The translations under genes were made by a program, and so were the position numbers. From NCBI RefSeq assembly GCF_037902255.1, contig NZ_CP147990.1, forward strand, positions 1,770,001 through 1,802,000: a stretch of 32,000 nucleotides of DNA, read 5' to 3'. Below the pieces are notes generated by a model that did no database searches, was not told the origin of the DNA, and was given only the letters and a program-made list of their open reading frames with translations. This DNA is from Candidatus Electrothrix sp. GW3-4 (lineage in GTDB: Bacteria; Desulfobacterota; Desulfobulbia; Desulfobulbales; Desulfobulbaceae). Shown here piece after piece: positions 1 to 32,000 of this stretch; positions within the stretch are counted from its first letter, which is position 1, and each line of letters begins with the position of its first letter.

Positions 1-195
1 CAGATCGGGCCGAAACTCAGCAAGAAGATCGGAGAGTGGGCGTTTTTCCAGGATCATATCCAGAATATCTACCTGATGCCCCAAGTCAGCGATGCAGGCA
101 GCAAGGTACTCCAGCTCCAGGGGCTCGCAGATCATCATATGTTGGAGTCCAATGGTTTCGCGGCTGGGGCGGGGGCGAAGAAGAAGGATATTCAT
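1..195 (-). CDS. Cobalamin(B12)-binding-domain radical SAM protein, N-terminal 65 codons only (gene runs off the window start)
   Basis: A minus-strand ATG at 193-195 opens a frame with no stop down to base 1. It is absent from the ORF track because it has no stop in the window. Translation: MNILLLRPRPSRETIGLQHMMICEPLELEYLAACIADLGHQVDILDMILEKRPLSDLLAEFRPDL. This looks like the B12-binding N-terminus of class B radical SAM enzymes. Track ORFs 76..342(+) and 86..280(-) are in other frames and look spurious. Confidence 0.45.
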   Translation of the reverse strand, partial: MNILLLRPRPSRETIGLQHMMICEPLELEYLAACIADLGHQVDILDMILEKRPLSDLLAEFRPDL

Positions 196-518
196 AGAGA
201 GGACGGTGCGTTTCTCCTTGTTGGTTTGCTATATGGGGATTATATGGAGCGGCTCGGTCCTTTGCTGACCAGATTGACACCCCTCAGCAGCATGTGCTGT
301 TGCGAAGAAAAGGAGAGAGAAAAATACTATTACAAGATCTGAAGGCAATTATAGACCGGCCACGAAGAAAGGTAAAGGAAAAACATTGAAATGCTCAGCA
401 GTTATTTTCTTACTCGACCGGCCCTTTGGTTTTTAGCCCCAGGGATATCAGGAGAGCTGATCCTGTTTCGATGATTTTTTCCTGTCTGCAAAGGGTAAAT
501 CCGGGCCACTGGTCTTTA

Positions 519-541
519 TCACCCCACGGCCCGTGGGGTGA
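519..541 (-). terminator. GC-rich palindromic hairpin downstream of the MFS gene (possible terminator)
   Basis: TCACCCCACGG-c-CCGTGGGGTGA has perfect 11-nt arms and lies about 60 nt after the MFS stop codon. There is no clear U-tract on either strand, so its function is uncertain. Confidence 0.3.
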
Positions 542-603
542 TGGATGATCATCTCGAGAGATCGGACTCTGATCTTCTTGATTCTTGCATCCGAGATCTG
601 CTT

Positions 604-1923
604 TTACACCGTTGCCTCTTTTTTAATCCAGGCTGGTCGGTTCACAAATTGCGCCAGCACAGCCCCAATGACCAGCAGACCTGCGGAGAGGTAAAAGGCA
701 TAGTCCAGACTGCCGGTCAGATCCTTGATAATGCCGCCCAGCTTGGCCATAAAGAAACCCAGACCCCAGCCGAGAAAAATCAGACCATAGTTTGTGCCCA
801 GGTTCTTTGCCCCGTAAAAGTCACCGGTAAAGAGCGGCATCAGGGAGAGACCTCCGCCGTACTGCCAGTAGGCGTTGCCCACGACAATAAAGAGCAATAA
901 GATGCTCTGGCTCTTTATGGCTACCGGCACCAGCAGTAGGCAGACGGCAGAGACCACACAGTTCAGAGTATAGGAGTTTTTTCTTCCTATTTTGTCGGAA
1001 TAACATCCGGTGCCGATCCGTCCAGAGGCGTTAACCAAGCCACCATAGGCGACCAGCAACCAGGCGTTTTCAGCAAAAAAGGGTATCTTTGCCCCTGCTG
1101 TTTTGAGTATCCCGGCTGCATTGGCAATGATCAGCATGCCAGATTGCGTTGTTAAAACAAACATAAAGAGCAGGGCATAGAATTGCCAGGTCTTGAGCAT
1201 CTCCTTGGCCTGCCAGTCACGCTGGGTGGCTGCTTCGGCAACCTTGCTCGAACGGGGACAGGGCGGTGCAGGTGGGCTATAGGAACCGTCCGGGTAGACC
1301 TCGTCCGGTGTCTTGAGCAGCTGCCCGGCAATAACGACCACAGCAGCAAAGAAGATACCTAGGTATATAAAACTCTTGGAAATGCCGTAGTTCTCAATCA
1401 GGTATTTGGCCAAAGGACTGATATACAGGGCTGCGCCGCCGTAACCGCCCACCACCATGCCCGCTATAATACCCCGGCGGTGCGGACCAAACCATTTCAG
1501 AGCTGCCGGAGTGGGCGCAGCATAGCCGATCCCCATCCCAATCCCGCCCAGAATACCGAATCCAAGGATAAGCCCCAGGTAACTCTGCATCAGCCCAGCC
1601 AGAATACAGCCGGAGGCCAGGAACAGACCTCCCAGGGTTGCCCCGAACTTGGGGCTGATCTTGTCCTGAATCCGTCCACCAGGGATCATCAGCAGGGCAA
1701 AGAGGATCATGCATATGGAAAAGGGCGTAGCTGCCTGAGCATTGGTCAGGTAGGTCCAGCCTTCATTCAGGCCGCTCATGGGTTGGCCTGCCCGGTCAAC
1801 ATTGGTGAGTGCTGCCGACCACATGCTCCAGGCATAGAGTATGCCAAGGCAGAGGTTGACTGCTACCCCGGCAAAGGTGGTGACCCAGGCCTGGGTAGGC
1901 ACTTTCTCTGCATGAACTGTCAT
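604..1923 (-). CDS. MFS transporter, oxalate/formate antiporter (OFA)-like family
   Basis: A 439-aa ORF that is hydrophobic throughout, with many predicted helices. The N-terminal segment VTTFAGVAVNLCLGILYAWS and the overall layout resemble OFA-type MFS permeases. Overlapping ORFs on both strands are short and compositionally odd. Confidence 0.75.
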   Translation of the reverse strand: MTVHAEKVPTQAWVTTFAGVAVNLCLGILYAWSMWSAALTNVDRAGQPMSGLNEGWTYLTNAQAATPFSICMILFALLMIPGGRIQDKISPKFGATLGGLFLASGCILAGLMQSYLGLILGFGILGGIGMGIGYAAPTPAALKWFGPHRRGIIAGMVVGGYGGAALYISPLAKYLIENYGISKSFIYLGIFFAAVVVIAGQLLKTPDEVYPDGSYSPPAPPCPRSSKVAEAATQRDWQAKEMLKTWQFYALLFMFVLTTQSGMLIIANAAGILKTAGAKIPFFAENAWLLVAYGGLVNASGRIGTGCYSDKIGRKNSYTLNCVVSAVCLLLVPVAIKSQSILLLFIVVGNAYWQYGGGLSLMPLFTGDFYGAKNLGTNYGLIFLGWGLGFFMAKLGGIIKDLTGSLDYAFYLSAGLLVIGAVLAQFVNRPAWIKKEATV

Positions 1924-2178
1924 GATTTCTCCTTTTTTTGTAGTGGTAGCGCTGTTACGCTGGCGTGTTTACCGACTCATGAAGATCACTGTAGCATAAA
2001 TAGGAAAAAAGAGATAATGCAAGCTGAAAAGAAGGTGTCAGGGGCAATGCATGAATTTATATCCTTCTGCGGGCGTCTGCTTTGACGTTACGCGAGGTTG
2101 ATGATCAGGAAGATCCACCAGTCTGCCGCTGTAGTCATCATCTTTCTGGGATGAGACAACAAAACATGAAAGTTGATT

Positions 2179-2200
2179 GGGCGACTCCAAGGAGTCACCC
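2179..2200 (-). terminator. Hairpin after the MipA-like gene (putative rho-independent terminator)
   Basis: On the minus strand: GGGTGACTCC-tt-GGAGTCGCCC (10-bp stem, one mismatch), followed by a moderately T-rich stretch (AATCAACTTTCATGTTTTGTTG). It lies about 20 nt after the stop at 2222. Confidence 0.45.
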
Positions 2201-2221
2201 GCTACATTCATATAAAATATA

Positions 2222-2998
2222 CTAAAAACCGTAGGCTATCCCAAGCATGGTAAAGAACTGGGTGTCCTGATCAATGATGGGGCTGTCCGCAATCTCCTGA
2301 TCAAGGATTTCTAGCCCGAACAGGGTGCTGAGCATGATGTTCTGGTTCAGACCAACCCTAATCGCCAGGCCTGCCTGCCAGTTTGTGGTCCAGCCCAGTT
2401 CGTATTCAGGTCGTCCGGCAATAGTCTCAGTGGCATCGACTCCATAATAATAGGTGGAAAAATCATCACTGCGTAGGGAAACCCCGAGATAGGGGGCAAG
2501 AAAGAGCATGCGCCAGCGAAAGGGTTTCTTGAGCCGGAGATTGATCTCTTGGCCTCCGTGTTCGTCAAGCAGGTCAGTAAAGACCTTGCCAGAAAGAACC
2601 ACCTGCTCAAATCGCCAATCTGCCCCCAGGCCTGCTTCCACCGTGCCGTCCCGGTCCTTTATGCCGATTAAGGACGCGCTATCTCCAGCCTCATAGGCCT
2701 CAAAACGATATTTTCCCAGCAGGTCAACAGAAAACTGTTCATCCTGGTAGAGATGCATGCCTGCTCCGGTTCCTCTGATAAAGAATTGCTCCCCGGACAA
2801 CATGAGCATGGGAATGGCTATGGTTTTATTATCTGCCCCCAGATACGGTGTGGTGGAAAAGACAGCGCCTGTACCCAGGGAAAAGGGCGGGGGCGCTCCG
2901 CCGGGTTGGGCCGCCGCCGTACCTATCCACCAAAAGCTCAGGAGAAGGAAGAGGAGGCAGGTAAGAAGATGGGTAATCTGTGCTGGTCGTTTCTTCAT
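2222..2998 (-). CDS. mipA: MipA/OmpV-family outer-membrane protein (MltA-interacting protein-like)
   Basis: ORF 2222..3109 trimmed to the ATG at 2996-2998. The N-terminus MKKRPAQITHLLTCLLFLLLSFWWIGTAAAQ is a typical signal peptide. The body has alternating beta-strand character and ends MLGIAYGF (aromatic C-terminus of OM beta-barrels). The internal segment GADWRF...YYYGVD resembles MipA/OmpV proteins. Confidence 0.7.
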   Translation of the reverse strand: MKKRPAQITHLLTCLLFLLLSFWWIGTAAAQPGGAPPPFSLGTGAVFSTTPYLGADNKTIAIPMLMLSGEQFFIRGTGAGMHLYQDEQFSVDLLGKYRFEAYEAGDSASLIGIKDRDGTVEAGLGADWRFEQVVLSGKVFTDLLDEHGGQEINLRLKKPFRWRMLFLAPYLGVSLRSDDFSTYYYGVDATETIAGRPEYELGWTTNWQAGLAIRVGLNQNIMLSTLFGLEILDQEIADSPIIDQDTQFFTMLGIAYGF

Positions 2999-3162
2999 GG
3001 GGTATGCGACCGATATGGTTTTCTCTCTTATATCCCTAAGAGAGTGATGCGGATCCAACGAATTTAACAGAGCAACGAAAATCAGCGAAAAGAAAAAACC
3101 CGAGAACAAGCCTCGGGCGAAATATGCGAGATGTGGGGGAGGGTGCAGGTTGTGACAACAGA

Positions 3163-3615
3163 TCAGGTCAGATCAATCTGCAGGGGAATGAAATGCAGAC
3201 TCTTTGCTGGCTGCTGGGTCCTGCCCAGTTTCCAGGTCCCGCATTTGGCCTCACCACCCAGCCGTTTTTCCACATCTGAGACCAGCCCCTGGATATTAAT
3301 CACCTTATGGCGGGAAAAGACCTCGGGTAGACCGCTGGTCAGGTTGCAGGCCAGGCAGCAGCCCGGACGTTCGTGCAGGTCAAGATTAAAATGCAGGCTA
3401 TTACTCTGCTCATCATGCCCCTGGAAGCTCAGGGAGATATCATAAGCGCCCTCGTTCGCATCGCCAAACAGGGCCTCAAAAAAATCATTTGCTCGCTCTG
3501 CCGGGAACAGCTCCTGCAGAACCTCATCTGTAAACACGTCATTCATGGAATTCATGGCCTCTTTCTTTGCTTCTTGTTTGCGTCGTTCCACAGGCAAAGC
3601 CCGTGTCATGTACAT
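3163..3615 (-). CDS. Conserved hypothetical cytoplasmic protein
   Basis: The 244-aa track ORF overlaps the divergent helicase gene, so I trimmed it to ATG 3613-3615 (MYMTRALPVERRKQEAKKEAMNSMNDVFTDEVLQELFPAERANDFFEALFGDANEGAYDISLSFQG...). An alternative start is ATG 3553-3555. The sequence looks like a real protein, but I cannot assign a family. Confidence 0.45.
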   Translation of the reverse strand: MYMTRALPVERRKQEAKKEAMNSMNDVFTDEVLQELFPAERANDFFEALFGDANEGAYDISLSFQGHDEQSNSLHFNLDLHERPGCCLACNLTSGLPEVFSRHKVINIQGLVSDVEKRLGGEAKCGTWKLGRTQQPAKSLHFIPLQIDLT

Positions 3616-3792
3616 ATCGTTTGCGATAGATCTCTTAAGAAATTTAATCTGAGACGCAAGGGCTGTCAACATCCATTGCAGTGACCAGGGTGTTATGGTA
3701 AAGAATGGGCTATGGAAGAGAATATATTCGTTTATGATCCCGAAGAACAGCCGGAGAGCTTGAAAACAAAGAAAAAAGGAGGCTCCGTGCAT

Positions 3793-5938
3793 ATGGAGAA
3801 CCTGAATCCGTCCCAGCATAAGGCTGTCACTTATGGCGAAGGACCGGTGCTGGTCATTGCCGGGGCAGGCAGCGGCAAGACCCGGACCTTGGTCCACCGC
3901 ATGGCCTGGCTGCTGGATCAGGGTGTTCCCCCGGAATCCATCCTTTTACTCACCTTTACCCGCCGAGCTGCTCAGGAGATGCTTCATCGGGCCGCCCGCA
4001 TCTCTGGTCAGTCCTGTAATCGGGTGGTGGGAGGGACCTTCCATGCCACTGCCAATATGCTCTTGCGTAGGCATGGCCATTATCTGGGCTTTGGCGGGGG
4101 CTTTACCATTATCGACCGGGGGATGCCGAGGGCATTATCAATCTGCTCCGCAACTCCCTAGGCCTTGCCGGGGCAGGCAAGCGCTTTCCCTCGAAGCGGG
4201 TGATCCTTAACCTCCTGTCCGGGGCCATTAATAAATCCATTGAGCTGGAAGACCTGATCTTTGAGACCCAGAATCATCTGCTTGAGTTCACCAAGGATAT
4301 AATCAAAATCCGCAAGGGGTATGAAGAGTTTAAGCTGAATAACGCCCTGATGGATTATGACGACCTGTTGATCTACTGGCAGCGCCTCCTCTCTGAGTCG
4401 CCCCTGGCCCGTGGGGACATTGCTTCCCAGTTCCGCTATATCCTGGTGGATGAGTACCAGGACACCAACCTGATTCAGGCCCAGATCGTCCGTTTGCTGG
4501 CCTATGGTCATGATAACGTGATGGTGGTTGGCGATGATGCCCAGTCCATCTACAGTTTTCGTGGCGCAGATTTCTATAATATCATGCGCTTTCCAGAGCA
4601 GTTTCCTGGTGCGGATATCATCAAGCTGGAGCAGAATTATCGCTCGGTCCAGCCGGTCCTGGCCCTGACTAATGCCGTTATTGCCCAGGCCGAGGAAAAA
4701 TACACCAAGGAACTCTTTAGCGAGCTTGAGGGCGGAAAGAAACCCGTGGTCTACTCGGCCCGCAACGAGGCAGGCGAGGCCCGCTTCATTGTCGAAAAAG
4801 TTAAAGATCTGATGGAAGCAGGCACTCCCTGTAAAGAGATCGCGGTCTTGTTTCGCTCCGGCTTTCATTCCTATAAGCTGGAGATGGAACTGGCTGCCCA
4901 TGCCCTGGATTTTGAGAAACGGGGCGGGATGAAGCTCACCGAGGCCGCCCATATCAAGGACGTGCTCTCTTTTTTGCGGGTGCTGATTAACAACTGGGAC
5001 AATCTCTCCTGGAACCGGATCCTCCTCCAGCTGGACAAGGTCGGCCCCAAGACGGCCCAGAAGATCCTGGAGATGGTCACGGCCCAGGATAAGCCTATCC
5101 AGGCCCTGGGTGAGTACAAGACCACGGCCAAGTGGAAGGGGGCCTTCCAGCGGCTGGCCGAGGCCATGGCAGCCATGGATCGCCTTGACCTGACCCCCTC
5201 AGCAATCTTTGATCTGGTGATGGAGTATTACCAGCCCATCTTTGAGCGGATCTATCATGATGATTATCCCAAACGGAAGCGGGACCTGGACCAACTCAGG
5301 GCCCTGATCGGTGGCTACGGGGACCTCCAGTCCTTTGTTGATGATACGGCCCTGGATCCGCCGGAATCCGTGCACGGGGCCGTAGAAGCCGCACCGGAAA
5401 AACTTATCCTCTCCACCATCCATTCGGCTAAAGGGCTGGAATGGGATGCGGTCTTTGTTATCGGACTTTGTGAAGGGCGTTTTCCTCATCAAAGGACCGT
5501 GCCCGGTGAGCAATGGGAAGAGGAACGCCGTTTGCTCTATGTAGCAGCAACCCGGGCCAAGAAACAGCTCTTTCTTACCTATCCCCGGACCATCATGACC
5601 CCGGACCGGAAATTCCTCACCGTGGCGATGTCGCCCTTTCTCCGGGAGATCAATCCGGGTCTCTACGTGCGCGAGGATCCCACGCCCAATGGAGGGGTTA
5701 ATTTTACCGCCTATCGCAGCAACCCTGAGGGCGTGCTCCCGGACCCGCCCTCCCTGAAAAAGACCCTTGTTCAGTCTGCCCGCACCGAGTTCAAGAAGGG
5801 CATGTCGGTTCGCCATCCTTTTTTGGGGTCGGCACGGTCAAGGATATCCCGGCGCCACGTAGGATTGAAGTCCGTTTTGATCGGCACGGGGACAAACTCC
5901 TTCACCTGGACTATGCCAAGTTGGAGGTGATGGAGTAA
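3793..5938 (+). pseudogene. uvrD: UvrD/PcrA/Rep-family superfamily-1 DNA helicase, interrupted by two 1-nt frameshifts in this sequence
   Basis: Helicase motifs are present: AGAGSGKT (I), VDEYQDTN (II), GDDAQSIYSFRGA (III), LEQNYRS (IV), TIHSAKGLEWD (V) and RRLLYVAATRAK (VI). The likely start is ATG 3793 (MENLNPSQHKAV). The frame breaks at the G5 run 4118-4122 and at the T6G4 run 5819-5828. The corrected C-terminus is GVGTVKDIPAPRRIEVRFDRHGDKLLHLDYAKLEVME*, with its stop at 5936-5938. Confidence 0.85.
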
Positions 5939-6025
5939 GGGGAGTTGCTTTAGATTTAAAGCAATATGCTATTCCCTTCCAGGTTATCAGTGCTGTTGTG
6001 CAATAAATATCGATATTCTTCCATC

Positions 6026-6721
6026 TCAGAGTAAGGAGTTAAGAAATTCCCCAATAACTTGCGCACTCTTCTCGGGTCGTGCCTGCAAGATGAAATGCGG
6101 CCCCGGAATCTCAATCTCTGTAAGCTGCGGGGCAATCGCTCTGATCTCCTTCGCATGCGAGCTGGCGATCAATCGATCATTGCCTGCCTGGATATAGGCG
6201 CAGGGCATCGCCAGAGCTCGCCTTTTGATATGGAAGGCGGTGATCTCCCTCATCCGTGCGGTAAGGACAGGACCCTCCACCTTGCTTATTGCCTCCTTGA
6301 ACAGGGCCACGGTCTCGCTTGTCGTTGCCTGGTCAAAGAGGACCCGTTTGAGGAGAAAGGTCGGCAAAGGAATCTTCATGAGCAGGCCCATCAGGCGCGG
6401 GGGAGCTGCCAGATAAGGCCCCTGGGCGGGCGGAGAAAGGTGACCACGAAGATCAGGGCCCGGATCCGGTCTCGGCTGCCTGCTCGCCAGGGCATAGGCG
6501 ATAGGCCCGGAAAAGGACTCGGCCAGCAGGATGATCTCTTCTTGGGCCGGGAGCCTGCGGGCCACATCCTCGATCAGCTGGCCATAACTCAGCACCTGGT
6601 CGGCGGGATAGGAGAGCACCTGGACCGAGACCTCCTCAGGAAGCCCCTTACGGAGCTCCTGGACAAAGGGCCGGAACAGGATCCCGGTGCCGTCCATGCC
6701 AGGCAAGAGGATAATTCGCAT
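6026..6721 (-). CDS. Alpha/beta-fold hydrolase
   Basis: A 231-aa ORF. The N-terminus MRIILLPGMDGTG precedes the nucleophile-elbow-like LLAESFSGPIAYALA, and the C-terminal segment PGPHFILQARPEKSAQVIGEFL resembles the His-loop region of the fold. The central segment looks frame-scrambled (see findings). Confidence 0.65.
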   Translation of the reverse strand: MRIILLPGMDGTGILFRPFVQELRKGLPEEVSVQVLSYPADQVLSYGQLIEDVARRLPAQEEIILLAESFSGPIAYALASRQPRPDPGPDLRGHLSPPAQGPYLAAPPRLMGLLMKIPLPTFLLKRVLFDQATTSETVALFKEAISKVEGPVLTARMREITAFHIKRRALAMPCAYIQAGNDRLIASSHAKEIRAIAPQLTEIEIPGPHFILQARPEKSAQVIGEFLNSLL

Positions 6722-6754
6722 AGTGAAATAACCTGAGAGGGTCTCTTTAGTGGG

Positions 6755-8116
6755 TTATCCTTCGGCAATTACCTGGAAAAACTTCTTTTTCCAGAGACGG
6801 AGAAAGGCCTGACCATCTGCCTTGCTGAGGGCATTTTCCGTGCTGCCGAGGTGGATGGTCATCTCCTGCCTATAGGTGGAGATGGTGAAGAGCAGACAGC
6901 CATTGGGCATATTGGGGCCCAGCAGGGAATAGCCCTGGGCCTGACTATGCCCAAAATCTCCTGCCTGCTCTGGCATAATGCCGATATTAGTCATGCCCTG
7001 ATTATGGCTGATAAGATCCAAGGCCTTTTCCTTGAAGTAGAGGGTAAGACGCCAGATAAGGAGGTAGGGCAGGGCAGAAAGAAGCATGCTGATGAAAAAG
7101 GCATCAAGCCCAATCCGTTTTTTGGCCTGCTCAAGCTTGGCCGTGGTTGTGATCAGGGCAAGGGAGGGTGAATGGAGATTGGCAATATCCTCTTTATGCC
7201 ATACCACCACACTGAAATTGGCAAAGGTCCCGCTCGGCTCGCCCCACCAGCGACGCAGGTTGGCTGTGTGGAAAAAGGAGAGCCTGTTGCGCTCGTCTCC
7301 ACGTCTGGTATTCCACGCCACCGTTGCCAGGGAAAATGAGGTCATGAGCAGGGCATGGATGGTCGTTTGGCGGCGCCTGGTAAAGACCGTGGCTGCTTGC
7401 ATGTTCTCCTGTGTCAAGGAGATGCTGGAAAAATAGGGTTGGCGTGAAGGAAGAGGAGCTGGCCCTGCCGTATGGATCAGCCGGTAGCCTTCCTTCATTT
7501 GGCGCAAGTTCCACGGAGTTTTTGCCAACAGACCAAGAGAGGCAGGGAGGGCGGTGAGAAGGCGGAACGGGCGGGCCTGGTAAAGGATTTGACCAAGGCT
7601 GCGGCAGGGATCAAGCATTTGGTCAGGCTGCCAGTCCGGATCCTGGTAGAGTGCCCTGTAGATCTCGGCAAACTGGGCACAGATCCGCTTCAGGCCCTCT
7701 CCGTCCACCACAAGATGGTGGACCTGGATCACCAAATAATGTCGTTCCGGCCCGTCAAGGGAGTGGAGGCGGATCATGGCCCCTTTTCGGGCATTGATAG
7801 GGGTGGTAAAGACCTTTTGTACTTGTTCCTCGGTTTCGTTGTTGTTGGTCGTTTGCACCCGGGAGATAAGCTGAGCCACGTCTTCGGGGGGAAGAAACTG
7901 CCATTTGCCAGCAAACCAGGTGGTGACCGGTCGGGCATTGAGAATGGGGATGGTCTGGATGAGGTAGTTGAGGGCCTTTTCTATCAGTCCATCCTGCAGG
8001 GGCTCGGTCAGGCTGGCCATCGCCCAGATACAGAACAGGTCCTGATCATTAACCAGGTTCCAAACGATTTGGTCGGTCCCGCTCATGCGGGTGAACTGTT
8101 GTGGAGGCTCTTTCAT
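6755..8116 (-). CDS. Stand-alone condensation-domain (HHxxxDG) acyltransferase-like protein
   Basis: The track ORF 6755..8215 was trimmed to ATG 8114-8116 (MKEPPQQF...), which is preceded by GGAG about 11 nt upstream. This avoids overlap with aroK. The catalytic-type motif VIQVHHLVVDGEGL matches the HHxxxDG signature of NRPS C-domain and PapA5-like acyltransferases. Confidence 0.6.
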   Translation of the reverse strand: MKEPPQQFTRMSGTDQIVWNLVNDQDLFCIWAMASLTEPLQDGLIEKALNYLIQTIPILNARPVTTWFAGKWQFLPPEDVAQLISRVQTTNNNETEEQVQKVFTTPINARKGAMIRLHSLDGPERHYLVIQVHHLVVDGEGLKRICAQFAEIYRALYQDPDWQPDQMLDPCRSLGQILYQARPFRLLTALPASLGLLAKTPWNLRQMKEGYRLIHTAGPAPLPSRQPYFSSISLTQENMQAATVFTRRRQTTIHALLMTSFSLATVAWNTRRGDERNRLSFFHTANLRRWWGEPSGTFANFSVVVWHKEDIANLHSPSLALITTTAKLEQAKKRIGLDAFFISMLLSALPYLLIWRLTLYFKEKALDLISHNQGMTNIGIMPEQAGDFGHSQAQGYSLLGPNMPNGCLLFTISTYRQEMTIHLGSTENALSKADGQAFLRLWKKKFFQVIAEG

Positions 8117-8187
8117 CGTTCCTTTATCTCCTCTGGCTTGAAGTGTTGTCTGTTCCCCATGGAGGGCCTGTTTCGGCTTCTCCCGCT

Positions 8188-8697
8188 TCAGCCCTCCAGT
8201 TCGGCAATGATCCACGCACAGACCGCTGTTGGACTCAGCTCTGCACAGTTGACTGTGATGTCCGCATATTTCCTGTACAGGGACTGGCGCTCAGCAAACA
8301 ACTGGGCAAAGGTCTGCCCTGCCTGTTTTGCCAGCCCTCGGGTGCTGAAATTATGGATCCTCGATTCCAGGGTCGCGAGATCTGCCTCCAGGAAAATAAC
8401 AACACCCTTTGATTGGAGATAGGTCATGGCCGGTTCGCTGTAGATCGCGCTGCCCCCCGTGGCAATGACATGGTTTTGAAAAGCAAGATCAAGCAGGACC
8501 TCTTCTTCAATCCGCTGCAAGGCAGCCTGTCCGTCGCTATCTACGATGTCCTGCAAGGTTCGTTTCTGTGAGGCCTGAATGATCAGGTCGGTATCCAGGA
8601 AGTCGTGCGCAGTCTTTTGGGCGAGCAACGGGCCAATGGTACTCTTGCCAGCGCCCGGCATCCCGATCAAAATAAGGTTTGAAGGTGTTTTGGTCAT
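8188..8697 (-). CDS. aroK: Shikimate kinase
   Basis: A 169-aa ORF with P-loop LILIGMPGAGKSTIGPLLA followed by FLDTDLIIQ and GGSAI. Size and motif order are typical of AroK. Confidence 0.9.
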   Translation of the reverse strand: MTKTPSNLILIGMPGAGKSTIGPLLAQKTAHDFLDTDLIIQASQKRTLQDIVDSDGQAALQRIEEEVLLDLAFQNHVIATGGSAIYSEPAMTYLQSKGVVIFLEADLATLESRIHNFSTRGLAKQAGQTFAQLFAERQSLYRKYADITVNCAELSPTAVCAWIIAELEG

Positions 8698-8754
8698 GCT
8701 GTTATGGAGTGAGCGATTGACTGGATGGACAGGGTAGACGGATCATCCATATTA

Positions 8755-9405
8755 TTACGGCACCACCCGATCTAGCTGTGAGACCTCGCCAATGGCCACG
8801 AAGTTATCCCCTTCCTGGAAGACCTCATTGGCCTTTGGTATATATTGGTATTTTTTATTACCGTTTCTCCGTACCGCAATCACCTGAATGCCAAAGGTAT
8901 TGGTCAGGTTCAGCTCCTGAAGGGTCTTGCCTGTCCATTCCTTGATGGTGAACTCCTTCACCGCCATGGATTCATCAAAGGGAAGATAGTCAAGAAAGCC
9001 GGGCATGGCAATGCGGCTGGCGATCTGTTTTGCAGCCATGAATTCCGGGATCACCACCTCATCCACCCCTATCTTGTGGAGCAGCTTCTCATGATCCTGA
9101 TGAATGGCCTTGACCCAGACTTTGACCACGCCCAACTCCTTGAGGAACATGGAAATCATCACGCTGGCAGCAATGGAGTCCCCCACACTGACCAAGACAT
9201 GATGGAGATCCTGGATCCGTATCTGCTCCAGGGCCTCCCTGCTCATGGCGTCGACCTGATAGACCTGGGTCAGGACATATTGGGCATTTTTTACCTTTTC
9301 CGGGTCCTGCTCCACCCCCAGGACCTCATGGCCGAGATCAATCAGGGTTTTCCCAAGTTTCAGGCCAAACTTGCCTAAGCCGATAATACCTATCTGTAAC
9401 TTCAT
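8755..9405 (-). CDS. ktrA: K+ uptake system regulatory subunit, TrkA/KtrA family (RCK domain protein)
   Basis: A 216-aa ORF with Rossmann motif IGIIGLGKFGLKLGKTL (TrkA-N) and a C-terminal TrkA-C-like segment. A GGAGG RBS precedes the ATG. It starts 12 nt after the ktrB stop. Confidence 0.85.
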   Translation of the reverse strand: MKLQIGIIGLGKFGLKLGKTLIDLGHEVLGVEQDPEKVKNAQYVLTQVYQVDAMSREALEQIRIQDLHHVLVSVGDSIAASVMISMFLKELGVVKVWVKAIHQDHEKLLHKIGVDEVVIPEFMAAKQIASRIAMPGFLDYLPFDESMAVKEFTIKEWTGKTLQELNLTNTFGIQVIAVRRNGNKKYQYIPKANEVFQEGDNFVAIGEVSQLDRVVP

Positions 9406-9417
9406 TATTCCTCCGAC

Positions 9418-10787
9418 TTAGCCCACTGAAAGCTTTACTTCGGGCTTGGAAAAAAGAATCTTGGTTCGCATAGACTGAATGGAACTGAGCAGGACAAGGG
9501 GGCCGAGTCGACCAACAAACATGAGGAACATAATGATGACCTTACCTGGAGGAGAGAGCTTGGAGGTCAGGCCTGTACTCAGGCCTGTTGTGCCAAAAGC
9601 AGAAACCGCTTCAAAGAGGATTTCCAGAAATTGCCCGCGCGCCTGGGGATGGGGGACATTCCCCCTTCAGTAAAATCCAACGCGATCACACAGAGAAAGA
9701 TAAGGGCCAGGGAGAAAAAGAGCAGGGTCAGGGATTTACTTACCGACTCCCGATCAATAGCGTATTTGCCGATTACGGCCTGGTCCTGGCCCGAGATCTG
9801 GGCCCGGATAAAGGCGGCAAGGATGCGAAAGGTTGTGACCTTGGTCCCGCCTGCGCAGGAACCGGGTGCACCGCCAACAAACATGAGAAAGATCATAAAG
9901 ACCAGCGAGGCATTGGTCATGCCTGCCAGATCCAGCGTATTAAAGCCAGCTGTTCGGCAGGTAACCGACTGAAAGAGCGAGGTGAGGACGGCCTCATGGT
10001 AAGTGATTGCGCCCTTGAGCCCTAAAAACTCAGCGCAAAAGATGTAGAGCCAGCCTGCTCCGACAAGAAAGAGAGAGGTTTGCAGCACCACGGTAAAATG
10101 CCAGCTCTGCTCTACTCTCTTTTGGAATTTCGCAATCGAGACAGCAGGATATCCTTTCCTTCGACAATCACGGCAAAGCCAACCCCACCGAGCAGGATCA
10201 GAAGAATAACGGTCAGGTTGACCAACCAATCACTCTTGTAGCCCACTAAGCTATCAGCGTGCAGGGAAAAACCTGCATTGCAGAAAGCAGATGTCGCATG
10301 AAACAGGGCAGAGAAAGGCGAGAACCCTTGAGGATCGGCAAAAAAGAGCAGTAGGGCCCCAAAGAGCTCAATCACCAGGGTTACGGTCACCATCTGGACA
10401 AGAAATCGGCCCAGATGAAATCCGGAATTATGAAGCAGGCTCTGGCCCACCGCAATTCTAGCGGTCAGGGTGACCCTCTTTTTCCAGAGAAAAAAGGTCA
10501 GACTGGTAAAGGTCATAATCCCCAGCCCCCCATCTGGATAAGGAGCAGGATTACAGCTTGACCGGTCCGCGTGAACTCCTGGCCCGTGTCGGCCACAACA
10601 AGCCCTGTTACACAGACCGCAGAGGTGGCGGTGAACAGAGCATCCAGCCAGGAAAGAACAGGGCCCTGACAACTCAAGGGCGTGTGCAAAAGGCTTGCTC
10701 CGGCAATGATCGCCCCTAAAAAGAAAAAACAGGCAGGGAAATGGGGGCGAAAAAACTTCTTATTTTGCTGCGAAGGCTGGTGTTCAT
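9418..10787 (-). pseudogene. ktrB: K+ transporter membrane subunit KtrB/TrkH family, broken by four 1-nt frameshifts in this sequence
   Basis: Five successive minus-strand frame segments join into a protein of about 457 aa. Segment 1: MNTSLRSKIRSFFAPISLPVFSF. Segment 2: FLGAIIAGASLLHTPLSCQGPVLSWLDALFTATSAVCVTGLVVADTGQEFTRTGQAVILLLIQ. Segment 3: GGLGIMTFTSLTFFLW...VEGKDILLSRLRNSK. Segment 4: RVEQSWHFTVVLQ...ALDFTEGG. Segment 5: NVPHPQARGQFLEILFEAVSAFGTTGLSTGLTSKLSPPGKVIIMFLMFVGRLGPLVLLSSIQSMRTKILFSKPEVKLSVG*. The switches fall at the A5/A6 runs 10718-10729, C6 10526-10531, T4 10120-10123 and C5 9661-9665 (plus-strand bases). Confidence 0.8.
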
Positions 10788-10847
10788 TCGCTTATTCACT
10801 CTGTTTCCGCCCAACGAGAGGGGAGGGGGATAGGAGCTTTTTTTCTC

Positions 10848-10873
10848 AACTATTCGTTAGAACTATTCGTTAG
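10848..10873. repeat. Perfect 13-bp tandem duplication in the ktrB-typA divergent intergenic region
   Basis: AACTATTCGTTAG occurs at 10848-10860 and again immediately at 10861-10873. Confidence 0.9.
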
Positions 10874-11126
10874 TAGGGGAGAAGGAAGATTGACGCCAAT
10901 ATTATCCCTTCAAGGAAGGGTGTGTCAGGGTACATCGAAACCGATGAGCTTGCAAGCTGCAAGCGTTTTTAAGAATTGCTCCCTCTTTCCCCTTGTAAAA
11001 CGGTTTCTTTTGTCTTTTATCGGTCAATCTCCTTGTCTTTTTGATCTTCCTGCTGTACATTCAGGCTCTTTTTATCGAAAGAATAGGCGCGCTACTGCAC
11101 CTTTTTTATTTTCCACAGGAGCTATA

Positions 11127-12926
11127 ATGGACCAGGATAAGATCAGAAATGTGGCGATTATCGCCCATGTCGACCACGGCAAAACCACGCTGGTTGACAA
11201 ATTGTTTCATCAAAGCGGTATGTTCCGCGAAAACCAAGATGTGGCTGAACGCCTTATGGACTCCATGGATTTGGAACGTGAGCGCGGTATTACCATTGCT
11301 TCAAAAAATGGCTCGTACACCTACGGCGAATATAAGATCAATATTATTGATACGCCAGGTCATGCCGATTTTGGTGGCCAGGTGGAGCGCGTTATGCGCA
11401 TGGCCGACGGGGTCGTTCTGCTGGTGGACGCCCAGGAAGGCCCTATGCCCCAGACCTTTTTTGTGGTAAAAAAGGCCTTAGCAGCCAAGTTGCCCATCCT
11501 GGTACTCGTCAATAAAATCGACAAAGACGGCGCCCGCTGTGAATGGGTGGTAGATGAAGTCTTTGATCTGCTGGCTCGCCTGGAAGCACCTGATGAGACC
11601 CTTGATTTTCCAGTGGTCTACGGTTCAGCCAAAGAGGGCTATATGGTGGAAGAACCAAATGACCCCATTGTGCCGGGACAGGGGATGGAGCTGATCTCCG
11701 AGATGATTGTTAAACATGTTCCCCCGCCTCCTGGTGATATTAAAGCTCCCTTGCAGTTGCAGATCAATACCATTGATTACTCCCCATATCTGGGCCGGCT
11801 GGGCATTGGTCGTCTGGCAAACGGGACCCTGCGCCTGAACGAAAATATTGTGGTTTCCCGTCGTGATGGTTCCATCAAGCCAGTGCGGATTACAAAGATT
11901 TTCAGCTTTGTCGGCGATGAACAGGTCCCTGTGGACAGCGCCTGTGCCGGAGATATTGTTGCCGTAGCTGGTATGGAAGACGTCACCGTCGGTGTGACTT
12001 TTACAGACCCGGATAATCCGCAGCCCCTGCCCCTGATCGAGATTGATCCGCCCACCATCTCCATGCATTTTATACCCAATGATTCGCCCTTTGCTGGTCA
12101 GGACGGAAAATTTGTGACCTCCCGTCATCTGGAAGAGCGCCTGAACAAGGAAACCCTGGCCGATGTGGCCCTGCATGTAGAACCACTCACTGACGGGGTT
12201 GGCTTTCAGGTCTCTGGTCGTGGCGAACTGCATCTCTCTATCCTGATTGAACAGATGCGCCGTGAGGGCTACGAGTTCCAGGTCACCCGGCCCCATGTCA
12301 TTATGCGGGAAGAAAACGGTAAGACCATTGAACCCTATGAGTCTTTGACCGTTGATGTGGATGAGCAGTATCAGGGCGTGGTGATTGAAAAACTGGGCAA
12401 GCTCAAAGGCGTGCTCAGTGATATGCAGGTGGAAAACGGCATGTCCCGGATGGTCTTTAAGGTGCCTACCCGAGGATTGCTTGGCTATCGTTCTGAGTTC
12501 ATGACTGATACCCGAGGCATGGGCGTAATGAACTATGTCTTTGCCGAATGGGGCCCTCATGCCGGTGAGATTCAGAACCGCCAGAACGGGGTCATGATTG
12601 TCAAGGAAAACTGCACCAGTGTGGCCTATGCCCTGTTCAATTTGCAGGACCGAGGTATCCTGTTTGTGAATCCAGGGGAGGAACTGTACAAGGGCCAGAT
12701 CATTGGTGAGAACAGTCGTCCTGCTGATCTGGTGGTCAACCCGGCCAAAGGCAAAAAGCTGACCAATATGCGGGCATCAGGATCGGATGATGCGGTAATC
12801 ATCACCCCACCTCTTGACATGAGCTTGGAAGACTGCATATCATATATTAATGATGATGAGCTGGTGGAGGTCACTCCCCGGATTATTCGTCTCCGAAAAC
12901 AAAAAGACGCCAAGATTCGGGCGTAA
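11127..12926 (+). CDS. typA: Translational GTPase TypA/BipA
   Basis: The track ORF (TTG at 10890) was trimmed to ATG 11127, which is preceded by AGGAG. The protein starts MDQDKIRNVAIIAHVDHGKTTLVDKLF (G1) and carries DTPGHADFGGQVER (G3) and NKIDK (G4). At 599 aa it has typical BipA length and domain order. Confidence 0.95.
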   Translation: MDQDKIRNVAIIAHVDHGKTTLVDKLFHQSGMFRENQDVAERLMDSMDLERERGITIASKNGSYTYGEYKINIIDTPGHADFGGQVERVMRMADGVVLLVDAQEGPMPQTFFVVKKALAAKLPILVLVNKIDKDGARCEWVVDEVFDLLARLEAPDETLDFPVVYGSAKEGYMVEEPNDPIVPGQGMELISEMIVKHVPPPPGDIKAPLQLQINTIDYSPYLGRLGIGRLANGTLRLNENIVVSRRDGSIKPVRITKIFSFVGDEQVPVDSACAGDIVAVAGMEDVTVGVTFTDPDNPQPLPLIEIDPPTISMHFIPNDSPFAGQDGKFVTSRHLEERLNKETLADVALHVEPLTDGVGFQVSGRGELHLSILIEQMRREGYEFQVTRPHVIMREENGKTIEPYESLTVDVDEQYQGVVIEKLGKLKGVLSDMQVENGMSRMVFKVPTRGLLGYRSEFMTDTRGMGVMNYVFAEWGPHAGEIQNRQNGVMIVKENCTSVAYALFNLQDRGILFVNPGEELYKGQIIGENSRPADLVVNPAKGKKLTNMRASGSDDAVIITPPLDMSLEDCISYINDDELVEVTPRIIRLRKQKDAKIRA

Positions 12927-12948
12927 GGAAATACTTAAATCAAAGGCT

Positions 12949-12980
12949 GTAGGGTCACGGCGTGCCGTGTCCCTACTTTA
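12949..12980 (+). terminator. Rho-independent terminator of typA
   Basis: GTAGGGTCACGGC-gt-GCCGTGTCCCTAC (13-bp stem, one mismatch) followed by TTTA. It begins 22 nt after the typA stop. Confidence 0.6.
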
Positions 12981-12985
12981 TAAAA

Positions 12986-13156
12986 ATGAATGAATTGCTC
13001 ATACTGACCATATCCTTGCTCAGCGCATTAGCAGTCTTTATCCTGATCCCCAACCTGCTGCAACGCAAGGGGATTCACTGCATGCCCTGACTGCTGATGT
13101 ACAGCTCCACAGGTGTGGGGTTCTTTGTCTATTTCATCTTAAAAGCCCTGTTTTGA
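12986..13156 (+). other. Candidate small membrane-protein ORF with an in-frame TGA (34 codons, TGA, then 21 more codons)
   Basis: ATG 12986 gives MNELLILTISLLSALAVFILIPNLLQRKGIHCMP, then TGA (13088-13090), then LLMYSSTGVGFFVYFILKALF, then TGA (13154-13156). There are two hydrophobic segments. No Shine-Dalgarno is visible, and the ATG sits 5 nt after the typA terminator, so this may not be a gene at all. Confidence 0.2.
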
Positions 13157-13236
13157 AGGGTGAAGCAGAGCTTTCGTTGTTCGGTAGACAAGGGCCTTTG
13201 TCATGATTTGTTATCGATGTAAAATAACTTGCCCGT

Positions 13237-13638
13237 ATGACTGATCAAGAATTCGCTGCAATTTTTTTGAGAGAATACGATGAAGTTCAAAAATCGCGTG
13301 CGACCAGTGGTCAGGCAATTGTCTATGTTGACAATTTAGTCAATAGCGATCCGCATAACGCCCTTGAACTCCTTGCTGCTATCATAGAGTCGTGTACAGA
13401 GAACAAACAGCTTGCCTCCGTTGCTGCGGGGCCGCTCGAAAATCTTTTTGTTTATCATGGCTATGAAATAATAAACGTCATCAAAGAAAAGGCTGATTGT
13501 AGTGAAAAATTCCAACTTGCCTTGACTGGGGTTTGGTTGGACGAAGAAGATGATGCAATTTTTTCTCAATGGTTCCAGCTGATGCAACGCTATAACTTCG
13601 TAGGAGATAATCCGCGGCAGGGTTTGCAACGGGAATAA
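13237..13638 (+). CDS. Hypothetical protein (helical, acidic; A+T-richer than neighbours)
   Basis: A 133-aa ORF, MTDQEFAAIFLREYDEVQKS...GPLENLFVYHGYEIINVIKEKADCSEKFQLALTGVWLDEEDD. The composition looks protein-like but I cannot name a family with confidence. The antisense ORFs look like artefacts. Confidence 0.5.
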   Translation: MTDQEFAAIFLREYDEVQKSRATSGQAIVYVDNLVNSDPHNALELLAAIIESCTENKQLASVAAGPLENLFVYHGYEIINVIKEKADCSEKFQLALTGVWLDEEDDAIFSQWFQLMQRYNFVGDNPRQGLQRE

Positions 13639-13772
13639 GCAGTATACCATATTCTTCGACCTCGCTGTCTTGCCTGCCTGAAAAGGACAGCGTAAGAAGG
13701 TGTTGACAAAAAGTTAACAGAAAGCATGAGGTATGAGGAGCGAAGGCTGACAAGAAAGACTGACTAAACAGA

Positions 13773-14015
13773 GTGAAGAACAACAGAGAAAAAAAGAAAC
13801 GCTTTACTGTCTCTTTTTATCATGATTGGTGCAAAAGCTGCGGTATCTGTATGGCCTTCTGTCCGCAAAAGATCATCACACCTGGCAAGGAAGGAAAACC
13901 TGAAATTTTTGAGAAAGACAGCTGTGTGGGCTGTCGTTTCTGTGAGATGCATTGCCCGGATTTCGCCATAACCGTATCTGAATCCAATATCAGCAGAAGG
14001 CGGGATAATGAGTGA
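13773..14015 (+). CDS. korD: 2-oxoacid:ferredoxin oxidoreductase delta subunit (2x[4Fe-4S] ferredoxin-like)
   Basis: An 80-aa ORF with a GTG start, the only start codon in the open frame. It carries two cluster motifs, CKSCGICMAFCP and CVGCRFCEMHCP. It overlaps the korA start by 8 nt. Confidence 0.8.
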   Translation: MKNNREKKKRFTVSFYHDWCKSCGICMAFCPQKIITPGKEGKPEIFEKDSCVGCRFCEMHCPDFAITVSESNISRRRDNE

Positions 14016-15165
14016 GGAAATACACGCACGACGCCTGCTGCAGGGGAATGAGGCCATTGTCCAAGGGGCTTTGGCTGCCCGCTGTCGTTTTTTTGCGGGC
14101 TATCCCATTACCCCGGCCTCTGAAATTGCGGAACAGCTCTCCGTCCGCTTACCGGCGGTTAATGGCACCTTTATTCAGATGGAAGATGAGATTGCCAGCA
14201 TCGGGGCGGTGATCGGGGCTTCACTAGCCGGGGGCAAGGCCATGACCGCTACTTCTGGTCCTGGCTTTTCCCTGATGCAGGAAAATCTTGGTTTTGCCTG
14301 CGCTGCTGAAGTCCCCTGCGTTATTGTCAATGTCATGCGAGGCGGCCCCTCAACCGGCCTGCCGACCAGCCCGGCCCAGGGTGATGTGCAGATGGCGCGT
14401 TGGGGAACTCATGGTGATCACTCCATTATCGTCCTGGCTGTCTCAAGCGTTCTTGATTCCTTCATAATGACGGTAAGGGCTTTTAATCTTGCAGAAAAAT
14501 ATCGGGTTCCGGTTATTATTCTCTCTGATGAGGTGGTCGCTCATACCCGTGAATCCGTGGAGCTCCCCCTGAAGAGCGAGGTCAAGGTGGTGGACAGAAT
14601 TGCTCCGGGAATGCCTCCAGACTGGTATAAGCCCTATCAGGAAGATGCCCGAGGGGTCCCGCCTATGGCCGCTTTCGGCGATGGCTATCGTCACCACGTG
14701 ACTGGCCTTGTCCATGATCAGGACGGTTTTCCCACCCAGAATCCGCAGGAGGTGGAAAAATTTCACCAGCGCTTATCCATGAAGATAACCAAGGGCTTGC
14801 CTGATATTCAGCTGACCAGGAAATTTCATATGGATGATGCGGAGCTCTTTGTGGTTGCTTATGGCTCGGTTGCCCGCTCTGCCATGCGGGCCGTGGAAGA
14901 GGCGCGTATGGCTGGAATACGGGCAGGGCTTGTCCAGCTGATTACCCTGTTCCCCTTTCCACGCAGGACCCTGACCCCGTATTTACAGCAATGTCATTCG
15001 GTGTTGGTTCCAGAACTTAATCTTGGTCAGATCAGCCGGGAGGTGCAACGGGTGAATCAGGGCCAATGCACTGTTGTGAAACAAAACAGGGTCGACGGCA
15101 GGTTGATCACTCCCCAGGAAATATATAACCGTCTGGTTAAGCTTAGCAGTGGACGTCTTTCCTGA
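14008..15165 (+). CDS. korA: 2-oxoacid (2-oxoglutarate-type):ferredoxin oxidoreductase alpha subunit
   Basis: A 385-aa ORF. The segment LLQGNEAIVQGALAARCRFFAGYPITPASEI is the typical KorA/PorA N-terminus. It sits in the operon with the delta, beta and gamma subunits. Confidence 0.9.
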   Translation: MSEEIHARRLLQGNEAIVQGALAARCRFFAGYPITPASEIAEQLSVRLPAVNGTFIQMEDEIASIGAVIGASLAGGKAMTATSGPGFSLMQENLGFACAAEVPCVIVNVMRGGPSTGLPTSPAQGDVQMARWGTHGDHSIIVLAVSSVLDSFIMTVRAFNLAEKYRVPVIILSDEVVAHTRESVELPLKSEVKVVDRIAPGMPPDWYKPYQEDARGVPPMAAFGDGYRHHVTGLVHDQDGFPTQNPQEVEKFHQRLSMKITKGLPDIQLTRKFHMDDAELFVVAYGSVARSAMRAVEEARMAGIRAGLVQLITLFPFPRRTLTPYLQQCHSVLVPELNLGQISREVQRVNQGQCTVVKQNRVDGRLITPQEIYNRLVKLSSGRLS

Positions 15166-15257
15166 TCAGGATATCAGGAGACCAGGATGTAGCTGATAAC
15201 CGGCCTGCAGGTTATCAACTCCACAATTCTAATATGCAGTAATCCTTCGCATTGATT

Positions 15258-16100
15258 ATGCCTCCTTCAATACAGGCCCTTACCCATACATATTTCCGTC
15301 ATAATAAACGATTTCCCCATGTCTGGTGCCCAGGCTGCGGCAACGGCATTGTGATGGGCGCCCTTTTGCGGGCCATCACCAGGCTTGAGTTGGAAAAAGA
15401 TGAAATCGTTCTGGCCTCGGGCATTGGCTGTTCCGGGCGAATGCCCACCTATCTTGATTTTAATACCCTGCACACCACCCACGGTCGGGCGCTGACCTTT
15501 GCCACTGGCATCAAGTTGGCTAATCCTGCGCTGAACGTGGTAGCCATTATGGGGGATGGTGATGCCACGGCCATTGGCGGCAATCATTTGATCCATGCAG
15601 CCCGGCGTAATCTGAACCTGACCGCCATTATCATTAATAACTCCATTTATGGCATGACCGGGGGGCAGTATTCACCAACCACACCCTTTGGCTCCACAAC
15701 CACGACCTCGGTGTACGGGCATATTGAGCATGCCTTTTCCATCGCAGAATTGGCTGTGACAGCCGGTGCCTCCTTTGTTGCCCGTTCAACAGTCTACCAT
15801 GCTGCCTTGGCAGATCAGCTCATTGAACAGGCCATGATGAAACCAGGCTTTGCCGTGGTGGAGATTATCTCGAATTGCCATGTGCAATACGGCAGGCGCA
15901 ATAAGATTGGTAATGCCGTTGAGATGCTGACAGCCTTTAAAGAACAGGCCGTAACCGTGAAAAAAGCAGCAACAATGGAGCAAAAGGAACTCCAGGGGAA
16001 AGTTACCATCGGAGTCTTGGCAGATCGGGACCTTCCTGTTTCCACGGATGAATATAAAAAGATTCGGGAACGGGCCAGGGCGGCACAGGAGGAGAGCTGA
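15258..16100 (+). CDS. korB: 2-oxoacid:ferredoxin oxidoreductase beta subunit (TPP-binding)
   Basis: I prefer ATG 15258 over the TTG at 15252. The protein carries WCPGCGNGIV and the TPP motif GDGDATAIGGNHLIHAARRNLNLTAIIINN. Confidence 0.9.
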   Translation: MPPSIQALTHTYFRHNKRFPHVWCPGCGNGIVMGALLRAITRLELEKDEIVLASGIGCSGRMPTYLDFNTLHTTHGRALTFATGIKLANPALNVVAIMGDGDATAIGGNHLIHAARRNLNLTAIIINNSIYGMTGGQYSPTTPFGSTTTTSVYGHIEHAFSIAELAVTAGASFVARSTVYHAALADQLIEQAMMKPGFAVVEIISNCHVQYGRRNKIGNAVEMLTAFKEQAVTVKKAATMEQKELQGKVTIGVLADRDLPVSTDEYKKIRERARAAQEES

Positions 16101-16102
16101 GC

Positions 16103-16714
16103 ATGCACCAGGAACGCGGCCTGCAACAGGACGAATCGCAGCGCTATGAAATAGGTTTTAGCGGCGCAGGTGGCCAGGGTATCATCACCCAGGCGATCAT
16201 TTTTGCTGAAGCCGTTGGCGTGTACAGTGGCAAGTATGTTTGCCAGACTCAGAGTTACGGACCAGAGGCCAGGGGCGGGAAGTCCAAGGCTGAGGTCGTT
16301 ATCAGTACTACCCCTATTGATTACCCCAAGGCCTTGGGGCTTGATCTCTTGCTGGCTATGAACCAGGCCTCCTGTGATGCCTATTTTTTCGATCTGAAGA
16401 ATGACGGAATCCTGGTTATTGATAAAGGCCTGGTTGAGCAATCGCCCACCAGCCGGGTTGTGGCCCTCCCGTTTACCTCTATCGCTCGGAAGGAGATTGG
16501 TCGGGAAATGACCGCGAATATGATTTCTTTGGGCGCTGTTGGTGTGCTTTCTGGGCAGGTTGATCTTGCTCTTTTGGAAAAAGCCATTCTTGCCAGGGTG
16601 CCTGCTGGCAGCGAAAAGATGAACGCGACAGCATTCTGGCGCGGAGTAGAGGAGGCAAAAAAAATAAATCTTGCAAACTTACCACGATCAGTTCTCTCTG
16701 AAGAAGCTGTTTGA
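16103..16714 (+). CDS. korC: 2-oxoacid:ferredoxin oxidoreductase gamma subunit
   Basis: A 203-aa ORF starting 2 nt after the korB stop. The segment GFSGAGGQGIITQAIIFAEA is the typical gamma-subunit N-terminus. Confidence 0.85.
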   Translation: MHQERGLQQDESQRYEIGFSGAGGQGIITQAIIFAEAVGVYSGKYVCQTQSYGPEARGGKSKAEVVISTTPIDYPKALGLDLLLAMNQASCDAYFFDLKNDGILVIDKGLVEQSPTSRVVALPFTSIARKEIGREMTANMISLGAVGVLSGQVDLALLEKAILARVPAGSEKMNATAFWRGVEEAKKINLANLPRSVLSEEAV

Positions 16715-16939
16715 GAAAGATAAAGGGCCTTTCTTTCTTTTTCTTGCAAAATAGTTTACAGTATTTTTTTATAAGGTCTTCTGTGTGGTTGCGTTGGCTG
16801 GAAAGACTTTGTAAGACGAAAAGAGCATCAGCGTCGGCATCTGCCCATCAATATCCGGGGATTGCATATCCCTTTGCCCTGTCGTGATTATTGAAGGCCC
16901 TCATAGGGGCTTGGTCGACAGGAAAGGAGAATTATCTTA

Positions 16940-18019
16940 ATGCTGGTTATCTGTGAAGATTGTGCTAAGAAATATTCCATTGATGAACAACGGATTAAAG
17001 CTCCTAAGGTAAAGTTTAAATGTCGAGCCTGTAATCATATTATAATTGTAGAAAAACCGAAAAAGAGCAAAGATACCCCATCAGAGGACCTGAGCACCTC
17101 CTTGCTTGTTGCTGAACAGGGAACAGCTGAACATAAGATAAAGGAAAAAGGAGAGCAGAGGCGGGCAAAGAGGACAAGTCTCCCTCCCCCTGCCGACCCC
17201 TCACCCTCGGTACGGGCGGCTCTGAGGCATTCGGCAGCAGCAGCTGGCAAAGGGATGCCTTTTTTTGTCTATCTGTTAGCGATCATGCTGGTTGGTCTCC
17301 TGAGCATCAGTACCATCTTTGTTCATTTCTATCTCAAGACGATTCCCGACGTCCTTCAGCATCAGCTCGAATTGCGCAGCCAAGCCCTGACGGAGTCATT
17401 AAAAGGGACAATCGCGTCGCCACTCTCCAGAAAAGACTACTTGACAGTGAACCAGGAGGTGAAGCGAATAAGTAAGCTTTCCGGGGTTGCTTATGTTGCC
17501 GTGCGCAATAAGCAGGGGGTTGTTCTTGCTGGCTTCTTTGGAAATCTCAATAGATTTGATAATCATTTCGCCCAAAAAAACAAAGAAAAAGGATTCCAAA
17601 CGGATTTCCTGACAAAGAATACGATTACTCCCGGTACAGAGGAGGCAGGCGTTAAGCTCAGAGTTGGTGGCCTTTCTGTCTATGACCAGGTAATGGCCCT
17701 TCCCGCTCCTGGTGGTGAATTGCATGTGGGCTTATATGTTGACGAACTTGAAAAACATTTTTTGAAGGCCCTGTTTTCCCCTCTAACCCTGGCCCTGCTG
17801 TTGTTGTTTGTACTCTCAGCCTATATCCTTTTTGTTCTCCTTGATAAATTGATTACTGAACCGATGCGTTCTCTGACCAATGTTGCCAATCGGATCAGCT
17901 TAGGAGAACTTGACCTTGCCATTATGGCGGCCGGGCCACGGGAGATCCGAGAGCTGGGAGCCGCCCTTGAGCGCATGCGCCATTCCATCAAGGTCGCTAT
18001 GGAGCGACTGAGCCGATAA
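16940..18019 (+). CDS. Membrane protein with N-terminal MJ0042-type zinc ribbon, extracytoplasmic domain and C-terminal HAMP domain (no output domain)
   Basis: The N-terminus is MLVICEDCAKKYSIDEQRIKAPKVKFKCRACNHIIIV (CxxC...CxxC). There are two hydrophobic helices, FFVYLLAIMLVGLLSISTIFVHFYL and LTLALLLLFVLSAYILFVLL. These are followed by the HAMP-like LITEPMRSLTNVANRISLGELDLAI...EIRELGAALERMRHSI, and the protein ends about 10 aa later. An AGGAG RBS is present upstream. Confidence 0.7.
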   Translation: MLVICEDCAKKYSIDEQRIKAPKVKFKCRACNHIIIVEKPKKSKDTPSEDLSTSLLVAEQGTAEHKIKEKGEQRRAKRTSLPPPADPSPSVRAALRHSAAAAGKGMPFFVYLLAIMLVGLLSISTIFVHFYLKTIPDVLQHQLELRSQALTESLKGTIASPLSRKDYLTVNQEVKRISKLSGVAYVAVRNKQGVVLAGFFGNLNRFDNHFAQKNKEKGFQTDFLTKNTITPGTEEAGVKLRVGGLSVYDQVMALPAPGGELHVGLYVDELEKHFLKALFSPLTLALLLLFVLSAYILFVLLDKLITEPMRSLTNVANRISLGELDLAIMAAGPREIRELGAALERMRHSIKVAMERLSR

Positions 18020-18035
18020 CCGAACCCCCACCACC

Positions 18036-18857
18036 GTGCACAGTATGAAAAAAACAGCGTTCTGCCTGCTTGTTCTGCTTTGCTGTCTTTGTTCCTCGGT
18101 ATCAGCAGAAGAATATATCCTTTCCATGTCACCGCTCTTTTCTGTTGAACAAATGACGAGCATGCTGCATCCCTTTGCTGCTCGGCTGAGCGAGGAAACG
18201 GGAAATGATATTAAGTTATTGTTAGCAGGGAATGGGGATCAGTATGCAGCGGAAATCCTTCAGGGCAATATCGTTATCGGCTATGAAACGCCTGCTGTGT
18301 ATGTGAACATATCTAATGTGCACGAGGCGATAGCCAGTGCAGTGACAATGCAGCATAATACCTTTTTCAAAGGTATTATTATCACCCGCCCTGAGTCGGG
18401 TATTTCCGGGCTTGAGGATCTGAAAGGAAAAAAGATCATGATCGTCAGCCGGGAGTCAGCAGGTGGATTCTTATCGCAAAAAATAACCTTAAAAGAGCAA
18501 GGTATTAATGTAGAGTGGGATTGCCAGCTGAGCGAGGCTGCGAATCAACGTGAAGAAAATGTTATTATCTCTGTGAGCATTGGTGATGTTGATGCGGGCT
18601 TTATCAGTGAGTATGCCCTGCATAAGGCAGATCAATATATTGTACCGGGCTCTATTACTTCTGTGGCCAAAACAGCCTCGCTGCCGAACTGGGTTGTTTC
18701 CATTAGTCGCAATATGCCGCAGGTGCAGAAAGATGATCTCCGAAAGGCTGTGCTGAGCCTGACCCAGGATGATCCCGCGCTCAAGGCCCTGGGGATCTCC
18801 GCTTTCACAAGAGCATCTGATGCTGATTATGATATTATTCGCGATATTATTGAATAA
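18036..18857 (+). CDS. PhnD-like periplasmic substrate-binding protein (phosphate/phosphite/phosphonate ABC-type SBP family)
   Basis: A 273-aa ORF with signal peptide MKKTAFCLLVLLCCLCSSVSA. The body resembles the PhnD family (segments LLLAGNGDQYAAEILQGNIVIGYETPAVYV and GKKIMIVSRESAGGFL). No permease or ATPase genes are adjacent. Confidence 0.65.
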   Translation: MHSMKKTAFCLLVLLCCLCSSVSAEEYILSMSPLFSVEQMTSMLHPFAARLSEETGNDIKLLLAGNGDQYAAEILQGNIVIGYETPAVYVNISNVHEAIASAVTMQHNTFFKGIIITRPESGISGLEDLKGKKIMIVSRESAGGFLSQKITLKEQGINVEWDCQLSEAANQREENVIISVSIGDVDAGFISEYALHKADQYIVPGSITSVAKTASLPNWVVSISRNMPQVQKDDLRKAVLSLTQDDPALKALGISAFTRASDADYDIIRDIIE

Positions 18858-18944
18858 AGGGCCTTGGACGAGGACCAGCCCCTGTGTGCCAAGGTGTTCA
18901 TTCGTGTCGCGTAGGCAAAGATTAAGATACCATCAGGGCAGAGA

Positions 18945-19994
18945 ATGCTATTACCGAGAGAAAAACCATTTTTAACAGGCCTGAATAGTTATTACCTTGA
19001 TATAGAGAAGTTTATTCAGCATCTTCAAGGTGAGATAGGATCTGGTTGCCTGTACTGCAAGGCAGTAGACCAGGAGCTGCTGGTCTACTTCGACGAGTAT
19101 GATATCGTTCGAGGAGTGAGCCAGAAGAGCGGAGAACAGGCCAGGGTTTCGGAGCAACTTGCTCATATCCTTGTTCCCTTGCAGAAAAAAAGCTTTCAGG
19201 TCACGATCTATTATCTTAATTCGAGTTCAATTTTTTTCTGGGGCCAGATGCCTGCCTTCAAGCGTGCGCAAAACACGCTGAGTTCAGACAAGGTGAATCT
19301 CCCTGATTTGATTTTTCGTCTCAGCCAAAAAGAGTTTTCTGGGTTCATTGAAGTCGATGTGGAAGGAAAAGAGAACTGCGCAGTGCTGTTTTTTCATGAA
19401 GGGCAGCGACGAGGTGGCTCCTATTACTGGGGAACTGGCGGATTAAGCCCTGCTGATATCGACTATAACACCCTGTTAGGGATGATTCAGAAGGGGAGCG
19501 GCGTCTACAGTCTTGGTTATTTCACCAGTGATCCGCTCTCTCCGGTTGTGGAGGTCGAACTGGAGGATGAAGAAGAGAATGAGGAAGAGGGTACACTGGA
19601 TGGATTTTTTGAGCAGGGGCAGGGCACAACACCTGTAGCCCAAGGACCTTCTGCGCTCAATCAGGCCCTGAATGAGTTTCTCGCAATCTTTGCTCAGACA
19701 GTGATCGCTAAAAAGACCAAGGCAGAGCCTTTTATTGATCTGAAATTGAAATTTATTGATTTTGCAGAGATACACCCCCAGCTTGATCCTTATAAGCATC
19801 TCTGTGAGATAGAGGATGATGGCAGCGTCACCATGGCACAAGAGATTTCAGAGAAAGAGGTCGCTGAGGGTATTATTGATTGCGCCTGGATGGTTATTGA
19901 GGATCATAAGCTGCATAAAAGATTTCGCGCCGCGATCCAAGAGATAGAGCACCAAGAGGTCTTTCAGGAACAAGGGCTTGAGCTGCAACGATAG
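18945..19994 (+). CDS. Hypothetical cytoplasmic protein with two DUF4388-like modules, an acidic linker and a helical C-terminal domain
   Basis: A 349-aa ORF. Two segments look similar: IGSGCLYCKAVDQELLVYFDEYDIVRG and FSGFIEVDVEGKENCAVLFFHEGQRRGG. They are followed by the linker EVELEDEEENEEEG. The family assignment comes from memory of the DUF4388 pattern and is tentative. Confidence 0.45.
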   Translation: MLLPREKPFLTGLNSYYLDIEKFIQHLQGEIGSGCLYCKAVDQELLVYFDEYDIVRGVSQKSGEQARVSEQLAHILVPLQKKSFQVTIYYLNSSSIFFWGQMPAFKRAQNTLSSDKVNLPDLIFRLSQKEFSGFIEVDVEGKENCAVLFFHEGQRRGGSYYWGTGGLSPADIDYNTLLGMIQKGSGVYSLGYFTSDPLSPVVEVELEDEEENEEEGTLDGFFEQGQGTTPVAQGPSALNQALNEFLAIFAQTVIAKKTKAEPFIDLKLKFIDFAEIHPQLDPYKHLCEIEDDGSVTMAQEISEKEVAEGIIDCAWMVIEDHKLHKRFRAAIQEIEHQEVFQEQGLELQR

Positions 19995-20009
19995 CCCCTC
20001 AGGGAACCA

Positions 20010-21089
20010 TCACCGGATCTCTTGCTCTTTGTGCGCGGCCTTGCCTGCCAGTTGACCACAGGCCGCCGAGATATCGGCCCCCCTGCTCTGACGGATAAAG
20101 ACGGTGTAGTTTTCCTGTCGGAGTATCTCCTGAAAGCTCAAAATACGCTCATTCGACGGGCTGATAAATTCTTCGCCTTCCCCTTTGTTGACAGAGAGGA
20201 GGTTAATCTTGCAGGGAATCTCCTTGAGTAAGCCCGCTAACCTGTGCGCATCCGCATCAGAGTCGTTGATGCCTGCAAAGAGGGTGTACTCAAACATGAT
20301 CCGCTGTCGCTTTTTGCCGGGATATTCCTTACAGGCCTTGAGAAGCTCCTCAAGGGGCCAACGTTTATTCACGGGCATAAGACGATCTCTGGTGGCATTA
20401 TCCGCTGCATGGAGGGAGACGGCCAGATTGACCGTGCTCTGTTTGCCCAACTCCAGCATCTGCGGTACCAAGCCGCAGGTAGAGACCGTGATTCGACGGG
20501 TGGCAAAGTCGAGGCCGCGTTGCTCCGTGAGCAGGGAGAGGCTGGCCAGCAGGTTGTCCATATTGGCTAAGGGTTCGCCCATGCCCATGAAGACGATGTT
20601 GGTCAATTCCTGTTTTGGACAATGCTCCTCATGTTCTAACATCCAGTCCCGCACTGCACAGACCTGATTGACGATCTCTGCCCGGCTCAGGTTACGCTGA
20701 AAGCCCATACTGCCGGTAACACAGAAACGACAGCCCATAGCGCAGCCCGCTTGCGAAGAAACACAGAGGGTATTGCGATCTTCCTCCGGGATGAGGACGG
20801 ATTCAATCATCAGACCATCATTCAGGCGAAACCCGAACTTGACCGCCCCGTCCTGGGAGATCTCGGTAATCGGGTCAACGAACCTGCTCATTCGGGCATG
20901 TTTTGCCAACACAGCGCGAAAGGTTTTGGCCAGATCGGTCATCTCCTCAAAGTCGGTAATGCCGGGCTTGTAGATCCAGGCCAGGATCTGGCGACCGCGA
21001 AAGCCGGGTTGGCCCAGGGATTCCACATATTCGACCAGTTCGTCCTGGGTCAAATTCTTGAGATCGGTTTTTTTCTGTTCAAGCGTCAT
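20010..21089 (-). CDS. rlmN: 23S rRNA (adenine2503-C2)/tRNA A37 methyltransferase RlmN (radical SAM)
   Basis: A 359-aa ORF. It carries the radical SAM cluster motif CVSSQAGCAMGCRFCVTG, plus GMGEPLAN and the C-terminal DISAACGQL. Length and order are typical of RlmN. Confidence 0.95.
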   Translation of the reverse strand: MTLEQKKTDLKNLTQDELVEYVESLGQPGFRGRQILAWIYKPGITDFEEMTDLAKTFRAVLAKHARMSRFVDPITEISQDGAVKFGFRLNDGLMIESVLIPEEDRNTLCVSSQAGCAMGCRFCVTGSMGFQRNLSRAEIVNQVCAVRDWMLEHEEHCPKQELTNIVFMGMGEPLANMDNLLASLSLLTEQRGLDFATRRITVSTCGLVPQMLELGKQSTVNLAVSLHAADNATRDRLMPVNKRWPLEELLKACKEYPGKKRQRIMFEYTLFAGINDSDADAHRLAGLLKEIPCKINLLSVNKGEGEEFISPSNERILSFQEILRQENYTVFIRQSRGADISAACGQLAGKAAHKEQEIR

Positions 21090-21115
21090 GATTTTTTTAA
21101 ATATAAAATAGTCCG

Positions 21116-21138
21116 TTACTCGTCATTGCAGCGAGTAA
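21116..21138 (-). terminator. Hairpin after the radical SAM gene (putative terminator)
   Basis: On the minus strand: TTACTCG-ctgcaatga-CGAGTAA, followed by CGGACTATTTTATATTTAAAAAAA. It lies about 35 nt after the stop at 21174. Confidence 0.4.
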
Positions 21139-21173
21139 GGATGTTGAGGTTGTTGGGCAGGGAAAGATACAAG

Positions 21174-22049
21174 CTATAATCCCCGTAACCCTTCTGGCTT
21201 TAAGGCAACGGCTCCAGCAAGGGCCTGGTCAATGATGGCGAGAAAAGAGTCCCGGTCCTTGGGCAGGCGTCCGTCCAGGGTGAAATAATTAGAGGCATGA
21301 TTGGCCTGGAATTGACAGCGAAATTCTTTCAACCCGGCAAGCAGGGTGCGGAGTTCCTGGAATAATCCGACTTGATCCGGGAGATGAAAAGAACCTGCTG
21401 CGGCTGCCTGTCCTAGCTCGGTATTGTCCAGGAGCATCAGGGTCAGCACGGCGATCTGGCTTGGTTGCATTTTGTTGAGGAGCGCTGCGCTGTCTTGCGC
21501 ATGTTGCCGGGAGTATGTATTTCCGCCGATACCAAGCAGACAGGTGACAGAGAGAAAGATTCCAGCCTCCCGAACCCTTCTCCCTGCCTCGATCATCTCG
21601 TTAGCAGTGGCGCCTTTTCTGATCGCCTCCAGCACCTGTTCACAGCCGCTTTCCAGGCCCATATAAACACGGCCCACCCCGGCCTGTTTCAGTTCCGCCA
21701 GTTCTTGTCTGGTTCGCTTGAGGATATCCCGACAGTTGGCGTAAAGGCTAATGCGACGCACCCAAGGAAGTGCGGCCCGTATTTGTTGACAGAGCTGGAG
21801 CAACCTTTTTTGCGGGATAATCAGGGCATCTCCATCCGCAAGGAAGACGGTCTTTTGTCGACGACAATACTGGGCCGCAAAGGCAATATCCTCATTAATG
21901 ATGCGCTCATCCTTAATATGGAACTTCTGCTCAGGAGCGCGATAGGCCCCGCAGAAGGTGCAGCGGTTGTGCGAACAGCCCACCGTGGCCTGGAGGATGA
22001 TGGAGTTTGCCTCGCTGGGGGGGCGGATGATATTGCCTTGGTAATGCAC
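21174..22049 (-). CDS. Radical SAM protein (unassigned subfamily)
   Basis: A 291-aa ORF with a GTG start. It carries the cluster motif GCSHNRCTFCGAY near the N-terminus and TIM-barrel-like periodicity afterwards. The start lies 24 nt after the fic stop. Confidence 0.8.
   Translation of the reverse strand: MHYQGNIIRPPSEANSIILQATVGCSHNRCTFCGAYRAPEQKFHIKDERIINEDIAFAAQYCRRQKTVFLADGDALIIPQKRLLQLCQQIRAALPWVRRISLYANCRDILKRTRQELAELKQAGVGRVYMGLESGCEQVLEAIRKGATANEMIEAGRRVREAGIFLSVTCLLGIGGNTYSRQHAQDSAALLNKMQPSQIAVLTLMLLDNTELGQAAAAGSFHLPDQVGLFQELRTLLAGLKEFRCQFQANHASNYFTLDGRLPKDRDSFLAIIDQALAGAVALKPEGLRGL
22017..22049 (-). repeat. Copy 2 of the radical-SAM 5'-end repeat (functional start of the gene)
   Basis: The minus strand reads GTGCATTACCAAGGCAATATCATCCGCCCCCCC (M/V-HYQGNIIRPP). 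It matches 22875-22908 at roughly 26 of 33 positions, with one 1-nt gap. Confidence 0.8.
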
Positions 22050-22073
22050 GAAAGTTTTCTCTCAGGATACAGG

Positions 22074-22835
22074 TTATCGTAGGCAGTTCGGAAGCATCAC
22101 CAGGAAGTCGATGCACTTGTCATAGTCAAGTTCGTAGAAATTGACTCCCAGGTGTATAGTTGCATAATATTCCGGTTGATGCTCTTTATAATACTGCTCC
22201 GATGGTATCTTCCAGAGGTGTTCACCGAGTTTTTCCGCCAGGAACCATTTTTCCAGCAGCCGCGCCGCTCGTCCGTTGCCGTCTCTAAAGGGATGAATAT
22301 GGGCAAAACGCAAATGGAGCAGGGCGGCAAAATAAAAGACCTCTTCCGTCGTCAGAGGAGTGGCGATAAGTTCTGCAACGCCGTTGAAGAAGGTCTCCAT
22401 TCCCTTCCCGATAAATTCAGGTTCTACGGCCAAATAGGCCATACCTGTTTTGCCAAACACACCGACGGGTTCAATTCGGTACGCGCCTCTTTTGCTCTTG
22501 ATCAGGAAGGTTGCAGAAAACATCTTGTGGCAATGGAGCAGATTTGCCTCTGTTAGCCTGTTTTGTTGGGCAAATCCATAGGCGGCAATGAGGTTTTCTA
22601 TTTCTTCGATCTCTTTTCCGGGTTTGGAGTTGGTCTGGCTGAGCTCATAATTCATGTATGAGTTCAGATCAACGCTGTTGCCCTCTATATTTGAGGAGTA
22701 GACAGCGGAGGCCTTGATCAGGTACTCGAATTGCCCGTTATCTTCTGAAAAGTCAAAGCGGGTGAGCAGGCCTTTAATCTGATTGCCTATGGTTTGTGAG
22801 TAGGCATCAAGATATGTTTTTTCTGTAACATTCAT
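22074..22835 (-). CDS. fic: Fic-family protein (AMPylase-type fold) with N-terminal inhibitory-helix motif
   Basis: A 253-aa ORF. The Fic active-site motif HPFRDGNGRAARLL matches HxFx(D/E)GNGRxxR. The upstream SSNIEGN matches the (S/T)xxxE(G/N) auto-inhibition motif of class II Fic proteins. Confidence 0.9.
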   Translation of the reverse strand: MNVTEKTYLDAYSQTIGNQIKGLLTRFDFSEDNGQFEYLIKASAVYSSNIEGNSVDLNSYMNYELSQTNSKPGKEIEEIENLIAAYGFAQQNRLTEANLLHCHKMFSATFLIKSKRGAYRIEPVGVFGKTGMAYLAVEPEFIGKGMETFFNGVAELIATPLTTEEVFYFAALLHLRFAHIHPFRDGNGRAARLLEKWFLAEKLGEHLWKIPSEQYYKEHQPEYYATIHLGVNFYELDYDKCIDFLVMLPNCLR

Positions 22836-22874
22836 GGTTGCTGGCTAACGTGTTGTTTTGGAAACGGTATCTCC

Positions 22875-22908
22875 GGGAGGGCGGATGATGTTACCTTTGA
22901 TAATCCAT
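22875..22908 (-). repeat. Copy 1 of the radical-SAM 5'-end repeat (orphan remnant upstream of fic)
   Basis: The minus strand reads ATGGATTATCAAAGGTAACATCATCCGCCCTCCC. Apart from one extra A it encodes MDYQGNIIRPP. As written it stops after 5 codons. Confidence 0.75.
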
Positions 22909-22992
22909 GTAGCCCTTTAAATGTTGATGGCCTGGTAAAAAGTCAGAAAACAGCAATTCTCTAACGACAACTCAACGAGTTACAATACGATT

Positions 22993-23019
22993 TTTCGCAA
23001 AATTGGACTTTTTGCGAAA
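22993..23019 (-). terminator. A/U-rich hairpin downstream of the ATPase-Toprim gene (possible terminator or operator)
   Basis: TTTCGCAAAA-ttggact-TTTTGCGAAA has perfect 10-bp arms and lies about 45 nt after the stop at 23063. Confidence 0.35.
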
Positions 23020-23062
23020 CCATCAAATGTTGCTCATAAACTCGATTAGAATCTATTGAGAT

Positions 23063-25048
23063 CTAGTCACCCAATATTCTTTTGTAGGTATCAATGACAT
23101 CTATCGGGAGCAAGCTAGGCATGTCTGCAAGAGTGCTTTCTATGATGTGTCTCATCAGCCCTCCTGCTTGATTATTATGAGGTTTTAGGAATCCGAATAC
23201 ACTCACCACACACTCCTCTAACCTATGATCATCAAGGTGTAGATAGTCTTTTCGTACCAGTAAGTTCATTCCATTTTGATACTCGATAGGCAGCTCATCC
23301 TCATTAAAACTCAAGTCTGATCCCAGAACCAACGATTGAAGCTTATTCACTGCCCGTTGCCATCTTTCTTGATCCCATCCGTTCAATCCCACATAGGTCT
23401 CCCCATCTTCAACCATACCTTTTTCACGCATAAAACGAATCTTGTTACGTACACATGATGCGAAAAGAATGGCAGGATCAAAGATTGCTGACTCCAAACC
23501 ATTTCGGATTGTTGGGGACAGCACCTTAACTCGTGTCGTTTCAGAAACGTTACCGTCCCAATCGACTAAACCAAACACGCTCTCATTGCCATTATCACAT
23601 AACGTCTTGACAATCCTCTGAACTTGAGCGCATCCGGCATTTGTTTCACCGCCAGATTCAGGCCTATGTCCTACCTCAATGAAATTCAATGATCTTTCCG
23701 ATCCGATATCGCCTTTATATGCCTGATAGAGAGATTCATAAATTCCTGCATCTGTTTTACTCTCAACGAATACCTGCCTTCTCCCTTCAAAGGAAATAGA
23801 TAACGTTGGAACCCCAGCCGTCAAAATGGACAGTGCTTCCCCTTTGCTGCATTTGTCGATCTGCGGTCCGATAGGGTTCATTTCATATAACGAATCCTCA
23901 TTGGCCAATGCCACAGTCGAAGGACTATGCGTTGTCAATATCACTGAGATGCCTTTTTCATCCACTAGGACTGACTGAATCGTTTTGAGTAGAGATACGA
24001 CCATTGATGGATGTAGAGGGGCATCTACTTCATCTAAAAGCAGCAGTCGTGGGAATCGTTTCTTCTGACGCGCATCACTTGCATTATACAAACATAGAGC
24101 AAACGACATTAAAACCTTCTCGCCAGACGACAGGTCACCGAATCTCATATCCACCTCTGACGACATTTTGTTTAGGCGGGGTTCAAATGATGCAGTTTCA
24201 TGCAACGGAGGAGAGTTAACCCGAAAATCCAGTTCGCAGACCGACAATATTCGGTTAACGAAATCCCATGGTGGTTCCCCGTACTCCTCAAGAAATCGTT
24301 CAGGCGATAGATGTACAACATCGCCGTCTGCTGGGGGATACTTCTCCAGTCTATCGTTCTGATGAATAAGATCGCGGTATGTAGAGAACAGTCTGCCGAA
24401 TGCCTGTTGGAAAGGGTCCACTTGTCCCCATAACAGACTCTTGTTGTTAAAGAACTTAGACTCAGAGGTCTCAAGGAATAATTCAGGATTTTCTTGAACT
24501 ACTTCGGGGGCTAGTTTTTTGAGGAATTCGTCACCGATATGGCGCTGCGTTTGATTGAAGATGTTTTGCCCATTTGACTTCTGAATGTTCTTTATCTTCT
24601 CATAGATTGCATCCACCTTGCTATCTTCAACGTGGTCTTTGAGTCGGGATTTGTTTAGGTTACGAATTTTATATATAGTAGAGCAGTGCTCTGAAGGGAT
24701 TCCCAAGGAGATAAGCTGCTGCTGTAGATTAGGAAGAATTTGGTCTTGTTGTGCTTTGATTTGGTTGAACCAGTTTGAACGCTGTATTAAATGTTGATGT
24801 ACATGAAACACTCCTGTGTCCTTGGGGATTATGCTATTCCAATCGTATAAAATTACATCATTTTGAATGTTCTGAACTAAGCTTGAGGAAACCTTCCCAT
24901 TGCTTAGAGCTTCCAATAAATGTGTCTTCCCTGACCCATTTCTGCCCGTCAGGATAACAAAACTAGGCAGGTCGATAGAGTTGAGTGAGCAAATCGATTT
25001 ATATAATGCGTTGAATGTAAGTGTATTCATGTGGTCAACTCTAGCCAT
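23063..25048 (-). CDS. Fused ABC-type (AAA_15/21-like) ATPase + DUF4435/Toprim-like nuclease domain protein (OLD-family or merged PARIS AriA-AriB-like)
   Basis: A 661-aa ORF. The ATPase motifs are Walker A LTGRNGSGKTHLLEAL (aa 33-48), ABC signature-like LSSGEKVLMSFAL (aa 306-318), Walker B RLLLLDEVDAPLHP (aa 334-347) and H-loop ILTTHSP (aa 370-376). The C-terminal half carries VFVESKTDAGIYESL (Toprim Glu), FGLVDWDGN (DxD-like) and RNGLESAIFDP. This is the pattern I associate with DUF4435. An alternative start is ATG 25030. Confidence 0.8.
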   Translation of the reverse strand: MARVDHMNTLTFNALYKSICSLNSIDLPSFVILTGRNGSGKTHLLEALSNGKVSSSLVQNIQNDVILYDWNSIIPKDTGVFHVHQHLIQRSNWFNQIKAQQDQILPNLQQQLISLGIPSEHCSTIYKIRNLNKSRLKDHVEDSKVDAIYEKIKNIQKSNGQNIFNQTQRHIGDEFLKKLAPEVVQENPELFLETSESKFFNNKSLLWGQVDPFQQAFGRLFSTYRDLIHQNDRLEKYPPADGDVVHLSPERFLEEYGEPPWDFVNRILSVCELDFRVNSPPLHETASFEPRLNKMSSEVDMRFGDLSSGEKVLMSFALCLYNASDARQKKRFPRLLLLDEVDAPLHPSMVVSLLKTIQSVLVDEKGISVILTTHSPSTVALANEDSLYEMNPIGPQIDKCSKGEALSILTAGVPTLSISFEGRRQVFVESKTDAGIYESLYQAYKGDIGSERSLNFIEVGHRPESGGETNAGCAQVQRIVKTLCDNGNESVFGLVDWDGNVSETTRVKVLSPTIRNGLESAIFDPAILFASCVRNKIRFMREKGMVEDGETYVGLNGWDQERWQRAVNKLQSLVLGSDLSFNEDELPIEYQNGMNLLVRKDYLHLDDHRLEECVVSVFGFLKPHNNQAGGLMRHIIESTLADMPSLLPIDVIDTYKRILGD

Positions 25049-25084
25049 ATAATTCAGGAAAGATCATCATTTGCAGAGCGTATT

Positions 25085-25116
25085 CAGACGCAAAAATACA
25101 AGTGTTGTTGCGTCTG
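25085..25116 (-). promoter_or_regulatory. Hairpin in the 5' leader of the ATPase-Toprim gene
   Basis: CAGACGCAA-(14 nt)-TTGCGTCTG has perfect 9-bp arms and lies 37-68 nt upstream of the 25048 start. Confidence 0.4.
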
Positions 25117-25160
25117 CGTCAGTTCCTATTCTAAGATGTTATCTTCTTGTGTGGGATAGC

Positions 25161-25176
25161 CTGTATACTAGTACAG
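25161..25176. promoter_or_regulatory. CTGT-N8-ACAG palindrome (E. coli-type LexA/SOS-box-like operator candidate)
   Basis: CTGTATACTAGTACAG lies about 115-130 nt upstream of the ATPase-Toprim start. A third half-site, ACTGTAC, occurs at 25268-25274. Confidence 0.35.
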
Positions 25177-25288
25177 TCAGGCGCAAATTACCCTATTCTT
25201 TCTGGAGCCGCTTTCCCGTTCTTTACAAGGTAGTTTGCTGTGAAAAGTAGCGCAAGACTTACGCCGCACTGTACTAGCCCTTGTAACC

Positions 25289-25700
25289 TTTTAAAAAAGT
25301 TCTCAGGTACTTTGATAAAGAGAGTACCTTAACTTTTTAAACGAGAGATTTCTATTCTTCTTTACCCCTCTTATTTGGGTTGAAACAGAGCGTGAGTTAA
25401 AAAAACACCAGCTCATTTCTCTCTTCCTGCTCTTCCATTTTAAAAATCAAGAGCTGAGAGGAAAAAACTGACGACCACTTTTTAAAAAAGGAGAGAGCAG
25501 TTTTAAAAAAGTATCGCCTCTTTTTTATCTCGCGCTTGTCCATTTTAATAATGGAGAGGCGTGAGCAGAAAGAGGACAGCACCATCTTTAAAAAGGAGTG
25601 ACACTTTTTAAAAAAGCACCTCTTCTTTTTCTCCTCGCACGTCTCATTTCTTTAAATGGAACGCTTGATTTTAAAACATGACAGTCTGATTTTTTCCTCA
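25289..25700. repeat. Array of eleven T(n)A(n) palindromes, including three degenerate ~105-bp tandem units
   Basis: Sites of type CA-TTTTAAAAA-GGA have their T/A steps at 25292, 25338, 25398, 25441, 25483, 25504, 25546, 25589, 25609, 25653 and 25672. The tandem units are about 25397-25500, 25501-25604 and 25605-25700, and they align with each other loosely. Each unit has a pyrimidine-rich arm, then CCATTTTAAWAAT, then a purine-rich arm. Confidence 0.8.
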
Positions 25701-25937
25701 CGCCAGTCGTGTTGCAAAATAGGGAGCAGCGAGAAAGAAAAGTGCGGCTTATTTTTCTTCAAAGGGCAGGTGAGAGCACAAGAGGAGATTGCCTGTGCTC
25801 AAAAGAAACGTTACTGAGCGAATCCCAGCGGCCACTGGGAAGAAACTCGAATCGTTGTTCTGTTCCCTGACAGTTCAACTGGCTATAAAACCTCAGCAAG
25901 GGAAAAGATGCAATCGAAATTCCAAGGTATAAGGAGC

Positions 25938-25959
25938 AAGGCGGCAGAAAAGCCGCCTT
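25938..25959 (-). terminator. Hairpin after the PLP-decarboxylase gene (putative terminator)
   Basis: AAGGCGGC-agaaaa-GCCGCCTT has perfect 8-bp arms and lies about 35 nt after the stop at 25995. The trailing U-tract is weak on the minus strand (GCTCCTTATACC). Confidence 0.45.
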
Positions 25960-25994
25960 GGGGTCAAAGGAGCTGGCCCAGGGAAAAGACGAAA

Positions 25995-27209
25995 TCAGGT
26001 CAGCAAAAACTCCTTAAACTGACCGCGCATACAATGATTTGAAGCCATTGAAGACGAATAGGCACCTGCATTGATCAGGGCCAGATACTCCTGTCCCTCC
26101 ATGTCGGGCAGCCAGGACTCGTCATACCATACATCAATAGCCTCGTTGATATTCCCCACCACCCGCATGGGGAAGAACTGCCCGTTGCCCAGCTCCAGAG
26201 GAACCGGTTGTAAGGGGAGTTGATAATAGGCCGGTTCCGGGGCCAGATTAAAGCCCGCATCAACCCCGAGAAAGAGGGTGTCTTTCTTTTGCTCGACCAT
26301 GGTTTTCTCCAGCAACAGGAGGCCTGCATCTTTGAGCAGGTATTCTCCTGGTTCCACCTCCAGATGAAGATCGGTGCCGCTGAAATGTTTTTTTAAGCCC
26401 CTAGCCCATTGGTGGAGGTCAAGGGGCTGGTCAGAGGCATCATGGGGAACACCGAGTCCTCCCCCCATATTCACCCTTTCCAGCTGATCACAACGTTCGA
26501 TGAACCACATACAACGCTCTATGACCGCCTCCAGCTGATCAAGCTGGGGCGTGAGATAGCCGCAGCCCGTGTGAAAATGGATCTTGGTCACCGTGAGTCC
26601 GCACGCCGCAGCTGTTGTCAGGGCCTCGTCGAACTGCTCCTGATAGATCCCGAACTTGGTAACGTTCTTGCCCGCATATTGCAAGGTACTGTTGGCCTCG
26701 CGGCTCACCCCGGCAGCCGGATTGATCCGGATGCCGATCTTTGCCCCAGGTTTATGCTGGGCCCAGGTTCGGATCGTGTGCAGGGAATCGCAGTCCATAA
26801 ACAGCCCCTCATAGCGGGCGAGCTGTTCATAATCAGCGCGGGAGAGATTGCCTGCGGTAAAGGAGATATCAGCAGGGCTGAATCCACAACTCAGTGCGAG
26901 CTCCACCTCACTCGGGGAGCAGGCATCAATACCGCAGAGGCCTGTTTCCTGGAGCCGGGTCAGGAGGGGAAGGAAACGGTTAGCCTTCATGGCGTAGAGA
27001 ACCGAGAAACCTCCTGCCAATTCTGCCTCTTCCAGGGCCTGACGAAGGCGGTTCAGGTTTTCCCGGACCCGGGCAAATGAGTAGACAAAGGTCCGGGAAC
27101 CGAATTGGGCAGCCAACTGCCTGACTGCCCTGCCAGCAAAATAAAGTTGGCCTGCCTGGTAGCAGAGATCGGCTCTCTGCCACCAGGTAGAGTACTGCCT
27201 CCTGTCCAT
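25995..27209 (-). CDS. PLP-dependent group IV decarboxylase (diaminopimelate/ornithine/arginine decarboxylase family 2)
   Basis: I prefer ATG 27207-27209 over the TTG at 27212. The protein carries the PLP-lysine motif VLYAMKANRF, plus NMGGGLGVP, EVEPGEYLL and INAGAYSSSMASNHCMRG, which are characteristic of LysA-like enzymes. The ATG shares its A with the TGA of the upstream SET gene (TGATG). Confidence 0.85.
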   Translation of the reverse strand: MDRRQYSTWWQRADLCYQAGQLYFAGRAVRQLAAQFGSRTFVYSFARVRENLNRLRQALEEAELAGGFSVLYAMKANRFLPLLTRLQETGLCGIDACSPSEVELALSCGFSPADISFTAGNLSRADYEQLARYEGLFMDCDSLHTIRTWAQHKPGAKIGIRINPAAGVSREANSTLQYAGKNVTKFGIYQEQFDEALTTAAACGLTVTKIHFHTGCGYLTPQLDQLEAVIERCMWFIERCDQLERVNMGGGLGVPHDASDQPLDLHQWARGLKKHFSGTDLHLEVEPGEYLLKDAGLLLLEKTMVEQKKDTLFLGVDAGFNLAPEPAYYQLPLQPVPLELGNGQFFPMRVVGNINEAIDVWYDESWLPDMEGQEYLALINAGAYSSSMASNHCMRGQFKEFLLT

Positions 27210-27485
27210 CAACTCTCGCCTGTGAGATGAGCTGTGGTCATGAGTTCGGCAGGAGGCCTCTGAGCAGCCGCGTGGGCAACGCTGTCTCCCTCCTTACGGC
27301 CTGTAATCCAGAGCCGACAGGCTGGGCTGCCGCAGGAACAGGGGAATTGTTTAAAAAGGACATCCTCTGTTTCAGCGTAATCCATAAAGAGAAAGCTTCC
27401 TGCCTGGATATCACAAAGGGCAGTTACTGTCCGCCTCTCCATATCAAGAGAGATATTTGGGGAACAGGAGTGAAGAAAGTTAAAG
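27209..27485 (-). pseudogene. SET-domain protein, C-terminal fragment (gene split by IS3 insertion)
   Basis: The sequence NFLHSCSPNISLDMERRTVTALCDIQAGSFLFMDYAETEDVLFKQFPCSCGSPACRLWITG contains the SET motifs (N)HSCxPN and ELxxDY-like FMDY, and the post-SET CxCxxxxC. The listed ORF 27209..27709 reaches this frame only by reading through duplicated IS-end sequence. Confidence 0.75.
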
Positions 27486-27593
27486 TGGACCCCATAGTCA
27501 ACACAAAATTTGGCATAATTTAAGATAGATTTCGGGCTAACAACAACCTCTCTTATTTGATGATTTCCTCCTCTAGCTGCTTGACCTGTAAAG
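27486..27593. repeat. Extra tandem copy of the terminal ~108 bp of the IS3-family element
   Basis: Segment 27486-27593 and segment 27594-27701 both start TGGACCCCATAGTCAACACAAAATTT(G/A)GCATAATTTAAGATAGATTTCGGGCTAACAACAA. They stay similar for about 85-100 nt. Confidence 0.8.
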
Positions 27594-27699
27594 TGGACCC
27601 CATAGTCAACACAAAATTTAGCATAATTTAAGATAGATTTCGGGCTAACAACAAACTTTCTTATCTGGTGATTTCCTCCTATATTTGTTTGACTGTATC

Positions 27700-28392
27700 T
27701 CATGAGCAATAATGAATATCTTCAGGAGATCTGTACCCCAAAGACTGATGAGGACGTCGAGTGTTATAAAACGAAAAATACTCTTCCAGACCGTGGTATA
27801 ACTCATTGCCATTTCGATAGTCTTTCAGGTAGATATTTTCGTACTTTACTGTACGCCAAAGACGCTCGACAAAAATATTATCCAGTGCTCGGCCCTTGCC
27901 GTCCATGCTGATTTTTACATCAACATCTGTCAGGCGTTGTGTAAACTGCTTGCTTGTGAATTGCACTCCCTGATCTGTATTAAAAATATCGGGTAATCCA
28001 TGAGTTAATGCTTCATCAAGAGCTTCGACACAAAAATCGTTATCCATCGTATTGGATATACGCCAACTGAGGATGTATCGGCTGTACCAGTCAATAATTA
28101 CCGTCAGATACATGAAACCGCTCTGCATCGGAATATACGTGATATCAGTGCTCCAAACCTGATTGGGACGATCAATCAAGATGTTCCTCAAAAGGTATGG
28201 ATAAACTTTGTGTTCAATATTCCGATGAGTTAGTTTCGGTTTCGGGTAAATAGCCTCAAGCCCCATTAGGCGCATCAACCGTTGAACCCGTTTTCTGTTA
28301 ACATGAAAAGCACGCCGTTCCAGCTCGATGACCATCCGTCTGCTTCCGTAAAAAGGACAGTCGGTGTAGATCTCATCGATAATTCGCATCAA
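27700..28392 (-). CDS. IS3-family transposase OrfB (DDE integrase-core); frame stays open upstream to 28563
   Basis: The 230-aa track ORF begins at an internal Met. The same frame reads KKKSEPYSDPLDLIDSQHRSISIQRQCELLGISRSRYYYKPAVESELNLKLMRIIDEIY upstream of it. This is the usual OrfAB fusion region. Confidence 0.85.
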   Translation of the reverse strand: MMRIIDEIYTDCPFYGSRRMVIELERRAFHVNRKRVQRLMRLMGLEAIYPKPKLTHRNIEHKVYPYLLRNILIDRPNQVWSTDITYIPMQSGFMYLTVIIDWYSRYILSWRISNTMDNDFCVEALDEALTHGLPDIFNTDQGVQFTSKQFTQRLTDVDVKISMDGKGRALDNIFVERLWRTVKYENIYLKDYRNGNELYHGLEEYFSFYNTRRPHQSLGYRSPEDIHYCS

Positions 28393-28528
28393 TTTGAGGT
28401 TCAGTTCGCTCTCAACCGCTGGCTTGTAGTAATAGCGGGATCGACTGATGCCAAGCAGCTCACATTGCCTCTGGATGCTGATCGACCTATGCTGAGAATC
28501 AATTAAATCAAGGGGATCCGAGTAGGGC

Positions 28529-28870
28529 TCAGACTTTTTTTTTAAGCCAGTCCAGCTCCATTTTCAGACGACCGATTTCTTCGTATAAGCGTTTTTCAGC
28601 CTTGCGGGAATCATCTTTTGCTTTACCGCGTTTTCGGCTGAATATTTCGGTTACTCCTTCTTTTAGCTGCTTTTTCCAGGTGCTAATCTGGTTTGGCTGA
28701 ATCTCATACTGGGAGGCCAGTACATTAATCGGCTTTAGTTCTTTCAGTGCTTCAAGTGCAACTTTTCCTTTAAATGCAGCTGAGTGGACTCTTCTTTTAC
28801 GTGACATGCGTAGATTCTCCGGTAGTGGCTGTATGAATTTCGGACTCGTGCCAAGCGCACCAAAATACAT
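28529..28870 (-). CDS. IS3-family transposase OrfA
   Basis: A 113-aa ORF, SRKRRVHSAAFKGKVALEALKELKPINVLASQYEIQPNQISTWKKQLKEG...LKMELDWLKKKV. It ends within an A9 run (plus-strand T9 at 28535-28543). Confidence 0.85.
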   Translation of the reverse strand: MYFGALGTSPKFIQPLPENLRMSRKRRVHSAAFKGKVALEALKELKPINVLASQYEIQPNQISTWKKQLKEGVTEIFSRKRGKAKDDSRKAEKRLYEEIGRLKMELDWLKKKV

Positions 28871-28925
28871 TCAGCATTTTTAGAAAAAAATCTACCTTAA
28901 ATAGCTGTCCAAGAATAGGGGTCCA

Positions 28926-29159
28926 TTATAAGTATCCTGAAAAATAAGGGTCATACAGATGGCGATCTGGTGCAATCTGGAGCGTATGCTGGAGTATCTC
29001 CGAGACCTCTTCTCCTGTAACTATTGCCAGCAGATCACCTTGAGCAAAGTATCTCTTGCTGATAACACCTGAACCGGAAAGCGCATCTTTATAGATGACT
29101 TCAAAGTCAGCAGCTTGCGGGTACAGGGGGTTGCCCCCAAATTTCTTGGGATAAATCAT
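28926..29159 (-). pseudogene. SET-domain protein, N-terminal fragment (gene split by IS3 insertion)
   Basis: MIYPKKFGGNPLYPQAADFEVIYKDALSGSGVISKRYFAQGDLLAIVTGEEVSEILQHTLQIAPDRHLYDPYFSGYL is the N-SET/GxG region. The frame stops at a TAA (28926-28928) immediately adjacent to the IS end at 28925. Confidence 0.7.
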
Positions 29160-29589
29160 GACCTACAGTCTCCTCAAAAAGAGTTTTGCAAAGCCTGCTC
29201 GCAAATCACCCTATGTGAAATCGAAAGCAGTAGAGTACGGTCAAGCGCATATTTTTTTTCTCAGGATATATTTTGAGCTTATCTCTTTGTTTTTAAGCTC
29301 TTTGTCTGCAACTCTTCGTTCCTGAAAAAAAGGGCGCGGGTAAATACTGCTTTTTAGAAAATTTGGCAATAAAAAAATGTCGCCTTAAAAGAAAAAGAAA
29401 CAGGAGGGAAAGTTTTTTTTAATAAAATATTATGTTACCACATAGTGTTACAGATTGAGAATGGATATTTTTATGGATAAATTGGGAACTTGCTGTATTG
29501 TCGATATGAATATCAGCATAATTTCTTCGCAGAACCAAAAGAAACCTTTTTGGCTCTTCTGTCCCATCTCCCTCGTTTGATTAAAAAAG

Positions 29590-29618
29590 TTGACATGTGG
29601 TACTAATATTTTTATTCT
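29590..29618 (+). promoter_or_regulatory. Candidate sigma70-type promoter for the riboswitch-like leader and the 29814 gene
   Basis: TTGACA (29590-29595), a 17-nt spacer, then TATTCT (29613-29618), all within a strongly A+T-rich region. Confidence 0.35.
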
Positions 29619-29704
29619 TTTCTTTAAGTACCTCTCTTTATACATGAGGTGCCTGACTTTCTGGACGGAACAGGATTGCAAGGTTGCTGATCCTGGGCCG
29701 GAAA

Positions 29705-29785
29705 GTTGCTAAAGCCACAGCCGTCGTGAGGCGGTGTCGGAAAGCCACGGGTCTTTGGTAAAGGAGACAGCCGGGTTACCTACTT
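29705..29785 (+). promoter_or_regulatory. GEMM-I-like (cyclic dinucleotide, c-di-GMP-I class) riboswitch candidate
   Basis: The layout is GCTAAAGCC, a first hairpin, CGGAAAGCC, a second hairpin, then TTACC. The first hairpin is ACA-G-CCGTC GTGA GGCGG-TGT, with a GNRA loop. The second hairpin is ACGGGTCT..ttggtaaagg..AGACAGCCGGG. This resembles the GEMM-I consensus as I recall it: GGCAAA, P1 with GNRA loop, GACGCAAAGCC, P2, then CAGCCGGGUUACC. It ends about 20 nt before the AGGAGG RBS of the 29814 ORF. Confidence 0.55.
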
Positions 29786-29813
29786 TGAATTTCCCATACC
29801 AGGAGGTGGTGTA

Positions 29814-30395
29814 ATGAAGGCAAGACATTCTCTACTCAGTGCTCGCATGACAGGAATAACGATTCTTTTCCTTATCGTTGTTCCTCTTGCGGCCCAAGCC
29901 GGGGTGCAGAAAGCCGTTGTTGTAGATGGTCACTATGAGGAGTGGGACTTGAAGGCAGACCGTTCACGTCCTATGCCGACTGAGCGGAGGACCCCGAGTA
30001 CCTGCAACACCGTGCATAACGGCCGGAAATGCATTGGAGAAGAGATACCGAATGTCTATTTACGCTATGACAGCATAACCAATACCGTCTTTGTTCTTGT
30101 CTTACAAAAAGACACCATAGAGGATGGGAAGAAGAAGCCGGTGGTCAATATCTATACCCTTGGGCAAAATATTCCGGTGAACCTTGATGACCCTGGGAAG
30201 ATTTCACATTTTTCCTGGGTTATGGATGCGGGACATCGCGTTGGTTGGGAGGGTGCCTTTCAATTGACCCCTGGGGTCTATGATTGTGATACAGGGCAGA
30301 GTACCCTTACAGGAGCTCAACCTGCCTCGGAAAAAAAGACAGCAGCAGAGGTGGAGGTCATCGACACAGAGGGGCTCTTTTTAAACTGTAAGTGA
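29814..30395 (+). CDS. Secreted hypothetical protein
   Basis: A 193-aa ORF with an AGGAGG RBS 8 nt upstream and signal peptide MKARHSLLSARMTGITILFLIVVPLAAQA. The mature part is beta-rich with several Cys residues. I do not recognise the family. Confidence 0.6.
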   Translation: MKARHSLLSARMTGITILFLIVVPLAAQAGVQKAVVVDGHYEEWDLKADRSRPMPTERRTPSTCNTVHNGRKCIGEEIPNVYLRYDSITNTVFVLVLQKDTIEDGKKKPVVNIYTLGQNIPVNLDDPGKISHFSWVMDAGHRVGWEGAFQLTPGVYDCDTGQSTLTGAQPASEKKTAAEVEVIDTEGLFLNCK

Positions 30396-30445
30396 AAAGA
30401 GCCGCTCATGAAGAGAAGAGCAGGGTTTCATCGCATGTTCTGTAA

Positions 30446-30484
30446 GGGGCCAGCCTGTGGAGGGCTGGCCCCTTACCTTGTTTT
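30446..30484 (+). terminator. Rho-independent terminator of the secreted-protein gene
   Basis: GGGGCCAGCC-tgtggag-GGCTGGCCCC has a perfect 10-bp stem and is followed by TTACCTTGTTTT. Confidence 0.75.
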
Positions 30485-30592
30485 AGAGCTGCCCACAGGT
30501 CTTGAATAGTTTGCCTTTCCTGCCCATTTACGGTATATCCTTTTGAGCGGAATGGCACCTTATTGTTAACGACAGAACAACGAAATCCTACC

Positions 30593-31060
30593 ATGCAAAC
30601 AGCCCCTCTCCATATCGTGTTGGTTGAACCGGAAATCCCGCCCAATACCGGGTCAATTGCCCGCCTCTGCGGGGCAACAGATGCTGTTTTGGACCTGGTG
30701 CATCCCCTGGGGTTCAGCACTGATGATAAACATCTGAAGCGGGCAGGTCTGGATTATTGGCCCCATGTCAATATCCAACATTGGCAAAACTTCGAGGAAT
30801 TTCTTGAGCAGCACGATGAGCGTAAGCTCTTCTTCTTCACCACCAAGTCGGAACGTCCGTATTACCAGGCCACCTTTCATCCAGGAGACTCTCTGGTCTT
30901 TGGTCGGGAGACCAAAGGACTCCCTGAAGAAACCCTTGCGCTCTATCCTGACCGCTGTTATACCATTCCCATGACAAATCCGCATATCCGCAGCCTCAAC
31001 CTGGCCATGAGTGCCGGGATTGTTCTTTATGAGGCCCTGCGTCAGGTACAATCTCGTTAA
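30593..31060 (+). CDS. trmL: tRNA (cytidine/uridine34-2'-O)-methyltransferase TrmL (SpoU/TrmH family)
   Basis: The track ORF was trimmed to ATG 30593. The protein starts MQTAPLHIVLVEPEIPPNTGSIARLCGAT and carries LKRAGLDYW, LVFGRETKGLPEE and NLAMSAGIVLYEALRQ. Size (155 aa) and motifs are typical of TrmL. Confidence 0.85.
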   Translation: MQTAPLHIVLVEPEIPPNTGSIARLCGATDAVLDLVHPLGFSTDDKHLKRAGLDYWPHVNIQHWQNFEEFLEQHDERKLFFFTTKSERPYYQATFHPGDSLVFGRETKGLPEETLALYPDRCYTIPMTNPHIRSLNLAMSAGIVLYEALRQVQSR

Positions 31061-31170
31061 CTTCCTCCCGGCCCCGTTGGGCCAGGACAACAAAAGAGCA
31101 AAGGCAGGAAGGCCTGATCAGCTTCACTGACCACTTTCATATAAAACCCCATTGAGGAGCATGACATACA

Positions 31171-32000
31171 ATGCCAGAGAGAATTTATAATTTCAGCCCC
31201 GGACCAGCAACCCTGCCCTATCCTGTTCTTGAAGAGGCAGCTCAAGACATTGTCAATTTCAAGGATAAGGGCATTGGTCTTATTGAGATGAGCCATCGCT
31301 CCAAGGAGTTTATGGCCGTGGCTGATGAGACCGAGGCCCTGGTGCGTGAATTGCTGGCGGTGCCGGAAAACTACAAGGTCCTCTTTCTTCAGGGCGGGGC
31401 CTCGTCGCAGTTTTTCATGGTCCCCATGAACCTGCTCGGGGCAGGAAAAAAGGCAACCTACCTGAACACCGGTACCTGGGCCAAGAAGGCCATTAAGGAG
31501 GCTAAACTGTTCGGTGATATTGATGTGGCCTATACCAGCGAAGAGAGCAGCTTTAACCGGGTCCCAGAAGAGGATGAGTACAGCGTGGATCGGGCCTCAG
31601 AATACCTCTACCTCTGCTCGAATAACACCATCTACGGCACCCAGTTTGCCCAGTTTCCTGGCAAGGGAAGGATGCTGGTCTGTGATATGTCCTCAGATAT
31701 CTTCTCCCGGCCCCTGGATATCTCCCGCTTTGGCATTATCTTTGCTGGTGCCCAGAAGAACATGGGGCCTGCTGGCGTGACCCTGGTTATCATTCGGGAA
31801 GATCTGCTGGATTGCGCCCCGGAGAACGTGCCCACCATGCTCCGCTACAAGACCCATGCCGATAAGGGCTCCATGTTCAATACCCCACCGACCTTTGCCA
31901 TCTACTGTGTGGGGCGGGTCCTGAACTGGTTAAAAGAGCAGGGTGGTGTTGCTGCCATGCAAAAGCGCAATGAAGAAAAGGCAGCGCTGTTGTACGAGGC
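31171..32000 (+). CDS. serC: Phosphoserine aminotransferase, 5' part (gene runs off the window end)
   Basis: ATG 31171 is preceded by GAGGAG. The frame stays open to the window end, so it is not in the ORF track. Translation: MPERIYNFSPGPATLPYPVLEEAAQDIVNFKDKGIGLIEMSHRSKEFMAVADETEALVRELLAVPENYKVLFLQGGASSQF...AGAQKNMGPAGVTLVIIRE, which is typical of SerC. Confidence 0.9.
   Translation, partial: MPERIYNFSPGPATLPYPVLEEAAQDIVNFKDKGIGLIEMSHRSKEFMAVADETEALVRELLAVPENYKVLFLQGGASSQFFMVPMNLLGAGKKATYLNTGTWAKKAIKEAKLFGDIDVAYTSEESSFNRVPEEDEYSVDRASEYLYLCSNNTIYGTQFAQFPGKGRMLVCDMSSDIFSRPLDISRFGIIFAGAQKNMGPAGVTLVIIREDLLDCAPENVPTMLRYKTHADKGSMFNTPPTFAIYCVGRVLNWLKEQGGVAAMQKRNEEKAALLYE

What the first reader, a model, noticed from the sequence alone, without database searches (positions are those of the whole stretch)
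25289..25700. Eleven helically phased TTTTAAAAA-type palindromes organised in three degenerate ~105-bp tandem units, upstream of the ATPase-Toprim gene
There are eleven T(2-5)A(3-7) junction palindromes, with a consensus of roughly CA-TTTTAAAAA-GGA. Their T/A steps fall at 25292, 25338, 25398, 25441, 25483, 25504, 25546, 25589, 25609, 25653 and 25672. The successive spacings are 46, 60, 43, 42, 21, 42, 43, 20, 44 and 19 bp. Most of these are close to multiples of 21 bp, which is about two helical turns, so most sites face the same side of the helix. Sites 3-11 fall into three loosely alignable tandem units of ~105 bp. Each unit has a pyrimidine-rich arm, a central CCATTTTAAWAAT, and a purine-rich arm partly complementary to the first. 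Example pairings are GCTCTT/AAGAGC, CCATT/AATGG, CGCCTCT/AGAGGCG and GCTTGTCC/GGACAGC. The region has no credible coding capacity. The only listed ORF (25397..25585, minus strand) is a low-complexity read-through of the repeats. I see three possible readings. First, it could be an iteron- or centromere-like protein-binding array left by a plasmid or satellite backbone. Second, it could be a repeat-structured RNA transcribed toward the ATPase-Toprim gene, comparable in logic to type III toxin-antitoxin repeat RNAs. Third, it could be intrinsically curved upstream DNA. I cannot tell which from sequence alone, and I know of no described element with this layout next to OLD or PARIS-like genes.
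Basis: seen in the sequence. Interest (0 to 1): 0.7.

Follow-up and report, generated by a model that had tools for sequence, protein, structure and literature searches.

The report
Conserved 21-bp A/T lattice beside defence-gene slot
The T/A palindromes are real and belong to a strongly conserved, non-coding array of about eighteen 21-bp repeats in cable-bacteria chromosomes; the array sits beside a slot where different anti-phage genes are swapped in and out, so it belongs to that locus and not to the ATPase-Toprim gene.

Summary
Window 25397-25768 is a strict 21-bp lattice: about 18 rows, each an 11-bp A/T core plus a 10-bp G+C linker. The rows group into degenerate, dyad-symmetric 105-bp super-units.

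The window comes from Candidatus Electrothrix sp. GW3-4. The same array, 83-96% identical and without a single indel, occurs in six other Electrothrix-type sequences. There it lies next to different genes: OLD ATPase-Toprim, a DRT8 reverse transcriptase, a CoiA-like nuclease, an SNF2-type helicase, an AAA_15 ATPase pair, or directly upstream of fic. None of about 20 loci carrying close OLD homologues in other taxa has it.

The array diverges 3-4 times more slowly than synonymous sites in the flanking genes. It shows no coding signature, no Rfam match, no common fold shared by its units, and no strand asymmetry in its pairing. No copy was found in plasmids, phages or viral contigs.

So it is a constrained non-coding element of a chromosomal defence-gene replacement hotspot (decarboxylase or recO – leader – array – cargo – fic).

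My preferred mechanism is inferred, not shown. I read the array as a helically phased protein-binding lattice inside the transcribed leader that gates transcription into whichever cargo occupies the slot. A structured leader RNA is the main rival. The OLD-specific, type III TA-like and plasmid-relic readings are not supported.

The parts
25397..25768 (.). Array proper: about 18 rows of a 21-bp lattice, each an ~11-bp A/T core plus a ~10-bp G+C-rich linker. The rows are organised in dyad-symmetric ~105-bp super-units (x 25713-25768, a 25647-25712, b 25544-25646, c 25439-25543, d-partial 25397-25438).
   Evidence: Conserved at 83-96% with no gap columns in 7 sources.
25774..25800 (-). Hairpin H0 (GAGCACA...TGTGCTC) at the 5' edge of the array. 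It is duplicated on both sides of the upstream cargo in Electrothrix sp. Rat3.
   Evidence: One pair runs through G-C, G.U and A-U across genomes. The Rat3 duplication is shown.
25881..25994 (-). Conserved leader that follows the upstream gene (decarboxylase, or recO in L079).
   Evidence: 81-85% identical in L079, L081, L082, L085 and L090.
25937..25960 (-). Hairpin T0 (CAAGGCGGC/GCCGCCTTG), with no U-run after it. Probably a transcript-end or insulating stem-loop.
   Evidence: 4 of its 9 pairs covary among four haplotypes.
25909..25924 (-). Sigma-54-type -24/-12 motif TGGAAT-N5-TTGCA. A candidate promoter only.
   Evidence: Conserved in all array-bearing loci, with the GG lost in array-less US4. 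The loose pattern is expected 3.8 times per 32 kb by chance.
25806..25880 (.). Segment absent from L079, L081 and L090. It is partly shared with the cargo junction of Desulfobulbus sp. US4, so it is likely a mosaic remnant of an earlier cargo.
25345..25396 (-). Post-array segment homologous to the sequence between the array and fic in Rat3 (the 'empty' site) and to L079, L080 and L090. The cargo junction lies at about 25345.
   Evidence: plus direct reading of the sequences.
25049..25344 (-). 5' region specific to the OLD cassette. It holds T/A sites 1 and 2 (25292, 25338) flanking a terminator-like hairpin at 25305-25329. It is 100% identical to Ca. E. marina apart from the insertion.
25172..25277 (.). 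106-bp MITE-like insertion with 19-nt terminal inverted repeats and a CTAG target duplication. It is absent from Ca. E. marina.
   Evidence: (repeat I6).
23063..25048 (-). Current cargo: a 661-aa OLD-type ABC-ATPase with a Toprim-like C-terminal region.
22074..22835 (-). fic gene, the conserved right flank of the slot. The slot boundary lies at about 22865.
25397..25585 (-). 62-aa ORF running through the repeats. It stays open in all copies but shows no sign of coding selection.

Best explanation
WHAT IT IS (shown). The T/A palindromes are the A/T cores of a ~370-bp array of about eighteen 21-bp repeats. These repeats are grouped into dyad-symmetric 105-bp super-units. The array lies in a ~600-bp conserved non-coding module: hairpin T0, then a sigma-54-like motif, then hairpin H0, then the array. 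The module occupies a fixed chromosomal position in Candidatus Electrothrix, between an Orn/DAP-decarboxylase gene (or recO) and fic. That position is a replacement hotspot where unrelated single defence genes or small defence operons are exchanged. The OLD ATPase-Toprim gene is simply the present occupant of the slot. It was acquired, or exchanged with the Ca. E. marina lineage, very recently. The array itself is under purifying selection on both its sequence and its exact length. It is not translated.

HOW IT MOST LIKELY WORKS (inferred). The array acts at the DNA level as a helically phased docking lattice. One A/T-core site every two helical turns puts all sites on one face of the helix. 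An oligomerising DNA-binding or nucleoid-type protein, not yet identified, would assemble on these sites. The lattice lies downstream of the leader's candidate promoter and upstream of the cargo. Some cargo genes start only 20-26 nt after conserved non-coding sequence, with just a Shine-Dalgarno sequence in between. A bound lattice would therefore gate transcription into whichever cargo occupies the slot and into fic, by roadblock or silencing.

As a by-product, the conserved block supplies the left-hand homology arm for exchange of cassettes by homologous recombination.
For: Locus and hotspot:
- The window comes from Ca. Electrothrix sp. GW3-4.
- The array occurs in L001, L079, L080, L081, L082/83 and L090. 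The neighbouring cargo is OLD, DRT8 (E=8e-108), a CoiA-like nuclease, an SNF2/DEAD helicase, or an AAA_15 ATPase plus a 160-aa protein. In Rat3 there is no cargo between the array and fic.
- The array is absent from about 20 OLD-homologue loci.
- Recent exchange: window 25400 to ~22750 is 99.6-100% identical to Ca. E. marina, while the flanks are ~85% identical.

Constraint:
- Array divergence is 0.10-0.16, against synonymous divergence of 0.36-0.54 in the flanking genes.
- There are 0 gap columns in 15 pairwise comparisons. A control intergenic spacer between the same genomes is 84, 175 and 50 nt long and cannot be aligned.
- The only length change seen is a duplication of one whole unit, about 105 nt, in L081.

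Not coding:
- Variable sites are spread evenly over codon positions.
- Synonymous changes number 17 against 16.7 expected.
- Stop-creating variants number 3 against 3.0 expected.

DNA level rather than RNA level:
- The 21-bp lattice is unique among 27,115 windows.
- Within each row, the T-run and A-run are the least variable positions and the central base the most variable.
- T6A5 changes to T5A6 by substitution, which keeps the length.
- The units share no common fold.
- The alifold covariation term is about zero on both strands.
- Both strands fold equally well.
- In the dyad arms, G.U pairs number 135, A.C pairs 103 and other mismatches 242.

Transcription through the array: cargo start codons lie about 20-26 nt after conserved non-coding sequence in L079 and Rat3.
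Against: - No binding protein has been identified. No regulator gene is conserved next to the array.
- The rows do not share a specific recognition sequence beyond the T-run/A-run core. The best-conserved rows are unique purine- or pyrimidine-rich sequences, such as the invariant GAGACGTGCGAGGAGAAAAAGAAGAGGT.
- The array is dispensable. US4, L086-88 and AR5 lack it.
- Hairpins T0 and H0 in the same module show covariation typical of RNA stems, so the module is probably transcribed. An RNA role for the array is therefore not excluded.
- The variable central base of each junction can also be explained as a 1x1 mismatch in a junction-to-junction RNA helix.
- Recombination among lineages could contribute to the low divergence.
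- The promoter assignment is weak. No sigma-70-like site was found, and the sigma-54-like pattern is common by chance.
Confidence: 0.4

Rival explanations
1. Structured leader RNA. The array is transcribed from the leader promoter as a ~500-nt 5' UTR. Its inverted repeats form long imperfect helices that control the stability, processing or translation of the downstream cargo and fic mRNA. One possible route is pairing of CUCCUUUU motifs with Shine-Dalgarno regions. Another is that the helices act as an RNase III substrate.
For: - The array is on the same strand as, and lies between, the candidate promoter and the genes. Cargo genes with only 20-26 nt of private 5' sequence imply read-through.
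- Both strands fold better than shuffled sequence, with z = -3.4 and -5.0.
- Neighbouring hairpins T0 and H0 covary.
- One compensatory A-U to G-C pair occurs inside the array.
- There is a slight excess of G.U over A.C on the gene strand, 135 against 103.
Against: - The covariation term is about zero, with only 3-5 compensatory pairs among 78-133 predicted pairs.
- There is no consistent difference in folding energy between the strands.
- 17% of arm cells are non-wobble mismatches.
- The paralogous units share no fold.
- An RNA has no obvious need for a strict 21-nt A/T lattice or for complete indel intolerance in its loops.
- There is no Rfam match.
Confidence: 0.27
2. The array has no function of its own. 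It would be a decaying tandem or inverted duplication (a minisatellite or former mobile-element remnant) that persists because it is repeatedly co-transferred with cassettes. It would matter only as a substrate for homologous or unequal recombination at the hotspot.
For: - Rearrangements occur at the level of whole units: an extra unit in L081, a different last unit in L081, and a 94-nt duplicate flanking the cargo in Rat3.
- The array is absent from several relatives.
- Recombination at the locus is demonstrated.
- Cargo boundaries fall within or next to the array.
Against: - Divergence is 3-4 times lower than at synonymous sites in every genome pair.
- There are no indels, despite more than 14 slippage-prone homopolymer runs in each of 7 genomes.
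- Orthologous units are much more alike (83-96%) than paralogous units (64-72%), so there is no homogenisation.
- A control spacer between the same genomes cannot be aligned.
Confidence: 0.15
3. Cassette-capture site. The T/A junctions or units would be recombination sites for an unlinked site-specific recombinase. The locus would then be an integron-like platform for defence cassettes.
For: - The slot holds interchangeable cassettes, some of them promoterless.
- Several similarity breakpoints fall at T/A junctions: 25438 in L081, ~25397 in L079, and ~25345 next to site 2 in the window and L080.
- The cargo in Rat3 is flanked by a duplicated array segment.
Against: - There is no integrase or other recombinase in the window or in the relatives' loci.
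- There are no attC-type R/L boxes (direct reading of the sequence).
- Right-hand junctions differ between loci and carry no common motif.
- The identity decay into fic is gradual, as expected for homologous recombination.
Confidence: 0.07
4. The 62-aa ORF (25397-25585, minus strand) encodes a small protein with a heptad F-F-K repeat, and the 21-nt period reflects 7-codon repeats.
For: - The ORF is open in all seven copies at 62-79 aa.
- It was called as a gene in two JGI annotations.
- 21 nt equals 7 codons.
Against: - Variable sites are spread evenly over codon positions, 21/25/24.
- Synonymous changes and stop-creating variants are at random expectation.
- pN/pS is about 0.5 and no better than in other frames.
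- There is no Shine-Dalgarno sequence.
- The lattice extends about 180 bp beyond the ORF.
- All three codon positions are equally conserved, which points to constraint at the nucleotide level.
Confidence: 0.03
5. An OLD-specific accessory: a type III TA-like or retron-like repeat RNA that serves the ATPase-Toprim protein.
For: The array lies upstream of the gene and on the same strand in the window and in L001. The best PADLOC model for the protein is the retron type I-B ATPase-Toprim model.
Against: - None of about 20 OLD-homologue loci has the array or any 21-bp lattice.
- The array occurs with five other cargo types, and also without any cargo.
- The OLD cassette is 99.6-100% identical between two genomes whose arrays are only 87% identical, so the two parts have separate histories.
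- There is no reverse transcriptase next to OLD.
- The units share no fold.
Confidence: 0.02

Closest known systems
Core defence hotspots, replacement flexible genomic islands and Neisseria minimal mobile elements
   Same: Conserved flanking genes bracket a slot that holds unrelated defence cassettes in different strains. There is no integrase, and exchange is by homologous recombination of the flanks. P. aeruginosa cDHS1/2 and the distinction between 'replacement' and 'additive' islands are described in PMC10250203. Minimal mobile elements are named in PMC1538595.
   Different: This slot is small, with cargo of 1-3 genes. Instead of a tRNA or tmRNA gene, it is bordered by a ~600-bp conserved non-coding module that contains a 21-bp lattice. 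I found no repeat lattice mentioned for cDHS in the text searches of PMC10250203; I did not read the whole paper.
Iteron and centromere-type repeat arrays (plasmid iterons, R1 parC, pSK41 parC, F sopC 43-bp repeats)
   Same: Tandem repeats of about 20 bp (or about 43 bp) are spaced at whole helical turns, so that a cooperatively binding protein sits on one face of the DNA. Dyad symmetry is present within the repeats. This description of the known arrays is from my own knowledge.
   Different: The rows here share only a T-run/A-run core and no specific recognition sequence. No rep or par gene is adjacent. The context is chromosomal, with no plasmid or phage relatives. There are about 18 rows with a 5-row super-period.
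Integron platform (Pc/attI plus promoterless cassettes)
   Same: Interchangeable cassettes lie downstream of a shared non-coding platform. Some of them have nothing but a Shine-Dalgarno sequence of their own, so expression probably comes from a common upstream promoter.
   Different: There is no intI, no attC or attI core sites, one cargo unit per insertion point (at most two per locus, one on each side of the array) rather than an array of cassettes, and the junctions are heterogeneous.
Type III toxin-antitoxin repeat RNAs (ToxI, CptI, TenpI)
   Same: A tandem repeat block lies upstream of, and on the same strand as, a defence or toxin gene.
   Different: The units here are 105 nt at 64-72% identity, not about 36-45 nt and near-identical. 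There is no cognate endoRNase toxin, no fold shared by the units, and no co-occurrence with any one downstream gene.
Correia repeat-enclosed elements and other MITEs
   Same: The units are about 105 bp, dyad-symmetric and A/T-bounded, lie in an intergenic region, and could influence transcription. CREE properties are summarised in the abstract of PMC2649163.
   Different: The array is not dispersed in the 129 kb of Electrothrix DNA examined. The units are head-to-tail on a common 21-bp lattice, and no target-site duplications are seen. A genuine MITE-like insertion does lie nearby at 25172-25277.

Membership tests
Type III TA antitoxin RNA (ToxI-like) | Short (~34-45 nt), near-identical tandem direct repeats | tested here: not met
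   The units are about 105 nt and 64-72% identical. TRF does not detect them.
Type III TA antitoxin RNA (ToxI-like) | Obligate pairing with one cognate toxin gene immediately downstream | tested here: not met
   The downstream gene is OLD, DRT8, a CoiA-like nuclease, a helicase or fic, depending on the genome. About 20 OLD-homologue loci lack the array.
Type III TA antitoxin RNA (ToxI-like) | Each repeat adopts the same fold | tested here: not met
   The consensus fold of 12 unit copies reaches only -3.4 and -8.1 kcal/mol on the two strands.
Iteron / partition-centromere array | Tandem ~17-22-bp repeats phased on whole helical turns | tested here: met
   The lattice period is 21.0 bp, with power 10.9 against a maximum of 1.8 in shuffles. 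13 of 14 A/T blocks lie within 2.5 bp of the lattice phase. The 21-nt stacking shows the rows directly.
Iteron / partition-centromere array | Repeats share one specific recognition sequence | tested here: inconclusive
   Only the T-run/A-run core and the G+C-rich edges recur. The linkers differ from row to row.
Iteron / partition-centromere array | Adjacent rep/par gene, on a plasmid, phage or other replicon | tested here: not met
   The neighbours are housekeeping genes, with no rep or par gene. The locus is syntenic in Electrothrix chromosomes. There are no plasmid, phage or viral hits.
Integron | intI tyrosine recombinase next to the platform | tested here: not met
   None was found in the 32-kb window or in the relatives' loci.
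Integron | attC sites with R''/L''-L'/R' boxes (RYYYAAC / GTTRRRY) at cassette ends | tested here: not met
   Read directly from the junction sequences. No conserved core was found, and the right-hand junctions are heterogeneous.
Integron | Variable, largely promoterless cassettes behind a common promoter | tested here: inconclusive
   The cargo is variable. Two cargo genes start 20-26 nt after conserved sequence. The promoter is not established.
MITE / REP / Correia-type dispersed repeat | Many dispersed copies in the genome | tested here: inconclusive
   No copy lies outside the locus in 129 kb of Electrothrix DNA or in 708 kb of all held DNA.
Core defence hotspot / replacement island | Same conserved flanks, unrelated cargo in different genomes | tested here: met
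   At least six cargo types lie between the decarboxylase/leader and fic.
Core defence hotspot / replacement island | Exchange by homologous recombination of the flanks | tested here: met
   A 99.6-100% identical block (25400 to ~22750) is embedded in ~85% identical flanks, with gradual decay of identity inside fic.
Any described RNA family (Rfam 15) | Covariance-model match at or near the gathering score | tested here: not met
   The only hit in the window is a c-di-GMP-I riboswitch elsewhere. The best hits in the region have E>=0.26, far below the thresholds.
Sigma-54 promoter | -24 GG and -12 GC elements at canonical spacing (TGGCAC-N5-TTGCW) | tested here: inconclusive
   TGGAAT-N5-TTGCA at 25909-25924(-) is conserved in array-bearing loci. 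The loose pattern is expected 3.8 times per 32 kb by chance. No activator has been identified.
Intrinsically curved A-tract DNA | A-tracts repeated in phase with the ~10.5-bp helical repeat; anomalous gel mobility | not testable with these tools
   The periodicity is 21 bp with no 10.5-bp component. T(n)A(n) junctions are the non-curved arrangement (my own knowledge: Hagerman 1986). No curvature model or gel assay was run.
OLD-family nuclease (the neighbouring gene) | N-terminal ABC-type ATPase plus C-terminal Toprim | tested here: inconclusive
   The ATPase is clear: AAA_21 and AAA_15 in Pfam. The PADLOC ATPase-Toprim_I-B model matches at 1e-25, but only over residues 301-502. There is no Pfam Toprim hit and no PDB sequence match.

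The most novel reading that the evidence does not exclude
The leader plus the 21-bp lattice form a shared 'expression dock' for interchangeable defence genes. A dedicated promoter, possibly sigma-54-dependent, would drive transcription. A phased nucleoprotein lattice downstream of it would keep whichever cassette is plugged into the slot, and fic, silent until a signal releases it. This has integron-like plug-and-play logic, but achieved with homologous recombination and a protein-DNA gate instead of an integrase.
Probability: 0.2. Interest if true: 0.75.

Novelty: new variant of a known kind. Interest (0 to 1): 0.55.

Why it matters
Defence hotspots are usually described only by their flanking genes. 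How promoterless cassettes get expressed and regulated after they land is an open question.

Here a hotspot carries a long non-coding module that is under clear purifying selection. Its geometry is highly unusual: a 21-bp lattice kept free of indels, and unique among 708 kb of comparison DNA. If the module is a common regulatory or docking platform, it would give a concrete and testable model for coordinated control of exchangeable immune genes, in cable bacteria, a group that is hard to grow in pure culture and has no genetic tools that I know of.

The result also corrects a tempting but wrong association: a repeat RNA working with an OLD nuclease.

In addition, the slot nominates several single-gene defence candidates in Electrothrix: OLD, DRT8, a CoiA-like nuclease, a helicase, an ATPase pair, and a three-gene Lipase_3 system.

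Tried and rejected
1. Rfam at gathering and at permissive thresholds gave nothing relevant.
2. Co-occurrence with OLD. I fetched 78 loci of OLD relatives. Only the 99%-identical Ca. E. marina locus has the array.
3. Coding hypothesis. I tested pN/pS in six frames, codon-position counts, and permutation tests for synonymous changes and stop codons. All were at random expectation.
4. RNA structure. I ran single-sequence folds, RNAalifold on 5-6 orthologues for both strands, alifold on 12 paralogous units, and counts of G.U against A.C in the dyad arms. There was no convincing covariation or strand bias.
5. Plasmid, phage or satellite origin. blastn against plasmids and phages, and two pattern scans of viral contigs, found nothing.
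6. Integron idea. There is no integrase, no attC boxes, and the junctions are heterogeneous.
7. Dispersed MITE. nhmmer with a unit profile over 129 kb of Electrothrix DNA found only the locus itself.
8. A sigma-70 promoter scan of the intergenic region found 0 sites.
9. My first sigma-54 pattern used the wrong spacer (N9). I corrected it to N8.
10. Distant fic homologues (79% identity or less, in eCIS contexts) have no array.
11. Literature search on Electrothrix plus defence systems returned nothing relevant.
12. I did not run a DNA-curvature model, because I could not verify the wedge parameters from a source.
Full report
OBSERVATION

The region 25289-25700 holds 9 TTTAAA hexamers, against 8 in the remaining 31.6 kb. 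Dinucleotide shuffles of the region give a mean of 1.1 and a maximum of 6.

The ~105-bp units exist but are degenerate. Repeat family D1 has spacings of 106, 105 and 63 at 64-71% identity. TRF misses them.

Stacking the minus strand in rows of 21 nt shows what underlies the 21/42/43 spacings. About 18 consecutive rows each have an ~11-bp A/T core and a ~10-bp G+C-rich linker, from about 25768 to 25397. The periodogram of A/T tracts peaks sharply at 21.0 bp, with power 10.9. Shuffles reach at most 1.8 and the rest of the window at most 1.86. There is no 10.5-bp component.

The next best scores 3.4.

A unit profile matches its own reverse complement at E of about 1e-11 to 1e-14, so the units are dyad-symmetric.

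Sites 1 and 2 (25292, 25338) are not part of the array. They flank a terminator-like hairpin in the sequence specific to the OLD cassette.

WHERE THE WINDOW COMES FROM, AND THE NEIGHBOURING GENES

The 661-aa protein is 100% identical to a protein of Candidatus Electrothrix sp. GW3-4, a cable bacterium. It is an ABC-type ATPase whose best PADLOC models are ATPase-Toprim_I-B and AriA.

The neighbouring genes, all on the minus strand, are:
- downstream: fic (with a SoFic-like PADLOC hit), a radical-SAM gene and rlmN;
- upstream: an Orn/DAP-decarboxylase, a small SET-like ORF and an IS3 element.

The rest of the window is housekeeping: BipA, PFOR, a UvrD-like helicase and an MFS transporter. No recombinase, rep gene or par gene is present.

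THE ARRAY IS NOT TIED TO OLD

I fetched 78 loci of OLD relatives. Only L001 (Ca. E. marina, gene 99% identical) has the array. About 20 loci with 53-72% identical homologues have neither the sequence, nor TTTAAA enrichment, nor a 21-bp lattice.

Searching the protein database with the array's open frame recovered two metagenomic contigs:
- In L080 the same array precedes a DRT8 reverse transcriptase (PADLOC E=8e-108).
- In L079 it follows recO and precedes an unidentified gene that starts about 20 nt after conserved sequence.

A metagenome scan added L081, with the order decarboxylase – leader – array – CoiA-like nuclease (DUF7830/DUF6035/DUF7829) – fic.

Using fic homologues as anchors gave further loci:
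- Electrothrix sp. LOE2 has an SNF2/DEAD helicase as cargo.
- Rat3 has an AAA_15 ATPase plus a 160-aa gene inserted before the array and flanked by a 94-nt duplicate of the array's start. The array then sits 109 nt upstream of fic with nothing in between.
- Ca. E. marina has both that upstream cargo (93% identical) and OLD.
- Desulfobulbus sp. US4 and three JGI contigs have a three-gene cargo ending in Lipase_3 and no array.
- AR5 has no array.
- fic homologues at 79% identity or less lie in eCIS contexts without the array.

The locus is therefore a chromosomal replacement hotspot. The left flank is the decarboxylase or recO, followed by a conserved non-coding module. Then comes a slot with variable defence cargo. 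The right flank is fic, the radical-SAM gene and rlmN.

The window and Ca. E. marina are 99.6-100% identical from about 25400 to about 22750. On either side they are only about 85-88% identical, and identity decays gradually inside fic. This is the signature of a recent exchange by homologous recombination.

THE ARRAY IS UNDER SELECTION AND IS NOT CODING

Synonymous divergence between these genomes is 0.36-0.54 in fic, the radical-SAM gene, rlmN and the decarboxylase. The array differs by only 0.10-0.16.

In 15 pairwise comparisons of the 346-column core there is not a single gap column, although each copy has more than 14 homopolymer runs. By contrast, the intergenic spacer between the radical-SAM gene and rlmN is 84, 175 and 50 nt long in three of the same genomes and cannot be aligned.

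T6A5 changes to T5A6 by substitution, which keeps the length. The one length change seen is a duplication of a whole unit of about 105 nt in L081.

Orthologous units are 83-96% identical and paralogous units 64-72% identical. Each unit is therefore conserved individually.

The 62-aa ORF stays open in every copy. However, its 70 unique variants fall 21/25/24 on the three codon positions. Synonymous changes number 17 against 16.7 expected, and stop-creating variants 3 against 3.0 expected. pN/pS is about 0.5 and no better than in other frames. There is no Shine-Dalgarno sequence. The ORF is a by-product of purine- and pyrimidine-rich arms, which rarely contain stop codons.

DNA OR RNA?

Evidence that the module is transcribed:
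- Two cargo genes start 20-26 nt after conserved non-coding sequence, with only a Shine-Dalgarno sequence of their own.
- Hairpin T0 (25937-25960) has 4 covarying pairs out of 9.
- Hairpin H0 (25774-25800) shows a G-C, G.U, A-U series at one pair.
- A sigma-54-type -24/-12 motif (TGGAAT-N5-TTGCA, 25909-25924) is conserved in array-bearing loci and degraded in US4. The loose pattern is expected 3.8 times per 32 kb by chance, so it is only a lead.
- No sigma-70-like site was found.

Evidence against an RNA-structure function for the array itself:
- The RNAalifold covariation term is about zero, with 3-5 compensatory pairs among 78-133 predicted pairs, on either strand.
- Both strands fold equally well in all six genomes.
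- In the dyad arms there are 949 Watson-Crick cells, 135 G.U, 103 A.C and 242 other mismatches.
- Twelve copies of units b and c share no common fold, at -3.4 and -8.1 kcal/mol.

What the paralogous rows do share is the lattice. The T-run and A-run are the least variable positions, the single central base is the most variable (11 of 18 rows), and the linkers are intermediate.

This pattern, together with the absolute conservation of spacing at two helical turns, is what a row of dyad-symmetric protein sites on one face of the DNA would look like. I therefore favour a DNA-level docking lattice. I must note that an RNA junction-to-junction helix could also explain the variable centre, and that no binding protein is known.

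MECHANISM (INFERRED)

I propose that an oligomerising DNA-binding or nucleoid-type protein occupies the A/T cores cooperatively. The array lies between the leader's candidate promoter and the cargo. The complex would therefore gate transcription into whichever gene occupies the slot, and into fic, by roadblock or silencing.

The shown steps are conservation, phasing, position, cargo exchange and lack of coding. The inferred steps are protein binding, the regulatory effect and the identity of the promoter.

The conserved block also serves as the left homology arm for cassette exchange. The recent-exchange block ends at about 25400, inside the array.

COMPARISON WITH KNOWN SYSTEMS

The locus behaves like a core defence hotspot or replacement-type flexible island (PMC10250203) and like Neisseria minimal mobile elements (PMC1538595).

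The array resembles iteron or centromere arrays in its geometry only. It lacks a shared recognition sequence, an adjacent rep or par gene, and a replicon context.

It fails the defining tests for type III TA RNAs, integrons and Rfam families. It was not found dispersed like a MITE in the DNA available, although the whole genome could not be scanned.

VERDICT

The proposed link to the ATPase-Toprim gene is wrong. What is there is a selectively maintained 21-bp lattice belonging to a defence-gene exchange slot in cable bacteria. Its function is unproven, and it has no described counterpart that I could find.

I rate it a new variant of known kinds (phased repeat arrays and defence hotspots), with interest of about 0.55.

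Noticed in passing
window 22750-25400 vs L001: The OLD cassette, its 5' region and the start of fic are 99.6-100% identical to Ca. Electrothrix marina. The surrounding chromosome is only ~85% identical. This indicates a very recent exchange between lineages by homologous recombination.
   Followed up: yes
window 25172-25277: A 106-bp insertion absent from Ca. E. marina. It has 19-nt terminal inverted repeats (CTAGTACAGTCAGGCGCAA / TTACGCCGCACTGTACTAG) and a CTAG duplication, so it looks like an IS5-type MITE. No second copy was found in 129 kb of Electrothrix DNA.
   Followed up: partly
window 22926-23031: A second 106-bp window-specific insertion, between the OLD stop codon and fic. It is flanked by the direct repeat CAACATTT and is unrelated in sequence to the first insertion.
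   Followed up: partly
window 25806-25880: A 75-nt segment between the leader and hairpin H0. It is missing from L079, L081 and L090 but partly shared with the cargo junction of Desulfobulbus sp. US4 (L085 1136-1168). It looks like a scar of an earlier, different cargo.
   Followed up: partly
window 25937-25960 (minus strand): A hairpin directly after the upstream gene (decarboxylase, or recO in L079), with four covarying base pairs among four haplotypes and no U-run. It may be a transcript-end or insulator stem-loop belonging to the conserved module.
   Followed up: partly
window 29704-29783 (+): A c-di-GMP-I riboswitch (58.7 bits, E=3e-9) upstream of a 193-aa ORF (29814-30395) that has no Pfam match.
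   Followed up: no
window 27481-27693 and 27700-28870: An IS3-family element (HTH_Tnp_1 ORF 28529-28870 and rve ORF 27700-28392). Beside it is a 108-bp tandem duplication (1.9 copies, 91-94% identical) that overlaps the small SET-like ORF.
   Followed up: no
L080 383-1195; L081 3310-4593; L090 2879-4901; L082 4862-6450; L085 1631-6628: The same slot in related cable bacteria holds a DRT8 reverse transcriptase, a CoiA-like nuclease (DUF7830-DUF6035-DUF7829), an SNF2/DEAD helicase plus a 76-aa protein, an AAA_15 ATPase plus a 160-aa protein, and a three-gene set (an ~810-aa protein, a metallophosphatase-like protein and a Lipase_3). Several of these are uncharacterised candidate defence systems.
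   Followed up: partly
L089, L091, L092, L093: fic homologues at 73-79% identity in other taxa sit inside or next to extracellular contractile injection system loci (eCIS_core genes) and toxin-antitoxin pairs. This suggests the fic family travels as an effector or toxin cargo.
   Followed up: no
L081 2570-2745: The array copy in this metagenomic contig carries an exact extra ~105-nt unit and a different terminal unit. Copy number therefore varies in whole units, which preserves the 21-bp phase.
   Followed up: yes
window 25397-25585 (minus strand); P0121, P0122: The repeat-derived 62-aa ORF has been called as a 'hypothetical protein' in two JGI metagenome annotations. The evidence here indicates that it is a spurious gene call.
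   Followed up: yes
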